Part shown: piece by piece, positions 1 to 64,000 of the stretch
How positions within the stretch are numbered: the first letter of the stretch is position 1
How the letters are laid out: each line of letters begins with the position of its first letter
Sequence record: MT129654.1
Length of the DNA: 64,000 nt
Reading direction: 5' to 3' (one strand)
Source of the DNA: Escherichia phage MN04
Position numbers and translations under genes: made by a program
The notes under the pieces: generated by a model
Told to the model about the DNA's origin: nothing
The model's input: only the letters and a program-made list of their open reading frames with translations
Databases searched by the model: none

Positions 1-1097
1 AAGACTTTGTAATCCAAGAAACCGATAATGTTTCGATGGCATTTACTCCTTCTCCGGACGGGTTCCGTCAACTGACGTATGTAAACAATATCCATACTAA
101 GAACGGTGGTCACCACGTTGAATGTGTGTTTGATGATATCTGTGAGCACCTTCTGCCTGGTATTAAAAAGAAATATAAAGGAATCGAAGTAACTAAGGCT
201 CGTGTTAAAGAATGCCTTACTATGGTAATGTTCATTCGTGATATGAGCAATATGCGTTTTGATTCGCAGACTAAAGAGCGATTAACCTCTCCGTTTGGCG
301 AGATTCGTAACCATATCCAAATTGATGCTAAGAAAATTGCAACGGCTATTCTTAAGGTCGATGGGTTGATTATGCCTATCGTCGAAGCCGCTTTAGCACG
401 TAAACTCGCTGCCGAAAAAGCCGCCGAAACAAAAGCTGCTAAGAAAGCTTTGAAAGCCAAGGTCCATAAGCATATTAAAGCCAATATGTATGGCAAAGAT
501 GCTGATACGACTTTATTCCTTACGGAAGGTGATTCTGCAATGGGTCCTTTCATTGAAGTTCGTAATAAAGACCTCCAAGGTGGTTATCCGTTACGCGGAA
601 AGGTTATGAATACCTGGGGTATGACTGCTGCTGATATCATGAAGAACAAAGAATTGTTTGATATCTGTGCAATCACTGGACTGGTTATTGGTGAACCTGC
701 AGATAAAACCAACTATCGTAATATCGCTATCATGACTGACGCCGATGTGGATGGTACTGGTTCGATTTATCCTTCGTTATTAGCTTTCTTTAGTCAGTGG
801 CCGGAATTGTTTGAACAGGGACGAATTCGTTTCTGTAAGACTCCTGTAATCATTGCTCAGGTTGGTAAAGAACAGGAATGGTTCTATGATGTACCTAGTT
901 ATACCAAAGCTAAGGACTCTCTACCAAAACATTCCATTCGATATATTAAAGGTTTAGGTTCTCTTGAGAAAGCTGAATATCGTCGAATGATTCAAGACCC
1001 TAAATTTGATGTGGTTCAATTACCTGAAGATTGGAAAGAACAGTTCGAAATGCTCCTAGGGAATGACCCACAGCTGCGTAAGGCTTGGATGTCATAA
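1..1097 (+). CDS. 39: DNA topoisomerase II large subunit (GyrB-like, unsplit 39+60 form), 5'-truncated at window edge
   Basis: Reading frame open from window start; TOPRIM motifs EGDSA and IAIMTDADVDGTGSIYPSLL; C-terminus resembles T4 gp60 end; sits upstream of rIIA. Confidence 0.85.
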   Translation, partial: DFVIQETDNVSMAFTPSPDGFRQLTYVNNIHTKNGGHHVECVFDDICEHLLPGIKKKYKGIEVTKARVKECLTMVMFIRDMSNMRFDSQTKERLTSPFGEIRNHIQIDAKKIATAILKVDGLIMPIVEAALARKLAAEKAAETKAAKKALKAKVHKHIKANMYGKDADTTLFLTEGDSAMGPFIEVRNKDLQGGYPLRGKVMNTWGMTAADIMKNKELFDICAITGLVIGEPADKTNYRNIAIMTDADVDGTGSIYPSLLAFFSQWPELFEQGRIRFCKTPVIIAQVGKEQEWFYDVPSYTKAKDSLPKHSIRYIKGLGSLEKAEYRRMIQDPKFDVVQLPEDWKEQFEMLLGNDPQLRKAWMS

Positions 1098-1139
1098 TAA
1101 ATACGTACGGTACATGAGTACCGTATAAAAGGAGACTTT

Positions 1140-1301
1140 ATGAGAAAGTACTGGGTTACGCTCGTCACAGGTGAATATGGTTATCTCTGGACAGATACAC
1201 GTCCTCTTTTTGCAGAGTACGTTACTATCACAGTTGAAACATGGGACGGCGAAGTTTACCAAACCCGTGGTCAAGTTTATAGAGTCGATTCAAGCAACTA
1301 A
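1140..1301 (+). CDS. hypothetical small protein (53 aa)
   Basis: ATG with AAGGAG Shine-Dalgarno upstream; followed by terminator hairpin; below track size cutoff. Confidence 0.3.
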   Translation: MRKYWVTLVTGEYGYLWTDTRPLFAEYVTITVETWDGEVYQTRGQVYRVDSSN

Positions 1302-1304
1302 TTA

Positions 1305-1326
1305 AGGGCCGCAAGGCCCTTTTTTG
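1305..1326 (+). terminator. rho-independent terminator
   Basis: AGGGCC-GCAA-GGCCCT hairpin followed by TTTTTT. Confidence 0.6.
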
Positions 1327-1328
1327 GG

Positions 1329-1358
1329 GTTTACAACAGATTAAAAGTGTGATACGAT
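1329..1358 (+). promoter_or_regulatory. early-type promoter (GTTTAC -35, weak -10)
   Basis: GTTTAC + 17-nt spacer + TACGAT; precedes ORF at 1377. Confidence 0.3.
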
Positions 1359-1376
1359 TCTCTAAGAGGTGAGAAT

Positions 1377-1700
1377 ATGATTATGCAAGATAATAGTATA
1401 GTGAACACTGGCAACTTGGCTTTGTCTTTTATGGAGACCGCAATTCGCAATTGTAAAGACGAAGGAGTAGTGATTACAAGCGGCAAGGGACTAGAATATC
1501 TCAAGGCTGTAAAATCTATTGCCTTAAAGATTAAAGATAACCAGGCGCTCTCTCCTGTTGTCCAGGAAAAGGTTCTAGAGATATTGTATCGCCACAGAGA
1601 GCACAAAAGTACAATGGGTTCTATGAGAAGAATTCTGGCTGAACTAGGTTCTACCAGAGAATATGTTCAACATGAGGTAGTTAAAAATGACAAACTTTAA
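1377..1700 (+). CDS. hypothetical early protein (107 aa)
   Basis: ATG with AGAGGTGAG SD; downstream of early-type promoter. Confidence 0.4.
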   Translation: MIMQDNSIVNTGNLALSFMETAIRNCKDEGVVITSGKGLEYLKAVKSIALKIKDNQALSPVVQEKVLEILYRHREHKSTMGSMRRILAELGSTREYVQHEVVKNDKL

Positions 1701-1890
1701 AGTCAACATTGATTTGTTTGATAAAGCTGTCCACAAAGAATTCCGGCTAATCCAGAGATTTTTTGATATCAATGCAGCTGAAGATTTTAAAGAACGCTTT
1801 AAAGAAATCAGATATAAAATACTCAACGACATCGCTACTAAGGAAGAGCTCCTTGAAGTAGCAGATATTTTTAAACGTAACCTGAATTGA
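1687..1890 (+). CDS. hypothetical protein (rIIA.1 position)
   Basis: ATG-initiated ORF overlapping upstream stop; position immediately before rIIA. Confidence 0.4.
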   Translation: MTNFKVNIDLFDKAVHKEFRLIQRFFDINAAEDFKERFKEIRYKILNDIATKEELLEVADIFKRNLN

Positions 1891-1897
1891 GAAAAAT

Positions 1898-4108
1898 ATG
1901 ATTATTGAAACCGAAAAAGAACAAATCATTGGCAACGGCTCTAAGTCCACAGGATTTACTATCCAGGCTTCGCCTAAGGTCTTTAAAATTCTTTCATCAG
2001 ACCTTTATAGTAATAAGGTACGTGCCGTAGTTCGTGAACTAATTACCAACATGATTGATGCTCATATTCTGAATGGTAATAAAGAACGTTGGAAAGTACA
2101 GGTTCCTGGTAAGCTCGACCCTCGCTTTGTGTGCCGTGATTTCGGCCCAGGTATGAGCGATTTCCAGATTCGTGGTGATGAAAACGAAACCGGTTTGTAT
2201 AACTCTTATTTCGCATCATCTAAAACTGCTTCTAATGATTTCATCGGCGGCTTTGGCCTTGGTTCAAAATCTCCGTTCAGTTATACCGAAACGTTTAATA
2301 TTACCTCATGGCACAATGGCGAAGTTCGCGGTTATGTAGCTTATATGGATGGTGATGGGCCGCAGATTAAACCTACTTTCGTAGAACCTATGCAGCCAGG
2401 TGATAAAACAGGTATCGAAATCACGGTTCCTGTCGATGAAGAAGATTTCCGTAAGTTTGAAACTGAAGTTCGATATATCATGCGTCCGTTCATTGGACTT
2501 GGCGATGTTGACGGTGTTGAAGTTGATTATTTCCCTGAATTTGAAGACTACTATCCTGTAACCACTACAAATTATGGCAGCTTCGAACGTTCAGGACTTT
2601 ATGCAGTTTATGGTGGTATTGTTTATCCATTGGATTCTGCTTATAATAAAGGCACATGGATGCGTACTCGCCATGATGTAGTTTATATTAAGTTCCCTAT
2701 GGGTTCGCTGGATATTGCTCCGTCTCGTGAAGTGTTGTCTCTTGATAAACGTACGATGGAAAATATTGCAACCCGTATCGAAGCACTGGATGCAGTGGTC
2801 TTTAAAAACGATACACAAGAATGGGTTGAATCTGATAATCCACGCCATGTTTATCGCGACCTTTCTAACCTTGGTTACAGTGCTCGTGACTATCTTACCA
2901 AAAAAGGTGGGACTAGCCTGTTTACTACAGAAAAATTGACATATGAGAAATTATACCAACGTTACACACTTCAAAACGACCTTATTAATTTAGGTGTGGT
3001 TTACGAAATCGTTTCAGACCCACGTTTGAAACGAATTAAGCCGAGTGGTAATACTTCTTCGGTGGCAGGACTTAGTAGCCTATTAGGCATTAATAATAAA
3101 GAAATCCATATTGTTTATGATGATGAAAAGGGTCGTGTGCCACTAGTTCGAGGACTTTGGGCTCTGGCAATGGACAACAGTGCTTCGGCTAAGAAAATTG
3201 TTAAAGAGAACAATATTCCTAAATACGGAACCGACCTTATTTTTGTCGACCCAAATTCAATGCTGCAAATGCAACAACTTGAAAAGGTTAAAGAACTTTT
3301 TAAAGGTGACACTATTCATTTTTATAAAGTCTCTGAACTGAATAAAATTGTTAAGCCATGGATTCCGGTTACTGTCCGTTCATCAGAACCTCGTCCTAAA
3401 ACACCAAGTGCTTATCGTTGGTTCATTAAAGACGGACGTTGGCAACAAGAGACCTTGTACTTAACTGCTGCAGAAGCAGAAGAAATTACAGGGTACGTAT
3501 TGTTTGGTAGTCGTTCTGATATCATGGGAATGGACGAAGCTTATGGTATCTTTGACATCAACACCACTACCATGTGTCGTATGGCTAATTTGATTGGTGC
3601 TACCGAATTCCATATCATTCGTCCTCAAATTGCCAAAAAGATTAAAAAGTTAGGCCAATGTGAATGCTTGATGGAAACCACGTTAGAAGCTTATGCCCAA
3701 GCCTTAGACGAAGTAGATGTTGACGATTACCTTGGTAGTAACACCCGTGCAAGATATTATCTTGAAATCATTGCCAAGTTCCCTGAGCTAGGTTTCATGA
3801 CCAAGTATTTCAGTGATAAGCCGGTGTCTGAAGCATATACTCGTCTGAGCAATTTCTATGATATATTCCGTTATATGAATTTCCATGGCTATATCACTGA
3901 TGACAAGCTTTCAGTTATCAAGAAAATTTGTAACACGACGTTCTATACGTTAACCGAAAATGCTTCAAGTAACAATGATAAAATGACTATACAGTTTGAA
4001 TCTGATTACCATTTAGTTTCGGACTACATGTATCGTCGTGGAACATCCATTACCGAGGCTTCTGTAGCTCAAATCGTTAAATTCATGAAAGCCGTGGAAG
4101 CGGCTTAA
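1898..4108 (+). CDS. rIIA: rIIA membrane-associated protein (lysis-inhibition / rapid-lysis locus)
   Basis: 736 aa; N-terminal MIIETEKEQIIGNGSK...RELITNMIDAH ATPase-like region recalled for T4 rIIA; synteny. Confidence 0.9.
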   Translation: MIIETEKEQIIGNGSKSTGFTIQASPKVFKILSSDLYSNKVRAVVRELITNMIDAHILNGNKERWKVQVPGKLDPRFVCRDFGPGMSDFQIRGDENETGLYNSYFASSKTASNDFIGGFGLGSKSPFSYTETFNITSWHNGEVRGYVAYMDGDGPQIKPTFVEPMQPGDKTGIEITVPVDEEDFRKFETEVRYIMRPFIGLGDVDGVEVDYFPEFEDYYPVTTTNYGSFERSGLYAVYGGIVYPLDSAYNKGTWMRTRHDVVYIKFPMGSLDIAPSREVLSLDKRTMENIATRIEALDAVVFKNDTQEWVESDNPRHVYRDLSNLGYSARDYLTKKGGTSLFTTEKLTYEKLYQRYTLQNDLINLGVVYEIVSDPRLKRIKPSGNTSSVAGLSSLLGINNKEIHIVYDDEKGRVPLVRGLWALAMDNSASAKKIVKENNIPKYGTDLIFVDPNSMLQMQQLEKVKELFKGDTIHFYKVSELNKIVKPWIPVTVRSSEPRPKTPSAYRWFIKDGRWQQETLYLTAAEAEEITGYVLFGSRSDIMGMDEAYGIFDINTTTMCRMANLIGATEFHIIRPQIAKKIKKLGQCECLMETTLEAYAQALDEVDVDDYLGSNTRARYYLEIIAKFPELGFMTKYFSDKPVSEAYTRLSNFYDIFRYMNFHGYITDDKLSVIKKICNTTFYTLTENASSNNDKMTIQFESDYHLVSDYMYRRGTSITEASVAQIVKFMKAVEAA

Positions 4109-4122
4109 TCTAAGGAAATATT

Positions 4123-5091
4123 ATGTACAATATTAAATGTCTATCCGAATCTGAACAGGTTGAAATCGTTAAGTTATATATTTCTGGTAATTATACCCAA
4201 CAAGAACTAGCCGACTGGTATAGTGTATCAGTTGATACAATCCGCAGAGTTTTGAATAACCATAAAGAAGCAGGACAAGCACAAGTGGTTATTACCGGAA
4301 ATATTACGGTAACGGTTCCTAACGAGCCTCGTGTAGTTCCGGTTGAAGTTACTATTGGTGGCTCTCGTCCGGAAATTATCTGGAACGCCAGTTCTAAATT
4401 CGTATCCATCACTGAAGGTCGTACAGTATGGAATACTACTAATAAGAACAAACACTTTGATGCCATCGTACAGGCCCTTAAAGAATCCCGTTTTGATGAT
4501 GCGATTAAACTGATTTCCATTAAAGAAGCTGTTAAGGCTTTCGTTAAAGGTAACGTTCGTATTGAAGGTGGACGTCTGGTTTATCAAGGTATCGAATTGC
4601 GTTCAGGGTTGATTGACCGTATTATCACCTCAATGGAAAATGGCGAAGATTTTGAATTCTACCTGCCGTTCCTTGAGAATCTGTTAGAAAACCCAAGCGA
4701 AAAAGCTGTACAGCGTCTGTTCGACTTCCTGGTCGCGAACGATATCAAAATCACTGAAGACGGCCACTTTATCGCATGGAAAGTTGTTAATTCCGATTAC
4801 ACCGACTGCCGTACTGGTACGTTTGATAACTCGCCAGGTAAGCCAGTTAAAATGCCTCGTTCGCGTGTAAATGATGACGACGAAGTAACTTGTTCAAGTG
4901 GTCTGCACGTTTGCTCTCGTAGCTATATTGGTCATTTTGGTAACTCTAACTGTAAAGTAGTTTCATGCAAAGTTAACCCGCGTGATGTTGTTAGTATCCC
5001 AGTTGATTATGGTGATGCTAAAATGCGTGTATGTTATTATGAAGTTCTGGAAGACGTCACTGAACAGTTCGCAAACGAATACAAATACTAA
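4123..5091 (+). CDS. rIIB: rIIB protein
   Basis: 322 aa; N-terminus MYNIKCLSESEQVEIVKLY resembles T4 rIIB; directly follows rIIA. Confidence 0.9.
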   Translation: MYNIKCLSESEQVEIVKLYISGNYTQQELADWYSVSVDTIRRVLNNHKEAGQAQVVITGNITVTVPNEPRVVPVEVTIGGSRPEIIWNASSKFVSITEGRTVWNTTNKNKHFDAIVQALKESRFDDAIKLISIKEAVKAFVKGNVRIEGGRLVYQGIELRSGLIDRIITSMENGEDFEFYLPFLENLLENPSEKAVQRLFDFLVANDIKITEDGHFIAWKVVNSDYTDCRTGTFDNSPGKPVKMPRSRVNDDDEVTCSSGLHVCSRSYIGHFGNSNCKVVSCKVNPRDVVSIPVDYGDAKMRVCYYEVLEDVTEQFANEYKY

Positions 5092-5129
5092 ATCAATAAA
5101 CGGAGGCTCCGGCCTCCTAAGAGGAAATT

Positions 5130-5327
5130 ATGTTAGATTACCAAGCACGTGTAATTGATGAATATGCCCAACTGGTCTTGAAAATTAATGCACTTGAAGA
5201 GTTTATTAAAGGCGTCGTTTTTGAAACTCTTGATATCCGTCAACAAGGGTTACTGATTGCACAACTGGATGCAATGGGTGCATATGCTCATTGTTTAGAG
5301 GTTCGTATTTCTTATTTCGGTGAGTAA
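5130..5327 (+). CDS. hypothetical protein (65 aa)
   Basis: ATG 8 nt after GAGGAAA SD; preceded by GGAGGC hairpin. Confidence 0.35.
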   Translation: MLDYQARVIDEYAQLVLKINALEEFIKGVVFETLDIRQQGLLIAQLDAMGAYAHCLEVRISYFGE

Positions 5328-5328
5328 A

Positions 5329-5646
5329 ATGATTAATTTCATGAACGTCGGCGACGAAGATATCAAAGATAGTTATCTCCAAGGTAATCATGTGGCCGAT
5401 AAGGTTTATTGTGTGGATGTAATCAAATCTGATAAAGCTACAGGCCATCTTTTTGCAACAGATGTGATTTTCGATTCAGTTGAAAACCTTAAAAAATTAG
5501 ACCACAGTAAATTGAGTGAAAACTCTCGTATCTATTTTGGTAATGTTCACGTCGAAGAATTGTATATTGGTGGTGATTATGAATCCGTCAAATCCGGGAC
5601 TAGTTCGACTGTCGAAGATGCCGACATTTACCCTGAAGACATCTGA
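5329..5646 (+). CDS. hypothetical protein (105 aa)
   Basis: Track ORF starts at GTG 5320; first ATG at 5329 used. Confidence 0.35.
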   Translation: MINFMNVGDEDIKDSYLQGNHVADKVYCVDVIKSDKATGHLFATDVIFDSVENLKKLDHSKLSENSRIYFGNVHVEELYIGGDYESVKSGTSSTVEDADIYPEDI

Positions 5647-5659
5647 TTTAACGGGTGAA

Positions 5660-6136
5660 ATGAAGGTCAAGATTAAGGATACCGTATTGTATTCCTTAAG
5701 CCAGGACCCATCCCAAGATAAGAAAGAAGTATTGACTCGGTGTGTTATTGCAACGTATGCAGAGTACATGGTGGCTGATTGGTTGAAAGGATATGTCAAC
5801 AGTGGTCTGGAAGACCATGACGACCCTTATACCTACGCCTGGGACGTTTTAGCCCATCCTATGTACTGTGGACTACGTGTAGAGGTCAAGACCCACCAAT
5901 CTGATTCTAAGTGGATTTCCTGCACTACAGGATACTCAGGTGACTTCCCTTATGGAACAGGGATAAACCTAGGACCGCTCTTGAATCATAAAGTTGCAGA
6001 CTGTATAATTATATTCGACACTTCAGTAAATGAGGCAGGCGACGTCCTGTTCACTCCTAAGTTCTCTGGTGACAGAGAATCCATCAAAAAGCTAGTCCGT
6101 AAGAGTAATTACAACGGCTGGTATCTCGCCTTATAA
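5660..6136 (+). CDS. hypothetical protein (158 aa); occupies the T4 denB position but no nuclease motif verified
   Basis: First ATG in track ORF 5516..6136 with GGGTGA SD; positional inference only. Confidence 0.3.
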   Translation: MKVKIKDTVLYSLSQDPSQDKKEVLTRCVIATYAEYMVADWLKGYVNSGLEDHDDPYTYAWDVLAHPMYCGLRVEVKTHQSDSKWISCTTGYSGDFPYGTGINLGPLLNHKVADCIIIFDTSVNEAGDVLFTPKFSGDRESIKKLVRKSNYNGWYLAL

Positions 6137-6150
6137 TTTTAAAAATAAGT

Positions 6151-6180
6151 GTTTACATACACCATGGATGGTGTTACTAT
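6151..6180 (+). promoter_or_regulatory. early promoter cassette (GTTTAC, TACTAT-like -10, palindrome ACACCATGGATGGTGT in spacer)
   Basis: sigma70-like spacing; shared downstream core CCTATCAACTA. Confidence 0.5.
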
Positions 6181-6211
6181 CTTCCTATCAACTACATGAG
6201 AGGAAAACAAA

Positions 6212-6472
6212 ATGGATATCAAATTATATTACGCTAAACACAAAGTTACGGGTAAAGTTGTTGCCGCAATGTACGATGCATCAGGTGAAGATGTTATTAC
6301 GGAATTATCCCTTTCTAATTGTAGATTTCTTCGTCCTTTGATAGCGTCAAAAAAAGATTTACAAAAACTTATCGACGGTAAATTAGATAATGTCGATGAT
6401 ATAGATATCCATTATGAACTCCGCCATGCACTGAATGATGGGTTTATGGAAATAAAAGAGCTAGTATTATGA
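6212..6472 (+). CDS. hypothetical early protein (86 aa)
   Basis: ATG after GAGAGGAAAA SD, downstream of early promoter at 6151. Confidence 0.4.
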   Translation: MDIKLYYAKHKVTGKVVAAMYDASGEDVITELSLSNCRFLRPLIASKKDLQKLIDGKLDNVDDIDIHYELRHALNDGFMEIKELVL

Positions 6473-6562
6473 GTAGCAAAATGTGGTGCCTTATTTGGAT
6501 AGCCTGTATCCCAGTGATTTGCGTATGTTTTAGTTTATTGTTGTGGAAATTGGCATAAATCA

Positions 6563-6614
6563 GTATACATCTCCATTAGACATGATATTATAGACCTATC
6601 AACTAATGGAGATG
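6563..6614 (+). promoter_or_regulatory. early promoter cassette with long-range inverted repeat covering the SD
   Basis: GTATAC, 17 nt, TATTAT; arms CATCTCCATTAG 6568-6579 and CTAATGGAGATG 6603-6614. Confidence 0.5.
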
Positions 6615-6617
6615 ATT

Positions 6618-6728
6618 ATGAAAAACTTACTTAAAGCAATTTGGAACATGTTTGTGTTATTGGTTGTATTGAGCATTTTCCCAATAGTTTTTATGATTGA
6701 CCATGTACGTGTATTCTTTAACTTCTGA
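6618..6728 (+). CDS. hypothetical small membrane peptide (36 aa)
   Basis: ATG after GGAG SD; hydrophobic core FVLLVVLSIFPIVFMI; below track cutoff. Confidence 0.25.
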   Translation: MKNLLKAIWNMFVLLVVLSIFPIVFMIDHVRVFFNF

Positions 6729-6738
6729 GGAAAATATT

Positions 6739-6885
6739 ATGGGTAATCGAATTTATAAAGTAAAGTTGCATGGTAAAGTGATTACTACCGTTAGTTTTAA
6801 TTTTTATATCAGCGCTGACTGCGCCCGCGATATCCTCATCGAGGAAGGATATAGCGAATACATCCAAATTGAAGAAGTTCTTTAA
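6739..6885 (+). CDS. hypothetical protein (48 aa)
   Basis: ATG preceded by TGAGGAAAATATT cassette; track start 6697 is non-ATG. Confidence 0.3.
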   Translation: MGNRIYKVKLHGKVITTVSFNFYISADCARDILIEEGYSEYIQIEEVL

Positions 6886-6901
6886 TTCTGAGGAAAATAT
6901 T

Positions 6902-7126
6902 ATGAAACTTTTTAAAGATATCGCAGTTGGTGAAAAATTTGTCTTAGGTAATGGTCAACAATTGATTCGCATTTCTCCTTTAATGGATAATAGTGAGCGG
7001 CCCATTCGTACTGAAAACTGTTTGGATTATCCTTTTTATCAAAAGCGTTTTGCTATTGAAAATAATACCGAGTGTTTCACGGTTGATGAACTGATGGAAT
7101 TATCAGAAGAAGTCGACTCTGAATAA
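6902..7126 (+). CDS. hypothetical protein (74 aa)
   Basis: ATG preceded by TGAGGAAAATATT cassette; track start 6869 is TTG. Confidence 0.3.
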   Translation: MKLFKDIAVGEKFVLGNGQQLIRISPLMDNSERPIRTENCLDYPFYQKRFAIENNTECFTVDELMELSEEVDSE

Positions 7127-7140
7127 TTGAGGAAAATATT

Positions 7141-7485
7141 ATGTCTAAAGTATTTTTTGGTAATTCTAAAGTTATGTTCTTTGAGCAACTCAGTCTTAAA
7201 GAGGCATTGGCAGCCTTCAATCAAGAACTGGTTACTGGGTTAGATTCAAAAACTATGGCAAGTGCGGATTTCGTTTTCGTTCAAGACCCGGATACAGGGT
7301 TTTATCGATTCATCAAATTCCGTATGAGCATGGACCCTGACTATCGTAGTGCTTACTATGTGAGTTACGAAAATGTTATCGAAGAATTACGTGATACCTA
7401 TGGACGTGCTTTGAACCCACTGAATAAGGTTTATAATGCGTCCTTTTATACGAGCGGATTTATTTTAGAACAGCTACAAAAATAG
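7141..7485 (+). CDS. hypothetical protein (114 aa)
   Basis: ATG preceded by TGAGGAAAATATT cassette. Confidence 0.4.
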   Translation: MSKVFFGNSKVMFFEQLSLKEALAAFNQELVTGLDSKTMASADFVFVQDPDTGFYRFIKFRMSMDPDYRSAYYVSYENVIEELRDTYGRALNPLNKVYNASFYTSGFILEQLQK

Positions 7486-7513
7486 TTTACAACCTCGAGA
7501 ATCATGTTATAAT
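7485..7513 (+). promoter_or_regulatory. early promoter of ndd (GTTTAC, 17 nt, TATAAT)
   Basis: Perfect consensus hexamers; CGAGAA/TTCTCG inverted repeat flanks the -10. Confidence 0.6.
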
Positions 7514-7562
7514 GGTTCTCGTTGACTGGATAACAAAACATTAATCTACTGAGGAAATTGAT

Positions 7563-8012
7563 ATGAATACTTATATGACTCGCGGTAACGTTCTGTCTGC
7601 TGGTGCTACTACTGTTGCTTATGTTAAGAATGGCGAATACCAAAATGGTAAGCCTTCTAAAGAAATCTCAGCCCAGCCAGGCTTCTACTTCTTTGTTAAA
7701 GGTGAAGCAGATTCTCGTGTCGTAGCCGCTCGCTTTTATGTCGGCAACCAACGTTCAGCTCAAGGTCTTGATGGTATTGTGGCTAACATTCGTAAGAAAC
7801 GTTCGCAATCAGCTCGTACTATGGCTGTGAATGGTGTAGTGTATGAAGTTCTTTATGTACCTGCTTCTAAAATGAAACCACTGACTACAGGTTTTGGTAA
7901 GGGTCAAATTGCAATGGCTTTCACTCGCAACCATAGTTCCGACCTTCAGACCCTGGAAGAAATGAACCGCATGTTGGCTGATAACTTTAAATTCGTTCTG
8001 CAGGCTTACTAA
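7563..8012 (+). CDS. ndd: nucleoid disruption protein Ndd
   Basis: 149 aa; C-terminus [18 protein letters not shown]...[20 protein letters not shown] matches recalled T4 Ndd; TATAAT early promoter upstream. Confidence 0.85.
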
Positions 8013-8089
8013 TGAGCAATTTCCATAACGAACATGTGATGCAGTTCTATCGTAACAATCTTAAAACTAAAGGCGTCTTCGGACGCTAA
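8012..8089 (+). CDS. stp: Stp peptide (activator of host anticodon nuclease in T4)
   Basis: 25-codon [28 protein letters not shown], near-identical to recalled T4 Stp; start overlaps ndd stop (TAATG). Confidence 0.7.
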
Positions 8090-8099
8090 TGAGGAAAAT

Positions 8100-8261
8100 A
8101 TGATTATCCTAGTTTTTATTGAACTTATTATGGCTATGGTTTGTTCAGTTTGCTTCTTTTTAGGTGTATGGACCCCTGGTCCGGTATTCTTAAGTTTTCT
8201 GTTTATTGGCTGGGTTCTTTCTACTTTTGTCGGTTTACTTAAGACGATTAAAAATGATTAA
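8100..8261 (+). CDS. small hydrophobic membrane protein (ac-like by position)
   Basis: 53 aa, ATG after GAGGAAAA SD; sits between stp and gene 52 as T4 ac does; identity not verified. Confidence 0.35.
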   Translation: MIILVFIELIMAMVCSVCFFLGVWTPGPVFLSFLFIGWVLSTFVGLLKTIKND

Positions 8262-8394
8262 GAAAATCTTGGGCTACTCGGTAGCCCTTGCTGCTTTATT
8301 GGTAGCACTGTATTATGGAGTAATATTCGGTCTTATCCAAGTTGTGCTTTTTATTTCCGATGTTATTATGGTTATTCATTCACTAGTATGGTAA
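8254..8394 (+). CDS. small hydrophobic membrane protein (46 aa)
   Basis: First ATG within track ORF 8206 (TTG start); predicted transmembrane stretch. Confidence 0.3.
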   Translation: MIKKILGYSVALAALLVALYYGVIFGLIQVVLFISDVIMVIHSLVW

Positions 8395-8398
8395 AATT

Positions 8399-9778
8399 AT
8401 GGCTGATGTAATTGATACCCTTTTTAAACAATCCTTAGATGTTTACGATGATGCTTTTACTCGTCGTGACTTAAAAAGCATTATCGACAATGAAGCGCTG
8501 GCTTATGCAATGTATACTGTCGAAAACCGCGCCATTCCAAATATGATTGATGGCTTTAAACCTGTACAACGTTTTGTAGTTGCTCGTTGTCTTGATATGG
8601 CTCGTGGTAATAAAGAAAAATTCCACAAACTAGCTTCTATTGCAGGTGGTGTAGCCGACCTTGGATATCACCACGGTGAAGGTTCTGCTCAAGAAGCAGG
8701 TGCTCTGATGGCTAACACATGGAACAACAACTTCCCACTGTTGGATGGCCAAGGCAACTTTGGTTCTCGATTAGTTCAAAAGGCTGCAGCCTCTCGTTAT
8801 ATTTTTGCACGAATTGGAACTAATTTCGCAAAGGTTTATAAGGATACAGAATATGCTCCGGTTCATGCGGATGTCGAACATAAGCCACCAGCTTTTTATC
8901 TGCCTATTATTCCTACTGTTCTTCTTAATGGTATTTCCGGTATTGCGACTGGTTATGCAACTAATATTCTTCCTCATAGTTTTGATTCTGTTAAGAAAGC
9001 TGTATTGCAGGTTCTTCAAGAAAAACGCGTAACCAAGCCTAAGGTGGCTTATCCGGAATTCCGTGGCGATGTGGTTGAGATTGAACCAGGTAGTTATGAA
9101 CTACGAGGCACGTATAAGTTCACATCTCGAACCCAAATGCATATCACAGAAATCCCGTACAAATACGACCGTGAAACGTACGTGGCCAAGGTACTGGACC
9201 CTTTAGAAGACAAAGGGTATATCACGTATGATGACGACTGTGACGAGAATGGTTTCGGCTTCAAGGTTAAGATTCGTAAAGAATATGAATTGCCTACTGA
9301 AGAAAATAAGAAGCATGAAAAAATCATGAAGGACTTCGGGTTAATCGAACGTCGTTCGCAAAACCTGACCGTCATTAATGAGAAAGGTAAACTTAAGGTT
9401 TACGAAGATGTAGTTGAACTGATTCGTGATTTCGTTGAGGTCCGTAAGACCTTTGTACAAAAACGTATTGATGGTAAAATCATCGAAACCGAAGAAGCTT
9501 TCAAACTGGCATTGGCTAAAGCTACATTCATTAAAGATGTTATTGATGGTGTGGTGGTTATCCAAGGTAAGACCCGTAAAGTTTTAACCGAAGAATTGGC
9601 CAGCAATAAAGTCTACGGTGAATACGCTGATAAACTCGTAGCAATGAATATTTTCCATATCACGTCCGATGAAGCTAAGAAACTGGCTTTGGAAGCCAAG
9701 GCTAAGAAAGAAGAGCACCAATACTGGAAAACCACTGATGTTGTAACTGAGTATGTTAAAGATTTGGAGGCTCTATGA
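8399..9778 (+). CDS. 52: DNA topoisomerase II medium subunit (GyrA-like)
   Basis: 459 aa; N-terminal RAIPNMIDGFKPVQRFV GyrA-type motif; T4 gene 52 synteny. Confidence 0.9.
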   Translation: MADVIDTLFKQSLDVYDDAFTRRDLKSIIDNEALAYAMYTVENRAIPNMIDGFKPVQRFVVARCLDMARGNKEKFHKLASIAGGVADLGYHHGEGSAQEAGALMANTWNNNFPLLDGQGNFGSRLVQKAAASRYIFARIGTNFAKVYKDTEYAPVHADVEHKPPAFYLPIIPTVLLNGISGIATGYATNILPHSFDSVKKAVLQVLQEKRVTKPKVAYPEFRGDVVEIEPGSYELRGTYKFTSRTQMHITEIPYKYDRETYVAKVLDPLEDKGYITYDDDCDENGFGFKVKIRKEYELPTEENKKHEKIMKDFGLIERRSQNLTVINEKGKLKVYEDVVELIRDFVEVRKTFVQKRIDGKIIETEEAFKLALAKATFIKDVIDGVVVIQGKTRKVLTEELASNKVYGEYADKLVAMNIFHITSDEAKKLALEAKAKKEEHQYWKTTDVVTEYVKDLEAL

Positions 9779-9879
9779 GCCTTGGAGTCGAGTTCTTGTT
9801 ACTCTGTATCTTTGCTGTTATCCTAGGCCTGGCGACAGGCTTAGCTATAGGTTTAATAGCAGCCCACTTTAAAAAGTAA
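9775..9879 (+). CDS. hypothetical small membrane peptide (34 aa)
   Basis: ATGA overlap with gene 52 stop; hydrophobic; followed by terminator. Confidence 0.25.
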   Translation: MSLGVEFLLLCIFAVILGLATGLAIGLIAAHFKK

Positions 9880-9900
9880 GGAACCTTCGGGTTCCTTTTT
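9880..9900 (+). terminator. rho-independent terminator after gene 52 operon
   Basis: GGAACC-TTCG-GGTTCC hairpin + TTTTT. Confidence 0.6.
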
Positions 9901-9919
9901 GGGTTTAGTGCAAAAAAGT

Positions 9920-9948
9920 GTTTACATCTGCTTTAAACATGATACTAT
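9920..9948 (+). promoter_or_regulatory. early promoter cassette, repeat copy 1
   Basis: GTTTAC, 17 nt, TACTAT; contains TGCTTTA (MotA-box-like). Confidence 0.5.
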
Positions 9949-9975
9949 AGACCTATCAAATAAATGAACTGAAAC
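9927..9975 (+). repeat. 49-nt direct repeat, copy 1
   Basis: TCTGCTTTAAACATGATACTATAGACCTATCAAATAAATGAACTGAAAC identical to 10271-10319. Confidence 0.8.
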
Positions 9976-9996
9976 AAACAACCCGGAGATACAAAA

Positions 9997-10224
9997 ATGA
10001 AATTTAAAATCGAAAACGAAATCGTTAAAGCTAAAAATGCTCTGACTGCTAACAAACTGGTTGTAGATGGTATTGAATATGATATCTGTGGAGTTCGTGA
10101 AGAAAAACCCGGTGTTCTGACTTTCTTCACAATGATTTTTAAATTTAAAGGTGACACAGAATTCAAACAGTTTGATTTTGCCCCTGAAGACGAAATCGAA
10201 GTTCGTAATCTGAACATTAAGTAA
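9997..10224 (+). CDS. hypothetical protein (75 aa) flanked by duplicated promoter cassettes
   Basis: ATG after GGAGAT SD; bracketed by the 49-nt repeat at 9927 and 10271. Confidence 0.4.
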   Translation: MKFKIENEIVKAKNALTANKLVVDGIEYDICGVREEKPGVLTFFTMIFKFKGDTEFKQFDFAPEDEIEVRNLNIK

Positions 10225-10263
10225 GTACTTTATTAGAGCTCTTGAAAAAGAGCTCAAAATAAA

Positions 10264-10292
10264 GTTTACTTCTGCTTTAAACATGATACTAT
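10264..10292 (+). promoter_or_regulatory. early promoter cassette, repeat copy 2 (upstream of motA)
   Basis: Near-identical to copy at 9920. Confidence 0.5.
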
Positions 10293-10319
10293 AGACCTAT
10301 CAAATAAATGAACTGAAAC
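10271..10319 (+). repeat. 49-nt direct repeat, copy 2
   Basis: Identical to 9927-9975. Confidence 0.8.
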
Positions 10320-10329
10320 GGAGATTAAA

Positions 10330-10965
10330 ATGTCTAAAATTACTTATATCATCAAAGCTTCTGAAGACGCCCTGAATGAAAAAACCGCTTCAATCTTAGT
10401 ACATATCATCAAGCATAACTTCATCACTTCAGGCGAAGTCCGTGAAGCCCTGAGTGAACAATTTAGTGCAGCGGTAGTTAACTCTAACATTGGTGTATTG
10501 ATTAAGAAAGGATTCATCGAAAAATCTGGTGATGGACTGGTGGCTACGGGTGAAGCAATGGACCTAGTTCAAAAAGCTGCTGACCTGTTCGCTTCTGAAA
10601 ATGCTCCAGAGATGTTGGAAAAACGTAAAACTCGCAGTTCACGTGGTGTTACTCCTGAAATGGTAGTATTGGCTGGTGAAGTTAAATCTTTGTTAGAAGA
10701 CCGAATCGAGATTCGTGAAATCGCTGAAAACCGTAGCAATCTTGAAGTTCGATTCGCTAAACGTACCAACGGTATTCGTCAAATCGAAGTCCGTCGTGAC
10801 GGAATGATGCGTATCTTCGGTTATAATATGACCGATAAAGAAAAACAAGTGTTTACTTCCTTGAATCTTGATGTTAAGATTAAGACTGGTGGTAAGAATA
10901 CTTATATCGACTTCCAAAACGTATCATCTGAAGTTATCAAAACCGTAACCAACGCAATTATCTGA
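10330..10965 (+). CDS. motA: middle-transcription activator MotA
   Basis: 211 aa as in T4; N-terminus MSKITYIIKASEDALNEKTASIL and NSNIGVLIKKGFIEKSGDGL resemble T4 MotA. Confidence 0.85.
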   Translation: MSKITYIIKASEDALNEKTASILVHIIKHNFITSGEVREALSEQFSAAVVNSNIGVLIKKGFIEKSGDGLVATGEAMDLVQKAADLFASENAPEMLEKRKTRSSRGVTPEMVVLAGEVKSLLEDRIEIREIAENRSNLEVRFAKRTNGIRQIEVRRDGMMRIFGYNMTDKEKQVFTSLNLDVKIKTGGKNTYIDFQNVSSEVIKTVTNAII

Positions 10966-10979
10966 CTGAGGAAATTATT

Positions 10980-11309
10980 ATGAACAAGCTGAATATTGTT
11001 AATGAACTTCGTCGTTGTGCAGAACCTACTCAAGAAGGTTGGGATATTTGGTACCATGGCGCTTATCTCGGCACTATTGTTAAGATTAAAGCAGGTAAAT
11101 ACTTAATCATCCGTGGTGGTTCTGAAGCTTCTATGGGAATTCGTAAGAACTTTATGGCAGCCATCAGCACCTTTGTTCCAGCTGCTTATGAAGTCTATAA
11201 AGCCGACTACAAAGAATACCAGGAATCACAACCGGTTATTCGTTCAATTGGTGTTAATAAAGCTCAACAGAAAACTTTATGGCAACGTGTTAAAGGATGG
11301 TTCAAATGA
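10980..11309 (+). CDS. hypothetical protein (109 aa)
   Basis: ATG after GAGGAAA SD. Confidence 0.4.
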   Translation: MNKLNIVNELRRCAEPTQEGWDIWYHGAYLGTIVKIKAGKYLIIRGGSEASMGIRKNFMAAISTFVPAAYEVYKADYKEYQESQPVIRSIGVNKAQQKTLWQRVKGWFK

Positions 11310-11644
11310 TTCCGATGGAACTTAACTGGGACGGCGAAGGTCATTCCCTTAAATTGATTGAAGAACAGCGTAATGATTGGGACGAGCGTGTAGCTTTAGT
11401 AAACGGTATTAAGAAAATTTACCAACTCAACCTTCATATTGACAATGTTCATCTTGAATTTGGTATGCAGTTATTGCGGTTTCTTGAGATTATTTTTATA
11501 GAAAAGGTAAACATAACTTCGCATGGTGCTGGCCAATCGGTTGTTATTAAATTATCATCCTATTATAAAGGTGATTTAATTGAAACAGCCACCAAAATTC
11601 AAGAATTTGCTAAAGATAACGGCCATAAGGTGATTTTCAAATGA
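11306..11644 (+). CDS. hypothetical protein (112 aa)
   Basis: ATGA overlap with upstream stop (translational coupling). Confidence 0.35.
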
Positions 11645-12129
11645 ATCCATTAAAAGGTAAAGAATTATCCTTTAAAGACCGTATGGCTTTATTAGATAAA
11701 GCTCTTTCTCGTGAAACACCTGAAAGCTTAGCAGCTAAATTACGAGCCTATGGTGATTACACTGAATATTCGGAAGAGGATGTTTTGGAAGAGGTTCCTG
11801 AAATCTGTTGGCAGATTGCTCATTGGAACAACAATGAAAAATATCAGCGACGAATTGTGTGTGCAGCCAATCGCTTTAAGTTAAAAGACGGCGGGACTTT
11901 GGTTATTCCTGGCGCGCGTCATTATTCAAAAGATATGGCGGAAGTGCTTGACCAAGTAAGTGATAAACTTGTGTCAGAGCATGTTTGCGGTGATGACCAA
12001 GGATTTATCGACCAATACTCAAATTATTGGACTCGCGAAGAAGCAATGATTATTGCAACATATGCTAATCAAGTTCGTATTGAACGTGGTGGTAGTGAAA
12101 AAGAACTTTACTCTGAGGACCTTTACTAA
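11641..12129 (+). CDS. hypothetical protein (162 aa)
   Basis: ATGA overlap with upstream stop. Confidence 0.4.
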
Positions 12130-12410
12130 TGAATCTTAAACAACTCCAGATTGATGCAATCGAAGCCCATATCAACCATATTAAACGTCTGAATGTTATG
12201 GTGGAAGATAATTGGGGAACTTATGTCAACCAACCGGCTTGGGATGCATTAGATCATGAATATATAAAGAATATTAGTTCTAAGACAATTCATGGGAATA
12301 TGGAAGGGTTGAAGCCGTTCCTACGTGATATGTATATTGCAACTAATAAAGAAATTATCAGTTCTCTTGAATATCAATTAAGGAAATTACGTGAACAATC
12401 TTGTAGCTAA
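12129..12410 (+). CDS. hypothetical protein (93 aa); in the region where T4 encodes Arn, not verified
   Basis: TAATG overlap with upstream stop; positional inference only. Confidence 0.35.
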   Translation: MNLKQLQIDAIEAHINHIKRLNVMVEDNWGTYVNQPAWDALDHEYIKNISSKTIHGNMEGLKPFLRDMYIATNKEIISSLEYQLRKLREQSCS

Positions 12411-12499
12411 GCACGATTTCAATAAGGCTTCGGTCCATAAGGACAAGAAGAAAAATTTTAAAGAGTCCAAGCGTAAGCAGAAACATAAGGGTAAAGGGT

Positions 12500-12658
12500 A
12501 TGAGTCATAACTTAGAGAATACCGTAACAGGTATGCGTACGCGTGAGCAGGAGTGCTTTGAGGAATTCCTAGGAGCTGATTTTAAGTTCCAGGAACCTAT
12601 TGAAGAAATGTATCAGGAATATGTTAAAAAGAACGAAGAACATGTTTACAATCCATAA
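12500..12658 (+). CDS. hypothetical small protein (52 aa)
   Basis: ATG with AAGGG SD; below track cutoff. Confidence 0.25.
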   Translation: MSHNLENTVTGMRTREQECFEEFLGADFKFQEPIEEMYQEYVKKNEEHVYNP

Positions 12659-12672
12659 GGATATGTTATTAT
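12644..12672 (+). promoter_or_regulatory. early promoter of asiA
   Basis: GTTTAC, 17 nt, TATTAT. Confidence 0.5.
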
Positions 12673-12713
12673 AGCCTTATCAGATAATGTCGTACTGAAT
12701 TGAAGAGAATATT

Positions 12714-12989
12714 ATGACTAAAATTGAAATCGTTTCCGAAATTGCTACTATTGTTTCCATTTTGATTAAAACGGATTGTGAAGACATCATGCAACGCCGT
12801 GATGAGTTTATTGCCTTTTTGAATGAGTTGGGTATTCGTAATGAACATGGAAAGGAACTTAACGGTCTATCTTTTAATAAACTCTTTAAGTCTTTAACTG
12901 AAGATGAACGTGATACTCTTATTGAGCAATTTAATGAAGGGTATGAAGATATACACCGTTATCTAATGATGTATACCTCCAATTTTTAA
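12714..12989 (+). CDS. asiA: anti-sigma70 factor AsiA
   Basis: 91 aa; IVSEIATIVSILIK...FIAFLNELGI...LIEQFNEGYEDIHRYLMMYT closely resembles T4 AsiA. Confidence 0.85.
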   Translation: MTKIEIVSEIATIVSILIKTDCEDIMQRRDEFIAFLNELGIRNEHGKELNGLSFNKLFKSLTEDERDTLIEQFNEGYEDIHRYLMMYTSNF

Positions 12990-13639
12990 CGAGTTCGACC
13001 TAATGTCCTCCCGGCCTGACCACACATAGACGAAAGTCTAGGAAATCCTAAATCCGGTTTGATGTCATACCAGTATAATGATATCGAACCGGCATAGATG
13101 TTATCCAAATTAAAAAACGGACATGAAAACATATACGTGAAATGGGTTTTCTTCTTTGTAGGAAGGAACACAGTTTCTGTACTTGATTCAAAATAATTCC
13201 CGTTAACTCCCGCCATATACTCCACTGACGTTTTGTCAATCGGAAATCCTCCCGTATTTTTTGCGTCTACCGTTTCCGGTAATTTACCCTCATAAGCAAC
13301 CATGTCCACAAAATAATTCATGTTGGTTGGTCTAAAAGAATATATTGCTGTGAAGTCTGCGCCTGAAGAAGAATGCACTATTCGGAGCTGCTCGATAGCC
13401 GCAATTTTAAATCTATTGTCCTGGTCTTGTCTAATCATTTCAGTATAAGAGGCATAAGTTGTCTCTTTATAAAAGTTTAGAATATATTCGCCTTTATACC
13501 AAACCAGTGCCATAAAGAACAATAATATTACGACTAGGACCCGGGAAAAAACTACTTTCCCGGAAGAAGTATCTTTAAAAATTCTATCAAGAAGTCCAAA
13601 AAGTAGGTCTGATAATGAAAATCCTACTTTTGGTTCCAT
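12986..13639 (-). CDS. t: holin T
   Basis: 217 aa; N-terminal TM region plus large C-terminal domain; FVDMVAYEGKLP and CPFFNLDNIYAGSISLYWY resemble T4 holin; late promoter upstream. Confidence 0.9.
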   Translation of the reverse strand: MEPKVGFSLSDLLFGLLDRIFKDTSSGKVVFSRVLVVILLFFMALVWYKGEYILNFYKETTYASYTEMIRQDQDNRFKIAAIEQLRIVHSSSGADFTAIYSFRPTNMNYFVDMVAYEGKLPETVDAKNTGGFPIDKTSVEYMAGVNGNYFESSTETVFLPTKKKTHFTYMFSCPFFNLDNIYAGSISLYWYDIKPDLGFPRLSSMCGQAGRTLGRTR

Positions 13640-13657
13640 ACTTTTCTCCTTTAAAGA

Positions 13658-13665
13658 TATTTATA
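13658..13665 (-). promoter_or_regulatory. late promoter (TATAAATA) for holin t
   Basis: Reverse complement reads TATAAATA about 20 nt upstream of t start. Confidence 0.55.
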
Positions 13666-13681
13666 ATTTAATACTTTCGTA

Positions 13682-14455
13682 TTATAACCAAGAGCCGTAG
13701 ATAGTGCCTGTAGCGCCCCATGATGGGGCGGAACCGAATACTGCTCTACCAGGAGCACCACCACCCGACCTGGATAAGTTTTTACCCCATCCATCTCCGC
13801 CCCAACCTCCAGCATCACCGCCATTGCCTCCGCCGAATTGGGAAGTGTAACCGGCGCCACCTGGACCATCATAACTAGCATTGCCACCTGGCCAATTAAC
13901 ACCACCGCCGCCGAGACCAAATGGTCTGCCGCCACCGCCACCTGCTGTAGAATTTGCAGGCCAACTATTCTGTAATGATACGGCACCGCCGCCACCACCA
14001 CCGGAGGCTATCACACCATAATTCCAAATGCGAAGTCGCCCACCAATATCATTTTGGATTACGTCACCACCATTAGTGCCTGGGCTTCCATTTACGCTAC
14101 CATTACCACCTCGGCCCCACATATGAACACCACCATGAATATTCAAAGTAACATATTCGTTAGGGGTATCACCGTACATAAAGAACAACGGAACATCTTT
14201 AGTATATGATACTAAGTTGCCTGTGATATTAAACACTATAGGAGCACCGCCGGCTTCAAAACAACGGTCTCTAAACCATTGCCCGTTAAAGTTATGGTCG
14301 GCCCCAAGCGTGTGAATTACTTCAACAGATCGACCTATCATATTACTCATCCAAAAAGGAACACCCATTCTTAATCTTACGGCTGCTCCTGCCATCCAAG
14401 GGTCTCCAGTTTGTACCCTTGCAGACCATCCTACCCACGGTCCTTCAACTGCCAT
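13682..14455 (-). CDS. 38: gp38 receptor-recognising adhesin (T2-type, glycine-rich)
   Basis: Conserved [22 protein letters not shown] block followed by poly-Gly motifs; start set to ATG after GGAGG (track start is TTG); downstream of gene 37. Confidence 0.8.
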
Positions 14456-14486
14456 ATAAACCTCCAAGGGGCCTAAGCCCCTCTTA

Positions 14487-17400
14487 TTATTTTAACAATG
14501 ATTTAACTAAAGCTTTAAGTTCTTCAATCTCTGATTTCAATTCTGTTATTTCGGCAGTATGCTCATTGATTGCAGCTGTATTTAAACCAATTACACCGTT
14601 ATAGTTCAAACGAAGTAAAGCTTCACTATTAGGGTCACCTTCAACCAATTCAGGTAAAATAGCTTGAACTTCTTGGGCAATTAAACCAGCATTAGGTTCC
14701 CATTTCTGATTACCTTCCTCATCTAGGCCTCGCTTCTGCATATAAGTGTAACCGTTAATTTTAGAAAGCTTCTGAGAAGCATTTTCAAATTTAACAAGGT
14801 CTTTTTTAACGCGAATATCAGAACGAACATAAACATCACGGACATATGTAGAATAGGCATCACTTTGTTGGATTAAATGACCAAAAGAAATAATAGCCCT
14901 TCCTGTTTCGGTCCACAAAGCACCGGTGGTATCCCAAAGACCTTGATGGATATGGTAAGAGCTAGACCAAGATGCAATATGCATACCATTGGCAACCATA
15001 TTGATTCGGCCATCACCGCCGTGTGATAATCCTGTGTCATTATCACCAATAGCAATACTAGGAGAGCCTAATCCGTTAACAGTTCCAACACCAATGGCAG
15101 GAGTCTGGACTAAAGTCGGGGCGTAAAATAAACCGCTAGAGTGGAATTCGAAAATACCTACAGGACCGTCGCCACGCTCGGCATTACCTACTCGAATTAT
15201 CGCTTGTCCCCATGCTTGTGGAGTACGACGCATGCCTAATTCAACAGAAGTAGTATAACCCTGACCACTAATTACAGATCGGCCTTTAATAATGGGATAA
15301 TAACTGTCTTCACCCACACTACCAAACTCAAGGAAATAAGGTGCTTCTAAGCCCCATTGGTCACCCCATGCACCAGATTTATGTGCAATCCAGTTGGAAC
15401 CGTTCATATAAATACGGTCTCGGTTTACATTGAATACTGAAGCACCTTGTGGAGATAAAACAACCTCACCATTATGGGTGATATTAATACCACCTTGGGA
15501 TTGGAAGCTCCAGAAGGCTAAACCGTTATCAGCACCACCATTACCTACATACCAGTTATCAACACCACCTTTTTTACCCTTAACATAACCAGCTTCATCT
15601 GCCGGATAATCAATAACAATAGCGTCTGAATTGGTTTTAAGAGTTAAGCGGCCTGTCATTGTGTCCCCGCCTTTACCAACACGAGTATTCACCGCTGCGT
15701 CAAGGTTAGTAGCACCGCTATACTTGTTCCAAATAGAACCTGCAATATTACCATCAGTATTCATGAAAGCTGTACCGGCATATAAGCGGTTCTGAGCCAT
15801 GAAGTTACCTTCTTTGGTAAAGCGCCAATATTTTAATCCTGTAGCATCACCATCACCAAGCAAATCACCTTGAGCAACAATTCGATATTCACTTGTAGCT
15901 CGGTCCATACCTTGAGTAACAGTTACGTTCGAATCAATATTTTTCTGCTTAGTAATAGGGTAAAATGCTTGAGTTGCAGCATCGAGCGTTTGATATACCA
16001 GAGCTTTAGTCGTGTTCTGGTTGGCATAAGATGCACCGTTACTATTAGGGAATTCTAATGCACCATTACCCCTAAAATAAACCTGGTCTGCTTCTAAGTT
16101 AGGGATTTTAACCCGACCGGTGTCTAACATAATACTTAATGGGCGTAATGGACCCAATCCGCCACTTTCACCAGCATTAACATTGGTTGGGATAATATGT
16201 AGCTGGTCTTCTGAATTTCGAAAAATAACACCATACTTATCATTCCAAATACGAAGACCACTAGCAGCGCGGACTTTAATTTCATTGGAAACATATAGAT
16301 TGCGTTTTAAAGATGTATCTTGACTGACAGACAATCCTTCGACGATGTTCATCGTGCCGTTTAAATAAGATTCGACTTTACCTGCCGTATTTCGTTGAAT
16401 ATAGTGCATCCAGCCGGTAGCATCAGATGTTTCCAATACGTTTTTACGAGAACCACCTACCGTATTAAAAGTGTCACCCCAACCTTTGAGCTCTATATTA
16501 TCAACTGAACTATATCCTGAGGTACTTCCTTTAAAAAGCACAGTGGAAGCGTTACCACGACCGTCAATATTAACCGAACCACCACGGACTTCAACGTTAC
16601 CAGGAGTAACCAACAACCCACCATCAGTGTTAACGTTTGTTACACCTTTACCACGGAAATAATGGTGGTATTTACCACTCTGATGATAACCTAAAAGAGT
16701 CTGCCCATCACCAAAGCCGTTTTTATCATTAGTAGTATTAACAATAACTAATGGATAGTTTTGAGCTGTAGGAAGAATTAAATCAGAACCGTTGGTTGAA
16801 TAACCCGCAACTAACTGTTTAAGGCTTGTAACTTCAGTCGGAGTTGTAAGTAAAGTATAAGCTCCATTATTAACTGTATGGAACTGGCCGTCTTGTTTCC
16901 ATTTCAAACCTGTGTTATTGTCACCAAGAGCAATTGAAGCCGTCCCTAATTCAGAATATCCTTTAGGGCCACCTGGAAGACCTACAGAAATAGAATGACC
17001 GGCTTTCAATCCACCTGCCCAGTTAAACGACAAAATATAAGTGTCTAAGCCATCTCCGGAATACCAGGCTATTCCGTCATTAACATTAACTTCGTGGAAA
17101 ATACCTGCTCCTACAGCATTTCGCATAACACGGAGGTGGTTAATAGCCGTTTCGCTTTCTGCCAATGGAGTGTTATTTGATAATGAAGATATATCGTAAT
17201 CGCCGGCGGCTTTACCGTCGGTAATAACTTTATTAGTATAAATTATTGGAGATTTTACCGATGTTCCACCAGAAATAGATGGAGCATAAAATAAACCGTC
17301 ACCGTTGAATGCAAAAATATTAGATGTTGAATTAGTGTAATCCTGAACACGAACATTTAAGATTTGCTTGGTATCCCCAGCACGGTTTTGAGAATAAATT

Positions 17401-17801
17401 ATGCCTCTTTCACGCGCATCAGCCAAATCCTGGAATCGAACGTGGGTAGTTCCTGCACCCCGTACAAGAACTTCACCGTTATCTGTCATTAGGCGAGATT
17501 TTGCTGTGATATCACCATTTGCTGTTATACTTCCGGATGTCGTATAACTACCTGTTTGGGTAAAAGCACCCTTCAGGGCATAATCGCCGGTCTGGTTGTA
17601 GTTACCGTTATGAATAACGTTTCCGTCGATATTACCACCTTTAGCAAAGCCAAGGTCGATAATCGCTCCAGTGTCATCTTTGGTAAATAACAAACGGTCT
17701 TTTAAGTTAATAGCCAGCTCGCCTTCAGCCAACTGCGCTGGCGTAGGACGTACACCAGCTACTTTACTTCTTTTAAATTGTATCTGTTTTAAAGTAGCCA
17801 T
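14487..17801 (-). CDS. 37: long tail fibre distal subunit gp37 with C-terminal intramolecular-chaperone-like domain
   Basis: 1104 aa; synteny 34-35-36-37-38; C-terminal SDIRVK...GLIAQEVQ motif. Confidence 0.9.
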
Positions 17802-17809
17802 AATGCCTC

Positions 17810-18457
17810 TTAATAATAACCAAAATCTTGAATAGAATCTTTTTGAACAATCTGGTCAAAGCGAGGAACGTGTCCTGCACCAGAGGCCGGATTCCGTGAA
17901 ATAAAGTTAGGAGCCGCTAGCACTCCATCCATTATTTGCATGTCAGTATTATTTATTTGGACCTGTTTTGCGTTATCTACTAATGACAATCCAACTTGAG
18001 CTTTAGTAGGGGTGTTGCCTGGGCTGAATACGCGGCCTGATTCATCATATACTTGACGGAATAATGAATCACCCATTACGGTAAGACGTTTAGCCCCAAC
18101 TGTTGTATTTGGGTCAAATATCATAAACGGAGTACCATCTTCCGTTTCATATCCAAAAGCACCTTTAATACGGAAAGAAGCTGTGAACGGAGCCCCGCCG
18201 GTTCTTGCTCCTAATTTAATACCATATCCATTAGTATCATTAAAGGTCAAACCTTTTTCAAAATACACGTTGTTCTTATAATTACCGCCGTTAGCTTTTG
18301 AAACGAAATCGTTATCAACTGCTTGAGGTTTATTATACTCGGTGTAAACTTTATATGTTTTGTAAAGAAGGTCATTTGATACAGGCGTTAAGGGGAAATT
18401 ACCTTGGTGCCATAATACCGAACCTCCTGCTGTAGAACCTAATTTTAAATCTGCCAT
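17810..18457 (-). CDS. 36: long tail fibre hinge protein gp36
   Basis: 215 aa, size and position as T4 gp36. Confidence 0.8.
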   Translation of the reverse strand: MADLKLGSTAGGSVLWHQGNFPLTPVSNDLLYKTYKVYTEYNKPQAVDNDFVSKANGGNYKNNVYFEKGLTFNDTNGYGIKLGARTGGAPFTASFRIKGAFGYETEDGTPFMIFDPNTTVGAKRLTVMGDSLFRQVYDESGRVFSPGNTPTKAQVGLSLVDNAKQVQINNTDMQIMDGVLAAPNFISRNPASGAGHVPRFDQIVQKDSIQDFGYY

Positions 18458-18513
18458 TTTGAGTTTCCTTTGGGAGTTATAGCCTTTTATATATATTTAT
18501 GGCTGTAGAAAAC

Positions 18514-18537
18514 GAAAAAAAGGAACCCGAAGGTTCC
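18514..18537 (-). terminator. rho-independent terminator after gene 35
   Basis: GGAACC-TTCG-GGTTCC hairpin; T-run on minus strand. Confidence 0.55.
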
Positions 18538-19659
18538 TTAATATTTTTCTCTAAATTCAGCGACCCAAACCTGACCAGGTTTAGTGCCTGTTTTATCATA
18601 TAGCTGGGCTATGGTAGTACCCATATTTTTAGTTTCCGTACCAAAGTTCATACGAATACCGTTAACACCAAATTCAGCAGGTTTTGGCTGAGGTTCTGAT
18701 TCAGATATCTCACCGAACATAACATTTCGAACTCCGCCTTGGCCAGCCGAAGCTGTTTTTCTGGCATAAAGGGTAAAGTCTGTAGTACCTTCAGGAACCA
18801 TTACTACCCGTTCAAACGTCATCCATGCACCAGCAGGAACGTTGGAAGGAACGTCCATATTAACTGTCCCAGTTAAAGCACCTGAAGCATTAAAAAATCT
18901 AACAGACATCTGAGAAGTCCCGACGTCTTTTAAAGCCTGGTCGCACATCATTTGAAACTTAAGGTAAAAGAATTCACCTGGTTTCATATTATAATCTGTT
19001 AATGGGGTAGTAGGAGATTCGGTGGGAAATCGCTTAATTTCATCTCCCTCATTGCTTAGATAAGTGCTTTCGTCTTCAACAATTCTGACAGGATATCCTG
19101 TACCACCGACGTCGCTGATATCATCAAATACCACTTCTAATGGAGTAGAAACATCTTCGACAAGCACCCCATCATTATAAAGCACATGTTCCATTACTAT
19201 AGCATTCCTTCCCGAAACATAAAATGCTGAATAAGACGGCTCGAAGCGGTCTATTAGCCATTTAGATGGAAATGCGGTACTTCCTGCTGCATGGAACCAA
19301 TCGATAAGTTTTTGTGAAGCATTTAATCTACCGGAAGATACTAAACAAACTATTCTATTGGCTGGTATAGAATTTATATACGTTATAAAAGCTTCAGAAA
19401 TAACATCAAAATCTTTTGTAAAACTATAAGTTTTGTTAGCCACTATTTTGGGTTCAGCACTAACATCGATTTCTATAAGGTTTAATCCATTTTGAAAATT
19501 TTGGGAACCGAAGTTCCCATCTTGAAATTTAACATATGCCTTTGTGGTAGACTTAGTACAACTACCCGCTATACTAAGTTTATACCTTACGGCATTGTTT
19601 TCAGATAATGTAGGAACCTGGACATATCCTTGTCCAAATTCTGCCATAAATCTTTCCAT
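18538..19659 (-). CDS. 35: long tail fibre hinge connector gp35
   Basis: 373 aa (T4 gp35 is about 372 aa); position. Confidence 0.8.
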   Translation of the reverse strand: MERFMAEFGQGYVQVPTLSENNAVRYKLSIAGSCTKSTTKAYVKFQDGNFGSQNFQNGLNLIEIDVSAEPKIVANKTYSFTKDFDVISEAFITYINSIPANRIVCLVSSGRLNASQKLIDWFHAAGSTAFPSKWLIDRFEPSYSAFYVSGRNAIVMEHVLYNDGVLVEDVSTPLEVVFDDISDVGGTGYPVRIVEDESTYLSNEGDEIKRFPTESPTTPLTDYNMKPGEFFYLKFQMMCDQALKDVGTSQMSVRFFNASGALTGTVNMDVPSNVPAGAWMTFERVVMVPEGTTDFTLYARKTASAGQGGVRNVMFGEISESEPQPKPAEFGVNGIRMNFGTETKNMGTTIAQLYDKTGTKPGQVWVAEFREKY

Positions 19660-19667
19660 AATACCTC

Positions 19668-22600
19668 TTATTCAATCCACTCAAATTTAACGGATTTAGT
19701 GACCGGGTCAGGAATAATGCGAACGTTACCAATACGTAACCAATCAAGGATTGTAATGTTACCCATTGTAGCGTTATCAGCAGGCAATGCACCAACCTCT
19801 TCCGCAGAAGGAGGGTTATCTGCGGTATAGACCATAGAGAACGTAGTCCATGCGTTTTTATTTTTCTGCCAGGTGCGAGTATAACGAATAGTACCACCAT
19901 TCAATCCTGTAGGATAGCACACCCAATCCTGATAACATGAATCCAATGTATTACCAAACTGTGTTAACGTACCAGGATATTTAACTTCCTTATCACGAAC
20001 AGAATAATCAAACCAAGTACCACGTAATTTCTGACCTGATGTACCGAGAACTTCGTCACCAAAACTACCGTCTTCGTTACGATAACGAATAGCCGGGGAA
20101 CTAAATGCACCCGTTTCTGTCAACCAACCAGAAGCATTCCATATCTCATCAGAAACACCTGCAGGTTTAGTTTGGACCGTATCGATATTAACCTGACGTT
20201 TAGTTTTCATCGTCCAATAACCTGGGAACAGGTTAAATGTAGCCGAATCATTGATATCGACAGACCAGAAGCCAACTGTTTCTGCAGTAGGGGCCTGGGA
20301 TGCTAATGTAGGTTTAACACCAACAGAGCGGACGTATTTTTGAGCAACCAAACCATTGTTTGCCGATACTTGCCCTGTAGAAACGATAGTACCTGAAGTA
20401 GTTACGTTTTGCAATGAAGACAGAGCAGAAGCATTTAGTGTGGTTGTAGAAACACCGTTAGAAGTGGTTATACCTGTGATATTAGCATTCTTAGAAATAC
20501 TAATGGAACCACTATTAACAGCAAAGTCACCAGTCGTATTAAAGGTCCAGTAGGAAGATTCTAAAGAACCCGGCGATGGAAGATAATGTATTTTAAAATC
20601 ACGAGTTCCATCGTTTACAGTGCCTAAAGAGAATGTACCTTGCCCTAAACGTTGTTTAACAATAGGATGGAACTTGGCATCCGGGGTCGAATTTATCTCG
20701 GCAAAAATCGGAGCTAAAGTATCGCCTTGAGAGTTCCAAGTACCGGCACCTGACTGTGGTCCTACAAATTTAATAGATTTACCTGAGCTAACAGATACAT
20801 CATTTTTAAAAGTAGAATTCCCGGTTACTTCCAGAGAACCTAAAATAGTGTTGCCGGTAATATTAGCAGTACTAGAAGACACCAGAGGAGCCGCCAGGTT
20901 CAATTGTTTGGTCAGGATTAAAGAACCATTAACCGTTTGGTCGACGTCTCTACGAATGAACTGAAGTGAATCCAGACCATCCAATTTCTCGGAGTTCACA
21001 GCCGTAGCATTTATAGGTAAAAAGTTCTGTAAAGTTTTATTCATCTCGTAAGATGAAACCGCATAACCTGTTTTAGGATAGTTGGCTGCATTCAGAACAG
21101 TATCGTCGTTCTCATAAAGGCCTGTACCTGAGTTAAATTTAACACCAGAACCGGTAACTTTATTTCCTGAGTAAGTCAAAGCACCTTCGGTCAATTTAAC
21201 AAATCCACGACGAAGTGCAGTAGCTTCCCAAGTGGTTTCGGACTGTACTACATATTTTAAACCAGAAGGGCTTACAGCCAGAACTTTAGAAGTTCCTGCA
21301 GTGGTTTCGGTATTCGTTGCAACACGAATAATACCTTCAGAACTTTCAGTAGATTTTTTAGAGTGTAATTTCAAAGGAGTGATGATGGTTTTGTCATCAG
21401 TGCCAACATTGACTTCGGTCTGGGTAGCCAGACGAGCGGTACCACGTTGGGTCTCATTTGCTTCTCTAATATCTAGTGTATAATGGTTCCATAAGGTTCC
21501 TGATTCAATCAAACCGCTGGCTGCTGAGACAGAAGTTCTAGCAGTATCATTAAGTCTTGTTTTAATTTTCAACGGAGTTGAAATAACATTATCTAACGTA
21601 CCAGCATCAAATTCTGCTTGGGTTGCAATTCTAGCAATACCAGTCAATCCTTCCGTAGCTTTCCTGTCATTTAACGTTTTAGGCGTTACCGCACGAGTAT
21701 AATCTGTTCCAGTATCGGTCTCTACTTGCGTAGCAATTTCAATTAACCCTGTACGAGTATCAAGAGCCACACGGGCATGCAACGTTTCAGGAGAAACCGC
21801 ACTGTTAGCAAATCCGCTAGCAGACTGTCCAGTATTAACTTCTGACTGGGTAGAAAGATATACTGTACCTTGTTGGGCTTGAGTAGCTTTATATTGGTCA
21901 AGTGCTTTAGGAGAAATAACCAAATTGCCTACGTTCTTATTATAAACGTTAGTACCTACAGTGTCCCTAGCAGTCGCAGGAGTGGTGTCCACCGTAGAGG
22001 TATATTTTACAATACCTGAAAGACTTTCAGTGCCCTGGCGCGTCTGTAGCTTCTTAGGAGTAATAATGGTGGTATCGTCAACACCAGCATCAGTTTCCTG
22101 TTGCGTAGCAATTTCAGCTACACCACGACGAGTTTCGGTTGCAGTACGTTCGTTTAATTTCTTAGGAGAAATAATCAAATCGTCCTGGAATGCGAAGGTT
22201 GTGTCCTGGTTCACCTGAGCAGTAGTAGCAATACGAGCAATACCACGACGAGTTTCAGTGGCAACACGATTGGCTAAAGTCTGCGGAGTAATTGCAAGTT
22301 CTTTTTCAGGATTATTTTCATGGTCGACGTTTGCCTGGGTCTGAGACGCAAGGGCAATAACACCTAGACGAGCACGAGTTAAATCATCCTTAGAATCAAC
22401 ACGTTCTACCGTAGGAACGTTCTGAGCAACAACCCAATATTTACCACCTGTAGTGGTGTCTTCGATATAACTCAGTTCAATAACCGGGGTATAACTTATA
22501 TTACCATTAAAGGTCAATACATCATTCAACACCCATTCAGTATCTGGTGGATATTCAGAACGTTTAGGGAACTGGAGCAATTGAACCGAAGAAGCAATTT

Positions 22601-23717
22601 TATCACCTACAGCGGCCTTAATATTTACTGTCTGTGCTTTACGAAGATAGTTCAATGCGATTTTAATAGTATCGCCTTGTGCTACGCTAGTAGGTAAAGT
22701 GATGTTAATAGTTTGTGGAGTTGTGTTATTAGGACCAAAAACAATAATACTTTCGTTAGCCAAAAGTTCTACGTCATCACGAATAACACGCAGACGAGTT
22801 TGACGGTCACCGTCCCAAACATACCACATTTTTTCAACAGAGTTATAAACAAAGAATCCATCACCAGAGGTACGGAATTCCATGCTATGCTGGCCAGGCT
22901 TACCTAATGAAGATGACGCATCAAACGTTTCAACTACTAAATGGAACTTACTTCCAAGACCATCGATATCAACGGTTTTAACCATATCACCTTGGTTTGC
23001 ATACTTAGGAAGAGTAAATTTAATTACTGCACCTGAAGTATAACGACGTAAAACGTTATCACCTGCTTGAGCTTGGAACTGTGCAGTATTGGGCTCTACG
23101 CGAATACCACGTTCTTCGTTACCTGCTTCCCAGAAATGCCAAAGGCGGTTAGCAAAGATAAGCATGTTATAAGAAAAAGGCTTCGTAATTAAGGTCTCAG
23201 TAAACTGATTACCAAAACGAACAATTTTCTGGTTACCGCCACCAGGAGCAGAACTAGATTGGACCTTTATTTCGTTATAACCAACACGTCCACCGATATC
23301 TTTAATTACAACGGTATCGCCATCAGTAGGGTTCGGAGGCAGGGTAAATGTAGTAAAGCTAGCAGCAGAATCCACAGCAATATATTCACCGGAAGCCAGC
23401 TGGCGTGTAGGAGATGCTACGGTAATCCATTTAGGGTCAGTACGGGTAGCAGTCCAATAACCAGGTACAAAGGCTCCTGCTGGAGCATTGATATCACGTT
23501 GAGCAACCCAAATACGTTGGTCATGGATTACTGCAAACCCTTTCTTATATCCGCGCGTCTCGTCGTACGCCTGGATGGTGTTCTCATCTATAAAGAATTC
23601 AACGTTGACGCCATCATCTAATACATTGTAATCGGCTTTGGCAACATTGATAACTTTCTCGCCCGCAGCATCGAGTCCGGATGTAGCACGGAATGCAGGT
23701 TTTAAAATATCAGCCAT
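19668..23717 (-). CDS. 34: long tail fibre proximal subunit gp34
   Basis: 1349 aa; internal repeats ATETRRG(I/V)A(R/E)IAT; C-terminus PDPVTKSVKFEWIE; late promoter upstream. Confidence 0.9.
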   Translation of the reverse strand: MADILKPAFRATSGLDAAGEKVINVAKADYNVLDDGVNVEFFIDENTIQAYDETRGYKKGFAVIHDQRIWVAQRDINAPAGAFVPGYWTATRTDPKWITVASPTRQLASGEYIAVDSAASFTTFTLPPNPTDGDTVVIKDIGGRVGYNEIKVQSSSAPGGGNQKIVRFGNQFTETLITKPFSYNMLIFANRLWHFWEAGNEERGIRVEPNTAQFQAQAGDNVLRRYTSGAVIKFTLPKYANQGDMVKTVDIDGLGSKFHLVVETFDASSSLGKPGQHSMEFRTSGDGFFVYNSVEKMWYVWDGDRQTRLRVIRDDVELLANESIIVFGPNNTTPQTINITLPTSVAQGDTIKIALNYLRKAQTVNIKAAVGDKIASSVQLLQFPKRSEYPPDTEWVLNDVLTFNGNISYTPVIELSYIEDTTTGGKYWVVAQNVPTVERVDSKDDLTRARLGVIALASQTQANVDHENNPEKELAITPQTLANRVATETRRGIARIATTAQVNQDTTFAFQDDLIISPKKLNERTATETRRGVAEIATQQETDAGVDDTTIITPKKLQTRQGTESLSGIVKYTSTVDTTPATARDTVGTNVYNKNVGNLVISPKALDQYKATQAQQGTVYLSTQSEVNTGQSASGFANSAVSPETLHARVALDTRTGLIEIATQVETDTGTDYTRAVTPKTLNDRKATEGLTGIARIATQAEFDAGTLDNVISTPLKIKTRLNDTARTSVSAASGLIESGTLWNHYTLDIREANETQRGTARLATQTEVNVGTDDKTIITPLKLHSKKSTESSEGIIRVATNTETTAGTSKVLAVSPSGLKYVVQSETTWEATALRRGFVKLTEGALTYSGNKVTGSGVKFNSGTGLYENDDTVLNAANYPKTGYAVSSYEMNKTLQNFLPINATAVNSEKLDGLDSLQFIRRDVDQTVNGSLILTKQLNLAAPLVSSSTANITGNTILGSLEVTGNSTFKNDVSVSSGKSIKFVGPQSGAGTWNSQGDTLAPIFAEINSTPDAKFHPIVKQRLGQGTFSLGTVNDGTRDFKIHYLPSPGSLESSYWTFNTTGDFAVNSGSISISKNANITGITTSNGVSTTTLNASALSSLQNVTTSGTIVSTGQVSANNGLVAQKYVRSVGVKPTLASQAPTAETVGFWSVDINDSATFNLFPGYWTMKTKRQVNIDTVQTKPAGVSDEIWNASGWLTETGAFSSPAIRYRNEDGSFGDEVLGTSGQKLRGTWFDYSVRDKEVKYPGTLTQFGNTLDSCYQDWVCYPTGLNGGTIRYTRTWQKNKNAWTTFSMVYTADNPPSAEEVGALPADNATMGNITILDWLRIGNVRIIPDPVTKSVKFEWIE

Positions 23718-23749
23718 TTTATTTCCTTTTCGTTTTCAGGGTATAGAAC

Positions 23750-23757
23750 TATTTATA
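23750..23757 (-). promoter_or_regulatory. late promoter (TATAAATA) for gene 34
   Basis: Reverse complement reads TATAAATA about 35 nt upstream of gene 34 start. Confidence 0.6.
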
Positions 23758-23764
23758 GCAAAGT

Positions 23765-23793
23765 GTTTACTTCTTCCAGGGCCATGATATAAT
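23765..23793 (+). promoter_or_regulatory. early promoter of rnh
   Basis: GTTTAC, 17 nt, TATAAT. Confidence 0.6.
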
Positions 23794-23824
23794 AACCTTC
23801 TACACTAATTGGACAGAGGTTCAT

Positions 23825-24772
23825 ATGAACGATTTAGATTTTTTACTTCCTGAAGAAGACCAACAAAAAGATGGATTTTTACTCCTGGATTTCAGCCAAA
23901 TCATTATGGCGGCAGCCTTCCAAGAATTTGGTGAAAACGCTGGATTTCCTAAAGTAACAACAGCAATGCTTCGACATCTCGTCTTGAATTCAATCAAGAA
24001 AAACATTAAAGACTTTAAAAAACAAGGTTACAACCAACTAATCATTTGTGTTGATAACTCTAAATCAGGTTATTGGCGTCGTCGTTATTCTTCTTATTAT
24101 AAGAAAAACCGTGCTAAGGCACGTGACGAATCACCATTTGATTGGGAAGGCTTATTCACTGCAATGCATATTATTGTGGATGAGCTTGAACAAAACATGC
24201 CTTATATTGTTATGAATATCGACACAATCGAGGCCGATGACCATATTGCTGTATTGACTCGCATCCTTACGGCTTTAGGTCATCCTGTTATGATTGGCTC
24301 TTCTGATGGTGACTTTACCCAACTTCATAAATTCCCTGGTGTAAAACAATGGTCTCCAATGCAGAAAAAATTCGTCAAAACAAAATCTGGTGATGCTCTG
24401 CTTGATTGTGTGACCAAGGTTGTTAAAGGTGACCGCAAGGATAACGTTGCAAGTATTAAAGTTCGTGGTGATTATTGGTTGACAATGGTTGAAGGTGAAC
24501 GTACTCCTAGCACTCGTGCTAAGGAACTTGAAGCAATTGCTCTGAATTATTATGACCATGATATAATTAAAACACTTCTTACTGAGGAACAATATGAACG
24601 TTTCTGTGAAAACCAAATCTTAATTGATATGGACTTTATTCCAGATGATATTGTTGCTTTAATTACTGAAAGATATAATACGTATAACAAACCTTCGAAA
24701 TCTAAAGTTTATCCTTATTTCGTTAAATCAGGTTTGTCTAAACTAACTGCTACAGTAGCTGATTTTTATTAA
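23825..24772 (+). CDS. rnh: RNase H (5'-3' exonuclease / flap endonuclease)
   Basis: 315 aa; GYWRRRYSSYYKKNR, EADDHIAVL, SSDGDFTQLHK motifs match T4 RNase H. Confidence 0.9.
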   Translation: MNDLDFLLPEEDQQKDGFLLLDFSQIIMAAAFQEFGENAGFPKVTTAMLRHLVLNSIKKNIKDFKKQGYNQLIICVDNSKSGYWRRRYSSYYKKNRAKARDESPFDWEGLFTAMHIIVDELEQNMPYIVMNIDTIEADDHIAVLTRILTALGHPVMIGSSDGDFTQLHKFPGVKQWSPMQKKFVKTKSGDALLDCVTKVVKGDRKDNVASIKVRGDYWLTMVEGERTPSTRAKELEAIALNYYDHDIIKTLLTEEQYERFCENQILIDMDFIPDDIVALITERYNTYNKPSKSKVYPYFVKSGLSKLTATVADFY

Positions 24773-24782
24773 GGTGAATATA

Positions 24783-25052
24783 ATGGCTAAAGAAAAAGTG
24801 AAAGTTGAATTCAACCAAGAAGAACATGGTAATACCCTGGCCCAGTTGATTAAAACTGCTTCCGATACTAAATTAAAAATGGAAGCATATGGTGACGAAA
24901 TTAAAGATATCAAAGACCGTGCTAAGACTGAACTTGGTGTAGACGGTAAAATGTTTAACCAGCTGTTCTCCTTGTATCATAAAGGCACTCGTGAACGTTT
25001 CGAAGACGAAAAAACTGAAGTGGTAGAACTGTATGACACAATCTTTGAATGA
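24783..25052 (+). CDS. dsbA: dsDNA-binding late transcription protein DsbA
   Basis: 89 aa from first ATG (track start GTG 24774), same length as T4 DsbA; synteny rnh-dsbA-33. Confidence 0.7.
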   Translation: MAKEKVKVEFNQEEHGNTLAQLIKTASDTKLKMEAYGDEIKDIKDRAKTELGVDGKMFNQLFSLYHKGTRERFEDEKTEVVELYDTIFE

Positions 25053-25335
25053 TTTTGATGGAGCGGTTAATACCGCTTCTGAACCTGTCCATGTATTGGT
25101 AAACAAACAACAGAATGGCCTTGATATTGAGGCCTTTGTTGAGGCTGAAGGGTGTAGTTACCTCGAAGCGGCTACCGCATGGTTGGAAGAGAACAGCATC
25201 CCTGAAGGTAACTTTGCTCGTTATTTGCCTGCAGGAATTATTGATAAAATTATGAACGAGGCCATTGATGATAACTTGCTTCGTCCTTCAATGGCACGAA
25301 CGCAAAAAACTAATACTCTGGATTTCTTGTTATGA
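25033..25335 (+). CDS. 33: late transcription co-activator gp33
   Basis: 100 aa; C-terminus LLRPSMARTQKTNTLDFLL resembles T4 gp33. Confidence 0.7.
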   Translation: MTQSLNDFDGAVNTASEPVHVLVNKQQNGLDIEAFVEAEGCSYLEAATAWLEENSIPEGNFARYLPAGIIDKIMNEAIDDNLLRPSMARTQKTNTLDFLL

Positions 25336-25985
25336 TTAAGATTCGCATGCCACCAAACAATAACCGTATGGTGAATGGCAAGAGCGTATATTCACTATAC
25401 TTAATGCTCAAACATCACTTCAATGCCAAATACGACGTTATAAAATATAACTGGGTCATGCGAATCTCCGATACGGCTTACCAAAAACGTCGTGACAAAT
25501 ATTTCTTCGAGAAATTGAGTGATAAATACACTTTGAAAGAGCTTGCTCTTATCTTCATGAGTAACTTGGTGGCTAACCAAGACGCATGGATTGGCGACAT
25601 CAGTGATGCTGACGCCTTAGTCTTTTACCGAGAATATATCGGTAGACTTAAAAGAATAAAACAAGTTTTTGAGGACGATATCAAAAACATCTATTATTTC
25701 AGTAAGAAAGTGGAAGTTCAAGCGCTTTCTGAAATTTTTGATTATAATAAAAAAGTTAATTCGAGCTATATTTTTAAGCTCCTTCAATCGAATGTGATTT
25801 CATTCGAAACGTTTATTTTGCTTGATTCATTTATGGACATAATAAATAAACATGATGAACAGACTAACGATTTAGTGTGGTCTAAGTATTCGACTAAATT
25901 AAATGCTTATAAGAAAATCCTTATAATCGATAATTTAGAAGCTCGTAAATTGTTCATTGAAACTATCAAATCTTGCAAGTTTTAA
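25332..25985 (+). CDS. 59: helicase loader gp59
   Basis: 217 aa; DVIKYNWVMRISDTAYQKRRDKYFF and LVANQDAWIGDISDADALVFYREYIGRLK match T4 gp59. Confidence 0.85.
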   Translation: MIKIRMPPNNNRMVNGKSVYSLYLMLKHHFNAKYDVIKYNWVMRISDTAYQKRRDKYFFEKLSDKYTLKELALIFMSNLVANQDAWIGDISDADALVFYREYIGRLKRIKQVFEDDIKNIYYFSKKVEVQALSEIFDYNKKVNSSYIFKLLQSNVISFETFILLDSFMDIINKHDEQTNDLVWSKYSTKLNAYKKILIIDNLEARKLFIETIKSCKF

Positions 25986-26074
25986 TGCTTCAAATCAACT
26001 GTGTTAATATACTAACTCAATCTGTTAAAAACTGTCAATAAAATACAACTGCTAAATCTGCTAAGGTAAATAAT
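25986..26074 (+). promoter_or_regulatory. gene 32 5' leader (candidate autogenous translational operator)
   Basis: AU-rich unstructured leader before gp32 start; analogous to the T4 gp32 operator. Confidence 0.35.
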
Positions 26075-26980
26075 ATGTTTAAACGTAAAGACCCTTCCCA
26101 ACTGGCTGCTCAACTGTCTGCAATGAAAGGTGGTTCTTCTTTCTCTTCCGATGATAAAGCTGAATGGAAATTGAAAGATGACAATGGTGTTGGTACTGCG
26201 GTAATTCGTTTCCTACCTTCGAAAAACGAAGAAAATCCATCTCCATTCGTTAAGCTCGTTAACCACGGCTTTAAGAAAAATGGTCAATGGTACATTGAAA
26301 ACTGTACGTCTACTCACGGTGATTTCGATTCTTGTCCTGTATGTAAATACATGAACCAGAACGATACATATAATACTAATAACGCCGAATACAAACTGAT
26401 GAAACGTAAAACTTCCTTCTGGGCTAACATCCTTGTTATTAAGGATAGTGCAGTGCCTGCTAACGAAGGTAAAGTGTTTAAATTCCGTTTCGGTCAGAAA
26501 ATTATGGATAAAATCAACCAGATGGTTGAAGTTGATACTGATATTGGTGAAGTGCCGGTTGACGTAACATGTCCGTTTGATGGTGCTAACTTCGTACTGA
26601 AATCTAAGAAAGTTGGCGACTTCAAAAACTACGACGATTCCAAATTCATGGGTCAGTCTGAAATTCCTAACATCAATGATGAAGCTTACCAAGCTAAATT
26701 GATGGAAGAAATGCACGACCTTTCTAAACTGCTCGAGTTCAAATCCTTTGAAACTAACGAAGCCAAGTTTAAGAAAGTTGTTGGTACTGCTGCTCTTGGT
26801 GGTGCTGCCGCTAAAGCTTCTGCAGCTGCTGATAAGATTGGTGATGACCTGGACGCATTCAGTGCAGACCTTGATGCATATGATTCCAAACCGTCTACAC
26901 CGGCCCGTTCCACTACTCCTGAACCATCAGTAAGTCCTTCTGATGACGATGGTCTGGACGACCTGTTAGCTGGTCTATAA
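26075..26980 (+). CDS. 32: single-stranded DNA-binding protein gp32
   Basis: 301 aa; [36 protein letters not shown] and acidic C-terminal tail as in T4 gp32. Confidence 0.9.
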
Positions 26981-26997
26981 GTTATTGATTTATAATG

Positions 26998-27022
26998 GGA
27001 AGACTTCGGTCTTCCCTTTTTG
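26998..27022 (+). terminator. rho-independent terminator after gene 32
   Basis: GGGAAGAC-TTCG-GTCTTCCC hairpin + TTTTT. Confidence 0.65.
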
Positions 27023-27032
27023 GCATTTAATG

Positions 27033-27061
27033 GTTTACAATGCCTTTAAACATGATACTAT
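27033..27061 (+). promoter_or_regulatory. early promoter cassette
   Basis: GTTTAC, 17 nt, TACTAT, then TCCTATCAACTA. Confidence 0.5.
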
Positions 27062-27090
27062 AGTCCTATCAACTACATGAGGAAATAAAA

Positions 27091-27462
27091 ATGGAAATTG
27101 GTAAATTTTACGTATTAGACCCTGCTGCCAAAAAACAATTCATCGCTGGTAGTCCTGATGATAATTATAATTCGTGCATAGTAAGATTGTTGGAACAACA
27201 TGGCAATTCCTTCAAAGTCCTGGATATGAGTTATATTGAAGGTGATTATTTTGTTGAAAAAGTTGAAATGAAAGATGGCACCATCCTGAATAGTATGGGC
27301 GGTGCTGATGAGTACTTTGAACTCGGTGAATGGGAATTCTGTCACTTCCTGGAAGTTGATGGCGATGCTCCTGCCGTTGATACCCAAACTATCCATGTAC
27401 AGGTAAACCACAAAAATGCGGCAGAAGTTGTTGCCTTGATTAAAGCTACCTTTGGAATTTAA
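27091..27462 (+). CDS. hypothetical protein (123 aa), paralog A
   Basis: ATG after GAGGAAATAAAA SD; shares (E/D)EYFEL..E.EF..F motif with next ORF. Confidence 0.4.
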   Translation: MEIGKFYVLDPAAKKQFIAGSPDDNYNSCIVRLLEQHGNSFKVLDMSYIEGDYFVEKVEMKDGTILNSMGGADEYFELGEWEFCHFLEVDGDAPAVDTQTIHVQVNHKNAAEVVALIKATFGI

Positions 27463-27464
27463 AA

Positions 27465-27848
27465 ATGAAAATTGGTAAAAAATACGAACTTCGCCCTGAG
27501 TGTATCAAAGCTTTTATTAATATCACCCCTATCAATAATAATGATATGGTCGATATTATCCAAGAAAACGGCGGGTGGTTTGAAGTAAAGGATACAATGA
27601 CCACAGATGGGGATAAATTTGTAACTAAAATCAAATGTGCTAATGGCAAGATTTTTAGTGCAGATGGAACACTAGAGGAATATTTTGAATTGCATGAAGA
27701 TGAGTTCTATTGCTTCCGTGAATATGATGGACAAGATGAAGTTGACAAACCTGTTACTAAGACCGGCGTGACCCAAATCCATTGCATTGTCACTGAACAG
27801 AACGTCGACCAAATTATTGAACTTTTGCAAAAAACTTTTAAGGCCTAA
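27465..27848 (+). CDS. hypothetical protein (127 aa), paralog B
   Basis: Adjacent to paralog A, similar length and shared motif. Confidence 0.4.
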   Translation: MKIGKKYELRPECIKAFINITPINNNDMVDIIQENGGWFEVKDTMTTDGDKFVTKIKCANGKIFSADGTLEEYFELHEDEFYCFREYDGQDEVDKPVTKTGVTQIHCIVTEQNVDQIIELLQKTFKA

Positions 27849-27849
27849 C

Positions 27850-28110
27850 ATGACTAAAGATGATTTCCTGGATGCAGTAGAAAAAGCCAGTGAGAAATTT
27901 GAAGTGATGGGTGTACGAGTTCATAAAGACCGAAATTACGGCCTCGATATCCAAACGTATTCGTTATGGCTTGTAGGCGAACATAGTCTTGTAACCACCT
28001 TAGTTATGGGTGTTGATGCTCAACCCTTACTGGTTAAATTCAGAAGTATGGAAAAAGCTACCAAAGAAATGATTAAACTTGGTAAATGGCTTGATAAAAT
28101 TCAAAAATAA
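27850..28110 (+). CDS. hypothetical protein (86 aa)
   Basis: First ATG in track ORF 27787; overlaps upstream stop. Confidence 0.35.
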   Translation: MTKDDFLDAVEKASEKFEVMGVRVHKDRNYGLDIQTYSLWLVGEHSLVTTLVMGVDAQPLLVKFRSMEKATKEMIKLGKWLDKIQK

Positions 28111-28112
28111 AT

Positions 28113-28148
28113 GTTTACAAGGTCTATAGGCATGATACTATAGACCTA
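28113..28148 (+). promoter_or_regulatory. early promoter cassette with stem-loop around -10
   Basis: GTTTAC, 17 nt, TACTAT; AGGTCTATAG/CTATAGACCT inverted repeat. Confidence 0.5.
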
Positions 28149-28173
28149 TCAACTAACGAGTGAGGAAAATAAA

Positions 28174-28401
28174 ATGGCTAAGGTTAATATTGATATCGTT
28201 GATTTTGAATACACTTACGAAGTTATCCGTAATCGTTATCCTTCTTTGACTATGACTTATATCAAAGACACACAATTCTGTAGTATGCAAATTGAAGTCC
28301 AAGGTCCTCTTGAAGACCTTACCCGCTTTATGGCTGATGAATATTGCGATGGTATGCATGCTGAAGACGCTGAATTTTATATGGGCTTAATTCAAAAATA
28401 A
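28174..28401 (+). CDS. hypothetical protein (75 aa)
   Basis: ATG after GAGGAAAATAAA SD; own promoter cassette. Confidence 0.4.
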
Positions 28402-28403
28402 GT

Positions 28404-28440
28404 GTTTACCTAAGGCTATGGTAGTGATACTATAGCCTTA
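28404..28440 (+). promoter_or_regulatory. early promoter cassette with stem-loop around -10
   Basis: GTTTAC, 17 nt, ATACTA; AAGGCTAT/ATAGCCTT inverted repeat. Confidence 0.5.
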
Positions 28441-28459
28441 TCAATTTGAGGAGAATAAA

Positions 28460-28699
28460 ATGAAATTACAACGTGAATCAATTAAAGATTCTGAAGTTAA
28501 AGGCAAATGGTACTTCACAATCCAAGGTAACAATCCGGAAGCTCTGGAAAAAGCCGAACAAGCTTTGTGTGAAATGGGCTGGAAAGATGAGTGTGATGGA
28601 TGTCCTCTTTATGAAGATGGTAGCTCATCTGGTTTCTGGATTCACCATTCCGATGTTGATCAATTTAAAGCTGACTGGAAAGTCGCTAAGAAAGCATGA
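28460..28699 (+). CDS. hypothetical protein (79 aa)
   Basis: ATG after GAGGAGAATAAA SD; own promoter cassette. Confidence 0.4.
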   Translation: MKLQRESIKDSEVKGKWYFTIQGNNPEALEKAEQALCEMGWKDECDGCPLYEDGSSSGFWIHHSDVDQFKADWKVAKKA

Positions 28700-28709
28700 G
28701 GAAAATATA

Positions 28710-28954
28710 ATGCAAATTACTATAAATTTAAAAGAGTTTACTGGTACTGAAGCAGAATTAGATAGACTTTATAATAATACAGCATATGACGAATCCTTTT
28801 GGGTCAGGGACCGTTATGAAAACCTCCATAAGGTGTCTTTGGCCTGGGAGCAAGGCCGTGGTAATAATTATCGTTTTGTTAAGGGTGATATTTCCTATTA
28901 TAACCATCATGACATCATTTGGCCAAACGATATCACACATGTTGAGGTGCTATA

Positions 28955-28955
<1 letters not shown>
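28710..28955 (+). CDS. hypothetical protein (81 aa)
   Basis: ATG after GAGGAAAATATA SD; track ORF 28473 over-extends upstream. Confidence 0.35.
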
Positions 28956-30076
<1,121 letters not shown>

Positions 30077-30077
<1 letters not shown>

Positions 30078-30940
30078 TGAAACAATACCAATTTTTAATT
30101 AAAGATATCCTGGAAAATGGCTACGAAACCGACGACCGTACCGGCACCGGTACAATTGCACTGTTCGGTACTAAATTACGTTTTGATTTAACTAAAGGCT
30201 TTCCTGCAGTAACAACTAAAAAATTAGCATGGAAAGCCTGTATTGCTGAGCTCCTTTGGTTCCTTTCAGGTTCAACTAACGTTAACGACCTTCGTTTCCG
30301 TACTCACGGTTCATTAATTGACGGTAAAACTATTTGGGACGAGAATTATGAAAATCAGGCCAAAGATTTAGGTTATCATAGCGGTGAACTCGGTCCTGTA
30401 TATGGGAAACAATGGCGAGATTTTGGTGGTGTCGACCAGGTTGTAGAAATCATCGACCGTATTAAAAAGATGCCTAATGACCGACGTCAAATCGTATCTG
30501 CATGGAACCCGGCTGAAATCAACCAGATGGCTCTTCCACCATGTCATTGTTTTTATCAGTTCAACGTTCGTAACGGCCATCTTGACCTCCAGTGGTACCA
30601 ACGTTCGGTTGACGTGTTCTTAGGATTGCCATTTAATATCGCCTCTTACGCCGCTCTTGTGCATATTGTAGCTAAGATGTGTAATCTTATTCCGGGTGAT
30701 TTAGTGTTCTCAGGCGGCAATACGCACATCTATTCTAACCACGTTGAACAATGCCAAGAAGTATTGCGGCGTGAACCTAAAGAGCTTTGTGAACTGGAAA
30801 TACGGTATTGGCATAAAGATTTCCATGAGTGGACAACAGAACAACAGTTGGCTTGGGTTACCGGAATGATGTATCCTGAAGACTTCGTTCTTAAAGGTTA
30901 CGAATCACACCCTACTATTAAGGCTAAAATGGCTGTATGA
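30077..30940 (+). CDS. td: thymidylate synthase (intron-less)
   Basis: Start moved to ATG 30077 (track 30065 is TTG); MKQYQFLIKDILENGYETDDRTGTGT and PPCHCFYQFNV active-site region; ORF uninterrupted. Confidence 0.9.
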
Positions 30941-31001
30941 AAATTCAAATAATCTGTACTCTATTTTTGGTTATTATGGTCGGACTGAATTTGGTGCTAT
31001 A

Positions 31002-31295
31002 ATGAGAGTCTGTAGAGTTGTTAACAAGTATAAAGAAGATTTTGATGTCAATATCCAGCGTGGAACTATGTGGGGTAATCCATTTAAAGACGGTACCCGC
31101 GAGGAAAACATCAAGAACTTTAAAGAATACTTTATTGCTAAAATAAAATCGGGTGAAATTAAAAGAGAACATCTTGAAACCCTTAGAGGTATGCGAATAG
31201 CGTGTACCTGTAAACCTAAGGACTGTCATGGGGATGTGATAGCCCTGGTTGTTAACAAACTTTTCAAAGATACGTTCTCATTAGAAGACCTATAA
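31002..31295 (+). CDS. hypothetical Cys/His-containing protein (97 aa)
   Basis: ATG-initiated ORF; WGNPF and CTCKPKDCHGD motifs. Confidence 0.4.
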   Translation: MRVCRVVNKYKEDFDVNIQRGTMWGNPFKDGTREENIKNFKEYFIAKIKSGEIKREHLETLRGMRIACTCKPKDCHGDVIALVVNKLFKDTFSLEDL

Positions 31296-31361
31296 ATATC
31301 AGTCCATGCTTAACAGGTTCTATGATAGAATAATTGTAGAACCTAACATATTGAGGAAATT

Positions 31362-33617
31362 ATGCAAGTACAAAAGAGTAGTGGTGTATCCCAAGATTTT
31401 GACGCACAAAAAATTATTAAAGTTCTGACTTGGGGCTGTGAAGGAACCCAAATCGACCCCTATGAATTATACGAAGAAATCAAAACCCACCTTCGTGATG
31501 GTATGACTACCAAAGATATCCAAAATCTGACTGTTAAGGTAGCGGCCAACCTTATCTCGGTTGAAGAGCCTGACTATCAGTATGTTGCTGCAAAGCAATT
31601 GATGTTTGCACTGCGTAAAGAAGTTTATGGCCAGTTCGAACCACGTAGTTTTATCGACCATATTTCCTATTGTGTTAACGAAGGTAAATATGACCCTGAA
31701 TTGTTGTCTCGTTATTCTGCAGAAGAAATTACTTTCTTAGAATCTCATATCAAGCATGAACGCGATTTCGAATTGACTTATGCTGGCGCAATGCAGCTGA
31801 AAGAGAAATATCTGGTTAAAGATAAAACAACCGGTAAAATCTACGAAACTCCTCAGTTCGCTATCATGTGTATTGGTATGGCCTTACACCAAGACGAGCC
31901 GGGTAACCGTTTAGCACATATTATTCGTTTTTATGACGCTGTAAGTACTCGTCAGGTTTCGTTGCCTACTCCTATTATGGCTGGTGCACGTACTCCAACC
32001 CGTCAATTTAGTTCTTGTGTTGTTATTGAAGCAGGTGACTCACTGAAATCTATTAACAAAACTGCAAACTCAATAATTGAATACATTTCTAAACGTGCAG
32101 GTATTGGTATCAACGTTGGTATGATTCGTGCTGAAGGTTCTCGTATTGGCATGGGTGAAGTCAAACATACTGGTGTTATTCCGTTCTGGAAACATTTCCA
32201 GACTGCTGTTAAATCATGTTCACAAGGTGGAATCCGTGGCGGCGCTGCTACTGCTTATTATCCTATTTGGCATTTGGAAGTTGAAAATCTGCTCGTTCTG
32301 AAAAACAACAAAGGTGTCGATGAAAACCGTATTCGTCATATGGACTACGGAATCCAGTTGAATGACCTTATGATGGGACGTTTCGGTAAAAATGATTACA
32401 TTACCCTGTTTAGTCCTCATGAAATGGGTGGTGAGCTTTATTATTCTTATTTTGAAGACCAAGAACGTTTCCGTGAATTGTATGAAGCGGCTGAAAAAGA
32501 CTCTAGTATTCGTAAGAAACGTATTAAAGCACGCGACCTCTTCGAATTGTTTATGACCGAACGTTCAGGCACTGCACGAATTTATCCTCAGTTTGTTGAT
32601 AACACTAACAACTTCACACCATTTATTCGTGAAAAGGCTCCTATTCGCCAGAGTAACCTGTGTTGTGAAATTGCTATCCCGACTACCGATGTTAACAGTC
32701 CTGATGCTGAAATCGGGTTGTGTACTCTGTCTGCATTCGTATTGGATAACTTTGATTGGCAAGACCAAGACAAAATCAACGAACTTGCTGAAGTACAGGT
32801 ACGTGCACTTGATAACTTGTTAGACTACCAAGATTATCCTGTTCCTGAAGCTTTGAAGGCTAAGAAACGTCGTAACCTTGGCGTGGGTGTTACTAACTAC
32901 GCAGCATGGCTGGCAAGCAACTTTGCTTCTTATGAAGACGCAAACGATTTAACTCACGAACTGTTTGAGAGATTACAGTATGGACTTATCCGAGCATCAA
33001 TCAAGTTGGCCGAAGAAAAAGGACCTTGCGAGTATTATTCAGACACTAAATGGTCTCGAGGCGAGCTTCCTATCGACTGGTACAATAAAAAGATTGACCA
33101 AATCGCAGCCCCAAACTATGTTTGTGACTGGTCGTCGTTGCGGGAAGACTTGGCTAAACATGGCATCCGTAATAGCACATTATCAGCACTTATGCCATGC
33201 GAGTCAAGCAGCCAGGTTTCCAACTCTACCAACGGTATCGAACCTCCGCGTGGTCCAGTAAGTATTAAAGAATCTAAAGAAGGTAACTTCCGACAGGTAG
33301 TTCCTAATGTAGAACATAACCAAGGCCTTTATGATTATGCTTGGAGCCTCGCTAAGAAAGGTAATAAACCTTATCTTACCCAAGTAGCAATTATGTTGAA
33401 ATGGGTTTGCCAATCAGCATCAGCGAATACGTATTACGACCCTCAGAATTATGAGAAAGGAAAAGTTCCTATGTCAGTAATGCTTGATGACCTGTTATAT
33501 TTCTGGTACTTTGGTGGTAAGAACCTTTACTATCATAACACCCGTGATGGCTCTGGTACTGACGATTATGAAATCGAAACTCCTAAAGCCGATGATTGCG
33601 CAGCTTGTAAGCTTTAA
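31362..33617 (+). CDS. nrdA: ribonucleotide reductase large subunit NrdA
   Basis: 751 aa; ATP-cone N-terminus, SNLCCEIAIP, C-terminal DDCAACKL; matches T4 NrdA. Confidence 0.9.
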   Translation: MQVQKSSGVSQDFDAQKIIKVLTWGCEGTQIDPYELYEEIKTHLRDGMTTKDIQNLTVKVAANLISVEEPDYQYVAAKQLMFALRKEVYGQFEPRSFIDHISYCVNEGKYDPELLSRYSAEEITFLESHIKHERDFELTYAGAMQLKEKYLVKDKTTGKIYETPQFAIMCIGMALHQDEPGNRLAHIIRFYDAVSTRQVSLPTPIMAGARTPTRQFSSCVVIEAGDSLKSINKTANSIIEYISKRAGIGINVGMIRAEGSRIGMGEVKHTGVIPFWKHFQTAVKSCSQGGIRGGAATAYYPIWHLEVENLLVLKNNKGVDENRIRHMDYGIQLNDLMMGRFGKNDYITLFSPHEMGGELYYSYFEDQERFRELYEAAEKDSSIRKKRIKARDLFELFMTERSGTARIYPQFVDNTNNFTPFIREKAPIRQSNLCCEIAIPTTDVNSPDAEIGLCTLSAFVLDNFDWQDQDKINELAEVQVRALDNLLDYQDYPVPEALKAKKRRNLGVGVTNYAAWLASNFASYEDANDLTHELFERLQYGLIRASIKLAEEKGPCEYYSDTKWSRGELPIDWYNKKIDQIAAPNYVCDWSSLREDLAKHGIRNSTLSALMPCESSSQVSNSTNGIEPPRGPVSIKESKEGNFRQVVPNVEHNQGLYDYAWSLAKKGNKPYLTQVAIMLKWVCQSASANTYYDPQNYEKGKVPMSVMLDDLLYFWYFGGKNLYYHNTRDGSGTDDYEIETPKADDCAACKL

Positions 33618-33670
33618 TAAAATCTGATTATAATTGACTCATGGATGAGTCACTAACAAATGAGAATAAC

Positions 33671-34810
33671 ATGTCTACAGTTTTTAATACTACCCCAGTT
33701 GATGTTTTAGTCGAACCGATGTTCTTTGGTTCAGGATTGGGTATTGCTCGTTACGATATCCAACGTCATAAAGTATTCGAAGAGCTTTGTGAAAAGCAGT
33801 TGAGTTTCTTCTGGCGTCCAGAGGAAGTTAACTTGATGATGGATGCTGCCCAGTTTAATAAGCTTCCACAATTCCAACAAAATATTTTTACCAATAACCT
33901 GAAGTATCAATCACTTCTGGATAGTATCCAGGGACGTGCGCCGTCTGCTGCACTCCAAGCCTTGATTTCAGACCCTAGCCTTGATACTTGGGTGGCTACA
34001 TGGACCTTTAGTGAAACCATTCACTCTCGTTCGTATACCCATATCATGCGTAACCTTTATACAGACCCATCTAAGGTATTTGATGAAATTCTGTTAGATG
34101 AAGCTATCATGAAACGTGCTGAATCTATTGGTCGTTATTATGATGATGTTATTGAGAAAACCAGACTTTACCAGAATGCCTTAGAAGAATATCATGAGTT
34201 TAGCGAAGGCGTAAAACAGGCCAAATACGAACTAATGCGCTCTCTTTACCTCTGCCTGCATGTAATCAATGCATTGGAAGCTATTCGTTTTTACGTATCT
34301 TTCGCATGCACCTTTAACTTCCATAAGAATATGGAAATCATGGAAGGTAATGCTAAGATTATGAAGTTCATTGCACGTGATGAACAGCTTCACCTTAAAG
34401 GCACCCAATATATTATTCGTCAACTCCAGCTTGGTACTGATGGTGATGAATGGGTTAAAATTGCTCAAGAGTGCGAACAAGAAGCAGTTGATATTTTCAT
34501 GGAAGTTAACCGACAAGAAAAAGAGTGGGCTGCGCACCTGTTCAAAGACGGTACTTGCCCTGGATTAAATACTCAGAACATGGGTGCTTTTGTCGATTAC
34601 CTGACAGTTTCTCGTATGAAGCAATGTGGCTTACCATGTCCTATTACTGATGCTCCTACTCGCCATCCATATCCTTGGATTCGCGAATACCTGAACTCTG
34701 ATGCTGTACAGGCTGCTCCTCAGGAAGTGGAAATCAGTTCTTACCTTGTAGCACAAATTGATAATGATGTCGATGAAAAAGTAATGGCGTCATACAAGAA
34801 ATATTTTTAA
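33671..34810 (+). CDS. nrdB: ribonucleotide reductase small subunit NrdB (intron-less)
   Basis: MSTVFNTTPVDVLVEPMFFGS start as recalled for T4; in-frame ATG also at 33641; continuous ORF. Confidence 0.85.
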   Translation: MSTVFNTTPVDVLVEPMFFGSGLGIARYDIQRHKVFEELCEKQLSFFWRPEEVNLMMDAAQFNKLPQFQQNIFTNNLKYQSLLDSIQGRAPSAALQALISDPSLDTWVATWTFSETIHSRSYTHIMRNLYTDPSKVFDEILLDEAIMKRAESIGRYYDDVIEKTRLYQNALEEYHEFSEGVKQAKYELMRSLYLCLHVINALEAIRFYVSFACTFNFHKNMEIMEGNAKIMKFIARDEQLHLKGTQYIIRQLQLGTDGDEWVKIAQECEQEAVDIFMEVNRQEKEWAAHLFKDGTCPGLNTQNMGAFVDYLTVSRMKQCGLPCPITDAPTRHPYPWIREYLNSDAVQAAPQEVEISSYLVAQIDNDVDEKVMASYKKYF

Positions 34811-34837
34811 GGAATGGGGCTTCGGCCCCTTATTGCT

Positions 34838-35251
34838 ATGAAAGAAATCGCAGATGAATTTAGCTTTATCAAGTACGTTACACTGGAGCTCCAAACAGAT
34901 GCTACTATAGCCCCTATCACGGTTCCAAACAAACAAAATGTCATATATGCTATAGCGGTTGATGATATACTAGTCTACATCGGGAAGACTAAAAATCTTC
35001 GTAAGCGCATCAACTACTACCGAACAGCTATTAATCGTAAGGACCAAACGTCGGATTCGACCAAGTCCATTCTGATTCATGAAGCATTAATGGCTGGTAA
35101 AAAGGTAGAGTTCTATGCTAGACAGTGCTTTAATCTGTCGATGACTAACGAACTTGGAACTATGTCAGTTGAGACCATGTCTCTTGAAGAGCCAATGTTC
35201 ATAAAGAAATTTAATCCACCTTGGAATACCCAACATAGGATAAAGCAATGA
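34838..35251 (+). CDS. denA: endonuclease II (GIY-YIG family)
   Basis: MKEIADEFSFIKY...VIYAIAVDDILVYIGKTKNLRKRINYYR near-identical to recalled T4 EndoII; in-frame ATG also at 34814 inside a hairpin. Confidence 0.85.
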   Translation: MKEIADEFSFIKYVTLELQTDATIAPITVPNKQNVIYAIAVDDILVYIGKTKNLRKRINYYRTAINRKDQTSDSTKSILIHEALMAGKKVEFYARQCFNLSMTNELGTMSVETMSLEEPMFIKKFNPPWNTQHRIKQ

Positions 35252-36396
35252 TTGAATTATATGATAACTTGATGACTTTGGTTAAAAACTCGACTAAATC
35301 TAAGTTCTTCTTTAAAGACTTCCAGAGTGCTCTAGGAGTCAACTATCGCATCTTTAGTTATAACTATGCATCGTACAGCGATTGGTTGGAAGACGGCGCG
35401 CTAGAGTGCCGAGGCATTATGTTTGAAATGGACGAGAACGGTCCTGTACGTATCGCTGCTCGTCCTATGCAAAAGTTCTTTAATCTCGATGAAAATCCAT
35501 TGACTATTGGTTTGGATTTATCACAAGAAAATATCGACCTCGTAATGGCTAAGGAAGATGGTTCCTTGATTTCTACTTTCATGGACAGACAATATCTTTC
35601 TGTTAAATCTAAAGGCTCTATCCATTCGTCGATGGTACATGATTCTTTACGTTTCCTTCGACTCCCTGAAAACGAGGCCTTCGCTGCTCGTTTAGAAGAA
35701 ATTACTAAAGCAGGCTATACATGTAACCTCGAGTATGTTTCGCCTACTAACCGTATTGTGCTGGCTTACCAAGAAACAAACCTTATCTTACTGAACGTTC
35801 GTAATAACGAAACGGGTGAGTATATCCCTTACGCTGAACTGTTTAAAGATGGCGCTCTGCGTAAGCATTTGGTTAAAAGCTATGAACTCGCCGAAGGTGA
35901 TTTTGTTGACAATATCCGTAAACAAGAGGGTATTGAAGGCTTTATCTTTGTACTTAAAGATGGCACGTTCTTTAAACTCAAAACCGCTTGGTATAGCGCA
36001 CTGCATCATACCAAAGATTCCATTAACAATAACGAACGTTTATTTGAAGTTGTAGTGGCTGGTGGAACCGATGACCTCCGAGGTTTGTTCAGCACTGATT
36101 CATTTGCTATCGAGAAAATCAATGCATTTGAACGTACCCATTTAGACTACTTAGAACAGTCCTTGGCTTTGTTAGAAGCAGCATATTCCCAGCTCAAAGG
36201 CCGCGACCGTAAAGACTACGCTGTTACTGGTCAGTTAATCCTCAAAGACTTCCCAGGGCTGTTCTCTATTCTTATGCAGGCGTACGTAGACGGTATTAAT
36301 TATGATACGGTCGTGGACCAGATTAACTCTGTGTTCTTGAAAAATCATAAGGCCCAAATCCCTGAAAAATATTTGAAAGAAATTGTAATAGAGTAG
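35248..36396 (+). CDS. rnlA: RNA ligase 1 (gp63)
   Basis: 382 aa; YRIFSYNYASYSDWLEDGALECRGIMFEMDENGPVRIAARPMQKFFNL matches T4 Rnl1. Confidence 0.9.
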   Translation: MIELYDNLMTLVKNSTKSKFFFKDFQSALGVNYRIFSYNYASYSDWLEDGALECRGIMFEMDENGPVRIAARPMQKFFNLDENPLTIGLDLSQENIDLVMAKEDGSLISTFMDRQYLSVKSKGSIHSSMVHDSLRFLRLPENEAFAARLEEITKAGYTCNLEYVSPTNRIVLAYQETNLILLNVRNNETGEYIPYAELFKDGALRKHLVKSYELAEGDFVDNIRKQEGIEGFIFVLKDGTFFKLKTAWYSALHHTKDSINNNERLFEVVVAGGTDDLRGLFSTDSFAIEKINAFERTHLDYLEQSLALLEAAYSQLKGRDRKDYAVTGQLILKDFPGLFSILMQAYVDGINYDTVVDQINSVFLKNHKAQIPEKYLKEIVIE

Positions 36397-36447
36397 TTTA
36401 CATCTCCTCATGATGTGTTAGTATAGACTTACCAACTAATGAGGAGA
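36396..36447 (+). promoter_or_regulatory. early promoter cassette of alc with SD-covering inverted repeat
   Basis: GTTTAC, 17 nt, TAGTAT; arms TCTCCTCAT 36403-36411 and ATGAGGAGA 36439-36447. Confidence 0.5.
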
Positions 36448-36454
36448 AAACAAA

Positions 36455-36955
36455 ATGAATATGCAAATGATTACCAACGAAATGGTTGTTAAAGCTTTTG
36501 GTGACTCTACTGACGGTATCCAAGTTTTTAAAGGTTCTCGTGCAGTAGGTTATCTAACCGATCTTCGTGTTACTTTAGCTAAAAATGCTAAAAAGAAAAT
36601 TAAGCAAAAAGAATACTCTACCCGTTATGCAGAAGAAAAGCGTGAAGCCATGCCCGAAGCTGTTAACTCTATGGTTGAGTTTCTCCAAAACAACCTTTCT
36701 AAGTATGATGCTGAGGTATTCATTAATATTAGCCAACCTAATGTCAAAATCGCAGGAATCACTTTCTATTTGATTTGCGACCCATTAAGCGATAAGTTTA
36801 ATCGCCTTGGCATTTCGAGCCCTTACCATACCGCTGAAGAATTGTGCGTGATGTTCGAAACGTATAAAATCCAGTGTGAAAACCCTAAAACGGTTCTTAT
36901 CAACTCCCTGTCACGTGATGACATCATCGAGATTATTACTAAATGTCTAAATTAA
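36455..36955 (+). CDS. alc: probable Alc (host transcription unfolding/termination factor)
   Basis: 166 aa (T4 Alc 167 aa); located between rnlA and spanin genes as in T4; sequence not independently verified. Confidence 0.5.
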   Translation: MNMQMITNEMVVKAFGDSTDGIQVFKGSRAVGYLTDLRVTLAKNAKKKIKQKEYSTRYAEEKREAMPEAVNSMVEFLQNNLSKYDAEVFINISQPNVKIAGITFYLICDPLSDKFNRLGISSPYHTAEELCVMFETYKIQCENPKTVLINSLSRDDIIEIITKCLN

Positions 36956-37296
36956 GTATTTACCTTTTAGCTGGAGCCATTGCAGTAGGTGCTTACGGTT
37001 TTATTTCGTATCAATCGAGCCGTATTGATACATTAACCGAAGAACTGAAAACAACCCAGCAAACGGCTAAACAGAACGCTGAAGCTGTAGAGGACCTTCG
37101 TGGTCAATACTCTGATATTGAATTCCGTACTACTGAAATGAATGCCCGAATGGATAAAATTAAGGCAGAAAATGAAAAGCTCCGTAAAGATTCGAAGAAG
37201 GCGCACGTGGTGGCAAGTAAGCCAGGATTGGTCGAAAAACAAATCAACAAGTCCTTCGATTCCTTTACCCAAGACTTCAGGAGCATCACAGAATGA
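36943..37296 (+). CDS. i-spanin (inner-membrane spanin, pseT.3-like)
   Basis: 117 aa; N-terminal TM helix IYLLAGAIAVGAYGFI then coiled-coil region; overlaps downstream lipoprotein gene. Confidence 0.6.
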   Translation: MSKLSIYLLAGAIAVGAYGFISYQSSRIDTLTEELKTTQQTAKQNAEAVEDLRGQYSDIEFRTTEMNARMDKIKAENEKLRKDSKKAHVVASKPGLVEKQINKSFDSFTQDFRSITE

Positions 37297-37583
37297 TTAA
37301 ATTGACTGCTGTAATGTTATCTATTGGCTTGTTAGTTGGGTGTGCCCAGGATGTTCCTGTAGCGCCTAAACAACAACTCCACCCTTCATGGCCGCAACCT
37401 ATTGCCGAACATAATGTTAAATGGCAGGTTAAGGTAATCGACGGTAAGGCCTGGGTTGGTATGCCATTTGAAGACTCGCAAGAACACCGAATTTGGTTGA
37501 ACGACGTAAAAAGATATGTACAAGACCAGAAATCTATGTTATGTTATTATCGTTCTGGACTAAAAGAGGAGAAGTGCAAATGA
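37293..37583 (+). CDS. o-spanin (outer-membrane lipoprotein spanin, pseT.2-like)
   Basis: 96 aa; signal peptide with lipobox LLVGC; ATGA overlap with i-spanin. Confidence 0.65.
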   Translation: MIKLTAVMLSIGLLVGCAQDVPVAPKQQLHPSWPQPIAEHNVKWQVKVIDGKAWVGMPFEDSQEHRIWLNDVKRYVQDQKSMLCYYRSGLKEEKCK

Positions 37584-37686
37584 TTGAAGCCTGTATCGAT
37601 GGGTGGGATGTTTTTAAATTCGGTGCTGCATGTTTTTGCTTTGGCATCGTGTTCAGCCTGTGTATGAATGGTATTTTTGGGAAGTA

Positions 37687-37721
37687 GTTTACAAACTCTT
37701 GGGAGCAGAGTATAATGCTCC
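37687..37721 (+). promoter_or_regulatory. early promoter cassette
   Basis: GTTTAC, 17-18 nt, TATAAT; GGAGCA/TGCTCC inverted repeat flanking -10. Confidence 0.5.
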
Positions 37722-37750
37722 TACGGATTATAAAAATTGAGGAAATTATT

Positions 37751-38229
37751 ATGACTTTACGTGATAACAGTTTTGTAGCTAAGCCTGAATACATTTCAGG
37801 TGTTAAATCGCCCGCATTACAAAAGCTCCTAAAACTAGGGTCCTGTGCAAGTACACCACTTGAAAAGAAGGCAACTTTCGATTTTGCTTGGGCTATTGTG
37901 GACGGTATTGATGTAGTAAGACAGGTAACTTTTTATGCTCCAGGGTCTATTGAGCCTTCGCAGATTATTAATTTGAATGGAAGTAATTATATTACCATCC
38001 AACAGTGGTATCGTATGATGCGCCCAGTTTGGGAATACCCTGAATTCATTGAAGAGTACAATGAAAAAGAACGTATTCGTGAATTGGTGAAAAGTTTTGA
38101 ATACGCGGCTAAACGCCATGGCCAAATGCAATCCGCAGTAACTCTCGGCGATGTTCCTGAAAGTGTTGCTTATGAATCCGGTAAAACCCTTAAAACCTGC
38201 CGTGAAGAACTTTATAAGGAGCTTGGTGT

Positions 38230-38233
<4 letters not shown>
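37751..38233 (+). CDS. hypothetical protein (160 aa)
   Basis: First ATG with GAGGAAATTATT SD; track start 37715 non-ATG. Confidence 0.35.
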
Positions 38234-39433
<1,200 letters not shown>

Positions 39434-39434
<1 letters not shown>

Positions 39435-39631
39435 TGAATAATATCGAAAAGATTTTTCGTACAATCGAAGAAATTGAAAAACGTAAATGCTTTTTCTTCG
39501 GCGTGTGGCCTTTAACTGATGGACGTATTGGCCTGGATGTTATGGACTATAGAGATGAAGACAGGGTCGATGGTGGTATTTTTAAATCAGCGCCAGAACT
39601 CCTTGCCTTCTTGGAAAAACATTATGTATAA
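39434..39631 (+). CDS. hypothetical protein (65 aa)
   Basis: TAATG overlap with pseT stop; track start 39404 lies inside pseT. Confidence 0.3.
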
Positions 39632-39839
39632 CAAACACCATGAAGTTGAAGAAGAAGCTTATAAAGAGCTTCAGAAACTGGTAGGGCTTAATATGTCTCC
39701 TACCCTCATTAACTCTCTAGCAGCTCTCCGTAACGATTTGAATGAACGTTACAAAGGTGAGTACTATGTTGAGTTCGTTCCTCTGACTGAAGTCGTTGAC
39801 CGGTTTATTGTTAACGTGAAGGTCCATACAGTACACTGA
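39624..39839 (+). CDS. hypothetical protein (71 aa)
   Basis: First ATG of track ORF 39519; overlaps upstream stop. Confidence 0.3.
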   Translation: MYNKHHEVEEEAYKELQKLVGLNMSPTLINSLAALRNDLNERYKGEYYVEFVPLTEVVDRFIVNVKVHTVH

Positions 39840-39846
39840 GGTAATT

Positions 39847-40125
39847 ATGTTCCCTACTTATTCTGAAATTGTTAAAGTAGTTTTTAGTCAGATTGTATCT
39901 GATTACCTATACGAACCTGTCGACACGTCGATTGAATTAAAAGTGCACGGACGTTTGTCTGCTATTCTGGAAATCATGTTCCCAGATGCAGTTGATGCAA
40001 TCACTGTCCAACTCACGACTGGTGCAGCATTTGCAATTGTTCCATTTAAAATTGATGACCACATTTTGGCTATTTCATGCAAAATGGACTTCCAGAAACA
40101 AACGGTAGTTGTCGAAGCAATTTAA
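39847..40125 (+). CDS. hypothetical protein (92 aa)
   Basis: ATG-initiated ORF. Confidence 0.35.
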   Translation: MFPTYSEIVKVVFSQIVSDYLYEPVDTSIELKVHGRLSAILEIMFPDAVDAITVQLTTGAAFAIVPFKIDDHILAISCKMDFQKQTVVVEAI

Positions 40126-40127
40126 GT

Positions 40128-40165
40128 GTTTACATCATGGTAGGACTGTGGTATAGTAGTCCTAC
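40128..40165 (+). promoter_or_regulatory. early promoter cassette with stem-loop
   Basis: GTTTAC, 17 nt, GTATAG; GGTAGGACT/AGTCCTACC inverted repeat. Confidence 0.5.
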
Positions 40166-40187
40166 CGAAACAAATGAGGAAATCGAA

Positions 40188-40742
40188 ATGAGCAAGTTCT
40201 TTGAAGAGCGTAAGTTTTATAAGTTCGGTAGTGAATACACTAAAAACAAATTCACTAATAACGGCGCTTATGGCCTCAATACAGCTTTTGCCAAGTATGT
40301 AGGTATGAATCCGTTTGAAGTTGAAATTGATTACCATAATGGGCGTGAACGTGTAAGCCGAATTCGTGTATATGACGAGATGATGTTTGTCGACCCTAGC
40401 AAAATCACAGGTAATCCTGATGATGCAAATGCTGTTCTTTTTAATTCCTCAGGCTTTTTTGGCCATGAATTCGATTACTTTATTGAAGTGGTACGTCCAC
40501 TGGCCTCGGTGAGTATTCCTGAAAATGGTGGACCTAAACAGGTAAAAGCCACTGCGGATTGGAAAGTGCTTATCGTTAAAAATGGTAAGATTGAAGTTCA
40601 TTCTCGCCATAACACAAAGGAACAAGCCGATCGTCAGGCTGAAGAGCTTTTGACCAGTTCGTTCCAACAAGTGTGTTATATTGTTAAAGGCGACGTTATT
40701 CAAGCTACCACTACCAAACAACTTAAGTTGGAGACCATCTAA
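40188..40742 (+). CDS. hypothetical protein (184 aa)
   Basis: ATG after GAGGAAATCGAA SD, downstream of promoter at 40128; track start 40077 non-ATG. Confidence 0.4.
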   Translation: MSKFFEERKFYKFGSEYTKNKFTNNGAYGLNTAFAKYVGMNPFEVEIDYHNGRERVSRIRVYDEMMFVDPSKITGNPDDANAVLFNSSGFFGHEFDYFIEVVRPLASVSIPENGGPKQVKATADWKVLIVKNGKIEVHSRHNTKEQADRQAEELLTSSFQQVCYIVKGDVIQATTTKQLKLETI

Positions 40743-40975
40743 TGCTGAGCGAACAACCTATTACTGTAGAGCAGTTTCAAGTTAAAGTTAAAGAATTTGC
40801 TCAGGCCCTGATTAATAAGGTTTCTGTACGTTTTCCTGATGCGACTCTGCGAGTAATCCAGGAATCACCACGTGCGGTATTGGTTATCGTTAATCCTAAA
40901 AATGGCGGCCAGATTACCCAGTTAAAACTTGGTTCTGATGGTCTGGTCGAAGCGCAGCGAGTGTTCGTAGAATGA
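40742..40975 (+). CDS. hypothetical protein (77 aa)
   Basis: Overlaps upstream stop. Confidence 0.35.
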   Translation: MLSEQPITVEQFQVKVKEFAQALINKVSVRFPDATLRVIQESPRAVLVIVNPKNGGQITQLKLGSDGLVEAQRVFVE

Positions 40976-41517
40976 AAGCAAGCACATACCTTCAGATTGC
41001 CTATCTGATTTCTCAGGAATCAAAATGTTGTTCATGGAAAGTGGGCGCGGTTATTGAAAAGAATGGCCGCATTATTTCTACAGGGTATAATGGTTCTCCG
41101 TCTGGCGGTGTTAACTGTTGTGACCATGCAGTGGAACAGGACTGGACTCGTGTTGTGTATGACCCAGCACGAATGACCCATAAATCGATTCTTCTTAAAG
41201 AACATCGTATGGCTCATGCCGCATGGTCATCCAAAAATGAAATCCATGCCGAACTGAATGCTATCCTGTTCGCAGCTCGTACAGGAAGTTCTATTGACGG
41301 CGCTACGATGTATGTGACACTGTCCCCGTGTGCAGATTGTGCTAAGTCTATTGCGCAGTCCGGAATTAAAACTCTGGTTTATGCTGAACTCTATGACCGA
41401 AATCCTGAAGGATGGGATGATATCCTCCGTGAATCAGGCATCGAAGTTATCCAGTATAACCGTACTGGTCTCCGTTCTCTGAACTGGGAATCAATTCAAA
41501 ACTATTGTGGTGAATAA
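40972..41517 (+). CDS. cd: dCMP deaminase
   Basis: 181 aa; cytidine/dCMP deaminase zinc motifs HAELNAI and TLSPCADCAK. Confidence 0.85.
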   Translation: MKASTYLQIAYLISQESKCCSWKVGAVIEKNGRIISTGYNGSPSGGVNCCDHAVEQDWTRVVYDPARMTHKSILLKEHRMAHAAWSSKNEIHAELNAILFAARTGSSIDGATMYVTLSPCADCAKSIAQSGIKTLVYAELYDRNPEGWDDILRESGIEVIQYNRTGLRSLNWESIQNYCGE

Positions 41518-41750
41518 TGAAATTTCGATTAGTGAAGTTTTCAGGTCTGAATTCAAAAGGTGAAAGCTTAGTAGCCTATTCGGTAGAATACAAAAAGTAC
41601 TTTTTCTCTCGATGGAAATCGTACTATAAATCTGAGTGGGTCTATGCCAACATGAAATACAAAACGGTGCCTATTCTTGATAATTGCCATAGCCTACTAA
41701 GAGCTCTAAAAGAGCGTAATGCAACCACTATTAAAACTATTCTGGAATAA
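41517..41750 (+). CDS. hypothetical protein (77 aa)
   Basis: Start overlaps cd stop. Confidence 0.35.
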   Translation: MKFRLVKFSGLNSKGESLVAYSVEYKKYFFSRWKSYYKSEWVYANMKYKTVPILDNCHSLLRALKERNATTIKTILE

Positions 41751-41752
41751 TT

Positions 41753-42052
41753 ATGATTTTAACTGAACAAGAAACTATTCGACTCCGTGAAAAAGCCAAG
41801 ACTATTCTGTCTGTAGGTACTCACGAAGTTCTGTTTGAAAAGGCGGATGGTAGCGTTCGTCGTATGACTTGTACTCGCGACCTGGACCTTCTCCCGTATA
41901 AAGAAATTCAAGCACCGGGCCCAGAAGCTAATAAAGAACCGGTTAATTATATTCGTGTATTTGATACCAAGGTTAATGACTGGCGTTCATTCCGTTTCGA
42001 TAAACTGATTTCTATTAATGGGCTTCAGACTGAAACTCTGCTTGTCCTGTAA
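41753..42052 (+). CDS. hypothetical protein (99 aa)
   Basis: ATG-initiated ORF. Confidence 0.35.
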   Translation: MILTEQETIRLREKAKTILSVGTHEVLFEKADGSVRRMTCTRDLDLLPYKEIQAPGPEANKEPVNYIRVFDTKVNDWRSFRFDKLISINGLQTETLLVL

Positions 42053-42110
42053 TATGCTTTAAGAATAGCGTGTTATTATTAATCTATCAACAAAACAACA
42101 TGGATTAAAT

Positions 42111-42434
42111 ATGGAACTTCCTATTAAAGCGGTCGGAGAATATGTTATTCTCGTTTCCGAACCAAAACAAGCTGGTGATGAAGAAACTACTGCATCTGGT
42201 ATCGTTATTGGCAAACTTCATCAAGGTGAAATCCCTGAACTTTGTGAAATTTATTCTGTAGGACCTGATGTCCCTGAAGGTTTTTGTGAAGTAGGTGATT
42301 TGACTCCACTTCCTGTTGGTAAGATTGCTAACGTGCCACATCCTTTAGTTGCATTGGGTATTAAACAGCCTAAAGAAATTAAACAGAAATTCGTTACCTG
42401 TCACTATAAAGCTATTCCGTGTCTTTATAAGTGA
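42111..42434 (+). CDS. 31: co-chaperonin gp31 (GroES-like, capsid folding)
   Basis: 107 aa; [15 protein letters not shown]...[32 protein letters not shown] matches T4 gp31. Confidence 0.9.
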
Positions 42435-42442
42435 TATAAATA
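42435..42442 (+). promoter_or_regulatory. late promoter motif TATAAATA upstream of rIII
   Basis: Exact T4 late consensus just after gene 31 stop. Confidence 0.4.
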
Positions 42443-42580
42443 ATAATATGGATTGGCTGCCGGACTAGTTAGTTAACCGGAGAATCCTAAGCGGTGGACT
42501 ACAACTGAGAGACTTGCCGAAAGGAAGTGAAATTCAGAAGAACATGTCCACCAATCTTTATCTCGAATCGAGAATTTAAA

Positions 42581-42829
42581 ATGAACAAACATCTGAATCA
42601 CGCTCTTGAACTGCAACGCAACGCTTGGAACAACGGTCACGAAAACTACGGCGCATCTATTGATGTTGAAGCCGAAGCACTGGAAATCCTGCGTTATTTC
42701 AAACATCTTAATCCGGCTCAGGCTACTCTGGCTGCTGAATTGGAAGCAAAAGATGAACTGAAATATGCTAAGCCTTTGGCTTCAGCAGCTCGTAAAGCAG
42801 TACGTCATTTTATTATTACCCTGAAGTAA
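42581..42829 (+). CDS. rIII: rIII lysis-inhibition accessory protein
   Basis: 82 aa from ATG 42581, same length as T4 RIII; MNKHLNHALELQRN start; track start 42527 non-ATG. Confidence 0.75.
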   Translation: MNKHLNHALELQRNAWNNGHENYGASIDVEAEALEILRYFKHLNPAQATLAAELEAKDELKYAKPLASAARKAVRHFIITLK

Positions 42830-43183
42830 AATCGAGGAGCCGTCGAACTGTCTGATTAATGATTTGCGAATCATTATAGTTTTAAGACCCCCGGCAGTTT
42901 TACGGTGTACCTCTTGAATGGTATTTTATAGCGGCAAGTGCATGCTACCCCGAGGTGATGGCCAATCGGGAGTACGCCTCAAGGCCTATATATCCATCAG
43001 TATATATCTTATCCTCGAGAAATCGAACCCGGAACCTTTAAGCTAACGGTGTGCAACAGATAAGAGCTATGATGACGAGGTTTACGGTTATCCTGTCGTT
43101 AAATATCTAAAACCTATGTTCCCCTTGAGGGCTTGCGCAGGCAATGCCAATAAGTCCTGCATCCTAATTTAAGAGATTTAAAA

Positions 43184-43345
43184 ATGGCTAAGAAAGAAGT
43201 TAAAGTAGTTGACGGAACCTCTAAACGCGCTGGTTACAAGCGTGCGTCTAACAAGCGTATCAATCAGGTAGTTGATAAGCTTCAAGCTCGTGCTCGTGCA
43301 GTATTGCGTGCAGATGCTGCTTGCTTCGGTAAAGTTATTGCATAA
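43184..43345 (+). CDS. hypothetical small basic protein (53 aa)
   Basis: ATG after AAGAG; Lys/Arg-rich; followed by strong terminator; below track cutoff. Confidence 0.35.
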   Translation: MAKKEVKVVDGTSKRAGYKRASNKRINQVVDKLQARARAVLRADAACFGKVIA

Positions 43346-43350
43346 GTTAT

Positions 43351-43378
43351 GGGACTCTTCGGAGTCCCATTTTTGTTT
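43351..43378 (+). terminator. rho-independent terminator
   Basis: GGGACTC-TTCG-GAGTCCC hairpin + ATTTTTGTTT. Confidence 0.65.
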
Positions 43379-43396
43379 CTAAATCTTTAAAAAAGG

Positions 43397-43460
43397 GTAT
43401 ACATCTCCAGTAGGCATGATACTATAGACATGTACCAAATAATACGAAAACAAACTGGAG
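43397..43460 (+). promoter_or_regulatory. early promoter cassette with SD-covering inverted repeat
   Basis: GTATAC, 17 nt, TACTAT; arms CTCCAGT 43405-43411 and ACTGGAG 43454-43460. Confidence 0.5.
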
Positions 43461-43470
43461 AATAAAATGA
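43431..43470 (+). repeat. 40-nt direct repeat (leader/RBS cassette), copy 1
   Basis: TGTACCAAATAATACGAAAACAAACTGGAGAATAAAATGA identical to 43837-43876. Confidence 0.8.
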
Positions 43471-43799
43471 AAACTGTAAACCTGAATGCATCTGTTAAAG
43501 CTAAATGTTTCAACGGTGAATATCAAGAAACCATGTGGGTCCTGACTGCAGTTGAAGGTGATATCATCGAAGTTGAAACAACTGAAGGTATGGGTACTGA
43601 TTTCACATTTACCATCGAGCTTCACAACTTCTTTACAGGTTGGATTTATGAACTGAAAACTGTAATTACTGGTCGTATTGAAGAAAACAAAATTGGTGAA
43701 TTCTATTACGTTAATGCCCGTACACGTGCTGAACGTCTGATTGCTCAGATGAAAAAAGTTGGTAAACTTGATATGAAAAATTGGAATGTTGTGAAATAA
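43467..43799 (+). CDS. hypothetical protein (110 aa)
   Basis: ATG after CTGGAGAATAAA cassette, copy 1 of 40-nt repeat. Confidence 0.4.
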   Translation: MKTVNLNASVKAKCFNGEYQETMWVLTAVEGDIIEVETTEGMGTDFTFTIELHNFFTGWIYELKTVITGRIEENKIGEFYYVNARTRAERLIAQMKKVGKLDMKNWNVVK

Positions 43800-43802
43800 A
43801 TG

Positions 43803-43842
43803 TTTTACTTTGGTACAGGTTGTGTTATTATAGACCTGTACC
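43803..43842 (+). promoter_or_regulatory. early promoter cassette with stem-loop
   Basis: TTTTAC, 17 nt, TATTAT; GGTACAGGT/ACCTGTACC inverted repeat. Confidence 0.45.
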
Positions 43843-43876
43843 AAATAATACGAAAACAAACTGGAGAATAAAATGA
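43837..43876 (+). repeat. 40-nt direct repeat (leader/RBS cassette), copy 2
   Basis: Identical to 43431-43470. Confidence 0.8.
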
Positions 43877-44238
43877 ACTACATCAACTTCGAACGTAAAT
43901 ATGTTTCTAACGGTATCGCTGGTTCTTCTGAAGTTATTTGTCTGTGGAAACACAACAACGGCACAGTGTGCGAAATCGAACAGTGCATGACTCCTAACTA
44001 CGTTTATATGCGCTTTGAAAATGGTATCACGGTTTCAATCACTATGGAAGGTTCTACTTTTAAAATCGCTTTGGATGATGATTTCCGTCAACGTGATTTA
44101 GGTACCCATCCTTGCTGGAACGGTGATAATCGTAAGCTTCTGGTTAAAACCTGGATTCGTCACATCCTGAGCAACCGTGCTAAACCTGAACACCTGGAAG
44201 CAATCTTTGATGTAGTTCTGAATGAATTTGATATCTAA
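43873..44238 (+). CDS. hypothetical protein (121 aa)
   Basis: ATG after identical 40-nt leader cassette, copy 2. Confidence 0.4.
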   Translation: MNYINFERKYVSNGIAGSSEVICLWKHNNGTVCEIEQCMTPNYVYMRFENGITVSITMEGSTFKIALDDDFRQRDLGTHPCWNGDNRKLLVKTWIRHILSNRAKPEHLEAIFDVVLNEFDI

Positions 44239-44279
44239 TCTTAAAAATGGAGGCTTCTGCCTCCTTTGAGGAAAATATT

Positions 44280-44567
44280 ATGTTTATGACCACTTATTTC
44301 GATACTCGTAAAAATTTCTGTGAAGTTGTCTTCTCTAAGGCAGGTAAAGATGTTCCTGCTGACAAACAGCCTACTCGTGAATCCATTAAGGCCTATGCTG
44401 ATGTGGTTTGTCCAGTAGAATTCCGTACAGTCAATGGTCGTGACACCCTAGCAATCACTAAGCTCAACCGCGATATTAACATCGACCCAAGTGTCGCCCG
44501 CGAAGTCAATACTTCTGACATCTACGGCGGTAATGTTAAATCACATGGATTCCAGATGAGGTTCTAA
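44280..44567 (+). CDS. hypothetical protein (95 aa)
   Basis: ATG after TTTGAGGAAAATATT SD; track start 44247 lies inside an upstream hairpin. Confidence 0.35.
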   Translation: MFMTTYFDTRKNFCEVVFSKAGKDVPADKQPTRESIKAYADVVCPVEFRTVNGRDTLAITKLNRDINIDPSVAREVNTSDIYGGNVKSHGFQMRF

Positions 44568-44761
44568 TGCAACTATTCTTATCACAAACCGTTCAGTTAA
44601 AAGGTGTAGGTATTCCTGGTATGATTTCAAAGGTTTTACCTGCTTTTAAATTGGGTAATGCTACTATTAAAGAAGCCTACACGGTCCTATGGGTCGATGG
44701 CACTGAAGACGTTCGCATGGGTTCTGAATTGTCTGTAATCAAATGTTTGAAGCGAGGATAA
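44567..44761 (+). CDS. hypothetical protein (64 aa)
   Basis: TAATG overlap. Confidence 0.3.
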   Translation: MQLFLSQTVQLKGVGIPGMISKVLPAFKLGNATIKEAYTVLWVDGTEDVRMGSELSVIKCLKRG

Positions 44762-44762
44762 T

Positions 44763-44978
44763 ATGGTCAAGAAACTGATTCAGAAATTGTTAGGTACGGA
44801 AATGGTTGAAGTGACTTATCGTGTGACTGATGTTTCTCCTCATACGGCGGACCATTTAGAACCTTATATCATGACAATTAAAATGCCTAAACATGACGGT
44901 GGTTTATCCATTGAAGACCGACTGCCGGGTTATGGTTATTGGGCTGATGTTGAAATTATAAGTGTCAAAGATGTCTGA
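44763..44978 (+). CDS. hypothetical protein (71 aa)
   Basis: ATG-initiated ORF. Confidence 0.3.
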   Translation: MVKKLIQKLLGTEMVEVTYRVTDVSPHTADHLEPYIMTIKMPKHDGGLSIEDRLPGYGYWADVEIISVKDV

Positions 44979-45429
44979 GTTAGAAATTAGAAGTAACTTT
45001 CCGTGGCCATCATGTGCATTAAGTAACTTTGCTAAATGGCCTTTCGTTATGGATGGTATCCAATTTGGTGGACTTGAAGGATTCCTCCAAGGATGTAAGG
45101 TGAAAAATGTTGAACAACAAAGACGTATATTTAGGATGTCCGGGTTGGACGCGCAAAAAGCTGGACGAGCTTATGCTAGGGCTCAGGACCGTGGCACGTT
45201 GTTCTGGCTTGGAACCCCGTTTTCAAGATATTCCGAAGCGTGGAAAGAGCTTTACGAAAGTGCGTATTTTGAAGCAGCGCTCCAGAACAAAGGATTCCGA
45301 GAAGCTTTACAAGCCACTAAAGGTAAGGTTTTAAAGCATTCAATGGCAAGCCACCTCAAAGAATGTGATACAATACTAACTGAAAAAGAGTTTATCGACA
45401 TCCTAAACAAATTGAGAGATTTATTATGA
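44971..45429 (+). CDS. NADAR / YbiA-like domain protein (putative ADP-ribose or N-glycoside hydrolase)
   Basis: LSNFAKWPFVMDGIQFGGLEGFLQGCK resembles the YbiA/NADAR signature (FSNFAAWPI..DG......E..FQA.K); track start 44962 is GTG. Confidence 0.55.
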   Translation: MSELEIRSNFPWPSCALSNFAKWPFVMDGIQFGGLEGFLQGCKVKNVEQQRRIFRMSGLDAQKAGRAYARAQDRGTLFWLGTPFSRYSEAWKELYESAYFEAALQNKGFREALQATKGKVLKHSMASHLKECDTILTEKEFIDILNKLRDLL

Positions 45430-46064
45430 AACCAGTTATCTTAACAGATATCGATGGAGTATGTTTAAGTTGGCAGTCCGGCTTGCCTTATTTCGCACAG
45501 AAATATAATTTGCCTTTAGAACATATTTTGAATATGATTCAGGACGAACGTTTCTTATCTCCAGGTGAACTGTTTAATTGTGACGACGAATTAGGCGCAC
45601 GTTTAATTGAGAAATATAATCAGTCGGATTTTATTCGTTATCTGTCCCCTTACATGGACGCATTAAAACACATCAACAAGCTCAAAAAAGACTTCGATTT
45701 TGTAGCCGTGACTGCGCTAGGCGACTCAATTGATGCCCTGCTGAATAGACAATTCAATTTGAATGCTTTGTTCCCTGGCGCATTCAAGGAGATTCTGATG
45801 TGTGGTCATTCAGAATCAAAAGAAGACCTGTTCATAAGAGCTAAAAATACGTACGGCAAACGCATTAAGTTTTATGTTGACGATTTGGCTCACCACTGTG
45901 ATGCTGCATCTAATATTCTCATGGATATCCAAGTTTATTGGTTAGCCCGTGGTGAACGCGACTTTAAACCTAATTTAGCCGTAAAGGTTAATTCATGGGA
46001 CGATATCGCAGCAATCGAATCCCTTCGTAATAATGCAGCCGTTGAATGGATTGCACGAGGTTAA
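45426..46064 (+). CDS. HAD-superfamily hydrolase (putative nucleotidase/phosphatase)
   Basis: Motif I ILTDIDGV, motif II VAVTA, C-terminal K...YVDD; ATGA overlap with NADAR stop. Confidence 0.5.
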   Translation: MKPVILTDIDGVCLSWQSGLPYFAQKYNLPLEHILNMIQDERFLSPGELFNCDDELGARLIEKYNQSDFIRYLSPYMDALKHINKLKKDFDFVAVTALGDSIDALLNRQFNLNALFPGAFKEILMCGHSESKEDLFIRAKNTYGKRIKFYVDDLAHHCDAASNILMDIQVYWLARGERDFKPNLAVKVNSWDDIAAIESLRNNAAVEWIARG

Positions 46065-46065
46065 T

Positions 46066-46329
46066 ATGTTTGTTGTTCATACTATTACTGATGGAATCCC
46101 TAAATCCCATGATTATGGAAACTTTAGACAATTCCTTCGATTGAATCCTGTATATTTCCAAGCCAAAGATGAAGATATCTTTATCCAATGTGTTCGGCGT
46201 GGATTTATGTATGTTACTGAATATGATATTAAAGATAAGCGTATTATATCGTATCACAAAACTTTAAATGAGCTTTTAGATGAAGTAGCTTATAATAGAA
46301 GTACACAAACTGTAAGGACGGTAAAATGA
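46066..46329 (+). CDS. hypothetical protein (87 aa)
   Basis: First ATG of track ORF 46033. Confidence 0.35.
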   Translation: MFVVHTITDGIPKSHDYGNFRQFLRLNPVYFQAKDEDIFIQCVRRGFMYVTEYDIKDKRIISYHKTLNELLDEVAYNRSTQTVRTVK

Positions 46330-47849
46330 TTTTAGATATTTTAAACGAAATTGCTTCTATTGATTCTACTAAAGCTAAAGAAGCTATTATTGCTCGTGAA
46401 AAGGATAACGAGCTTCTGAAACGTGTATATCGTATGGCTTATACCCGTCGTTTGAACTATGGTATTAAAAAGTGGCCAGAACCTGGATTTACGTCTCAAT
46501 CCTTTGGTATGATTACACTTGAAGACCTTCTTGATTTCGCTGAGTTCACATTAGCCACCCGTAAGATTACGGGTAATGCTGCTATTGAAGAGCTTGCTCA
46601 AATTATTGCTGATGCTAAGGGTCCTGACGCTGAGGTATTACGTCGCGTAATGATGCGTGACCTTGAATGTGGTGCATCGATTTCTATTGCTAACAAGGTT
46701 TGGAAAGGTTTAATCCCTGAACAACCTCAAATGTTGGCTAGTTCTTATGATGAAGATTTGATTAAGAAAAATATTAAATGGCCTGCGTTCGCCCAATTAA
46801 AAGCTGACGGCGCCCGTTGTTTTGCTGAAGTTCGTAACGATGGCGTAACATTCCTTACTCGTGGTGGTAATGAATACCAAGGGCTTAATCTTTTGGCGGC
46901 TGAATTAATGGCCATGACCGAAGAAGCTCGACAGCGCCATCCTAATGGTGTTATGATTGATGGCGAATTAGTTTACCACACTCCTAAAGTAGAACCTAAA
47001 GCATCTAATGATTTGTTTAGTATGTTTGATGAGGAACTTCCTGAATTAAGTAAAGCCAAGGAATTCCAAACCGTAGCCGATCGTTCTACTTCAAACGGGT
47101 TGGCTAACAAGGCTCTTCAAGGAACTATTACTCCAACCGAAGCAGCAGGTATGGTGTTACAGGCGTGGGATTATGTCCCATTGGATGTCGTATATTCCGA
47201 AGGTAAAATTAAAGGCGATAAGTATGATGTACGCTTTGCAGCCTTAGAACTTATGGTTGCTCATAATGTCGTATTGCATGGTACAACGCGTGTTGAAGCT
47301 ATCGAAAACCAATGGGTTAATAATCTTGACGAAGCTAAAGTCGTTTATAAGAAATATGTCGACCAAGGCCTGGAAGGTATTATCCTTAAGAACATGGACT
47401 CCTACTGGGAAAACCGCCGTTCTAAGAATCTTATCAAGTTCAAAGAAGTAATCGATATCGCTTTAGAAGTGGTAGGTTATTATGAACACTCGAAGGACCC
47501 AAACAAACTTGGTGGTGTCGAGCTAGTATCACGGTGTCGTCGAATTACATCTGACTGTGGTTCAGGCTTTAAAGATACTACCCATAAGAAAGATAAATCA
47601 GGTAAAAAGGTATTGATTCCATTAGAAGACCGTCCTGATTTAGACCGTGAACTTCTTATGAAACAAGCCCGTGAAGGTAAATTGATTGGACGTATTGCTG
47701 ACTGTGAATGTAATGGTTGGGTTCATTCTAAAGGACGTACTGATACTGTAGGTATTTTCCTTCCAATTATTAAAGGTTGGCGTTTCGATAAAACAGAAGC
47801 TGATACATTTGAAGATGTATTTGGTGATTGGTCTCAAACTGGACTATAA
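46326..47849 (+). CDS. 30: ATP-dependent DNA ligase
   Basis: 507 aa; MILDILNEIASIDSTKAKEAII start; adenylation motif AQLKADGARC; EGIILKN; matches T4 ligase. Confidence 0.9.
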   Translation: MILDILNEIASIDSTKAKEAIIAREKDNELLKRVYRMAYTRRLNYGIKKWPEPGFTSQSFGMITLEDLLDFAEFTLATRKITGNAAIEELAQIIADAKGPDAEVLRRVMMRDLECGASISIANKVWKGLIPEQPQMLASSYDEDLIKKNIKWPAFAQLKADGARCFAEVRNDGVTFLTRGGNEYQGLNLLAAELMAMTEEARQRHPNGVMIDGELVYHTPKVEPKASNDLFSMFDEELPELSKAKEFQTVADRSTSNGLANKALQGTITPTEAAGMVLQAWDYVPLDVVYSEGKIKGDKYDVRFAALELMVAHNVVLHGTTRVEAIENQWVNNLDEAKVVYKKYVDQGLEGIILKNMDSYWENRRSKNLIKFKEVIDIALEVVGYYEHSKDPNKLGGVELVSRCRRITSDCGSGFKDTTHKKDKSGKKVLIPLEDRPDLDRELLMKQAREGKLIGRIADCECNGWVHSKGRTDTVGIFLPIIKGWRFDKTEADTFEDVFGDWSQTGL

Positions 47850-47850
47850 T

Positions 47851-48021
47851 ATGAAAGCTTATTTAGAAACAATTGTTGTAACAAACGCAAATAACACTGC
47901 GGCCTCTCAAATCATCCTAGAGTTTGAGGATGAAATAGCTTTTGCCGATTTTAAAGACGTGTTTGACGGCTATGAAAAAGGCCCGACATTCGAAGTATAT
48001 CGTACGTTGCTACCACTTTAA
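47851..48021 (+). CDS. hypothetical protein (56 aa)
   Basis: First ATG after ligase stop; followed by hairpin terminator. Confidence 0.3.
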   Translation: MKAYLETIVVTNANNTAASQIILEFEDEIAFADFKDVFDGYEKGPTFEVYRTLLPL

Positions 48022-48039
48022 GGCCTTCGGGCCTTTTAT
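48021..48039 (+). terminator. terminator-like hairpin after ligase operon
   Basis: AGGCC-TTCG-GGCCT + TTTTA. Confidence 0.45.
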
Positions 48040-48041
48040 GG

Positions 48042-48049
48042 CATAAATA
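48042..48049 (+). promoter_or_regulatory. possible late promoter variant (CATAAATA) upstream of alt
   Basis: 7/8 match to TATAAATA, 23 nt before Alt start. Confidence 0.3.
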
Positions 48050-48071
48050 CGGTTATTAAAGAGGAATTATT

Positions 48072-50159
48072 ATGACCGAACAATTAAATGAAGTGTTTGA
48101 GTCCGAAGGCACCCTGCCTACTGTAAACTTAAACCCAAAACTTAAAGTACCCCAGATTTGGAAGATTGGCGACGCCGAATCCCAATTAGTTGCTCGTATG
48201 GTATCTTATGCCTCTGAAGGCGATGCTATTAAACAGGTTAAATTAGGTGATAAATATGCCCACGTTATTTTGATGAGTTTATCAGCTAAAGGTACTCCAG
48301 CCGAACTTAAAGGTGGATTAGGCCCTACTCCTATTGATGCTATTAATACCATTTTCGACGTAGTATTCGAACAAGTTAAAAAGCTTCGTATGGATGCTGT
48401 GATGTTCCGTTTTCCAACCAAGAAAATGAAAGGACAAGGACCTATTGTCCAACGGATTATCCAACGTTTGGTAGCACAGAAAACCGGTGGACGTTTTAAA
48501 GTAGTTCCAGCCATGTACCAATTTACCGGTAAACATACTTATATCCTAGTAGTTCGTAAACAAGCTGATATCGAAGATATCAAAGGTATGCCTGGAATTA
48601 ATGCCGAATTATATACTAAGGTAGATTCTGATGTTGGTGAAGTTTATATTTCTAAAAAAGAAGGCGCTCAGGTTACTAAAGAAACCGCTATTGCCGGCAG
48701 TATTGCTAAAGTTGAAGAACGTCGCACTGATAAAATGGTTATAACCAAGACTAAGATTTCTCGTCGTGCGATTGCGGCAAGCCAGTCATTAGAAGCAGAC
48801 CGTAATGAAGGTGAATTATTTCAGAAATATGAACAAACTGCCAATGAGTTCAGTGCGCCTGCTACGGCGGAATTAATTCCACAAGCAGCCGAAGTTGAAT
48901 TATCATTATCATCCGAAACAGCTAAGGATAAGCTGGCTACGGCTATTGATTTTAAAATTTATAATACTATGGATGATTCATTTAAATTTGCGGATGAAGT
49001 TTCTTACGGTGATAAAATTAACTCTTCTTTAGAAAAATTTGTCAAAAAAATTAAAAATGAAAAAACCACGTCAGTTAAAGCTTTAGCCGCCTTTGTTGAA
49101 GCTGCTAATGAAATCGCAGAATCTATTAAAAGTGATTGGTTTGAAGATTATAGAAAAGACAATTTCCATTTGGAAAAAGAGATATTGAATGAAAACAGTG
49201 AAAGAGTATGGAAACAACGTAAGTCTTCATTCTTGTCTAAGATAATGTATACATACGCTATAGAATCAACTAGAGAAATTCTTAATATAACAACATCTCG
49301 AGACCCTAAACAATATACACTTGCAGAAAAACGAGCTATCAGAGAATACGCCTCTTCAGCTTATATTGATATTAACAATGTCCTTCTTGGCCGTTATAAA
49401 CCGGGCTTTTATGAAGTTTTGGACGAAAGCGAAGTTAAACGTGCTATTGATGGAATGGATTCTGCCTTTAAAAATGGTGACCGTTTACCTGAAGGAATAA
49501 TGGTTTATAGAGCACAATCTTTGCGCGCGCCTATCTACGAAGCATTAGTTAAAAATAAGGTATTCTATTTTAGAAACTATGTTTCAACCTCATTGGCTCC
49601 AATCATTTTTGGTGGCTTTAAAGAGAATGCGGCTATTGGTCTTGCTTCCGATGATGTTCGAAAAGAATTAAACATTGATAATAATGACGAAGGCGTTACC
49701 ATCTCTGCTAGTCAAGTGCGTACACATATGTATGCGCCGGATCAAATCCGTGTTGATGTTGGCTGGGCTATTAGTGGCGCTCATAAGGTTAACGTGATTT
49801 ATCCTGGCCAATTAAGCATGCATGCCAACGAAAAGGAAATAATTTTACCACGCGGGCTACTTGTAAAAATAGATAAAATCGTGGATGCATCAGCCAATAC
49901 TGGTTCTGGGGCGGTTTCTAACAATAAATTTATTCAAGCTGAAGTTATGACATCAGATGAGCTTCAAGAATCTGTAGTGTATGATGGTGACGTACTAATG
50001 GAAACCGGTGAGTTGGTCGTATACCAAGATGACTTCGATACTTCCGAAAGCCCTGTATCTTTTGATTCATTTGTTAAATCTACACGGTTTGACGTACTGC
50101 CTCTTTTGGCTTCATGCATAGACCTCTATGGCATACCAGAAAAATTCATCCAAGGGTAA
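48072..50159 (+). CDS. alt: Alt-like ADP-ribosyltransferase, copy 1
   Basis: 695 aa; locus between gene 30 and gene 54 as T4 alt; C-terminal R/S-x-S/E-x-E signature: VYRAQSL, YVSTSL, EKEIILPRG. Confidence 0.75.
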   Translation: MTEQLNEVFESEGTLPTVNLNPKLKVPQIWKIGDAESQLVARMVSYASEGDAIKQVKLGDKYAHVILMSLSAKGTPAELKGGLGPTPIDAINTIFDVVFEQVKKLRMDAVMFRFPTKKMKGQGPIVQRIIQRLVAQKTGGRFKVVPAMYQFTGKHTYILVVRKQADIEDIKGMPGINAELYTKVDSDVGEVYISKKEGAQVTKETAIAGSIAKVEERRTDKMVITKTKISRRAIAASQSLEADRNEGELFQKYEQTANEFSAPATAELIPQAAEVELSLSSETAKDKLATAIDFKIYNTMDDSFKFADEVSYGDKINSSLEKFVKKIKNEKTTSVKALAAFVEAANEIAESIKSDWFEDYRKDNFHLEKEILNENSERVWKQRKSSFLSKIMYTYAIESTREILNITTSRDPKQYTLAEKRAIREYASSAYIDINNVLLGRYKPGFYEVLDESEVKRAIDGMDSAFKNGDRLPEGIMVYRAQSLRAPIYEALVKNKVFYFRNYVSTSLAPIIFGGFKENAAIGLASDDVRKELNIDNNDEGVTISASQVRTHMYAPDQIRVDVGWAISGAHKVNVIYPGQLSMHANEKEIILPRGLLVKIDKIVDASANTGSGAVSNNKFIQAEVMTSDELQESVVYDGDVLMETGELVVYQDDFDTSESPVSFDSFVKSTRFDVLPLLASCIDLYGIPEKFIQG

Positions 50160-50162
50160 ATA

Positions 50163-52286
50163 ATGGAAAATTTAAACGAAGTTTTTGATAGTGATTCCGC
50201 TAAAAACTATCCAGTAACAAATCTTAAGCCGGGCTCCGGTATCCCACAGATTTTCTCTATCCAAGCACCAGGTAACGATAACCTGGTTGCTCGTATGGTA
50301 TCTTATGCGTCTCAAGGAGACGCTATTAAAATGGTTAAGCCAGGCGACAAATATGTCCATGTTATTTTAATGAGTTTGTCGAGCAAGGGTGCTCCAGCCG
50401 AACTCAAAGGTGGTCTTGGTTCCGACCCACTTGGTGCATTGAATACTATTTTTGATACGATATACGAACAAGTAAATAAACTTAAAATGGATGCGGTTTT
50501 GTTCCGTTTCCCTACCAAGAAAATGAAAGGTAAGGGCCCTACTGTTCAGCGTGTATTAGCTCGTTTGGCGATGGCACGTACCGGTGGTAAGTTTAAAGTT
50601 GTCGATGATATGTTCCAGTTTAGTGGTAAACATACATACGTTCTTTTAGCACGTCGTGGCACTAATATCGAAGATATCAAGGGTATGCCTGAAATTGATG
50701 CGGACCTTTATACCAAGGTTGAGTCTAAAGTCGGTGAAGTTTATGTTTCTAAGAAAACCGGCCAGGCCGTAAGTAAGGTCGAAGCCGTAGCGGCATCTAT
50801 TGCACAGGTTGAAGAGAAACGTACCGATAAGGCTGTTATCTCTCGTACTAAAATTTCCCGTCGTATGGCTGCAGCAGCGCAGTATTCTACTGCCGAACCT
50901 GAAACTTTATCACCTAAAGAATTGCAGGTTTATAACGAGTTTGAAGCTTCTGTCCCTGTTCACTCGGCCGAAGGCCCTGAGAACGAAGGTATTGAGCAGA
51001 TTAGTCAGAACTTTAAAAAAGGTGCTATTACTAAAATGCGTCAGGCCTCTCAGTTTAAATCTAAGAGTGAGGACCTTGCCAACTTTAGATACACCATTGC
51101 TCTCACGCACGCTTTAATGACTGATAGTAAATTTAAACTAAATTATGCTAATAGAGATAAACAAGGGTTTGAAATTTACTCTAATAATATGGCATTTTTT
51201 AATACGGAAGTCGATAGACTTTTAAGTGGCCTTTCTCAAATCAATACTACCAATAGTCTGGATATTATTAAGAGAATTGTTAATAACCTGAGTGCCCGTT
51301 TTCAGGGGTCTCCTTCAGAGAAAGCATCCCGAATTGCTTTCGCTATGGAAGCCGTTTATAAACTGATTAACGATTCTATTAGCGATGCATATGCTTATTC
51401 AGGCGAGCTCATTAAACCTAAGGGCTTGACCAAAGACGAAAGTAATGCCATTATTGAATATTGTGCGGCTGAATATGCTCCTATGAACTTATTCCTTTTA
51501 GGTAAACCTGAATCCGAAAACAATACAACAGCTATTAAATTGATTAAGGATTTAGACTCAGCATTTACCAAGGGTATTAAACTTCCTAAGGGTACTATTT
51601 TGTATCGTGGTCAGGATTTACCATACAAAATTCTGCGCCATAATATTGATAACAAAACATTTTACTTTAAGAACTTTGTGTCCGCTTCATTAAAGCCTAA
51701 TATCTTTGGCGAATTTGGTAAAAATTATATGGCCCTCGACAACCAAGCAGTTTTTGTTGGCGATGAAGGTTCTTTATCCTCCGCTGATGAGTTGTTTAAA
51801 TTAGCCAGTGGTAGTTCATCTGATGTAGGCGAAGTTGATGATGAAGAGGTAGAATGGGAAGAAGACGAGTTCGGTAATCCAATTGCACCTGAAGGCCCTG
51901 CAGACAGGATTGCTGAAATCGGTATGGTTATTCGAGGTGCTGAAGCAGTTAAAGTTATCGCTCCTGGTGACCTTACAGAATATTCCGAAGAAGCAGAAAT
52001 TATCCTTCCGCGAGGATTATTGTTGAAGGTTGATAAAGTAGCGGCTTTTGCTATGAATGATAGAGTATCTCACAAATACCTTATGGAAGCTACAGTGACA
52101 TCTCCTTCAGAACTCAGTGGGTCCGTTTACGATGGTGACCATCTGATGGAAACCGGTGAAGTTAAATTGATGAATGGGTTTAAAGAATTCCTAGTTTCAG
52201 AATCTGTTTCAGAAAGTAATGAGGCTATGGAAATCCTTGCTGCATCTTTGGACATCTCTTCTTTACCAAATAAATTCAAAATGTAG
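50163..52286 (+). CDS. Alt-like ADP-ribosyltransferase, copy 2 (divergent paralog)
   Basis: 707 aa; N-terminal region clearly homologous to copy 1; ART signature LYRGQDL, FVSASL, EAEIILPRG; central region unrelated. Confidence 0.7.
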   Translation: MENLNEVFDSDSAKNYPVTNLKPGSGIPQIFSIQAPGNDNLVARMVSYASQGDAIKMVKPGDKYVHVILMSLSSKGAPAELKGGLGSDPLGALNTIFDTIYEQVNKLKMDAVLFRFPTKKMKGKGPTVQRVLARLAMARTGGKFKVVDDMFQFSGKHTYVLLARRGTNIEDIKGMPEIDADLYTKVESKVGEVYVSKKTGQAVSKVEAVAASIAQVEEKRTDKAVISRTKISRRMAAAAQYSTAEPETLSPKELQVYNEFEASVPVHSAEGPENEGIEQISQNFKKGAITKMRQASQFKSKSEDLANFRYTIALTHALMTDSKFKLNYANRDKQGFEIYSNNMAFFNTEVDRLLSGLSQINTTNSLDIIKRIVNNLSARFQGSPSEKASRIAFAMEAVYKLINDSISDAYAYSGELIKPKGLTKDESNAIIEYCAAEYAPMNLFLLGKPESENNTTAIKLIKDLDSAFTKGIKLPKGTILYRGQDLPYKILRHNIDNKTFYFKNFVSASLKPNIFGEFGKNYMALDNQAVFVGDEGSLSSADELFKLASGSSSDVGEVDDEEVEWEEDEFGNPIAPEGPADRIAEIGMVIRGAEAVKVIAPGDLTEYSEEAEIILPRGLLLKVDKVAAFAMNDRVSHKYLMEATVTSPSELSGSVYDGDHLMETGEVKLMNGFKEFLVSESVSESNEAMEILAASLDISSLPNKFKM

Positions 52287-52315
52287 TTTACAACACCACA
52301 AGGATGTGGTACTAT
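52286..52315 (+). promoter_or_regulatory. early promoter cassette
   Basis: GTTTAC, 17 nt, GTACTA; CCACA/TGTGG inverted repeat in spacer. Confidence 0.45.
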
Positions 52316-52343
52316 TACCTTACACAAACATGAGGAGAACATT

Positions 52344-52634
52344 ATGAAATCTACATTCCGCTTTAACGGTCAAGAACTGGTAGTTGAAAACGTTATCCCT
52401 GCTTCTGAAGAGTTCGACAGTGCAGTCGGTAATGAATTACGTCGAGTTTTCGGCGAAGACAAACAGTTCGACTTACGCCCGGTTGAAAATTTTTCACAAC
52501 CTGAACAAACTGAAAATATCTTTAATGGTGTAGTAACCGGTCAGCTTGAATCTGAAGCTCCTATTTCTATTACGGTCTTTGTTAAAAAGCAGCCATTAAT
52601 GACCGCAGCAGGTTTTATCTCGTTCCGTAAATAA
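52344..52634 (+). CDS. hypothetical protein (96 aa)
   Basis: ATG after GAGGAGAACATT SD; own promoter cassette; terminator follows. Confidence 0.4.
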   Translation: MKSTFRFNGQELVVENVIPASEEFDSAVGNELRRVFGEDKQFDLRPVENFSQPEQTENIFNGVVTGQLESEAPISITVFVKKQPLMTAAGFISFRK

Positions 52635-52640
52635 ACCCCT

Positions 52641-52668
52641 AAAGGAGAGCGTAAGCTCTCCTTTTTTG
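52641..52668 (+). terminator. rho-independent terminator between convergent units
   Basis: GGAGAGC-GTAA-GCTCTCC + TTTTTT. Confidence 0.6.
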
Positions 52669-53622
52669 TTATAACAACCTGGATATTCCATTATTAATAG
52701 CACGCCCACCAAATGTATTAACCAATCCGGTCAATCCACTAGAAGCTCCTGAAAGTCGGCTTAATTTAGCTACAGAAGCACTTAATGAGTTACTCTCACT
52801 TATACCTGCTACGCCTTTAAGGACTTTATCTTCCAGCCATTCATAAGCAGCTTGTTTACCAACTGCACCTGTCTGCACACTTCTATAAGCAAATGTAACA
52901 TCAAACGAAGCAATTTGGTTATCACCATCATAGGATAATTCCGGCGATGAAACACTAACAGGAACACATCCATTAAGCATTACCACCGTATGTGGCAATC
53001 CATTACGAGAATGAAGGTTGACTTGGATGTCAGCTTCAACATCTTCAGGCAATGCTCTTAATTGTGTAATAGGGTCTTGGACACTATTGACCCAATCATT
53101 AAAAGCACGGTAGTTGGCAGCTTCAGAATCCATACGGAAGCTTAATACCAATGGGGAATATTCTCTTCCGGTAATTTTGATATTAGGCGAGTTGTGGTTC
53201 AAATCCATTTCATAGTTCAAAGTATTATCCGGAATTTTAACGGCATGGACTAAAAGACCTGCCGTAGGATAAGCCATATTGAAAAAATCCATAAGATAAG
53301 TCCCGACTTCAAACTCACCTAGTAAGCTCTGCACAACCCTGGATGACATAGCTCCAATCAGATATTTACTTATGCCGGACTTACGAATCAACTTCTGAGT
53401 GCCCGCTGTCACTAATGTCGTAACACCTTGGGTTAAATCTCCTTGGGTAATTCCAAACAAATCGGTATTCAACGGGATATTGTTAAATAAAGCTCCACCG
53501 AACTGGTCGAGGAGCGCTTGGGATTTAGAAGAAGGAACTGTAGCAAATACTACACTAAACAGGTTATTCCTTTGTAGGTCAATATTAATTGCCTGGTTTT
53601 GAAATTCTTGTAAAGTATACAT
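52669..53622 (-). CDS. 54: baseplate tail-tube initiator gp54
   Basis: 317 aa; MYTLQEFQNQAINIDLQRNNLFSVVFAT and LVLSFRMDSEAANYRA resemble T4 gp54. Confidence 0.8.
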   Translation of the reverse strand: MYTLQEFQNQAINIDLQRNNLFSVVFATVPSSKSQALLDQFGGALFNNIPLNTDLFGITQGDLTQGVTTLVTAGTQKLIRKSGISKYLIGAMSSRVVQSLLGEFEVGTYLMDFFNMAYPTAGLLVHAVKIPDNTLNYEMDLNHNSPNIKITGREYSPLVLSFRMDSEAANYRAFNDWVNSVQDPITQLRALPEDVEADIQVNLHSRNGLPHTVVMLNGCVPVSVSSPELSYDGDNQIASFDVTFAYRSVQTGAVGKQAAYEWLEDKVLKGVAGISESNSLSASVAKLSRLSGASSGLTGLVNTFGGRAINNGISRLL

Positions 53623-54716
53623 TAGAATCCTTCCGTATAAAGTGAGCCGCGGTTCAAAGTAATGATTTCACGGAAAGTAACTTCTAAACTAAACGTGGAT
53701 GGTAAGTTAGGAGCAATAGCCAAACCATTAAAATGTCCGTCGGGAGTTTTATCAAATCGTATACTTTGGATTTGGCACGGTCCGAAAATATCTTCACGTC
53801 CGTCATATGAACTTGTATTACCAAAGTTTCGAATATACCAAATAGTTGGGTTACTTACCACAATAACATTAGAAAGGAAACTTGTGATACCTTCTCCTAA
53901 TAGCTTGCCGTCAAAGTTATCAATAGCTTCTTTTTTAAACGTAGAACGGTACCATGTATCAATCTTCTCTTTTAATTCGCCGGCAAAGGCAGAGTTGCCT
54001 GTTTCACCATAAGAATAGTAATTAAAGATTTCGTATATTTTAATAATCTGAATAAGGTCTTGGGCGTTTCTAGGGGTCATTTCCCAAGTGAATACCTTAG
54101 TACGGTTATCCGGTCCTGCATACATACTACGTGCGGTAGTGTATATTTGCTCACCGGAATCGGCCATTACACCGTTAGTTACAGATTCCAATGCGCCAAA
54201 TACAGCAGTACTGGCAACGTTACTCAAAATACCTGTAGCAGTACCACCACCTTTAGTAATTAATGATTCGCCTACATCATTAAATTTATGCGTAACCGAA
54301 TCAACATCAGATTTGGAACGAGGGAGCAAAATATTGGCTAAAGCCTGGCTATCAAATTTAACTCCTTTAGAGTTGTTACTAAACAAGTTTTTAACAGCAC
54401 TGAACCCTCCAGTATTACCGGTAAGTTTACCTGCAGCTTTTGAAAACTTTTTGGTCATTTGGCTCGAGCGGTCGTTACGTAAATCAGGTGATACGCGAGA
54501 GCTAAAATTATATGCCGTAAAAAGTAATCCATTTTTATATAAATCGTTTAACACCATATCTGTAGAGGTATCATTGCCCGAGGCCCTTTCGGCTGGATAC
54601 TGGGCAGTTACCGTAGTTTGGGCCGGTTTAGCTTTAGATTGGCCCGCGGAGGTTTTTGAACCTCCTTTAAATAAGGAGGCTACGTCAATGTCAATTTCTT
54701 TTACTTTCATTATCAA
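53622..54716 (-). CDS. 48: baseplate tail-tube junction protein gp48
   Basis: 364 aa (T4 gp48 364 aa); synteny 29-48-54. Confidence 0.8.
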   Translation of the reverse strand: MIMKVKEIDIDVASLFKGGSKTSAGQSKAKPAQTTVTAQYPAERASGNDTSTDMVLNDLYKNGLLFTAYNFSSRVSPDLRNDRSSQMTKKFSKAAGKLTGNTGGFSAVKNLFSNNSKGVKFDSQALANILLPRSKSDVDSVTHKFNDVGESLITKGGGTATGILSNVASTAVFGALESVTNGVMADSGEQIYTTARSMYAGPDNRTKVFTWEMTPRNAQDLIQIIKIYEIFNYYSYGETGNSAFAGELKEKIDTWYRSTFKKEAIDNFDGKLLGEGITSFLSNVIVVSNPTIWYIRNFGNTSSYDGREDIFGPCQIQSIRFDKTPDGHFNGLAIAPNLPSTFSLEVTFREIITLNRGSLYTEGF

Positions 54717-54718
54717 TC

Positions 54719-56455
54719 CTAATTAACTTTAGTAGCTTGACGCATACCAGGAGCAGGAGTGGAAGACTGTGGTGGTAAATTATAACTAGTCTTACTCGTT
54801 TTCTTGATATTCGTTTGCTGATTTATTTGAGTTGGAGCTTGCTGACTATATTTAGCATTTTCCTTTGCTCTCATTTGCTCGTCAACCTTTTTAACCTGGG
54901 TATTTTCAGGAGATTCCGCTACAGAAGCAGGTTTAGGCTTTTCAGCTTCATTAAATTTCTCTAAAGATTTATTCATCTTATCAAGTAATTGCTGAATATT
55001 AAGGTCCTTAGGTGCTCCACCTTTAGCCATAATAGGGTCAGCCAATTGTTTCTCTATATCCGCTTTATATGCTTTAGCATTTTCGATATCTTTAGAATCA
55101 GGCTTCATTATATTATCGGCGGTTTGGGTTAAACGAATAATATCAGCCTGGGCTTTATCACGTTTCTTAAAATACTCTAAACGTTCTTCTTCAGGGAGGT
55201 CACGGAAGCTTGTGTCAATTCCACCAGCGCGTAATTGGTCGGCTTGTTCTTTAGTAAGGTTACCGTATTTCTCTGCCTGGTTTATAAGCTCAGGTTTACC
55301 CTTATACTTCTTATTCATTTTCTCGGCTGTTTCTAAAGCCTCAGCTGAACGTCTATCATGGTATTTGGCTACTTTAGTTTGGTCTTCGTCATCTAAAGTG
55401 GCTCCGGTATTTTGTTGATACGACATTAAAGCGGATGCCTCTACGTTTTCAGCCAAATCACCCATACCTGGTATTTTACTTAAAATAGCAGAAATCAATT
55501 TAGAAATACCGAGCATTAACAGCTGTGCCATATTTTTGGTAAGATTAACCATACCGCGAATAATAGCTTCTGCCAGACCTAGCCAATTTCTTTCGCTAAA
55601 CATAGCTTCAGCATTCTTGGCCCATGTCATTAATCCTTCAAGTAACGGACCCCACTCTTTAAACTTATCGTTAAATTTTTTCCATCCTTCATTAAATTGG
55701 TCCATGAAATATTGGAAGTATACGCGAATAGCATCTATACCAAATATTAAAAGGGCCAGGCCTGCTGCCAGTTTAGCGGCTTCTGCAGCAGCAGTAATAG
55801 TATACTTAAAAAGCATACCTGAAATTCTATCAGCGACGCCTATAGAAGCTTTAAATCCTTTTTCGGTTATTTTTGTAAGGGCTTCGATTTTATCGGAAAG
55901 AGAAGACTTATCACCTTCTTTACCTTCATCCGAATTTTTAGGAGGCTCTGGTACAAATTCAGCGTCAGGTTTATTATCTTCAGGCGGAAGAATATCTTCA
56001 ATAACAGCAGGGACTTTAGGAGTTTCAGCCTTAGGTTCTTCAGGAATAGAGTCTTCAATAACCTTTAATGAGCTCCCTTCCGGCGGAATAGAAATACCAG
56101 AGAATTTAGCCTCCAACATATTAGAAAGCTTATTAATCTTTTCGTTTAATGCATCCGAAAGAGCTTTAGATTGTTGGGTTTGTTCTGATATAGCTTCGGC
56201 TGTTAATTCTGTTCCGGCGACAACATCTTGAACACTTTTATCTACTCGGTCTATAGAATTAATAATCTGATTAGACTTTGTTTCAACAACTTCAGAGAGC
56301 AATTCAGACGCCGCCTGGGTTTCTGATAAAGCTTCTGTTATATTTCCTAATTCGTCGTTCTGGGTTTGGGCTAGCGCCTCAGCACGACGCTGAGGAGCCA
56401 TTTCTTCAATCAGTTTATTGCGACGAAAACTATTCTGATTAGATTCATTCTTCAT
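54719..56455 (-). CDS. 29: baseplate hub / tail length tape-measure protein gp29
   Basis: 578 aa; extended coiled-coil-like composition; synteny. Confidence 0.8.
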   Translation of the reverse strand: MKNESNQNSFRRNKLIEEMAPQRRAEALAQTQNDELGNITEALSETQAASELLSEVVETKSNQIINSIDRVDKSVQDVVAGTELTAEAISEQTQQSKALSDALNEKINKLSNMLEAKFSGISIPPEGSSLKVIEDSIPEEPKAETPKVPAVIEDILPPEDNKPDAEFVPEPPKNSDEGKEGDKSSLSDKIEALTKITEKGFKASIGVADRISGMLFKYTITAAAEAAKLAAGLALLIFGIDAIRVYFQYFMDQFNEGWKKFNDKFKEWGPLLEGLMTWAKNAEAMFSERNWLGLAEAIIRGMVNLTKNMAQLLMLGISKLISAILSKIPGMGDLAENVEASALMSYQQNTGATLDDEDQTKVAKYHDRRSAEALETAEKMNKKYKGKPELINQAEKYGNLTKEQADQLRAGGIDTSFRDLPEEERLEYFKKRDKAQADIIRLTQTADNIMKPDSKDIENAKAYKADIEKQLADPIMAKGGAPKDLNIQQLLDKMNKSLEKFNEAEKPKPASVAESPENTQVKKVDEQMRAKENAKYSQQAPTQINQQTNIKKTSKTSYNLPPQSSTPAPGMRQATKVN

Positions 56456-56966
56456 TTAAGATATCCATGATTTTAAGCAATCCTTTAATAGGACCATTAG
56501 GACCAGGGATAGCTACAGTAGAAGTTATATCGTCGGCCCATGTAGCAACAAAGGCAGGCATATCCAGAAAATCTGGTACATCGTCCCCAAGGTAAAGGGA
56601 TTGTAATACACTATCAACAGGACCAAATGTTTGGAACGGTTCATGTGATTTAAATTTAAATGTTTTACCTTGGAATTGGAATTCAAGACGTTGGCAGATA
56701 TAAAGGTCATTTAAGTTATACGTAAACCCATCCTTAGTTACCTTTTCTTTTAACCGTCCGTTGAATTCTAAAAGATGAAGAGCAGCGAAATCGGTTTCGG
56801 CTGCAGTTAAACCCTTATAAATGGAACTCATTAATATATGAAGAGCTTTATAAGGGTCTTTTTCATCTTTAACCAATTTTTGGTGTTTAAGACCCAATTT
56901 AGGAATGGAAATCTCTTTATCACCCAGCGTTATTTTCTTGATCGGGAGTATCAGTTTTAAGTTCAT
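56445..56966 (-). CDS. 28: baseplate hub distal subunit gp28
   Basis: Start set to internal ATG with GAAGG SD (173 aa; T4 gp28 177 aa); first ATG 57008 possible. Confidence 0.65.
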
Positions 56967-58089
56967 TTTTAACCTTCGGTGGCTCTTCAATCTTAATAGG
57001 CTTACCATTAGTAAACATATAAAGGTTTGTAATTGATGTATTGTTACTCACTTCATGAATAACTTCGTCTACATAAAAATCGTATTGGAATTGGTTTTTA
57101 GGGTCATAGAAGTTAATCTTATCACCCGGAGTTAATTCAAAGTTCCCGTATACCTTGCAATGTGCGTACCCATCATACTGGGCCATTGTAACTAATCTAT
57201 CAGCTTCTTCAAATCCGTTTCGGTAGGTATAATCGGAATATCCGCCTGAACGAGAAACCAATATACTGTTTTGTCCATCACCAAAAGTAATTCGTGTAGC
57301 GTTTTTATCTAAGAACGAATGGGCGTATACTGTAGCATTTTCGTACGGTTTTCGGGTATGTTGGTTAGCTTTAGTTAACCACTCAAAATCAAATGCAATA
57401 GGAGTATCCATATCTTGGACGTATTGGCCTATTAAACGAGGCTCACCAACCACAAAATTGATAGGCTCTTGATTAACCATAAATTCGTAGTCCATGATAG
57501 AAATACCATCTATATCTTCCCAGACAAATACAAATTTATCAGATTCAACAGCCATACCTACTTCTCGCACAAATTCCATATATCTGTCCATTGAATCACA
57601 CCAAGGAACGTTAGGAACGTAAACGTTTATTCCGTTCAAAGGAGGAGCAAGTAATGGGCGGTCTTGATAAATAACCCCAATCATTTCGGTTAATGTTTCT
57701 TGAACGCTAGGGAAGAACATACGTCCGAATTTAAGATTTTCTAAAAAGTGGATAGGGGCGAGTTGTATTGTTATGATATTGTCGCCCTTAGAATCCACCC
57801 CTACTGCAAAGTGTTTACTTCCGTAAATTCTTGATTGGGTACGTTCCGAGTTGGCATTCTTAACAGAAACTTGGATAATTTGTTCACCATCCATTTTAGT
57901 ATGAAGGTTTTTTGCATCATAAAACTGGAGCAATCCTTCATTATTACCATAAAGACCATCTCGCATTGTTAGGGTAGTAAATGTCGCGCCTAGTTCAACA
58001 AAACGATGCTCTAACCAGGCGTCATAATCTTCGTAAAGGCGTATACTAATATTAGGAAAGCCTTCACGCTGCATAGTTTTTGAACTCAT
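56920..58089 (-). CDS. 27: baseplate hub subunit gp27
   Basis: 389 aa; [49 protein letters not shown] matches T4 gp27. Confidence 0.85.
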
Positions 58090-58838
58090 TTCTTAAGGTC
58101 CTTTTCAACCAAAGACAAAGCAATACCACGTTCGATTGGAATCATCTGCATAATGCTTTCTAATGAATAGTTGTTCTTTACCAGTAAATGGTTTATTTGG
58201 TAAAATAAAAATATCTCATCCGGATTGACTATAAGTTTAAACACTTCTAAAATGTCAGTGTATGTAATTGTTCTACGATTACAGCACCCATATTTGAGCT
58301 CGAAATGAATAGGGCTTGTTTGTTTGACTATATCCTCTAAAGTAGATAAGTCTATAGCATCTATTACGGCTAACTGGTCTTCTTCAGAAAGGTCTGTCCA
58401 GTTATAAACCCCATTTTCATCTTCTACTGACTGGAGGGTATTCAAAATCAATTCAGATTTATCATGATATTCTATTTCAGGGAATTTGAATGTCAATTTC
58501 AAGCCGGCCACTTCAATTGTAGGGTTAACTAACTTGGTCTGCTTCAAATTGAATAAAACTTGTCTATCCTTTTCACACTTACTGCAAGTGTATCGGATAG
58601 GAATTTTGGTCTTGCCGAGAGATGACGTATACAATTCAATAAACATGTATGGGCGCCATGACACAGGGTACTCACCAAAGTATTCTTCCAGTAACTCATC
58701 TAAAATTTGTTTTTGCTCTTCAGGTGATTTATTATTCATATCATTTCGAATCAAAATAAAATCACGATAATCAGCTACTGTAAAAGGTTTAAATCGGTGG
58801 ACTCCATCAGGCATTTCGCAACGTACTATATTAGCCAT
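58086..58838 (-). CDS. 51: baseplate hub assembly catalyst gp51
   Basis: Start moved to ATG 58838 with AGAGGA SD (250 aa; T4 gp51 249 aa); track start is TTG; Cys-rich. Confidence 0.7.
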
Positions 58839-58858
58839 AGGGTATCCTCTTATTGATG

Positions 58859-58870
58859 TATTTATAAATA
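58859..58870. promoter_or_regulatory. overlapping divergent late promoters for gene 51 (minus) and gene 26 (plus)
   Basis: TATTTATAAATA contains TATAAATA on both strands (58859-58866 minus, 58863-58870 plus). Confidence 0.6.
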
Positions 58871-58888
58871 AGCTTAAAGGAGAAGACA

Positions 58889-59512
58889 ATGAATTATACT
58901 TTTGACGTAAAAATTAAAAACAAGACCATAAAATGCAGAGCATTTACCCTCAGAGAGTATAAGGACTTGCTCCAAGCTAAATTAGAAGACAGAATAGAGC
59001 CCTTTATCAATGAACTCATTTTGAATTGCACAGATGCTCGTGGTTTAAACAAGCAAGAATCTGAGCTCCTGGTGATAAACCTGTGGGCCCATTCACTAGC
59101 TGAAGTGAATATAGAACGTGAGTGGGTTTGTAGTTGTGGTCGCTCACAGATTGTCCCTATGACGTTAACTCGCGCTACATTAGGTAAAGAGCCTGATATT
59201 ATTAAGGACTTCGGCAACTTTAAAATAGTGTTCAGATATCCTAAGCTCTTTGAAGACAAAAATAGGGCTATGATGGTTGCAGGATGTATCGATTATATTT
59301 TAACTTCTGCAGGCGAAAAGCTTCTTCTTTCTGATTTAAGTGATGCGGAACTAGACGACCTTTATTCTGTGATAACGGAAAAAGATGTAAAAGAAATTTA
59401 TGATGCTCTAGTCGCCCCTAAGCCTATTTTGGCCATACCTATTTCTTGTGAATGTGGTGAGCATACCGTCCACGTTATTGAGGGACTTAAAGAGTTCTTT
59501 AAGGTGATGTAA
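58889..59512 (+). CDS. 26: baseplate hub subunit gp26
   Basis: 207 aa (T4 gp26 208 aa); ATG after AAGGAGAAG SD and late promoter TATAAATA. Confidence 0.75.
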   Translation: MNYTFDVKIKNKTIKCRAFTLREYKDLLQAKLEDRIEPFINELILNCTDARGLNKQESELLVINLWAHSLAEVNIEREWVCSCGRSQIVPMTLTRATLGKEPDIIKDFGNFKIVFRYPKLFEDKNRAMMVAGCIDYILTSAGEKLLLSDLSDAELDDLYSVITEKDVKEIYDALVAPKPILAIPISCECGEHTVHVIEGLKEFFKVM

Positions 59513-59901
59513 TGAATATCGATAAAATGTATTCAGATTTAGACCCTGAAATGAGGACGTCTTGGAATAGAGACGTCGCTAAAGCTACAGGGGCCCGTGC
59601 AGTAAAAAATAGTTTGTTAGGCATTATTACTACTCGTAAGGGTTCTCGCCCTTTTATGCCTGAATTTGGTTGTGATATCAGTAATCAACTATTTGAGAAT
59701 ATTACCCCATTAATCACGGATACCATTAAGCGTAATATAGTTTCCGCTGTGCGGAACTTCGAACCTAGAATTTCTGCTCTTGCCGTAGGCGTTACCCCTG
59801 TTTATGATGACAACTCTATTATAGTAACCGTCCAGTTTAGTATTGTTGATGACCCAGATACATTAGAGCAAATTAGAATCCAGATCTCACAGAGTGGTTA
59901 A
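59512..59901 (+). CDS. 25: baseplate wedge protein gp25 (lysozyme-like fold)
   Basis: 129 aa; LLGIITTRKGSRPFMPEFGCD and VRNFEPRI match T4 gp25. Confidence 0.85.
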   Translation: MNIDKMYSDLDPEMRTSWNRDVAKATGARAVKNSLLGIITTRKGSRPFMPEFGCDISNQLFENITPLITDTIKRNIVSAVRNFEPRISALAVGVTPVYDDNSIIVTVQFSIVDDPDTLEQIRIQISQSG

Positions 59902-59959
59902 TTGCTGTTCAAATGAATAGTGTATAATGGTCCTATGGTTATTACACAGGAAACATGCG

Positions 59960-60394
59960 ATGAGTAAAGAGATTGAATATAAATTGGAATCATTCCAAGA
60001 TGCATTAGATGAAGATTTAAAGATTGATGGGACTCGTTTACAGTATGAAGTACAGAACAACGTTTTGCTGCACAGCAAATGGCTAAGGCTGTATACGAAT
60101 TGTAAGAAAGAGATAATGCGATTAGAAATCCAGAAAAAGACCTCTCTTAAGAAGCGATTAGATTTCTACACGGGACGTGGAGAGCCTGGTGATGAGGTTT
60201 GTATGGACCAATACGAGAAGTCAGAATTAAAGACTGTAATGGCCGCAGATTCTAGCGTGATTAAAATAGATACATCAATCCAGTATTGGGCTTTATTACA
60301 GGACTTTTGTAGTTCGGCACTTGATGCTATTAAGGCGCGAGGTTTTAACCTTAAGACCATGCATGAGATGAGACAATTTGAGGCTGGCAAATAA
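59960..60394 (+). CDS. uvsY: recombination mediator UvsY
   Basis: 144 aa from ATG 59960; TRLQYEVQNNVLLHSKWL and LQDFCSSALDAIKARGF match T4 UvsY. Confidence 0.85.
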   Translation: MSKEIEYKLESFQDALDEDLKIDGTRLQYEVQNNVLLHSKWLRLYTNCKKEIMRLEIQKKTSLKKRLDFYTGRGEPGDEVCMDQYEKSELKTVMAADSSVIKIDTSIQYWALLQDFCSSALDAIKARGFNLKTMHEMRQFEAGK

Positions 60395-60492
60395 TGAGAC
60401 GTACTAAAAATACCAAACCCATTAAAGTAGATGCCGATAAGATGAAACTTCTCCAAGAATTCATTAATGCCGCTTTAGCAAGTAATAAATAG
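60394..60492 (+). CDS. hypothetical small protein (32 aa)
   Basis: TAATG overlap with uvsY stop; below track cutoff. Confidence 0.25.
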   Translation: MRRTKNTKPIKVDADKMKLLQEFINAALASNK

Positions 60493-60520
60493 ATATGTAA
60501 GTTAAACTAAGGAGACAATC

Positions 60521-60688
60521 ATGTCAGATAAGATTTGCGTTGTCTGTAAAACTCCAATCGATGCTGCATTGGTTGTTGAAACAGAAAAAGGCCCGGTTCA
60601 TCCGGGTTCATGTTATAATTACGTTCAAAGCATGCCTGTTACGGAAAACACTGAAGAACAGCTGAACGAAACACAATTATTACTTTAG
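60521..60688 (+). CDS. hypothetical small Cys-containing protein (55 aa)
   Basis: ATG after AAGGAGA SD; CVVC motif; followed by terminator. Confidence 0.35.
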   Translation: MSDKICVVCKTPIDAALVVETEKGPVHPGSCYNYVQSMPVTENTEEQLNETQLLL

Positions 60689-60718
60689 TCTAGTGTGTAT
60701 AGCCATTTTATGGTTATT

Positions 60719-60746
60719 GGCCCTTCCGAAAGGTTGGGCCTTTTTT
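60719..60746 (+). terminator. rho-independent terminator between uvsY unit and uvsW.1
   Basis: GGCCC...GGGCC hairpin + TTTTTT. Confidence 0.55.
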
Positions 60747-60748
60747 GT

Positions 60749-60976
60749 TTAGAAATCTTCCTCTTCCTCGTCGTCCATCGACTCCAATTCAGCTCTCTTA
60801 CCAGCCAATGCATCACGCACGCTAATATCGTCCGAATCACGAAGTTCAGCTTCCTTACTACGAGTTTTGTAATACTTCTCTAATTCCTCCAGACCTTCCA
60901 TGGTCTGACAGGAACTAATTTTAGACATGAAGCTCTCGATAGAGGCTTCATAGATAACTTCTTTAAAGGACTTCAT
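60749..60976 (-). CDS. uvsW.1: UvsW.1 small protein
   Basis: 75 aa acidic C-terminus; immediately downstream of uvsW as in T4. Confidence 0.6.
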   Translation of the reverse strand: MKSFKEVIYEASIESFMSKISSCQTMEGLEELEKYYKTRSKEAELRDSDDISVRDALAGKRAELESMDDEEEEDF

Positions 60977-62469
60977 AAATCCACCTGTTTCATTACGTAA
61001 TTAAATTTCTCGTCAGCATAACGTTGAATACGTTCTAAGGCATGTTTTAATGCATAATTCAAATGAACATATTTCTTTTTAGCATTTGCTGATTTAGGCT
61101 TAACGCCCATGTCGTCTATAATGTCCCAAACTTGTGCTGTTGATTTAGAAGCATGTTTACGGAGTACACGACCAATTGTCTGGAGTACAATGATTTTGGA
61201 TTTTACCGGATGAGCAAATACAACATGATGAAGGTTCTTAACGGAAATACCAGTAGAGAACACACCATAACTTGCCACAACAATAATACCCTTACCATTT
61301 TCCGCCATTACTTTCAGAGCATTACGCGTTTCGGTATTAACTTCACCTGATACGTAATAAACTTCTTTATGTTGCTCTTTAACCATTTCAAAAAGAGTTT
61401 TACCGTGTTCGATGTTTTTAAACATCAGGAATACGTTCTCTTCTTTCTTAGCGAGTTTAACAGCTAAATTAGCAACCCATTTATTACGACGAGTAGCCTT
61501 AGTAATGACCTTTATTTCTGATTGGTAATCTTTACCTTTCATCTTAACAGTGAATTCATCCGGATAACGAAGGAAAATACTGTTGATTTTAAGGTCTGTA
61601 ACCTGTCCTTCTTCCATTAACTGTGAAGTGGATACTGGCTTAAACACATCACCAAACAAACCCATATACTGCATTAAATTGGCTTTACCATCTTTTAAAG
61701 AACCGGACAAACCGAATTTAAACATACAATTGGTTAGGCCTTCGATGATGGTAGAAATTGATTTACCTGTCGCCAAATGGCATTCGTCGTTCATAAACAT
61801 ACCAAACTGAGCAAACCATTCTTTAGGTTGTTTAATAGCCGTTTGATAAGTTGAAACATAAATCATTGCATCGGAATCACGAGCAGTACCTGAACGAATA
61901 CCAAGCATAGCATCTTTAGGGAACAAACGATAATCAATGAAGTCATTAATCATCTGGTCGACAAGTGCAGTAGTAGGAACTAAGATAAGAATTTTACCTT
62001 CATAGTTCTCAACGTAATATCGACTAAGGAGCGCCTGAATCAATGATTTACCTGCAGATGTAGGTAAATTCAGAATTGCACGACGTTTTGTCAGACCGTT
62101 GTATACGGCTTCATTCTGATACCAATGTGGCTCAATCTTGGTAGAACCTGAATAAATCTCTTGTGAAGCTACCCATGAGTCAAAATCTTCACGTGAAATA
62201 TCTTCTTGTTCAAGAATTCGTGGGTCTATCCAAAGAGAGTATTCAAACTGGTCAGCGAATTTTTTAATTTGTGGGACTAGACCATACGGGAGTTTACGGT
62301 TATAATCTAGAAGACGAATTCTCCCATCCCATTGCCCGTAACGGTATTTAGGGTTAAATTTATATCCATCAGCTTCAAAGCTGAAATAGTCTCTGAGTTC
62401 GTAGAAGGTGGATTCATCACACTCAACACGAACATGACTAAAATTATCAAAATGTACTTGAATTTGCAT
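60973..62469 (-). CDS. uvsW: RNA-DNA and DNA-DNA helicase UvsW
   Basis: 498 aa; Walker A LPTSAGKS; DECH box MNDECHL; matches T4 UvsW. Confidence 0.85.
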   Translation of the reverse strand: MQIQVHFDNFSHVRVECDESTFYELRDYFSFEADGYKFNPKYRYGQWDGRIRLLDYNRKLPYGLVPQIKKFADQFEYSLWIDPRILEQEDISREDFDSWVASQEIYSGSTKIEPHWYQNEAVYNGLTKRRAILNLPTSAGKSLIQALLSRYYVENYEGKILILVPTTALVDQMINDFIDYRLFPKDAMLGIRSGTARDSDAMIYVSTYQTAIKQPKEWFAQFGMFMNDECHLATGKSISTIIEGLTNCMFKFGLSGSLKDGKANLMQYMGLFGDVFKPVSTSQLMEEGQVTDLKINSIFLRYPDEFTVKMKGKDYQSEIKVITKATRRNKWVANLAVKLAKKEENVFLMFKNIEHGKTLFEMVKEQHKEVYYVSGEVNTETRNALKVMAENGKGIIVVASYGVFSTGISVKNLHHVVFAHPVKSKIIVLQTIGRVLRKHASKSTAQVWDIIDDMGVKPKSANAKKKYVHLNYALKHALERIQRYADEKFNYVMKQVDL

Positions 62470-62483
62470 GTCTAATTCTCAGT

Positions 62484-62505
62484 TATAAATATAACTATAT
62501 TTATA
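62484..62505. promoter_or_regulatory. divergent late promoters for Inh-like gene (plus) and uvsW (minus)
   Basis: TATAAATA at 62484-62491 (plus) and reverse complement at 62498-62505. Confidence 0.5.
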
Positions 62506-62524
62506 CACCAACAAGAGACTAATT

Positions 62525-63196
62525 ATGGATACTCAATATATTGAAGAGCTTCGTGCACTCGAAGATAAAAAAGAAGCTAAAGCTAAGTTAATCGAATACG
62601 GCGAACAGTTCGGTTTAAAACTTAAGAAAACCCGTTCGTTTGATAATTTGATTATCGATATCTCTGAAGGCCTTAAAGCCTTGGCTGACGAACCACTCCC
62701 AGAAACCGAAGGTTTGTCTATTTCTGATTTGATTGATGCTGCTGACGAACTCACCGGTGATAACGATTTTATCGAAGGTGCAGAACCAGCTAAAGAAGAA
62801 GCAACCCTGTTGTTCGATGCTCCTGAGGCGGTTGTTGAAGTAATAGAGGTAGCCGAACTTCCTAAGGTAGAGATTATTGAAGAGGATGCCCCATTTGTCG
62901 AAGAGAAATTCAAAGAGGCTGTAGCCAAGGTTATTGAATCGGAAAAACCTGTGTTCTCTTTACCCGAAAACTTCAGTCCTAATCTTTTGCTTATCGGTAA
63001 GAACCCTGGATTCTGTACTGTTCCATGGTGGATTTATCAGTGGATTTCTGAGACTCCGGATTGGAAAGAACGTCCAACTGCTTTCCCACATCCTACTGCA
63101 CACCAAACACTATTCAGCTTGATTTATTACATCAATCGTAATGGGTCTGTTCTAATACGAGAAACTCGTAACTCATCTTTTGTCACTTTAAAATAA
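62525..63196 (+). CDS. acidic protein at the T4 inh position (possible prohead protease inhibitor Inh)
   Basis: 223 aa; located between uvsW and hoc; late promoter upstream; identity not verified. Confidence 0.4.
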   Translation: MDTQYIEELRALEDKKEAKAKLIEYGEQFGLKLKKTRSFDNLIIDISEGLKALADEPLPETEGLSISDLIDAADELTGDNDFIEGAEPAKEEATLLFDAPEAVVEVIEVAELPKVEIIEEDAPFVEEKFKEAVAKVIESEKPVFSLPENFSPNLLLIGKNPGFCTVPWWIYQWISETPDWKERPTAFPHPTAHQTLFSLIYYINRNGSVLIRETRNSSFVTLK

Positions 63197-63205
63197 GGGT
63201 TTATT

Positions 63206-64000
63206 ATGGCTTATACCGTATCTATTGCTCCTTTGGCGGCTACGGCCGTTATTGGAGCAACAACCAATTTCACTGCGACCGGTTCCGGTGCTGCAGCTGA
63301 AGGTACCGAATCATTTGTCTGGACCGTTGATGGCGTTCCTCAATCTTCTGTAACTGCAGCAATGGCTTATGTCGCTGTTGGTCCAGCAGGCAGTAAGACT
63401 ATTAAAGTTGTTGCAACTACCACTCCGGCAGACGGTGAACCGGAAACTGCTGAGGCTGAGACAACTTTAACTATCCAGAATAAAACAATGTCAGGTGTTT
63501 CTATTACATTAACCCCAGAATCAATTAATGTTCCTGAAGGAACTCCGGCTTCTTTTAAAGCTACTGTAGCCGGTGCGCCTGCTGGTGCTACTTTTGCCTA
63601 TTCTTGGAAGAAAGACGGTTCTCCTGTAGTTGGCACCACGGATACTTTAGCAATCGACACAAGCGCCGAAGGTTCCCAGTTAATTGAAGTTTCTGTTGTT
63701 GTATCTGCTACAGATTATAACCAGGCAACTGTCACAAAAACTGGTAATGTAACAGTCACAGCTAAAGTCGCACCAGTTCCAGATGGTGAATTACCTTACG
63801 TTCATCCATTGCCAGTACGCAATTCAGCTTATATCTGGTGCGGATGGTGGGTTATGGATGAAATTCAGAAAATGACTCTTGCCGGACAAGACTGGAAAAC
63901 TGATGACCCAGATAGCCCGTATTATTTGCACCGATATACACTTCAAAAAATGATTACCGATTATCCGGAGGTTGATGTACAAGAATCTCGTAATGGTCGA
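63206..64000 (+). CDS. hoc: Hoc outer capsid decoration protein (Ig-like domains), 3'-truncated at window edge
   Basis: Ig-like repeats; PYVHPLPVRNSAYIWCGWWVMDEIQKMT and DWKTDDPDSPYYLHRYTLQKM match T4 Hoc capsid-binding domain. Confidence 0.8.
   Translation, partial: MAYTVSIAPLAATAVIGATTNFTATGSGAAAEGTESFVWTVDGVPQSSVTAAMAYVAVGPAGSKTIKVVATTTPADGEPETAEAETTLTIQNKTMSGVSITLTPESINVPEGTPASFKATVAGAPAGATFAYSWKKDGSPVVGTTDTLAIDTSAEGSQLIEVSVVVSATDYNQATVTKTGNVTVTAKVAPVPDGELPYVHPLPVRNSAYIWCGWWVMDEIQKMTLAGQDWKTDDPDSPYYLHRYTLQKMITDYPEVDVQESRNGR

Follow-up and report, generated by a model that had tools for sequence, protein, structure and literature searches.

The arn-operon interval of a Dhakavirus lacks arn and probably carries accessory or counter-defence genes, with the CmdA-like head of Arn.3 as the lead

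In phage T4 the interval between motA and asiA holds arn, the gene of a DNA-mimic inhibitor of McrBC, and this raises the question of what the corresponding interval encodes in Escherichia phage MN04 (MT129654.1), of which a stretch of 64,000 nucleotides (the window) was analysed. The window belongs to a Dhakavirus with 96.7% identity to phage UP19, and the whole motA-asiA interval is 92-97% identical at the DNA level to those of the Dhakaviruses JS10, JS98 and UP19. The upstream boundary is motA, encoding the middle-transcription activator (10330..10965, + strand; Pfam MotA_activ E 2e-38, MotCF E 2e-13), and the downstream boundary is asiA, encoding the anti-sigma-70 factor (12714..12989, + strand; Pfam AsiA E 2e-22). 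MotA and AsiA are 50% and 52% identical to their T4 counterparts. An earlier sequence-only reading had placed five ORFs between these genes and identified the interval as the one holding arn in T4. All five ORFs were recovered at exactly the same coordinates when checked on the ORF list, the sequence and the junctions, and the gene order agreed with that of T4. The interval corresponds to the 'arn operon' of T-even phages in its Dhakavirus version and consists of six translationally coupled small pre-replicative genes in the order arn.4, a genus-specific 112-aa gene, arn.3, arn.2, a 39-aa DUF7230 gene and asiA.1.

All six genes lie on the + strand. The chain starts with the arn.4 orthologue (109 aa; 10980..11309; phrog_1594, E 2e-53), whose TGA is overlapped by the ATG of the Dhakavirus-specific 112-aa gene (11306..11644; phrog_14178, E 7e-65) in an ATGA at 11306-11309. 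A second ATGA at 11641-11644 joins the latter to the arn.3 orthologue (162 aa; 11641..12129; phrog_839, E 4e-72), and a TAATG at 12127-12131 joins arn.3 to the arn.2 orthologue (93 aa; 12129..12410; phrog_1844, E 2e-40). The asiA.1 orthologue (52 aa; 12500..12658; phrog_5245, E 5e-35) had been regarded as a separate gene following four coupled ones. While the overlaps themselves were confirmed, this division was not, as the 93-aa ORF and the 52-aa ORF are separated by an 89-nt 'gap' that is occupied by a 39-aa lysine-rich ORF with a GTG start (12391..12510), so that six genes are chained. The 39-aa ORF overlaps its neighbours by 20 nt (93-aa ORF) and 11 nt (52-aa ORF), and an AAGGAA is located 6 nt upstream of its GTG.

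The operon in T4 and T2 has the order arn.4-arn.3-arn.2-arn.1-arn, followed by asiA.1, between motA and asiA. The window resembles it in flanking genes, strand and order, and in its co-directional, tightly packed genes. It differs in that arn and arn.1 are missing, with the DUF7230 gene at the place of arn.1, and in the extra 112-aa gene between arn.4 and arn.3. Also absent are the 70 nt that separate arn.2 from arn.1 in T4 and T2. Compared with JS10, JS98 and UP19, the gene set is identical except for one cassette, which is arn.

The description of the five ORFs as unknown holds for their function only, since four of them have clear orthologues among the named genes of T4. Arn.4 (pI 9.7, basic) was 78% identical to the annotated T4 protein (E 5e-39), 83% identical across all 109 aa when the T4 DNA was read through, and 100% identical to Arn.4 of JS10. 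Arn.3 (pI 4.9) shared 72% identity with T4 Arn.3 (E 3e-84). For Arn.2 the identity was 39% to the T4 protein (E 9e-21) and 98% to the JS10 protein, and for AsiA.1 (pI 4.6, acidic) it was 46% to T4 AsiA.1 across the first 24 aa (E 1e-4) and 98% to the JS10 homologue. The block itself is already known, its members being conserved hypothetical early genes and the phage being nearly identical to isolates with sequenced genomes, and the names arn.4, arn.3, arn.2 and asiA.1 are already annotated in JS98, JS10 and Bp7. A June 2026 preprint describes the T2 arn genes as an operon and still calls arn.1-arn.4 functionally unknown (bioRxiv 10.64898/2026.06.19.733364).

The two remaining genes have no counterpart in the T4 operon. 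The product of the 39-aa ORF (pI 10.2) scored 49.1 bits with the Pfam model DUF7230 (PF23876), above its cutoff of 27 (E 6e-13, residues 2-37), matched phrog_1359 (E 1e-22) and is annotated in JS10 and NC-G; a blastp comparison showed no similarity to T4 Arn.1, whose place it takes. The 112-aa gene is inserted at the arn.4/arn.3 junction, and a search of 5.8 billion proteins yielded only 6 clusters of homologues. It shared 64% identity with the JS10 copy, while the flanking genes shared 98-100%. Its first ~20 codons correspond to the Arn.3 N-terminus of other phages, a leader common to P0021, P0032 and P0073. An AlphaFold2 (AF2) model of this ORF built from the 6 homologues had a pLDDT of 42 and was unusable.

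The narrow distribution of the 112-aa ORF and its lack of a confident fold, together with the GTG start of the 39-aa ORF and its overlap with both neighbours, would fit a reading in which some of the ORFs, especially those of 112, 39 and 52 aa, are not expressed, being chance frames or remnants that decay within a hyperplastic region. This reading is very improbable. Each of the five originally listed ORFs had a full-length PHROG family match (E 5e-35 to 4e-72), and the 112-aa, 39-aa and 52-aa ORFs all belong to PHROG families at E<=1e-22; NCBIfam and Rfam searches gave no match. The 39-aa ORF exceeds the Pfam gathering score. The start-stop overlaps and Shine-Dalgarno motifs of the chain are conserved across the window, JS10 and NC-G. 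Synonymous changes outnumbered non-synonymous ones 11:7 in the 112-aa gene (against NC-G), 7:3 and 5:1 in the 39-aa ORF, 18:1 and 25:4 in arn.3 (against JS10 and NC-G), 6:0 in arn.4 (against JS10) and 8:2 in arn.2. The ORFs are genuine genes under purifying selection rather than chance frames.

The position of the ORFs had also led to the proposal that one of them is an Arn candidate, to be checked by remote homology and by DNA-mimic features. When all window ORFs were compared by blastp with T4 Arn and JS10_246, no match was better than E 2.5, and a tblastn search of the 64-kb window in all frames with T4 Arn and the Dhakavirus/Mosigvirus Arn-type protein had a best E of 0.23. With T4 Arn the interval has only its genomic neighbourhood in common, and no window ORF shows sequence similarity to it. 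The DNA alignment of the window, JS10 and NC-G showed that the position of arn is a clean empty junction at 12497/12498 (a slot without strand), where the 39-aa ORF directly abuts asiA.1. At this junction JS10 has a 294-bp insertion that is bounded on both sides by TATGA and encodes a 93-aa acidic Arn-family protein with 33% identity to the 'Arn' of Bas38 and Bas42 (E 1.5e-15). The JS10-type arn gene was found in only 13 phage records at >=80% identity (JS10 and 12 others). Thus, arn and arn.1 are missing from the window phage, and arn is a presence/absence cassette in Dhakaviruses. Because no window ORF is Arn-like and the arn slot of its relatives is empty here, the Arn-candidate proposal is unsupported. 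The absence of arn predicts that this phage is sensitive to McrBC whenever its DNA is incompletely modified.

A related explanation is that one of the ORFs performs the function of Arn, inhibiting McrBC as a DNA mimic in place of the T4 gene. The location between motA and asiA and the acidity of Arn.3 and AsiA.1 are in line with it, and some database records call homologues of arn.4, arn.3 and arn.2 'anti-restriction nuclease', a label that appears to have been propagated from the gene names. However, none of the ORFs is similar to the Arn of T4 or to the second type of Arn, that of Bas38, Bas42 and JS10, and the slot is precisely empty in the window. The sequence and fold searches of the PDB returned no DNA-mimic or Arn match; at the sequence level nothing fell below E 0.1 for any of the four larger ORFs of the window, for the Arn-type protein of JS10, for the profile of the Arn.3 family or for CmdA. 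Furthermore, arn.4, arn.3, arn.2 and asiA.1 are also present beside arn in phages that have a bona fide copy of it, and are therefore not its substitutes. An Arn analogue among the ORFs is accordingly hard to credit.

The lead came from arn.3. The AF2 model of Arn.3 (pLDDT 87.5) showed two modules, an N-terminal head and a core. Residues 9-38 of the head (11665..11754, + strand) matched positions 2-33 of the 77-position PADLOC profile PD-T4-9_B (E 2.8e-9), and the model placed helices at residues 11-23 and 27-36. CmdA has a pair of N-terminal helices and a disordered tail that ends in LAA, and is degraded by ClpXP (PMC11618068). Arn.3 residues 9-38 were identical to CmdA P0139 at 21 of 30 positions (70%, E 5e-11), and the head shared 63-70% identity with CmdA proteins over 30-32 aa. 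A reciprocal profile search with the head among 5.8 billion sequences retrieved 77-81-aa proteins with LDLAA or LDQAA ends (E 3e-9 to 6e-9), which are the C-termini of CmdA P0138 and P0139, respectively. A phmmer search with the single 52-aa head against 1.84 billion representatives returned only 3 phage fragments, the short query being too weak. CmdA P0139 is encoded in the variable region of a P2-like prophage, in a complete cmdTAC operon where it is flanked by a 190-aa PD-T4-9_A protein (CmdT, E 5e-90) and a 129-aa PD-T4-9_C protein (CmdC, E 6e-57). By sequence and model, the Arn.3 head and the N-terminal helix pair of CmdA are homologues. From the general architecture of TAC antitoxins, this pair would be the part of CmdA that binds CmdT; a PDB sequence search with CmdA found no solved structure.

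The head region and cmdA DNA shared 60% nucleotide identity and 43% at third codon positions, which rules out a recent horizontal transfer of the head from cmdA. As synonymous sites are saturated and the protein identity is nevertheless 70%, the similarity has been kept by selection.

A total of 378 homologues of Arn.3 was found. The precomputed label PF26092 was present on 119 of the 120 listed, one being 96% identical to the window protein, and the local Pfam copy returned no PF26092 model for the window Arn.3. PD-T4-9_B matched 18 of 64 sampled family members (best E 2e-12) and the other 46 lacked the head; the core function of the family is therefore not dependent on it. Of the Arn.3 homologues, only those of T-even-type phages have the head; in an unrelated phage contig, this head is also present but is joined to a different C-terminus.

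The core (residues 53-162; 11797..12126, + strand) was confidently folded (AF2 pLDDT 94-98), with the invariant residues R93, H94, Q120, G121, F122, D124, R132 and Q144. Its fold has no solved relative and recurs in phage 'large polyvalent proteins'. A CmdT-like ADP-ribosyltransferase, which would make Arn.3 a fused toxin-antitoxin relic, was rejected for the core (hhalign probability 0.1, no ART fold match). Unlike CmdA, with which it shares the N-terminal two-helix module, Arn.3 has a folded 110-aa core; it has neither the disordered chaperone-addiction tail nor the C-terminal Ala-Ala ClpXP degron and ends in ...SEDLY. It also lacks a neighbouring cmdT (ADP-ribosyltransferase) or cmdC (SecB-like chaperone), as neither the adjacent 112-aa ORF nor arn.2 had a significant match in PADLOC or any match to PD-T4-9_A or PD-T4-9_C.

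CmdTAC is an abortive-infection toxin-antitoxin-chaperone system that specifically targets Tevenvirinae. T4 Dmd provides a precedent for a phage surrogate antitoxin; it acts against RnlA and LsoA as a stable phage protein that replaces the labile host antitoxin lost upon infection, and has no sequence relationship with the antitoxins whose place it takes. Arn.3 differs from Dmd in that its head is a recognizable antitoxin homologue fused to another domain, and in that its surrogate role is predicted only. In the proposed mechanism, infection would trigger the degradation of CmdA by ClpXP, and the degron-less Arn.3 head would bind CmdT, the mRNA ADP-ribosyltransferase set free in this way, or a related toxin, which would stay neutralized. 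Because the degron is absent, Arn.3 would persist and disarm CmdTAC. The core, which stands where CmdA has its tail and degron, may contribute a second, possibly enzymatic, activity. That Arn.3 acts in this way, as a protease-resistant surrogate antitoxin against CmdT in the manner of Dmd, is a tentative proposal from sequence comparison and is rather unlikely to hold as it stands. It is equally doubtful, on the same kind of evidence, that Arn.3 is a chimera in which the CmdA helix pair was captured or convergently maintained and whose head alleles help to decide escape from CmdTAC.

The reported CmdTAC phenotypes bear on both suggestions. CmdTAC restricts T4 and most BASEL T-evens 100- to 100,000-fold though all of them carry Arn.3, and escape mutants of T4 were mapped to alt.-3 and not to arn.3 (PMC11618068). 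The T4-type head (MNPFINRLKMLNVPL...) has a proline in helix 1 and agrees with CmdA at 11-13 of 33 positions; all 8 BASEL phages with this head are restricted, as is T4. The only T-even escapers in BASEL, Bas35 and Bas38, both have a CmdA-like head. Bas36 and Bas46 also have a CmdA-like head, with 17-20 of 33 positions matching, yet are reported to be restricted. Escape by 2 of 4 phages with CmdA-like heads versus 0 of 8 with T4-type heads corresponds to a one-sided Fisher value of ~0.09, uncorrected for relatedness; the correlation is suggestive and not significant.

These phenotypes may also be explained if the helix pair is a reusable structural or dimerization element unrelated to CmdT, the core alone acts, as an enzyme or a binder in host take-over, and the cluster serves early gene-expression or metabolic reprogramming. 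This would agree with the continued restriction of some head-bearing phages, with the core (R93, H94, Q120-F122, D124, R132, Q144) being the widely conserved part and occurring headless in those 46 homologues, and with the two middle-transcription factors, motA and asiA, that flank the cluster. Against it stand the 70% identity over 30 residues despite saturated synonymous sites, the restriction of the head, among Arn.3 homologues, to the very group of phages targeted by CmdTAC, and the less degenerate head of the sole two BASEL escapers. We consider such a structural role possible but on balance improbable.

Like the rest of the hyperplastic region, the genes probably encode dispensable host-directed accessory proteins, for which we infer counter-defence as the most likely theme. 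That the interval is an arn operon without arn, composed of accessory or counter-defence genes with the CmdA-like head of Arn.3 as the lead, is the reading we favour, with some reserve. The initial guess of host take-over or anti-defence functions is plausible to this extent, with an anti-toxin-antitoxin role of the Arn.3 head in place of the anti-restriction role, which found no support. The function of arn.3 has been unknown since the T4 genome was annotated, and its link to the CmdTAC antitoxin module provides a testable hypothesis on the co-evolution of T-even phages with a T-even-specific abortive-infection system. If true, a homology-based surrogate antitoxin would join the short list of phage anti-toxin-antitoxin factors.

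A T4-type early promoter (GTTTAC-17-TACTAT; 10264..10292, + strand) is located upstream of motA and forms part of a 65-nt direct repeat. As no terminator-like site was found on the + strand from this promoter to 12658, transcription from it can cover motA and the entire chain that follows. Upstream of arn.4, a search for a MotA-box middle promoter gave no convincing TGCTTNA-N11-13-TANNNT. The 3' end of T4 arn.2 carries CCAGGGAAA, which is complementary to what we take to be the sequence of ArcZ, and the window had no match to this site at <=1 mismatch. An ArcZ sRNA site has been reported for T2 arn.2 (bioRxiv 10.64898/2026.06.19.733364). An early-type promoter with an extended TG (GTTTACA-16-TATTAT; 12644..12672, + strand) is located ahead of asiA and marks where the chained unit ends.

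The sequence-only reading had placed five ORFs, four of them with overlapping start and stop codons, between motA (10330-10965) and asiA (12714-12989). Both flanks were recognized by Pfam, all five ORFs were present according to ORF listing and direct sequence reading, and the overlaps were seen at three junctions (ATGA, ATGA and TAATG). Comparing the ORFs pairwise with the proteins of T4 and JS10 identified ORF1 (10980-11309, 109 aa) as Arn.4 (78% identity to the T4 protein), ORF3 (11641-12129, 162 aa) as Arn.3 (72%), ORF4 (12129-12410, 93 aa) as Arn.2 (39%, E 9e-21) and ORF5 (12500-12658, 52 aa) as AsiA.1 (46% to T4 in the first 24 residues, E 1e-4); ORF2 (11306-11644, 112 aa) had no T4 counterpart. 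A sixth gene, absent from the earlier list, encodes 39 aa from a GTG start (12391-12510). Its match to DUF7230 (E 6e-13) exceeded the Pfam gathering threshold; the gene also forms a separate PHROG family and is annotated in JS10 and NC-G. As it overlaps both neighbors, the six genes constitute a single coupled chain. The interval is preceded by gp52 and followed, on the opposite strand, by the holin gene t, the same arrangement as in T4. The 2.7-kb interval was 96.7% identical to Escherichia phage UP19 and 92-95% identical to JS10, JS98, Bp7, NC-G and other Dhakaviruses. The differences from close relatives were mostly synonymous in all six genes and the PHROG matches were strong for all six; the genes are real. 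The gene identities, synteny and coupling are established, and purifying selection acts on all six genes.

The interval genes are already known conserved hypothetical genes of a known phage type, and the cluster is a real but ordinary genome feature. The basic Arn.4, Arn.2, the 112-aa protein, the DUF7230 peptide and the acidic AsiA.1 gave no informative similarity in searches that included Pfam, PHROG and PADLOC. We infer that the products of the cluster are accessory proteins, dispensable and directed at the host. Five PHROG families of differing length matched the first ∼25 residues of the DUF7230 peptide (MNNLVAKHDFNKASVHKDKK...; E 1e-22 to 6e-4), which suggests an N-terminal module common to phage small proteins with varied C-termini.

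An Arn candidate had been suggested among these ORFs, since the T4 anti-restriction gene arn lies in this interval. The suggestion was not supported: neither the ORFs nor any reading frame of the entire window showed similarity to T4 Arn, and arn is absent from this phage. In JS10 an additional ORF, encoding an acidic protein of 93 aa, separates the 39-aa gene from asiA.1, and DNA alignment showed a clean 294-bp indel at 12497/12498 with TATGA on either side. Along its entire length the JS10 protein shared 33% identity (E 1.5e-15) with the annotated Arn of Bas38 and Bas42, which occupies the arn slot, and it aligned weakly but collinearly with T4 Arn; on these grounds it is an Arn-family variant. 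The JS10-type gene was found at ≥80% identity in only 13 phage records, compared with about 49 records in which ≥80% of the interval was covered, so arn behaves as a presence/absence cassette in the genus that is missing from this phage. In phages that have arn, the genes arn.4, arn.3, arn.2 and asiA.1 occur alongside it, so these four do not substitute for arn. The "anti-restriction nuclease" database labels on arn.2, arn.3 and arn.4 homologues appear to be name propagation and not evidence.

Only the N-terminal head of Arn.3 takes the interval beyond existing annotation. Homologues of Arn.3 numbered 378 at E≤1e-3, and an alignment of 64 of them showed a conserved core of ∼110 aa, with invariant residues V73, A75, A76, R93, H94, Q120, G121, F122, D124, R132, A139, Q144 and S158, and variable N-termini. 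A confident AlphaFold2 model from this alignment (mean pLDDT 87.5, core 94-98) placed helices at residues 11-23 and 27-36 and a short one at 45-50, followed by a mixed beta/alpha core. No solved relative of the core was found by Foldseek against the PDB (E≤0.001) or by a profile against PDB sequences. Among predicted viral structures it matched many phage proteins of unknown function, among them parts of proteins labelled "large polyvalent protein associated domain".

PADLOC matched residues 9-40 of Arn.3 to PD-T4-9_B (E 2.8e-9), and the match recurred in 18 of the 64 family members, those that share this N-terminus (best E 2e-12). PD-T4-9 corresponds to CmdTAC, an abortive-infection system of toxin, antitoxin and chaperone that specifically targets Tevenvirinae. 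Its toxin CmdT ADP-ribosylates mRNA, and its antitoxin CmdA is described as an N-terminal helix pair and a disordered tail with an LAA end; titration of the chaperone CmdC by capsid protein leads to CmdA degradation by ClpXP (PMC9519451, PMC11618068). Searching with a profile of twelve Arn.3 heads recovered free-standing proteins of 65-81 aa, two of which terminate in LDLAA (P0138) and LDQAA (P0139). P0139, from a P2-like prophage, is flanked by a 190-aa PD-T4-9_A match (E 5e-90) and a 129-aa PD-T4-9_C match (E 6e-57), neighbors that mark it as a genuine CmdA. The window Arn.3 was identical to P0139 at 21 of 30 residues (E 5e-11) and to P0138 at 20 of 32. DNA identity between the Arn.3 head and CmdA was 60%, and 43% at third positions, low values that indicate an old similarity maintained by selection. 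Arn.3 is thus chimeric, with a head homologous to that of CmdA. It is not CmdA itself, as the tail and degron are absent, with a folded core in their place, and no cmdT or cmdC adjoins it; this core and CmdT are unrelated. The same head was also seen in an unrelated phage contig, joined there to a different small domain.

The head of Arn.3 might bind CmdT-type toxins, in which case Arn.3 would work as a surrogate antitoxin without a degron, a proposal we consider less likely than not. In its main rival, to which we give slightly more but still limited weight, Arn.3 acts via its core alone and the head serves as a generic structural element. Of the 12 BASEL Tevenvirinae, only Bas35 and Bas38 are reported to escape restriction by CmdTAC (PMC11618068), and the Arn.3 heads were compared in the arn region of each phage from Bas35 to Bas46. 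T4-type heads, with a proline in helix 1, matched CmdA at 11-13 of 33 positions and occurred in T4, Bas37 and Bas39-Bas45, all of which are restricted. CmdA-like heads (MK[TS]F[KE]ERL..L..AL, 15-20/33) occurred in the escaping Bas35 and Bas38 and also in the restricted Bas36 and Bas46. Escape was therefore seen in 2/4 phages with the CmdA-like head versus 0/8 with the T4-type head (one-sided Fisher about 0.09), among related phages with many other differences. The pattern is no proof, though it is compatible with escape requiring the CmdA-like head without being ensured by it. The window head, at 20-21/33, was the nearest to CmdA of all heads compared.

The 65-aa E. coli family P0144 (28 members; contigs L004-L007, 4001-4198) has a CmdA-like head (PD-T4-9_B, E 6e-17), with CmdT and CmdC absent from the adjacent genes. 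Downstream lie overlapping ORFs of 113, 85 and 54 aa, the first two without a PADLOC match, and the locus may be a different toxin-antitoxin-type module with the same head. The cmdTAC operon of the Serratia P2-like prophage (L008, 3413-4638) has 42% G+C versus 53% in the upstream flank and adjoins a CBASS-like cluster (SAVED, JAB and E1 domains), a setting typical of the defence hotspots in P2 variable regions.

Homologues of ORF2 formed only six clusters in a collection of 5.8 billion proteins, all from the same phage group, and ORF2 was 64% identical to its JS10 copy, compared with 98-100% for the neighboring genes. Its first ∼20 residues correspond to the Arn.3 N-terminus of Serratia phage X20 and of the metagenomic homologues P0021 and P0073, which indicates that an inserted gene captured the old arn.3 start. 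Bas35 has a different, 51-aa ORF between arn.4 and arn.3 (L012, 10841-10996, minus strand), so the junction is a recurrent insertion site. In T4 (NC_000866, ∼4334-4460, minus strand) arn.4 is annotated with 68 aa; 41 conserved upstream codons are in frame and, when read through, give 83% identity to the window protein across 109 aa. The sole difference at the start is ATA in T4 versus ATG in the window and the BASEL phages, and the short annotation is probably due to a changed start codon, or to ATA serving as the start, and not to a shorter gene.

At the 3' end of T4 arn.2 lies CCAGGGAAA, complementary to the seed of the host sRNA ArcZ. CCAGGGAAA was not found at the corresponding position in the window (12370-12410, compared with T4), where AAGGAAA stands in its place and provides the 39-aa ORF with a Shine-Dalgarno sequence, and the window has no intergenic region holding the RNase E site. 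According to a June 2026 preprint on T2 (10.64898/2026.06.19.733364), arn.4-arn.3-arn.2-arn.1-arn form one transcript that ArcZ stabilizes against RNase E, and no function is yet known for arn.1 to arn.4. Judged from these sequence differences, this phage probably lacks the ArcZ/RNase E control reported for T2.

Upstream of motA, a 75-aa ORF (9997-10224) inserted after gene 52 is bracketed by a 65-nt direct repeat (9911-9975 and 10255-10319, 94% identical). Either copy contains a T4-type early promoter (GTTTAC..TACTAT) with a leader and is preceded by a GC-rich stem-loop, at 9878-9897 and, as AGAGCTCTT-GAAA-AAGAGCTC, near 10237-10257 (regions 9878-9975 and 10233-10319). The arrangement resembles the "promoter-early stem-loop" cassettes of T4-type phages.

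Follow-up and report, generated by a model that had tools for sequence, protein, structure and literature searches.

The phage MN04 is a Dhakavirus, a T-even phage of the JS10/JS98 type, and the window analysed here (the whole stretch of 64,000 nucleotides) carries genes on its minus strand in the order 36-37-38-t, the same as in JS10, EcWhh-1, RB69, T2, T6, PP01 and S16. Gene 38 lies between gene 37 (upstream) and the holin gene t (downstream). The tail-fibre genes are the following:

17810–18457, minus strand: gene 36, distal hinge connector, first of the 36-37-38 group (PHROG 1425, E = 1.7e-56; JS10 and EcWhh-1 have an annotated gp36 at this place)
14487–17801, minus strand: gene 37, long-tail-fibre distal subunit, a precursor of 1104 aa and 118.7 kDa (PHROG 1699 and Pfam matches)
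13682–14455, minus strand: gene 38, predicted T2-type long-tail-fibre tip adhesin, 257 aa and 26.1 kDa, stop codon 13682–13684 (Pfam, PHROG and PDB matches)

The 36-37-38 tip module is of an already known and well-studied type; it is textbook biology, near-identical to that of published phages, and the mechanism of such fibre tips is already well described (PMC3157838, PMC6851490, PMC7917993). Matches in 850 phage records, together with those to solved structures (up to E = 6e-74), settle the family membership of the proteins; the conservation of catalytic and docking residues, the gene order, and the likeness to receptor-typed adhesins were also established from the sequence. Scans of the entire window for tRNAs and Rfam families gave no matches. 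Three open reading frames in alternative frames (13651–14001, minus strand; 13720–13878 and 14054–14209, plus strand) were discarded as by-products of sequence rich in glycine codons. This richness also accounts for the rise in GC content to 0.48–0.51, and the DNA repeats of gene 38 are only short (12–23 nt), reflecting glycine codons, with no true repeat array.

An earlier note, made from the letters alone, had proposed that gp38 is a T2-type adhesin rather than a T4-type assembly chaperone, and the database searches agreed with this proposal. Residues 45–257 matched positions 1–218 of 218 of the Pfam profile GP38 (PF05268; E = 1.7e-81, 273.7 bits), and residues 1–40 matched positions 1–40 of 40 of Gp38_N (PF21721; 3e-19, 69.2 bits). 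The Pfam gathering cut-offs, 25 bits for each of these profiles and 22 bits for Peptidase_S74 (see below), were exceeded in all three cases, and the matches lie well outside what chance would give. A match to PHROG 2056 ('tail fiber protein; host specificity') was obtained with E = 1.9e-105, and the solved adhesins of PP01 (PDB 9v85, 6e-74) and S16 (6f45_D, 2e-48) were matched over the full length of gp38. If the system were instead of the T4 type, gp38 would serve as an assembly chaperone only and be absent from the virion, and the C-terminus of gp37 itself would bind the receptor. This reading is extremely improbable: the full-length match to solved adhesins argues against it, as do the BLASTP comparison of MN04 gp38 with T4 gp38, which found nothing (E > 1), and the lack of a GP38 or Gp38_N match in T4 gp38, and only database labels point towards it ('distal long tail fiber assembly catalyst' in the records of EcWhh-1, JS10 (GenBank) and IME281). 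These results support the idea that gp38 is a T2-type adhesin, unlike the T4-type chaperone.

The start of gene 38 was assigned to the ATG at 14455, which lies five bases past a GGAGG (14461–14465) and is the annotated start in JS10 and EcWhh-1; Gp38_N aligns from residue 1 of the resulting protein. The TTG at 14467, where the mechanical open reading frame begins, was rejected, as it falls inside an intergenic hairpin beside the Shine-Dalgarno sequence and all homologues begin at the ATG. Two noncoding elements were recognised in the region:

14461–14483, minus strand: 37-38 intergenic element, with the hairpin GAGGGGC-UUAG-GCCCCUU (14466–14483) and then the Shine-Dalgarno sequence GGAGG (14461–14465) for gene 38
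18494–18539, minus strand: g35-g36 gap, with a terminator-like hairpin that has a UUCG loop and a T-run (18520–18539; terminator scan), and then CATAAATA (18494–18501)

The 37-38 hairpin has a fold energy of −13.2 kcal/mol, and a hairpin is present at the equivalent position in 10 of the 10 comparators, with stem sequences that differ. A role as an intrinsic terminator was discarded, given that no T-run follows the hairpin on the coding strand and that the terminator scan flagged it on the opposite strand only. In the g35-g36 gap, the sequence CATAAATA shows one mismatch relative to the T4 late-promoter consensus TATAAATA, and it may function as a promoter.

Within gp38, three parts were distinguished:

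14324–14455, minus strand: N-terminal attachment domain, residues 1–44, with W7, W20 and W35 (Gp38_N covers residues 1–40)
14249–14314, minus strand: conserved 22-residue block, residues 48–69, opening the stretch that the JS10, RB69, PP01 and T6 adhesins have in common
13685–14119, minus strand: specificity domain, residues 113–257, in which invariant glycine motifs alternate with hypervariable segments (HVS), followed by a 14-residue C-terminal motif

The three tryptophans are invariant in an alignment of 10 adhesins that includes S16; such residues act as prongs that enter pockets of gp37 and dock gp38 on it (PMC6851490). Residues 45–112 are 87–100% identical to those of JS10, RB69, PP01 and T6 and only 35–41% identical to those of T2 and S16. 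The elements that the earlier note had listed for gp38 were all located on the minus strand, that is, the 22-residue block, GGGGGGA at residue 152, GGGGGR at 172 and GGGG at 182. The glycine motifs of the specificity domain are GRGGNG (114–119), G152–G157, GGGGGRPFG (172–180), GNGG (210–213) and GGA (232–234). Among the 10 adhesins, G114–G119, G152–G157, G172–G176 with the following R-P, and G210, G212, G213 and G236 are invariant, and G232 and G233 are nearly so. The glycine content is 25.7% for gp38 as a whole and reaches 35% in residues 110–257. A polyglycine type II sandwich fold may be expected from the homology of gp38 to solved structures. The variation among relatives is concentrated in the HVS that separate the invariant glycine motifs.

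Residues 1–1103 of gp37 matched PHROG 1699, 'long tail fiber distal subunit', with E = 0. Its Pfam matches are Gp34_trimer, gp37_trimer and Peptidase_S74, the last of which was also found by the Pfam scan in the gp37 of T2 and S16. T4 gp37 carries Collar and Phage_fiber instead, and neither of these T4 tip domains is present in MN04 gp37, which further argues against a T4-type arrangement. The relevant parts of the C-terminal region are:

14823–15074, minus strand: gp37 distal tip, residues about 910–993, homologous to the beta-helical tip of S16 gp37 that carries gp38
14490–14822, minus strand: C-terminal intramolecular-chaperone (Peptidase_S74) domain and C-terminal tail, residues 994–1104, 111 aa, 12.4 kDa (Pfam)
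14820–14825, minus strand: predicted scissile bond R993^S994 (DVYVR^SDIRVKK), aligned with the S16 and fPS-2 sites

The earlier note had also held that the last ~110 residues of gp37, with the motifs SDIRVK and GLIAQEVQ, resemble the Ser-Lys intramolecular chaperone of other fibres. The motifs start at residues 994 and 1039, the piece is 111 aa long, and the profile search suggested in that note returned Peptidase_S74 (PF13884), with residues 994–1053 aligned to positions 1–57 of 58 (47.3 bits, E = 2.5e-12). Ser994 (codon 14820–14822) is the exact start of the profile and Lys999 lies five residues on, both within SDIRVK. The domain constitutes the last 111 of the 1104 residues; the matches to Gp34_trimer and gp37_trimer and the tip resembling that of S16 all precede it. 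A phmmer search aligned gp37 residues 910–1104 with residues 22–204 of S16 gp37 (6f45_A; E = 5e-46), with a 12-residue insertion in MN04 gp37. The portion from residue 994 matched 6f45_A with E = 1e-34 and the MYRF domain 7dc3 with E = 0.023, the latter aligning the ADLRAK of the MYRF autoprocessing domain to SDIRVK. The motif S-D-x-R-[VIL]-K was found 99–113 residues from the C-terminus of gp37 in all nine of T2, T6, S16, PP01, RB69, FL31, fPS-2, JS10 and EcWhh-1, and it is absent from T4 gp37.

In S16, gp37 undergoes autocleavage and chaperone release at the serine aligned with S994, and the cleavage sites are DLNVS^SDRRIKK in S16 and DVYIR^SDGRLKI in fPS-2 (PMC7917993); C-terminal cleavage has also been stated for the gp37 of T2 and T6 (PMC3157838). 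By analogy, we predict that gp37 is autoproteolytically processed once the trimer has folded, with a cut at R993/S994 that would free a 111-aa fragment of 12.4 kDa. An alternative that accepts gp38 as the adhesin is that the C-terminal domain of gp37 is retained uncleaved, or cut by some other protease, its likeness to S74 reflecting a folding role only. The moderate Peptidase_S74 E-value would fit this alternative; however, Ser994 and Lys999 stand at the conserved dyad spacing with Ser994 at profile position 1, the domain shares 96–98% of its residues with its PP01 and RB69 counterparts and is clearly homologous to the autocleaving S16 domain, and an uncleaved domain would take up the docking surface of gp38 (PMC7917993). 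We regard retention or foreign cleavage as very unlikely, and self-cleavage at R993/S994 is preferred.

The locus very probably encodes, for a JS10-like Dhakavirus, a distal tip of the long tail fibre that follows the T2/S16 design, with an S74 chaperone end on gp37 and gp38 as the receptor-binding cap, and we found no sequence feature at odds with such a model. From the homologues, on which all the steps below are based, we infer that gp37 is cleaved, that gp38 is a virion protein at a ratio of 1:3 to gp37, and which receptor it binds. In the proposed mechanism, gp37 would first be made as the 1104-aa precursor, whose last 111 residues would act as a Peptidase_S74-type intramolecular chaperone that aids the folding of the preceding trimeric fibre. 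The chaperone would then excise itself at the R993/S994 bond, with Ser994 and Lys999 as its dyad, and this would expose a gp37 tip with ...DVYVR as its last residues, on which one gp38 would sit as a cap. This protein would dock by its N-terminal attachment domain with W7, W20 and W35, and its C-terminal half would form a polyglycine sandwich, with hypervariable loops that attach to the receptor on the host, most likely OmpF.

The view, already put forward in the earlier note, that receptor specificity resides in gp38 was strengthened by the location of the differences among relatives in the HVS between glycine motifs, and by published gp38 swaps and point mutations that change the receptor (PMC3157838; bioRxiv 10.64898/2026.04.02.716166). 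In the alignment with T2/T6-type adhesins, the specificity domain (residues 113–257) of MN04 gp38 is 92–93% identical to those of RB69, FL31, fPS-2 and Bas47 and 47–57% identical to those of PP01, S16, T6 and T2. The receptor is OmpC for PP01 and S16, Tsx for T6 and FadL for T2. The position Q206 is retained in MN04 gp38. OmpF dependence has been reported for RB69 and RB51 (PMC3157838), fPS-2 (PMC7917993) and Bas47 (PMC8594841). The picture for these adhesins is not clear-cut, since the dependence of FL31 is weak, with a plating loss of only about one log on ompF and tolC mutants (PMC12032242), and since FhuA and a complete LPS core were reported as further requirements of RB69 and RB51 (PMC3157838). 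The substitution Q206L turns an RB51-type gp38 from OmpF to OmpW (bioRxiv 10.64898/2026.04.02.716166). Since Q206 is kept and the specificity domain is closely identical to those of OmpF-typed adhesins, the porin OmpF is predicted as the most likely receptor of the MN04 gp38 allele. The earlier note was silent on the receptor and on the 99% identity of gp38 to that of JS10, that is, on the module being already described.

The module could work as described while the JS10-type gp38 uses, for instance, OmpW, OmpC or some further porin instead of OmpF. MN04 gp38 differs from the OmpF-typed adhesins at S120, S124, P166, A167, S169, G197, K225 and N226, all of them in HVS, and these eight residues favour such a shift, as do the effect of Q206L alone on an RB51-type protein and the outcome of the literature searches, which yielded nothing on the receptor of JS10, JS98 or a Dhakavirus with the MN04 gp38 allele. 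On the other hand, the specificity domain is nearly the same as in four OmpF-dependent phages from two other genera, Q206 itself is unchanged, and surveys indicate that closely related gp38 proteins share their receptor (PMC12032242). We consider a non-OmpF receptor unlikely, and OmpF remains the preferred candidate. Given the eight differing HVS positions, there is also a rather slim chance that the JS10-type gp38 recognises another porin, or another loop variant of OmpF, than its RB69, RB51 and Bas47 relatives. Single substitutions in the HVS of gp38 are known to switch receptors.

This analysis corrects the misleading label 'distal long tail fiber assembly catalyst' in closely related records, and its value beyond annotation is small. 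The gains are a fixed start codon for gp38 and a testable R993/S994 cleavage site, and the OmpF prediction could be useful for phage therapy or host-range engineering with this Dhakavirus.

Among known systems, the closest is the Dhakavirus JS10, whose gp38 is 99.2% identical (two substitutions, K225N and A243S) and whose gp37 is 91.4% identical. For EcWhh-1 the values are 96.5% and 94.8%, respectively. The gene order 36-37-38-t, the 37-38 spacer and its hairpin are identical to those of MN04 in both phages. The shaft of gp37 is a mosaic, as residues 51–200 of MN04 are 100% identical to EcWhh-1 and only 50–68% identical to JS10, whereas residues 550–700 are nearer to JS10. The OmpF group, formed by RB69, RB51, FL31 and Bas47 (Mosigvirus) and fPS-2 (Tequatrovirus), has the same glycine motifs and conserves Q206, but belongs to other genera, its attachment domain is only 50–93% identical, and the HVS changes between MN04 and this group are S120T, S124N, P166A, A167P, S169A, G197A, K225N and N226H.

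PP01, which binds OmpC and whose gp38 receptor-binding domain has been solved (PDB 9V85), belongs to the same fold family; its gp37 chaperone domain is 96–98% identical and residues 1–112 of its gp38 are 80–90% identical, but identity is no more than 52% in the specificity domain, and DNA identity drops from 83–94% to 49–58% inside gene 38. The S16 gp37-gp38 tip (PDB 6F45) shares with MN04 the trimeric gp37 tip, the chaperone domain that starts with Ser and then D-x-R-[IV]-K-K, the three docking tryptophans and the glycine-rich motifs of gp38. In contrast, S16 gp38, which binds Salmonella OmpC, is only 46–49% identical overall and 47% identical in the specificity domain, the gp37 tip of MN04 has the 12-residue insertion, and the cut comes after Ser in S16 and, as predicted, after Arg in MN04.

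The endosialidase of phage K1F and MYRF belong to the same Pfam family, with Ser and a Lys five residues on, at the C-terminus of a trimeric fibre; the Ser-Lys mechanism of these Peptidase_S74 intramolecular chaperone domains was reportedly described by Schulz and colleagues in 2010 (cited in PMC7917993). The S74 domain is attached to an enzyme in the endosialidase and to a tail-fibre shaft in MN04, where the site on which the separate adhesin docks is proposed to arise once the domain has been removed. Finally, T4 genes 37 and 38 occupy the same genome position, and gp37 of the two phages shows homology in its N-terminal part and shaft (Gp34_trimer in both), but T4 gp38 is an unrelated chaperone, and T4 gp37 has its own receptor-binding tip and no Peptidase_S74.

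A run of late genes lies on the minus strand of the window, in the order 36-37-38-t:

17810-18457, minus strand: gene 36, distal hinge connector
14487-17801, minus strand: gene 37, distal fibre subunit (1104 aa)
13682-14455, minus strand: gene 38, tip adhesin (257 aa)
12986-13639, minus strand: gene t, holin

The phage belongs to the JS10/JS98-like T-even phages of the genus Dhakavirus (Straboviridae). Its DNA outside the fibre locus is ~95-97% identical to JS10, UP19, and NC-G, and genes 36-38 show 93.5-94.6% DNA identity to JS10 and EcWhh-1; from these identities, it represents a new isolate of a described phage group. Neither tRNA genes nor Rfam families at the gathering threshold were found in the whole 64-kb window (1-64000). 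We also observed that the gene content of the arn region (10980-12660) differs from that of relatives: a 115-aa ORF between arn.4 and arn.3 (11297-11644) is present in JS10 and absent from EcWhh-1, and the window, like EcWhh-1, lacks two small ORFs that JS10 carries between arn.2 and the ORF that precedes asiA.

The earlier note proposed that gp38 is a T2-type tip adhesin and not a T4-type chaperone, and the motifs that it read in gp38 and gp37 were all found where it had placed them; in gp38, these are the 22-residue conserved block (residues 48-69), GGGGGGA (152), GGGGGR (172), and GGGG (182). Profile and structure matches supported this assignment: gp38 matched Pfam GP38 over the full profile (1.7e-81) and Gp38_N (3e-19), PHROG 2056 'tail fiber protein; host specificity' (1.9e-105), the solved PP01 gp38 receptor-binding domain (9v85, 6e-74), and, end to end, the solved S16 gp38 (6f45_D, 2e-48), whereas it showed no similarity to T4 gp38 (best E = 1.1), which itself had no match in the Pfam scan. 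The alignment of ten sequences (window, JS10, EcWhh-1, RB69, FL31, fPS-2, PP01, T2, T6, and S16) revealed invariant tryptophans (W7, W20, W35), glycine blocks (G114-G119, G152-G157, G172-G176 followed by R-P, and G210/G212/G213), and C-terminal residues (P244, W246, G250, I252, G254). In S16 gp38, the three tryptophans are described as prongs inserting into pockets of the gp37 trimer and the glycine motifs as polyglycine type II helices, and the hypervariable loops are the proposed receptor-binding site (PMC6851490). Judged by its sequence, gp38 is a member of the T2-type adhesin family, which is present in 850 phage records (tblastn). In many public records (EcWhh-1; JS10 and IME281 in GenBank; others), gp38 is labelled 'distal long tail fiber assembly catalyst'; this is the function of T4 gp38, and the label is misleading for the T2-type family.

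Glycine makes up 25.7% of gp38 and 35% of residues 110-257. Because of these glycine codons, the local GC content rises to 0.48-0.51 in 13500-14250 (background ~0.37; GC skew strongly negative), and spurious ORFs appear in other frames over gene 38, such as 13651-14001 (minus strand). The start TTG 14467, suggested by the ORF lister, was rejected, as this codon lies inside an intergenic hairpin beside the Shine-Dalgarno sequence. The start is ATG 14455, five bases after GGAGG (14461-14465); JS10 and EcWhh-1 are both annotated with this start, and Gp38_N aligns from residue 1 of the resulting protein.

This hairpin (GAGGGGC-UUAG-GCCCCUU, 14466-14483, minus strand, -13.2 kcal/mol) lies within the 31 nt that separate gene 37 from gene 38, adjoining the gene 38 Shine-Dalgarno sequence on its upstream side. 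A hairpin with a different stem sequence was found at the same position in all ten comparators (JS10, EcWhh-1, RB69, FL31, PP01, fPS-2, T2, T6, S16, and T4). The loop is UUAG in all three Dhakavirus sequences (the window included), and RB69, FL31, PP01, T2, and T4 have UUCG. Since the window hairpin lacks a T-run after it on the coding strand, we rejected it as an intrinsic terminator. Farther upstream, between genes 35 and 36, the gene 35 stop is directly followed by a hairpin resembling a terminator, which has a UUCG loop and a T-run (18520-18539, minus strand). After it, ahead of gene 36, comes CATAAATA (18494-18501, minus strand), one mismatch away from the late-promoter consensus of T4. 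The only perfect TATAAATA boxes precede t (13658-13665) and gene 34 (23750-23757). The roles of these elements as expression signals are those we infer from sequence.

The earlier note also read the C-terminal ~110 aa of gp37 as a self-cleaving chaperone-like domain and proposed a profile search, which supported this reading: residues 994-1053 matched positions 1-57 of the 58 in Pfam Peptidase_S74 (47.3 bits; cut-off 22). SDIRVK lies at 994 (Ser codon 14820-14822) and GLIAQEVQ at 1039. According to the profile alignment, the domain starts at Ser994, with Lys999 five residues on, leaving a C-terminal piece of 111 aa. Peptidase_S74 was also detected in T2 gp37 (3.3e-15) and S16 gp37 (1.4e-11), and the last 195 residues aligned to the S16 gp37 construct 6f45_A (5e-46). 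The last 127 residues weakly matched the human MYRF autoprocessing domain (7dc3, 0.023), with ADLRAK aligned to SDIRVK. All nine T2-type gp37 examined carry the motif S-D-x-R-[VIL]-K at a distance of 99-113 residues from the C-terminus. T4 gp37 lacks it, and its tip has Collar and Phage_fiber domains in place of Peptidase_S74. The T4-type arrangement was rejected, as neither gp38 nor gp37 fits it; the gp37 C-terminus has the features of a Peptidase_S74 chaperone domain. The S16 chaperone is reported to self-cleave at DLNVS^SDRRIKK, exposing the gp38 docking surface (PMC7917993), and gp37 of T2 and T6 is likewise stated to be cleaved C-terminally and then capped by gp38 (PMC3157838). The window gp37 reads DVYVR^SDIRVKK at this position; by analogy with S16, it would be cut between R993 and S994, giving calculated masses of 106.3 kDa (mature protein) and 12.4 kDa (released fragment).

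The DNA encoding the chaperone domain and gp38 (~14852-13808) is 79-93% identical to RB69, a phage of another genus (Mosigvirus), whereas the DNA on either side (gp36, gp37 shaft, and t) reaches only 30-70%. Compared with PP01, the chaperone-domain DNA and the 5' portion of gene 38 show 83-94% identity, which falls to 49-58% in the hypervariable region. The segment 13808-14852 looks like a cassette exchanged between genera. The gp37 shaft is also mosaic: residues 51-200 (17200-17650) are 100% identical to EcWhh-1, against only 50-68% for JS10. Residues ~550-700 (15700-16150) are closer to JS10 (89-100% identical) than to EcWhh-1 (75-89%). T-even phages are described as exchanging the distal fibre locus in modules (PMC3157838, PMC7917993), which agrees with the requirement that the N-terminus of gp38 fit its gp37 tip (PMC12892980).

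Identity of gp38 to the window gp38 at residues 1-44 (attachment) and 113-257 (specificity), with the receptor or receptor dependence reported for each phage.
JS10: 100%; 99%; none found
EcWhh-1: 100%; 94%; none found
RB69: 93%; 92%; OmpF, with FhuA and LPS core also needed, as for RB51 (PMC3157838)
FL31: 80%; 92%; OmpF/TolC, weak (PMC12032242)
fPS-2: 54%; 92%; OmpF plus LPS (PMC7917993)
Bas47: 50%; 93%; OmpF, complemented (PMC8594841)
PP01: 80%; 52%; OmpC (PMC12892980)
T2: 43%; 57%; FadL (PMC8594841)
T6: 52%; 50%; Tsx (PMC12032242)
S16: 52%; 47%; OmpC (PMC6851490)

A single Q206L substitution is reported to turn the RB51-type adhesin from OmpF to OmpW (preprint, bioRxiv 10.64898/2026.04.02.716166), and Q206 is kept in the window gp38. 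From this residue and the specificity-domain identity to the adhesins of OmpF-dependent phages, OmpF is the best prediction for its receptor. Eight residues in the hypervariable segments (S120, S124, P166, A167, S169, G197, K225, N226) differ from the OmpF-typed adhesins, and literature searches gave no receptor data for JS10 or JS98; the JS10-specific substitutions in these segments might alter porin specificity.

Taken together, these results support the idea of a T2-type fibre tip, for which autocleavage of gp37, the location of gp38 in the virion, and OmpF as the receptor are predicted. The module is of low interest because it is already known: two residues separate its gp38 from that of JS10, and its mechanism has been described structurally.

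Follow-up and report, generated by a model that had tools for sequence, protein, structure and literature searches.

Frd.2a and Frd.2b of a Dhakavirus phage: a tandem of old paralogues in the family of the T4 early gene frd.2

Two adjacent small genes of Escherichia phage MN04 (record MT129654.1), located between gene 32 and frd in a variable region of small ORFs, are, judging from full-length alignment and family profiles, true paralogues that belong to the family of the T4 early gene frd.2 (PF03197). The downstream copy, B (frd.2b), is by identity and tree position the orthologue of T4 Frd.2, and the upstream copy, A (frd.2a), belongs to a separate second lineage that is common to Gaprivervirus and Gelderlandvirus phages. 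The tandem would have arisen once, in a distant ancestor; deletions and shifts of cassettes, at gene boundaries and at promoter repeats, would later have reshaped it. We are highly confident of this part of the explanation, which concerns identity and evolution; the explanation taken as a whole, including the mechanism proposed below, we consider slightly better than an even bet. The gene pair was already known, being named in GenBank and having its family curated in Pfam, and the discovery value is therefore small. What is added here is that there are at least two old Frd.2 lineages, which co-occur in three genera, and that the C-terminal module, where the lineage-fixed differences concentrate, is under the strongest selection. 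This has the modest value of a lead on the role of Frd.2, a protein conserved across T4-like phages, with sequences in about 890 phage records. "The window" refers to the whole stretch of 64 kb that was analysed.

Identity of the gene pair

The two genes and their parts are as follows.

27091-27462, + strand: frd.2a (ORF-A), 123 aa, ATG start; 'a'-lineage paralogue of the Frd.2 family
27091-27357: frd.2a N-terminal domain (predicted barrel), aa 1-89; followed by a linker, aa 90-99
27388-27459: frd.2a C-terminal module, aa 100-123
27465-27848, + strand: frd.2b (ORF-B), 127 aa, ATG start; T4 Frd.2 orthologue
27465-27725: frd.2b N-terminal domain, aa 1-87; followed by an acidic linker, aa 88-103
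27774-27845: frd.2b C-terminal module, aa 104-127
27307..27363, + strand: signature motif in A, D73-EYFELGEWEFCHFLEVDG-91, at the barrel end
27675..27731, + strand: signature motif in B, E71-EYFELHEDEFYCFREYDG-89

A reading made previously from the sequence alone had described these adjacent ORFs as diverged paralogues, and their pairwise alignment bears this out: 47 of 127 positions are identical (37%) and 56% are positives over the full length (BLASTP, E 1e-23), a value that excludes chance-level similarity, the outcome that this reading had named as speaking against it. Both proteins match Pfam family PF03197 ("Bacteriophage FRD2") at about four times the gathering threshold of 29 bits (A, 113 bits, E 1.1e-32; B, 132.7 bits, E 8.2e-39), with residues 29-122 of A and 27-126 of B covering model positions 1-95/96, and both match phrog_622 over model positions 4-131/132. 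NCBIfam holds no family for the pair, no catalytic family is found among the Pfam or NCBIfam matches of either protein, and no further Frd.2-family member is present elsewhere within the 64-kb window.

The N-terminal motif M(E/K)IGK(F/K)Y that had been noticed is indeed present, as MEIGKFY in A and MKIGKKY in B. The second motif is also real in both ORFs, although it had been written with one wildcard too many after EYFEL; its correct form is (E/D)EYFEL.E.EF..F.E.DG. Signature residues E82, F83, F86 and E88 are invariant in a 37-sequence alignment.

The window belongs to a Dhakavirus, with 99.2% DNA identity to phage JS10, and correspondence with the JS10 annotation places the pair between gene 32 and frd, as had been proposed. 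Window positions 26900-28200 show 99.2% and 98.1% DNA identity to JS10 and JS98 (EU863409 and EF469154, respectively), with alike gene order and spacing; the JS10 Frd.2a protein is 100% identical to A, and nothing of substance distinguishes these phages from the window pair. GenBank already names both genes frd.2a and frd.2b in JS10, JS98 and SP18. The genes are thus not anonymous.

Gene neighbourhood and expression

The surrounding features are given below; gene 32 and frd are placed by correspondence with the JS10 annotation.

26075-26980: gene 32
26997..27016, + strand: predicted intrinsic terminator after gene 32, GGGAAGAC-TTCG-GTCTTCCC, then a T run
27028..27075, + strand: T4-type early promoter cassette, copy 1, upstream of frd.2a
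27079..27083, + strand: Shine-Dalgarno sequence of frd.2a, GAGGA, 7 nt 5' of the ATG
27850..28110, + strand: orf86, 86 aa, third gene of the unit; phrog_4423
28108..28155, + strand: early-promoter cassette with stem-loop (PeSL type), stem 28120-28147
29293-29874: frd

The predicted terminator behind gene 32 (an 8-bp stem with 5 GC pairs and a T tail; -14.1 kcal/mol, z -4.2) would separate this gene from the frd.2 unit. A sigma-70-type early promoter-like cassette follows at 27034-27061, with TTTACA as the -35 box at 27034, a 16-nt spacer and an extended -10 box TG..TACTAT that ends at 27061, which matches the consensus TTTACW-N17-TAYWAT of T4/PST-type cassettes (PMC4122927). The 48-nt cassette (GTTTAC...TGATACTAT) is present in three copies, at 27028-27075, 28108-28155 and 28400-28447, in agreement with the setting of promoter-bounded small ORFs that had been proposed. 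Folding of all three copies gave stem-loops for the second (-15.4 kcal/mol, z -5.3) and the third (z -4.5), and none for the copy before frd.2a (z 0.08). In addition, a TGAGGA(A/G)AATAAAATG motif is repeated 5' of four genes in the region.

The frd.2a stop codon (TAA, 27460-27462) is separated by 2 nt from the frd.2b ATG, and frd.2b has no strong Shine-Dalgarno sequence of its own; translation of the two genes is therefore probably coupled. The ATG of orf86 lies 1 nt past the frd.2b stop. This gene has no Pfam match; those Dhakavirus and Gaprivervirus relatives that were examined have it directly 3' of the A copy, or of the B copy if A is missing or located elsewhere. No promoter-like or terminator-like site was found between frd.2a, frd.2b and orf86, and the three genes are predicted to be read, as one transcript, from a single early promoter, with the cassette at 28108..28155 probably closing this unit and opening the frd.3 unit. 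T4 frd.2 has likewise been described as an early gene (PMC12152347). An Rfam search of the whole window gave no match, and so no known RNA element accounts for the region.

Two old lineages

Several observations indicate that the split between A and B is old. Synonymous sites between them are saturated (pS 0.67), and B shares 60% amino acid identity with T4 Frd.2 (52-62% with Tequatrovirus records generally), compared with the 37% it shares with A. In a neighbour-joining tree of about 120 columns with midpoint rooting, which neither dates the duplication nor excludes lateral transfer of one copy, the a clade is recovered in 99 of 100 bootstrap replicates, the b clade, including T4 Frd.2, in 100 of 100, and A and B as exclusive sisters in none of 100. 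The same A→B tandem is present in the Gelderlandvirus phages S16 and UTK0003, and the UTK0003 counterparts are 61-64% identical to those of the window (A about 63%, B about 61%). The dN/dS values of both copies (0.09-0.28; A 0.09-0.27) show that both are kept by purifying selection.

T4 Frd.2 (T4p241, NP_049852; PF03197, phrog_622) and B are of the same length class and fall in the same clade (100/100), and both T4 Frd.2 and the window pair are encoded between gene 32 and frd. T4, however, has one copy, in the order 32-frd.3-frd.2-frd.1-frd, whereas the window phage has two directly after gene 32, followed by orf86, a gene not listed in the T4 record for this interval. A shares the Pfam family but not the orthology: it falls in the separate clade, is 31-35% (about 33%) identical to Tequatrovirus proteins, and lacks Cys58, Cys83 and Cys107, which are conserved in the b lineage only.

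Rearrangements among relatives and origin of the tandem

A survey of related phages showed that the contiguous A→B arrangement is one of several. Bp7 and VR25 have A only; dhabil, IME08 and T4 have B only; and in UPEC07 (b'-frd.3-a) and IME341 both are present in other orders, the IME341 segment that matches window positions 27049-27465 being located behind frd.3. SP18 (GQ981382) and many Gaprivervirus phages possess both lineages but not the contiguous arrangement. The junctions involve a direct repeat at the two gene starts.

27086..27105, + strand: 20-nt direct repeat, copy 1, TAAAAATG(G/A)AAATTGGTAAA, at the 5' end of frd.2a
27460..27479, + strand: 20-nt direct repeat, copy 2, spanning the frd.2a stop and the frd.2b start

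What the B-only relatives lack is the 374-bp A segment, precisely between the two repeats, and in dhabil, IME08 and IME341, which have no A at the frd.2a position, the junction consists of the 20-nt repeat, over which the alignments overlap. In Bp7 and VR25, B is missing exactly from TAA to TAA. The breakpoints coincide exactly with gene boundaries or lie within promoter cassettes. We infer that the B-only phages would have arisen by deletion of A between the repeats, and the A-only phages by a precise loss of B that reaches from one stop codon to the next, and that A would also have been relocated behind frd.3.

A different history is that A and B were alternative cassettes of one slot and became joined through unequal or illegitimate exchange during co-infection. 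The A-only, B-only and rearranged configurations of close relatives, the position of the breakpoints and the demonstrable mobility of the A cassette (IME341, UPEC07) are all in line with such an assembly, and shuffling by promoter/stem-loop cassettes is a published mechanism in T4-like phages (PMC2839356, PMC4122927). As in the PeSL cassettes described by Arbiol (2010) and Comeau (2014), repeated early-promoter cassettes bound small-ORF units here, two of the three form a strong stem-loop that spans the spacer and the -10 region, and one breakpoint lies inside a cassette (the IME341 homology starts at window position 27049). However, the cassette before frd.2a has no stem-loop, and the junctions at which A or B was lost are at gene starts and stops, away from the cassettes. 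Moreover, inheritance is the simpler account of an A→B order found in both Dhakavirus and Gelderlandvirus, the 20-nt repeat would make A easy to lose from a tandem, with which the B-only junctions agree, and an ultimate duplication would still be needed to produce the two lineages. We therefore regard assembly by recombination as unlikely, though it deserves to be kept in mind.

The sequence-only reading had proposed a local duplication followed by divergence. The genes lie next to each other on one strand and have the same length, and a 39-nt stretch at their 5' ends shows 77% DNA identity, features that a recent in-situ duplication in the lineage of the window phage would produce. This explanation conflicts with the saturated synonymous sites, with the closer relationship of B to T4 Frd.2 than to A, with the well-supported separate clades and with the presence of both lineages in the same order in Gelderlandvirus, and we consider it very improbable. 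Recent transfer of a-type genes from a JS98-like phage is similarly opposed by the identities of 63-85% found in other genera. The term "local duplication" is thus correct in that the genes are paralogues, and misleading as to a recent or local origin, because their split is old and shared beyond the window phage. That the similarity is accidental, or that either ORF is spurious, is refuted by the alignment E-value, by Pfam scores above threshold for both, by dN/dS well below 1 and by confident structural models, and nothing was found in its favour, leaving it a negligible probability.

Conservation of the C-terminal module

The C-terminal module is the part under the strongest constraint: majority-residue conservation reaches 0.98 in the a lineage and 0.85 in the b lineage, whereas the barrel has 0.80 and 0.77. 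In this module pN is near 0 while pS is 0.22-0.82, and the constraint must therefore act on the protein and not on the DNA. A DNA or RNA element as the cause of the extreme conservation of the A C-terminus was considered and ruled out, since synonymous sites there have diverged as much as those elsewhere. Of fourteen alignment columns in which the a and b lineages have each fixed a different residue, eight are located in the C-terminal module.

Predicted structure

Structure prediction gave the same topology for both proteins, with mean confidence values in the AF2 models (pLDDT) of 87.8 for A and 84.7 for B. Each model has an SH3-like barrel, an acidic linker of low pLDDT and the conserved C-terminal helix. 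The strands of A comprise residues 6-9, 40-49, 52-60, 65-67 and 86-89, with equivalents in B, and in both models strands 1 and 2 are separated by a pair of inserted helices (residues 11-37). Foldseek searches of BFVD with the B model retrieved GoF of phage VR7 (E 6.4e-6), T4 MotB.1 (P39415; E 1.3e-4) and an 85-aa protein consisting of the barrel only (TMt 0.91). Against the PDB, neither model gave a match below E 0.3, so no function can be transferred from a solved structure, and a PDB sequence search with B gave a best E of 0.11. SH3-like small barrels (FeoA, the C-terminal Tudor domain of PcrA/UvrD, chromo/Tudor) do appear, all at E >0.3 and none significant, while Hfq/LSm is absent from the matches; they share no sequence similarity with Frd.2, whose barrel, unlike theirs, has the two inserted helices. 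These resemblances, taken from the models, indicate a fold class, and neither membership nor function.

The models agree with the description of a GoF/MotB.1/Frd.2 family by Kim et al. (2025), with a bent antiparallel five-stranded N-terminal barrel, a flexible linker and a C-terminal domain. T4 GoF and MotB.1 are, like Frd.2, early, non-essential, small phage proteins, but their genes are at other loci and none is present in the 64-kb window. Alignment of the Frd.2 profile to T4 GoF and MotB.1 with hhalign gave probabilities of 2.6% and 1.2%; as these are not significant, the link to GoF and MotB.1 stands solely on predicted structure.

Possible function

We propose, with low confidence, that Frd.2a and Frd.2b are each a small, acidic, non-enzymatic, early-expressed binding protein, in which an SH3/Tudor-like beta-barrel is joined through a disordered acidic linker to a strand-helix module at the C-terminus that is very conserved. 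The target of Frd.2 would be a macromolecule of the host or the phage, with a protein more likely than RNA, and the C-terminal module would carry lineage-specific specificity, so that A and B would differ in the partners, or variants of a partner, that they recognise. On the side of this proposal are the lack of a catalytic match, an all-acidic family and the concentration of lineage differences in the C-terminal module; on the other side is the published family hypothesis of an RNA-related role (PMC12152347).

According to that hypothesis (Kim et al. 2025), the GoF/MotB.1/Frd.2 family is LSm-like, and Frd.2a and Frd.2b would be RNA-binding proteins of an LSm/Hfq-like type that influence how stable the mRNAs of phage or host are, or how they are translated. 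The B model does match those of GoF and MotB.1, and GoF(D25Y) has a stabilising effect on the gene 41 leader RNA; functional data for the family are limited to this gain-of-function mutant, wild-type GoF and MotB.1 had no effect on the leader RNA, and Frd.2 was outside that assay (PMC12152347). Composition also speaks against this role: all sampled family members are acidic (n=54, pI 4.05-5.27), and the 15 tabulated members have 7-15 K+R against 13-31 D+E. The acidic pI of A and B themselves (4.5-4.7) is circumstantial evidence against general RNA binding. Canonical Sm, LSm and Hfq proteins have an N-terminal helix and then five consecutive strands carrying Sm1 and Sm2, and form hexamer or heptamer rings that bind RNA. 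This topology is absent from both models, in which strand 1 comes first and the helices precede strand 2, and the 50 matches listed from each PDB search include no Sm, LSm or Hfq structure. An RNA-binding role consequently seems doubtful to us.

Alternatively, A and B could be functionally redundant, serving as dosage or back-up copies of which one is enough. Natural A-only (Bp7, VR25) and B-only (dhabil, IME08, T4) phages are viable, which could mean that the copies are interchangeable and not specialised, and amber mutants of T4 frd.2 plate normally (PMC12152347). Redundancy is difficult to reconcile with purifying selection having kept both copies since before the genera separated, and with the lineage-fixed columns, which are concentrated in the most conserved module and include the b-only Cys triad; it appears less probable still than RNA binding.

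Within the proposal of binding proteins, a more specific possibility, which we put forward only tentatively, is that one early binding protein with a 'takeover' or counter-defence role exists in the a and b lineages as variants of different specificity, with the C-terminal module tuned to different host targets or alleles; B may use a Cys3(His) metal or redox site for such targeting. If this is true, the patchwork of A-only, B-only and A+B configurations in Dhakavirus, Gaprivervirus and Gelderlandvirus would reflect host-range adaptation, and the natural variants would constitute a ready-made genetic system for frd.2 function. Single-copy and rearranged variants for comparative experiments already exist in nature.

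In a CRISPRi-ART screen of T4, frd.2 had a marginal fitness score (0.83, p 0.027) and was the only gene of unknown function scored 'Fit', the effect being weak. Polarity on the downstream frd.1 and frd was rejected as the cause of this score, both being 'Not fit'. As for distant members, P0070 shares the gene 32 locus, P0083 is surrounded by anonymous small ORFs, and neither context gave a functional clue. Matches to giant proteins in a representative search proved to be HCBP_related repeats, which we take to resemble the motif and do not count as family members. A locus search of IMG/VR returned 10 loci, mostly from isolate genomes already included in the GenBank phage survey.

Two paralogous members of the Frd.2 family

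The adjacent genes ORF-A (frd.2a) and ORF-B (frd.2b) align over their full length by BLASTP with 37% identity, 56% positives and an E-value of 1e-23, far better than chance; their similarity, which the sequence-only reading had taken as a sign of paralogy, is thus judged genuine. Profile searches make both proteins unambiguous members of PF03197 'Bacteriophage FRD2 protein', whose whole model is covered with 113 bits (A) and 132.7 bits (B; cutoff 29), and both match phrog_622. The N-terminal pattern M(E/K)IGK(F/K)Y had been given correctly for both proteins, and the central motif is real but had been written with one wildcard too many: its true form, (E/D)EYFEL.E.EF..F.E.DG, spans residues 73-91 of A and 71-89 of B.

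The gene pair is not new, because public records already carry its annotation and the family to which it belongs is curated. By megablast, the window belongs to Dhakavirus (T4-like, family Straboviridae), and positions 26900-28200 are 99.2% and 98.1% identical at the DNA level to JS10 and JS98, respectively, whose GenBank records name the genes frd.2a and frd.2b (product 'Frd.2 conserved hypothetical protein'); these names are also used in the record of Shigella phage SP18. A search with an HMM built from the Frd.2 family found no third copy in the 64-kb window.

The transcription unit

The pair does lie downstream of gene 32 (26075-26980) and upstream of frd (29293-29874), and early-promoter cassettes at both ends of the unit bear out the description of a promoter-bounded, variable region of small ORFs.

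Features of the unit
26997-27016, +, strong terminator hairpin 3' of gene 32
27034-27061, +, T4-type early promoter cassette (TTTACA, 16-nt spacer, TG-extended TACTAT)
Between promoter cassette and frd.2a, +, ribosome-binding site GAGGA, from the sequence
27091-27462, +, ORF-A (frd.2a), 123 aa
27465-27848, +, ORF-B (frd.2b), 127 aa
27850-28110, +, orf86, 86 codons, phrog_4423
28108-28155, +, next promoter cassette, 3' of orf86

The gap between the frd.2a stop and the frd.2b start is 2 nt, and that between the frd.2b stop and the orf86 start is 1 nt. We infer from the sequence features of this region that frd.2a, frd.2b and orf86 form a single early transcription unit, in which translation of frd.2b is probably coupled to that of frd.2a. 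A 48-nt promoter cassette is present in three copies, starting at 27028, 28108 and 28400. On folding, the second and third form strong stem-loops (-15.4 and -18.0 kcal/mol; z -5.3 and -4.5), and the first, which precedes frd.2a, gives no strong stem-loop. In early-promoter sequence, including the T4/PST-type consensus TTTACW-N17-TAYWAT (PMC4122927), and for the second and third copies also in the stem-loop, the cassettes agree with the PeSL promoter/stem-loop type described from T4-like phages (PMC4122927, PMC2839356). An Rfam scan of both strands of positions 1-64000 at the gathering threshold detected no known RNA family.

An old duplication and its probable later rearrangement

The view of a local duplication with divergence stands as far as true, diverged paralogues are concerned, but the duplication appears to be ancient and common to several genera rather than local. 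Four observations argue that it is not recent. Firstly, synonymous divergence between A and B has reached saturation (pS 0.67). Secondly, B is 60% identical to T4 Frd.2 and 52-62% identical to Tequatrovirus records in general, whereas A is only 31-35% identical to the latter. Thirdly, in a tree built by neighbour joining from 54 family members (representatives from a library of 1.84 billion proteins plus genes of annotated phages), the a-type genes fall into a clade of their own (bootstrap 99/100) and the b-type genes, including T4 Frd.2, into a separate one (100/100), the two being exclusive sisters in 0/100 replicates. Finally, in the S16-like Gelderlandvirus phage UTK0003, a b-type gene comes immediately after an a-type gene, the order seen in the window, with identities to the respective window copies of 63% (a-type) and 61% (b-type). 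The simplest reading of the sequences is a single old tandem duplication that was passed down to several genera.

A presence/absence survey in related phages, which had been suggested as a check, recovered A-only, B-only, A+B and rearranged relatives. Using tblastn, Frd.2-family genes were found at 966 separate places in 887 phage records, so that about 80 records are multi-copy. Genes of the a type, taken as those with at least 60% identity to A, are present in 66 records. The contiguous A→B junction occurs in 13 records of Dhakavirus, which represent about nine different phages, as well as in the S16 group, and many Gaprivervirus phages have both lineages arranged otherwise.

Arrangements downstream of gene 32
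32-A-B-orf86: JS98, JS10, IME281, dhaeg, CLB_P2
32-B-orf86: dhabil, IME08
32-A-orf86: Bp7
32-(85-aa barrel-only paralogue)-A-orf84: VR25
32-b'-frd.3-A-orf85: UPEC07, MN01
32-B-orf86-frd.3-A: IME341
32-frd.3-frd.2-frd.1: T4

Subsequent losses and the movement of cassettes probably produced the present diversity of arrangements. A 20-nt direct repeat, TAAAAATG(G/A)AAATTGGTAAA, lies at both gene starts (27086-27105 and 27460-27479), and the 374 bp carrying A that are absent from the B-only phages lie exactly between its copies, the outcome expected of recombination between the starts of the two genes. The A-only phages lack B precisely, from one stop codon to the other. The segment transposed in IME341 corresponds to 27049-27465, beginning inside the promoter cassette and ending at the start codon of the following gene.

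Further tandem sets were observed elsewhere, and the family seems prone to such multiplication. Mosigvirus LF82-8 has a Frd.2 pair of its own (L009, its locus, 2553-3363), and Escherichia phage A73 has three tandem family genes, A73_101, A73_102 and A73_103 (locus L006, 2028-3248), just 3' of its DNA polymerase genes. Since A73 belongs to the Vequintavirinae, the family reaches beyond the Tevenvirinae.

Selection and lineage-specific differences

As far as sequence can tell, both copies are functional: in comparisons with relatives, A has a dN/dS of 0.09-0.27 and B one of 0.08-0.28. The best-conserved part within each lineage is the C-terminal 22-24 residues, with mean majority-residue frequencies of 0.98 (a) and 0.85 (b), compared with 0.80 and 0.77 for the N-terminal domain. 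This conservation acts on the protein, because in several comparisons the C-terminal module (residues 100-123 of A, 104-127 of B) shows a pN of about 0 against a pS of 0.22-0.82. The module also holds 8 of the 14 columns that are fixed differently in the two lineages, its helix being Ala-rich and neutral in a and charged in b. The b lineage, T4 Frd.2 included, has three cysteines that are 89-95% conserved (C58, C83 and C107; window 27465-27845), all of which the a lineage lacks. A conserved histidine, H106, immediately precedes C107. A metal or redox site formed by these residues is possible.

Synonymous divergence of frd.2a (27091-27459) is uneven against IME341 (L014), UPEC07 (L003) and VR25 (L004): pS is 0.15-0.22 in the N-terminal domain and 0.59-0.70 in the last 24 codons. 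With few sites in the comparison, this is a weak hint that the gene may be an intragenic mosaic created by recombination.

Predicted structure and structural relatives

AlphaFold2 models built with an alignment of 37 sequences were confident (pLDDT 87.8 for A, 84.7 for B) and gave both proteins one common layout, structure prediction having been another of the suggested checks. In the N-terminal part, a short first strand, two helices and four more strands are predicted to form a small barrel that closes with the YFEL.E.EF..F.E motif; a low-confidence acidic linker and a C-terminal helix follow. Neither model had a significant structure match in the PDB (best E-values 0.58 and 0.31), the recurring weak matches being SH3-like barrels (FeoA, the PcrA/UvrD Tudor domain and chromo/Tudor domains), and the PDB sequence search was empty. 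Among predicted viral structures, the B model matched other Frd.2 proteins, VR7 GoF (E 6.4e-6) and T4 MotB.1 (E 1.3e-4); profile-sequence comparison of Frd.2 with GoF and MotB.1 was not significant. Kim et al. (2025) reported an N-terminal barrel common to Frd.2, GoF and MotB.1 (PMC12152347), a claim that the matches of our predicted model independently reproduce.

In VR25, an 85-aa ORF (L004 2178-2435) lies between gene 32 and the a-type frd.2. It matches the Frd.2 profile over the N-terminal barrel only (positions 1-87, E 1.9e-14), and its BFVD model superposes on the B model (TMt 0.91). It may represent the family's barrel as an independent protein, or else what truncation has left of a second copy. 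In a representative-library search, profile positions of about 22-71 matched many weak stretches in giant repeat proteins of 2,000-4,400 aa (P0082, P0085, P0086 and P0089). The two segments tested (P0082, P0086) are Pfam PF06594 HCBP_related repeats, for example ..VENFEFADGTV.. against Frd.2 FVEKVEMKDGTIL; remote homology and a convergent beta-hairpin motif are candidate readings of this likeness.

Function

Kim et al. termed the barrel 'LSm-like' and proposed an RNA-related role; the sole positive was mutant GoF(D25Y), wild-type GoF and MotB.1 being negative, and Frd.2 was shown only to be dispensable (amber mutant EOP about 1) (PMC12152347). In the dCas13d knock-down screen of Adler et al. 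(2025), frd.2 was the sole T4 'Fit' gene of unknown function (PMC11879866), with a marginal score (0.83, p 0.027; 3.29 for gene 32; supplementary table, PMC11879866). All 54 family members sampled (54/54) are acidic (pI 4.05-5.27), A having 21 D+E against 9 K+R. No Hfq or Sm structure was among the PDB matches listed for either model, and the canonical Sm fold has a strand order unlike that of the models. Based on this literature, the acidity, the lack of an Hfq/Sm match and the strand order, we tentatively rank a putative protein-binding role, in which a protein of the host or the phage would be inhibited or served by an adaptor, above RNA binding. Constraint and the differences between the lineages are both concentrated in the C-terminal module, which suggests that this part sets specificity. 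The remaining interest of the pair is that it constitutes a natural experiment on Frd.2 function.

Neighbouring genes

A 68-codon ORF encoding a basic protein (29871-30077) lies between frd and td, its start overlapping the frd stop; it has no annotation in JS10, and the records of dhabil, dhaeg and CLB_P2 list an ORF of equal length in the corresponding place behind frd as a hypothetical protein. The td gene (thymidylate synthase, 30065-30940) is a single unbroken ORF, whereas in T4 a group I intron with I-TevI interrupts the gene. The TTG listed as the start of the window gene, at 30065, is probably wrong; the start annotated in JS10 corresponds to an ATG a few codons further in (MKQYQFL...). 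In the region of window 28460-28955, a 122-codon ORF annotated in JS10 overlaps the 3' part of frd.1. This annotation probably has an over-extended start, an 81-codon ORF (28710-28955) with its own TGAGGAAAATATAATG start context and a match to phrog_4308 being better supported in the window.

Follow-up and report, generated by a model that had tools for sequence, protein, structure and literature searches.

Inverted repeats at three early promoters

The window analysed here is a 64,000-nucleotide stretch of Escherichia phage MN04 DNA (MT129654.1), a JS98-like phage of the T4 type (Dhakavirus). Fifteen early promoters in the window fit a common consensus, GTTTAC-N17-TAyTAT with a TGn extension. 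At three genes, all on the plus strand, an inverted repeat links the early promoter to the Shine-Dalgarno (SD) sequence that follows it. The first is alc (36455..36955, ATG at 36455), which encodes a 166-residue inhibitor of host transcription and is an early product. The alc promoter (36396..36424) consists of the -35 hexamer GTTTAC (36396-36401), which overlaps the TAG stop codon of rnlA (36394-36396), a 17-bp spacer, TGn, and the -10 hexamer TAGTAT (36419-36424). The 5' arm of the repeat, TCTCCTCAT (36403..36411), is anti-SD-like and falls within the spacer; the 3' arm, ATGAGGAGA (36439..36447), makes 9 bp with it and contains the SD GGAG (36443-36446).

The second gene, ORF 6618, is a homologue of T4 ndd.4. 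Its promoter (6563..6591) has GTATAC (6563-6568) and TATTAT (6586-6591) separated by 17 bp, and the repeat is 12 bp long. The 5' arm, CATCTCCATTAG (6568..6579), begins on the final base of the -35 hexamer, and the 3' arm, CTAATGGAGATG (6603..6614), holds the SD GGAG (6608-6611). An in-frame ATG also falls in the 3' arm, at 6606, upstream of the ATG at 6618 that is the likely start; the ORF ends at 6728. The third gene, ORF 43467, is a homologue of T4 30.8. An intrinsic terminator (plus strand, 43349..43375; 9-bp stem and T-run) lies directly 5' of its promoter (43397..43425), in which GTATAC (43397-43402) and TACTAT (43420-43425) again flank a 17-bp spacer; the arms are TCTCCAGT (43404..43411) and ACTGGAGA (43454..43461), with the SD GGAG at 43457-43460 and the ATG at 43467.

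An initial annotation of this DNA had proposed inverted repeats at these three genes. All three are where it placed them; the one at ORF 43467, which it gave as 7 bp, is 8 bp long. It had also put the 5' arm between the -35 and -10 hexamers and the 3' arm over the SD, and inspection of the sequence bears this out for every one of the three. Each -10 hexamer is TGn-extended, and the SD GGAG inside the 3' arm stands 5-8 nt upstream of the ATG. This hairpin anatomy is well supported. The three promoters fit the UP/-35/TGn/-10 consensus of T4 early promoters (PMC2988021), and therefore any sigma-70 start should fall 3' of the 5' arm. From that consensus we infer starts at about 36431 for alc, 6598 for ORF 6618 and 43432 for ORF 43467.

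Could such repeats have arisen by chance? Perfect inverted repeats of at least 9 bp with a loop of 3-45 nt number 20 in the window (shuffles, 11.2 ± 3.0). Six of them, including both 12-bp repeats of the window, begin within the -35 to -10 intervals of the 15 early promoters, which amount to 0.7% of the window. A permutation test was applied to the 14 early promoters found in the window by nhmmer, the -35 hexamer plus spacer of promoter i being compared with the segment of leader j from just after the -10 to ATG+3. The longest complements between promoters and their own leaders were 12, 12, 9, 8, 8, 6, 6, 6... bp, against a mean of 4.4 bp for cross-pairs (p<5e-5). Permutation and enrichment together exclude a chance origin of the spacer repeats. 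The spacer-to-leader duplex energies are bimodal, the SD-pairing promoters forming a separate class. A MotA middle-promoter reading of the TGCTTTA in the spacers of two other promoters, P9903 and P10247, was rejected; the motif lies 7-9 bp from the -10 rather than 12 ± 1.

Predicted folding and conservation of the pairing

RNA reading through from upstream is predicted to fold stably at all three sites, with minimum free energies of -17.4 kcal/mol for alc (z -2.4), -22.5 for ORF 6618 (z -5.5) and -15.0 for ORF 43467 (z -2.2). The promoter-proximal leaders, which are short (20-36 nt), reach only 0 to -1.6 kcal/mol. The loops of the three hairpins are 23-42 nt long; that of alc is 27 nt, on a 9-bp stem. 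The initial annotation had argued that transcripts from the embedded promoter lack the 5' arm and leave the SD free, and that read-through transcripts can form the hairpin and occlude it. Both expectations agree with the predictions: the starts are placed 3' of the arm, and the predicted probability of an unpaired SD is 0.49-0.78 in proximal RNA but 0.000-0.006 in read-through RNA. A drop of this kind was sought at five other early promoters and found at none. As thermodynamic predictions these results are well supported.

The T4 orthologues of all three genes keep the spacer-SD pairing with different sequences and different positions in the spacer. In T4 the pairings are AAGUCC(C)UCGUG.../...CAUGAGGACUU for alc (MFE -29.5), CUGUUCUUCCGUGGU/ACUAUGGAGGAACAG for ndd.4 and UUCCUUUGU/ACAAAGGAG for 30.8. 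The T4 alc 5' arm reads AAGTCCCTCGTG.

For alc, spacer-SD pairing is found in 12 lineages, namely Dhaka-, Tequatro-, Kanagawa-, Winkler-, Moon- and Jiaodavirus and six IMG/VR lineages. An alignment-free permutation of own against cross-lineage pairs on the full leader set gave a mean complement of 10.9 bp within a lineage versus 6.1 bp across the 12 lineages (p<1e-5), and a duplex energy of -20.3 versus -11.6 kcal/mol. Column covariation was scored on a subset of six lineages, because the MAFFT alignment of 14 alc leaders shifts the 3' arms between lineages. In the six-lineage alignment 5 of 15 stem pairs have changed on both sides, which shuffles equalled in 1-2 of 500 trials. Stem positions are 84% paired, slid controls at most 56%, and the stem reaches 13-20 bp in T4 and several other lineages. 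SD pairing at alc is absent from Mosigvirus, Lazarusvirus and the lineages L148/L153 and L150.

Among the 30.8 orthologues the 5' arm occupies at least four different positions, from each of which it pairs with the same SD, and in ndd.4, too, arms at differing spacer positions reach one SD. A DenB-anchored search for the ORF 6618 site recovered Dhaka-type and T4-type loci only, and the evidence for ndd.4 is that of two lineages. A looser pattern, TACATCTCC N12-17 TATAG, matched almost all unrelated contigs in an IMG/VR scan. Comparison of these sequences gives good support to the view that spacer-SD pairing has been maintained by compensatory change, for alc across at least 12 lineages.

Pairing might also be kept for reasons that have nothing to do with RNA. 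One such explanation supposes action at the level of DNA, a cruciform or single-strand hairpin serving the promoter, replication or recombination, or else a fortuitous complement between anti-SD and SD. Most of the stems are pure Watson-Crick, so that the antisense strand or the DNA folds equally well, and sense and antisense folding show no general difference (mean 0.3 kcal/mol, Wilcoxon p=0.43). Moreover, spacers with ATCTCC pair generically with any GGAG SD (mean -10.8 kcal/mol). But the tests described above exclude chance, the gene-specific pairs outside the CTCC/GGAG core covary, and loops of 23-42 bp disfavour cruciform extrusion. The T4 stems need G.U pairs, which are possible only in sense-strand RNA, and the sense strand is favoured only by these stems and one Dhakavirus variant: other Dhakaviruses have TCTCCGGT as the 30.8 5' arm, turning an A-U pair into G.U. 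The G.U pairs of T4 alc and ndd.4 and this A-to-G change fit pairing in sense-strand RNA. We regard the DNA-level or fortuitous explanation as extremely improbable.

Promoter-embedded stem-loops with and without the SD

Stem-loops at T4-type early promoters have been described before. The accessible text of two papers defines promoter-early stem-loops (PeSLs) as lying between the -35 and -10 or overlapping the -10, with local stems, often GGGG..CCCC, that were read as terminators or attenuators and as recombination sites; one PeSL was reported to have terminator-like activity, and the cassettes recur before small ORFs and are tied to gene shuffling (Arbiol 2010, Comeau 2014). The same text makes no mention of spacer-SD pairing or of any translational consequence. 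The sites studied here share much with PeSLs: the early promoter is strong, sigma-70-like and AT-rich in its upstream region, an SD and a start codon come after it, and the promoter contains or overlaps a stem-loop, whose 5' arm lies in the spacer for 8-9 of the window's 15 promoters. They differ from the PeSL stems described in having long loops and no U-tract. An identification of the three hairpins as intrinsic terminators was considered and rejected (A-rich sequence after the 3' arms, no U-tract, loops of 23-42 nt), and no Rfam family matched anywhere in the window at gathering score.

As many of the window's early promoters, or more, carry a hairpin that leaves the SD free, the 3' arm coming right after the -10 (43809/43834, 28411/28432, 28120/28138 and 40139/40158). 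These SD-free hairpins covary between phages as well, the cd.3-type arms being GGTAGGACT/AGTCCTACC in the window and GGTAGAG/CTCTACC in T4; therefore some selected function of promoter-embedded hairpins is not SD-based. The three sites are thus one subclass of a wider promoter-embedded stem-loop (PeSL) feature, and SD occlusion is not the whole story, since many of these stem-loops do not touch the SD. There are also signs of cassette exchange. In IME341 (L004/L137) the same promoter and leader precede a different ORF, as in PeSL-like gene replacement; adjacent genes of the window have one common leader (43431-43466 and 43838-43872); and the hairpin arms of the window's cd.3-type promoter at 40128 recur in the alc promoter of L148/L153.

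These observations raise the possibility that any hairpin in or around a mobile early-promoter cassette is selected, as a read-through attenuator, a barrier to 3' exonucleases, a shield for AU-rich RNase E sites or a recombination site, and that SD overlap is incidental to short leaders. With leaders of only 20-36 nt, a 3' arm placed anywhere in them is fairly likely to touch the SD. Window hairpins just as long avoid the SD and covary, some lineages have SD-free hairpins at alc itself, the IME341 cassette stands before another ORF, and in the accessible PeSL literature both the stem-loops and a terminator-like activity are on record. Against this, the hairpins, SD-free ones included, lack a U-tract after the stem and were not picked up by the terminator scan. 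Loops of 23-42 nt would be a poor choice if stability alone were selected, yet the SD is repeatedly the partner; arms at differing positions converge on one SD in 30.8 and ndd.4; and the bimodal duplex energies set the SD-pairing promoters apart. On balance we consider it unlikely that SD overlap is merely incidental.

Proposed promoter-gated translation of early genes

The alternative that we prefer has known counterparts. In T4 e, soc, 49 and I-TevI, long read-through RNA folds into a hairpin that hides the SD and/or AUG; the promoter lies inside the hairpin region, and RNA started there, being without the 5' strand, can be translated. I-TevII/III, segB and Aeh1 mobE belong to the same class, and the principle is experimentally established for e and I-TevI (PMC3014915, PMC2988022). 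The likeness to e and soc drawn in the initial annotation is correct according to these reviews. As in e, soc, 49 and I-TevI, the helix at our three sites includes the SD and the predicted start is 3' of the helix's 5' strand. In the reviewed cases, however, the embedded promoter is a late one (TATAAATA, gp55) and the genes are late, a commonality stated by Edgell et al. (PMC2988022), whereas our three early genes have an embedded promoter of the sigma-70 early type, with the 5' strand between its -35 and -10. The late promoter TATAAATA was sought in the three hairpins and found in none. The predicted logic would be reversed with respect to the late-gene hairpins, with translation only in the burst from the early promoter. 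An early-gene version of the promoter-gated hairpin would extend a principle so far described for late T4 genes only. Our literature search, which did not reach older T4 work (Liebig & Rueger 1989, the Mosig lab, the Miller et al. 2003 review), found no description of a ribosome-binding-site hairpin embedded in an early promoter, and alc, 30.8 and ndd.4 receive no specific treatment in a T4 omics paper.

Just 3' of the -35, each of the three spacers carries an anti-SD-like ..TCTCC.. plus a few gene-specific bases. We propose that RNA from the embedded promoter would start about 7 nt past the -10, lack this segment and have a leader of 20-36 nt that is unstructured and leaves the SD free. RNA derived from upstream would include the spacer segment, which would form a stem of 8-12 bp with the SD and block 30S binding. 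Translation would then be tied to the firing of the gene's own early promoter and would stop when early promoters are shut off, despite continuing middle and late transcription of the region. A promoter-gated SD hairpin of this kind probably explains the three early genes, though we say so with some reserve.

The existence and amount of read-through RNA are inferred, like its effect on translation. Middle-like and late-like promoters are predicted upstream of them. For alc, transcripts of rnlA/nrd are a possible source, and the scan for terminators found none between rnlA and alc. For ORF 6618, the early promoter P6134, 430 nt upstream and with no terminator detected in between, could supply an early read-through transcript; the nearest source being itself an early promoter, temporal gating at this gene is not obvious. 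Read-through into the 30.8 site would come from leakage past the terminator at 43349-43375, which, judging from its sequence, probably limits it.

At alc the proximity of rnlA suggests a different outcome, translational coupling. A ribosome that ends translation at the rnlA stop, 7 nt 5' of the alc 5' arm, may partly open the hairpin; if it melted the base of the stem and briefly freed the SD, the output of Alc would follow the level of rnlA translation. In nearly all alc lineages 4-12 nt separate the rnlA stop from the 5' arm downstream of it, and the 9-bp stem with its 27-nt loop is modest. From the size of its footprint, however, a terminating ribosome would be expected to reach only the first one to three pairs, and in T4 and several other lineages the stem is longer, at 13-20 bp. 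Compact gene packing would also account for the closeness of stop and promoter, and at the other two sites the stop codons are 59 and 96 nt upstream. Coupling could apply to alc only, and we think it quite improbable even there.

A further explanation invokes RegB. The pairing could shield the GGAG of the SD in long RNA, or confine inactivation by RegB to the proximal RNA, the main effect being on mRNA decay. Like RegB targets, the sites have GGAG in the SD of an early gene (three of three) with A-rich sequence after it; at 30.8, GGAGAATAAAA agrees perfectly with the strong consensus GG*AGRAYARAA, and RNA secondary structure is known to block the enzyme. But RegB acts in trans on single-stranded sites, whereas the hairpins described here are cis elements and are kept even where the SD lacks GGAG, as in T4 alc (GAGGAC), Kanagawavirus (GGGGA) and L152 (GAGAGG). 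The alc and ORF 6618 sites misfit the extended consensus, and an SD that is protected yet occluded would still be untranslatable. This explanation seems to us very improbable, a shade more so than coupling.

The promoter-gated hairpin could reach beyond this phage. T4 is a textbook case of timed gene expression, and reviewers call the sharp end of early synthesis incompletely understood, citing early-promoter shut-off and RegB. We advance tentatively, as somewhat short of an even chance, that alc, ndd.4, 30.8, T4 alt.-3 and probably more genes across the Straboviridae are translated only from their own early-promoter RNA, their synthesis ending with promoter shut-off independently of RegB. If true, this would add a third, hard-wired layer in cis that limits certain early genes to their own early promoter. 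It would mirror the late-gene hairpins, help to account for how abruptly the synthesis of early proteins stops, and break the stated rule that ribosome-binding-site-sequestering hairpins in T4 belong to late genes only. Some PeSLs, until now read as terminators or recombination sites, would gain a concrete function. An anti-SD placed in a promoter spacer would moreover be a compact synthetic part for insulating genes from upstream transcription. Since the alc structure is kept by compensatory change, T4 alc, with its existing genetics, is a ready test case.

Early promoters whose spacers pair with the Shine-Dalgarno sequence

The window belongs to a JS98-like phage of the genus Dhakavirus, a T4-type myovirus; its alc region is 95% identical to that of Escherichia phage Esco_phi_B-01 and 92% to that of IME341, and its early genes run along the + strand. 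At alc (36455-36955, +), the T4 ndd.4 homologue (6618-6728, +; 61% identity) and the T4 30.8 homologue (43467-43799, +; 78% identity), an inverted repeat has its 5' arm in the promoter spacer and its 3' arm over the Shine-Dalgarno sequence (SD). The repeats of alc (TCTCCTCAT 36403-11 / ATGAGGAGA 36439-47) and ndd.4 (CATCTCCATTAG 6568-79 / CTAATGGAGATG 6603-14) lie where the initial annotation placed them; that of 30.8 (TCTCCAGT 43404-11 / ACTGGAGA 43454-61) was also correctly placed but is one pair longer than annotated. The three promoters share the pattern (G)T(T/A)TACATCTCC...TG-TA(G/T/C)TAT-AGAC, in which 17 bp of spacer separate the -35 hexamer from a -10 hexamer preceded by TGn; this is the layout known from T4 early promoters as 'UP/-35/TGn/-10' (PMC2988021). 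Searching with an HMM made from the three promoters gave 14 early promoters on the + strand of the window; a 15th lies at 40128. A sigma-70 polymerase would start 5-9 nt beyond the -10 hexamer. This puts the 5' arms upstream of the predicted start, as had been proposed for RNA begun at the embedded promoter, and leaves proximal leaders with a predicted length of only 20-36 nt.

The spacer-SD repeats exceed chance expectation. At the 14 promoters, the longest perfect complements between the -35 plus spacer and the stretch from past the -10 to ATG+3 were 12, 12, 9, 8, 8, 6, 6, 6... bp; cross pairs (promoter i with leader j) had a mean of 4.4 bp, and the observed mean was reached in 0 of 20,000 permutations. 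Perfect inverted repeats of at least 9 bp with loops of 3-45 nt number 20 in the whole window, versus 11.2 +/- 3.0 in block shuffles. Six of the 20, including both 12-bp repeats of the window, start within the -35 to -10 interval of the 15 early promoters (0.7% of the sequence).

Read-through RNA of alc, ORF 6618 and 30.8 is predicted to fold at -17.4, -22.5 and -15.0 kcal/mol (z = -2.4, -5.5 and -2.2), and the proximal leaders at 0 to -1.6 kcal/mol. When the RNA is extended upstream by 60 or 200 nt, the predicted probability that the SD is unpaired drops from 0.78 to 0.000-0.001 (alc), 0.49 to 0.000 (ORF 6618) and 0.69 to 0.003-0.006 (30.8), so that the annotated contrast between an SD free in the proximal leader (0.49-0.78) and buried in read-through RNA (at most 0.006) holds at all three sites. 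Five other early promoters gave no consistent change with upstream context. At the gene at 28174 (27949-28214) the SD is predicted to pair with the preceding ORF's coding sequence given 200 nt of context (unpaired probability 0.003) and to be free given 60 nt, possibly an artefact of folding so long an input.

Comparative evidence for the pairing

Comparison with related phages gives the strongest result for spacer-SD pairing. In T4 (NC_000866) all three orthologues have such pairing, made by sequences unlike those of the window: AAGUCC(C)UCGUGUUGUGUUA.../...AUAACAUGAGGACUU at alc (region fold -29.5 kcal/mol), CUGUUCUUCCGUGGU/ACUAUGGAGGAACAG at ndd.4 (duplex -23.4 kcal/mol, with three G.U pairs) and UUCCUUUGU/ACAAAGGAG at 30.8. 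Since the T4 arms occupy other positions in the spacer, these are separate solutions for pairing with the same SD.

Alc leaders were gathered from IMG/VR and INPHARED, and the first 18 nt past GTTTAC were compared with the 24 nt preceding ATG. A perfect complement is kept in 12 lineages: Dhakavirus (TCTCCTCAT/ATGAGGAGA), Winklervirus (TCCTCATTTCGTT/AACGAAATGAGGA), Moonvirus (TCTCCATTTGGTT/AACCAAATGGAGA), Jiaodavirus (ATCCTCATCAG/CTGATGAGGAT), those labelled L151 (TCTCCTCAG/CTGAGGAGA), L141 (ATCCTCATTTTGTTG/CAACAAAATGAGGAT), L142 (ATCTCCGTTT/AAACGGAGAT) and L152 (AACCTCTCATTTT/AAAATGAGAGGTT), and Kanagawavirus, L140, L155 and T4. Within a lineage the pairs have a mean of 10.9 bp and -20.3 kcal/mol, across lineages one of 6.1 bp and -11.6 kcal/mol; the observed values were reached by 0 of 100,000 permutations. 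Of the cells in an alignment of six lineages, 84% are paired despite one row that is off by a column. Changes on both sides are seen at five of 15 pairs, and one pair occurs as GC, CG, UA and GU. Shuffles did as well in 1-2 of 500 trials, and slid controls were at most 56% paired.

Among 30.8 orthologues at least four positions in the spacer are used to pair with the SD. Other Dhakaviruses have TCTCCGGT for the window's TCTCCAGT in the 5' arm, and because A-U becomes G.U this variant pairs only in sense-strand RNA. A role of the repeats at the DNA level is unlikely: their mostly Watson-Crick stems would allow it, but the G.U pairs of T4 speak against it. T4 has a second alc-promoter copy (spacer AAGTCCCTCGTGTTGTGT) upstream of alt.-3, at about 3093 of its locus L134 (T4 123065), where the pairing with the alt.-3 SD is limited to CCUCGUG/CAUGAGG. 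At the alt.-3 promoter of the window (52269) an intraspacer palindrome takes the place of SD pairing.

Proposed SD occlusion and its relation to known hairpins

We favour SD occlusion at the three sites, because the spacer pairs with the SD despite poor 23-42 nt loops, where a short-loop hairpin would be stabler; because in 30.8 and ndd.4 the one SD is reached from different parts of the spacer; because the 5' arms contain the anti-SD core (CTCC/CCTC); and because duplex energies between promoter and TIR (the region around SD and start codon) are bimodal over 77 distinct promoters, with 20 at or below -12 kcal/mol versus 4.3% of cross pairs. The structure is well supported, and from it we infer a translational effect: the early gene would be translated only while its own early promoter fires.

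At alc, the -35 hexamer and the rnlA stop codon overlap, and the upstream region has no predicted terminator; candidate read-through sources, before nrdA, are a late TATAAATA at 31291 and, at 31307, a match to a MotA-type middle promoter. With the stop codon 7 nt ahead of the 5' arm, the hairpin could possibly be a translational-coupling element, at alc only. For ORF 6618 the candidate source is an early promoter at 6134, 430 nt upstream, with no predicted terminator between. Directly upstream of the 30.8 site stands a predicted intrinsic terminator (43349-43370), so that gating there would concern leak-through RNA only. Its T-run and tail (43366-43395, CATTTTTGTTTCT) are complementary to the 30.8 TIR (43454-43469, GGAGAATAAAATG; duplex -9.8 kcal/mol); RNAfold prefers this pairing in related phages, and the T4-type tail TTTTTTATTTTCC is a still better match. 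It would be a second way to bury the TIR in leak-through RNA.

For 30.8 it is also plausible that pairing protects GGAG from the phage endoribonuclease RegB, as GGAGAATAAAA conforms to GG*AGRAYARAA, the consensus of strong sites; this cannot be the general cause because T4 alc and other lineages retain the stem without GGAG. Three early-gene TIRs (43457-43467, 43863-43873 and 28450-28460) read GGAGAATAAAATG, a perfect consensus match.

The rnh early promoter (23765-23830) is a weaker fourth candidate for SD occlusion, with a putative 5' arm between -10 and +1: its -10 hexamer and discriminator (..TATAATAACCTT) can pair with the TIR of rnh (AGAGGTTCATATG) in a duplex of -10.9 kcal/mol, more stable than 96% of cross pairs. 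A similar layout occurs upstream of alc in L146, L149 and L157.

The annotated likeness to T4 e and soc is upheld by published descriptions of e, soc, 49 and I-TevI (PMC3014915), whose mechanism the three sites share, the translational effect here being one that we infer. Genes under such control 'are all late genes' (Edgell et al. 2010, PMC2988022), whereas here both gene and embedded promoter are early and the logic is therefore inverted. The accessible literature, which does not cover older T4 papers and the 2003 genome review, gave no description of early-promoter-embedded RBS hairpins.

Promoter hairpins that leave the SD free

The SD-pairing sites form a subclass of a general promoter-hairpin feature, a point absent from the initial annotation. 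Other early promoters of the window form equally good hairpins from a spacer 5' arm and a 3' arm right after the -10 hexamer, and the SD is free because the 3' arm lies 19-41 nt before ATG. At the 30.7 homologue (ATG 43873) a perfect 12-bp repeat (TTTGGTACAGGT 43809-43820 / ACCTGTACCAAA 43834-43845), which ties as the window's longest, encloses the -10 hexamer and is kept in T4 as GGTACAGG/CCTGTACC. Others are TAAGGCTAT 28411-28419 / ATAGCCTTA 28432-28440, AGGTCTATAG 28120-28129 / CTATAGACCT 28138-28147, a cd.3-type promoter (GGTAGGACT 40139-40147 / AGTCCTACC 40158-40166) and the shorter 12655-12660/12675-12680 and 7496-7501/7516-7521. Palindromes wholly within an early-promoter spacer occur at 6159-6174 (ACACCAT-GG-ATGGTGT, arms 6159/6168) and 52295-52310 (ACCACA-AGGA-TGTGGT, arms 52295/52305). 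Intrinsic terminators were rejected for the promoter hairpins, as no U-tract follows them.

These hairpins match the promoter-early stem-loop (PeSL) cassettes that Arbiol et al. (2010) and Comeau et al. (2014) described in T4-like phages. The cd.3-type hairpin covaries (GGTAGGACT/AGTCCTACC in the window, GGTAGAG/CTCTACC in T4 Pe133295, GGTGGAGTT/AACTCTACC in L008), and SD-free hairpins substitute for SD-pairing ones in some alc lineages, an intraspacer palindrome doing so in Mosigvirus p000v and L008; promoter hairpins therefore serve some selected role for which the SD is not required.

The 30.8 and 30.7 homologues have near-identical 5' leaders (GTACCAAATAATACGAAAACAAACTGGAGAATAAAATG; 43431-43466 and 43838-43872), of which the 30.8 promoter pairs with the SD and the 30.7 promoter with the first 12 nt; IME341 has the same promoter and leader cassette upstream of an unrelated ORF (L004 15162). 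Near-identical early-promoter cassettes also lie 344 bp apart (9903-9967 and 10247-10311), upstream of ORF 9997 and motA; a middle promoter was rejected there, since the spacer TGCTTTA (MotA-box core) sits 7-9 bp from the -10, the wrong distance.
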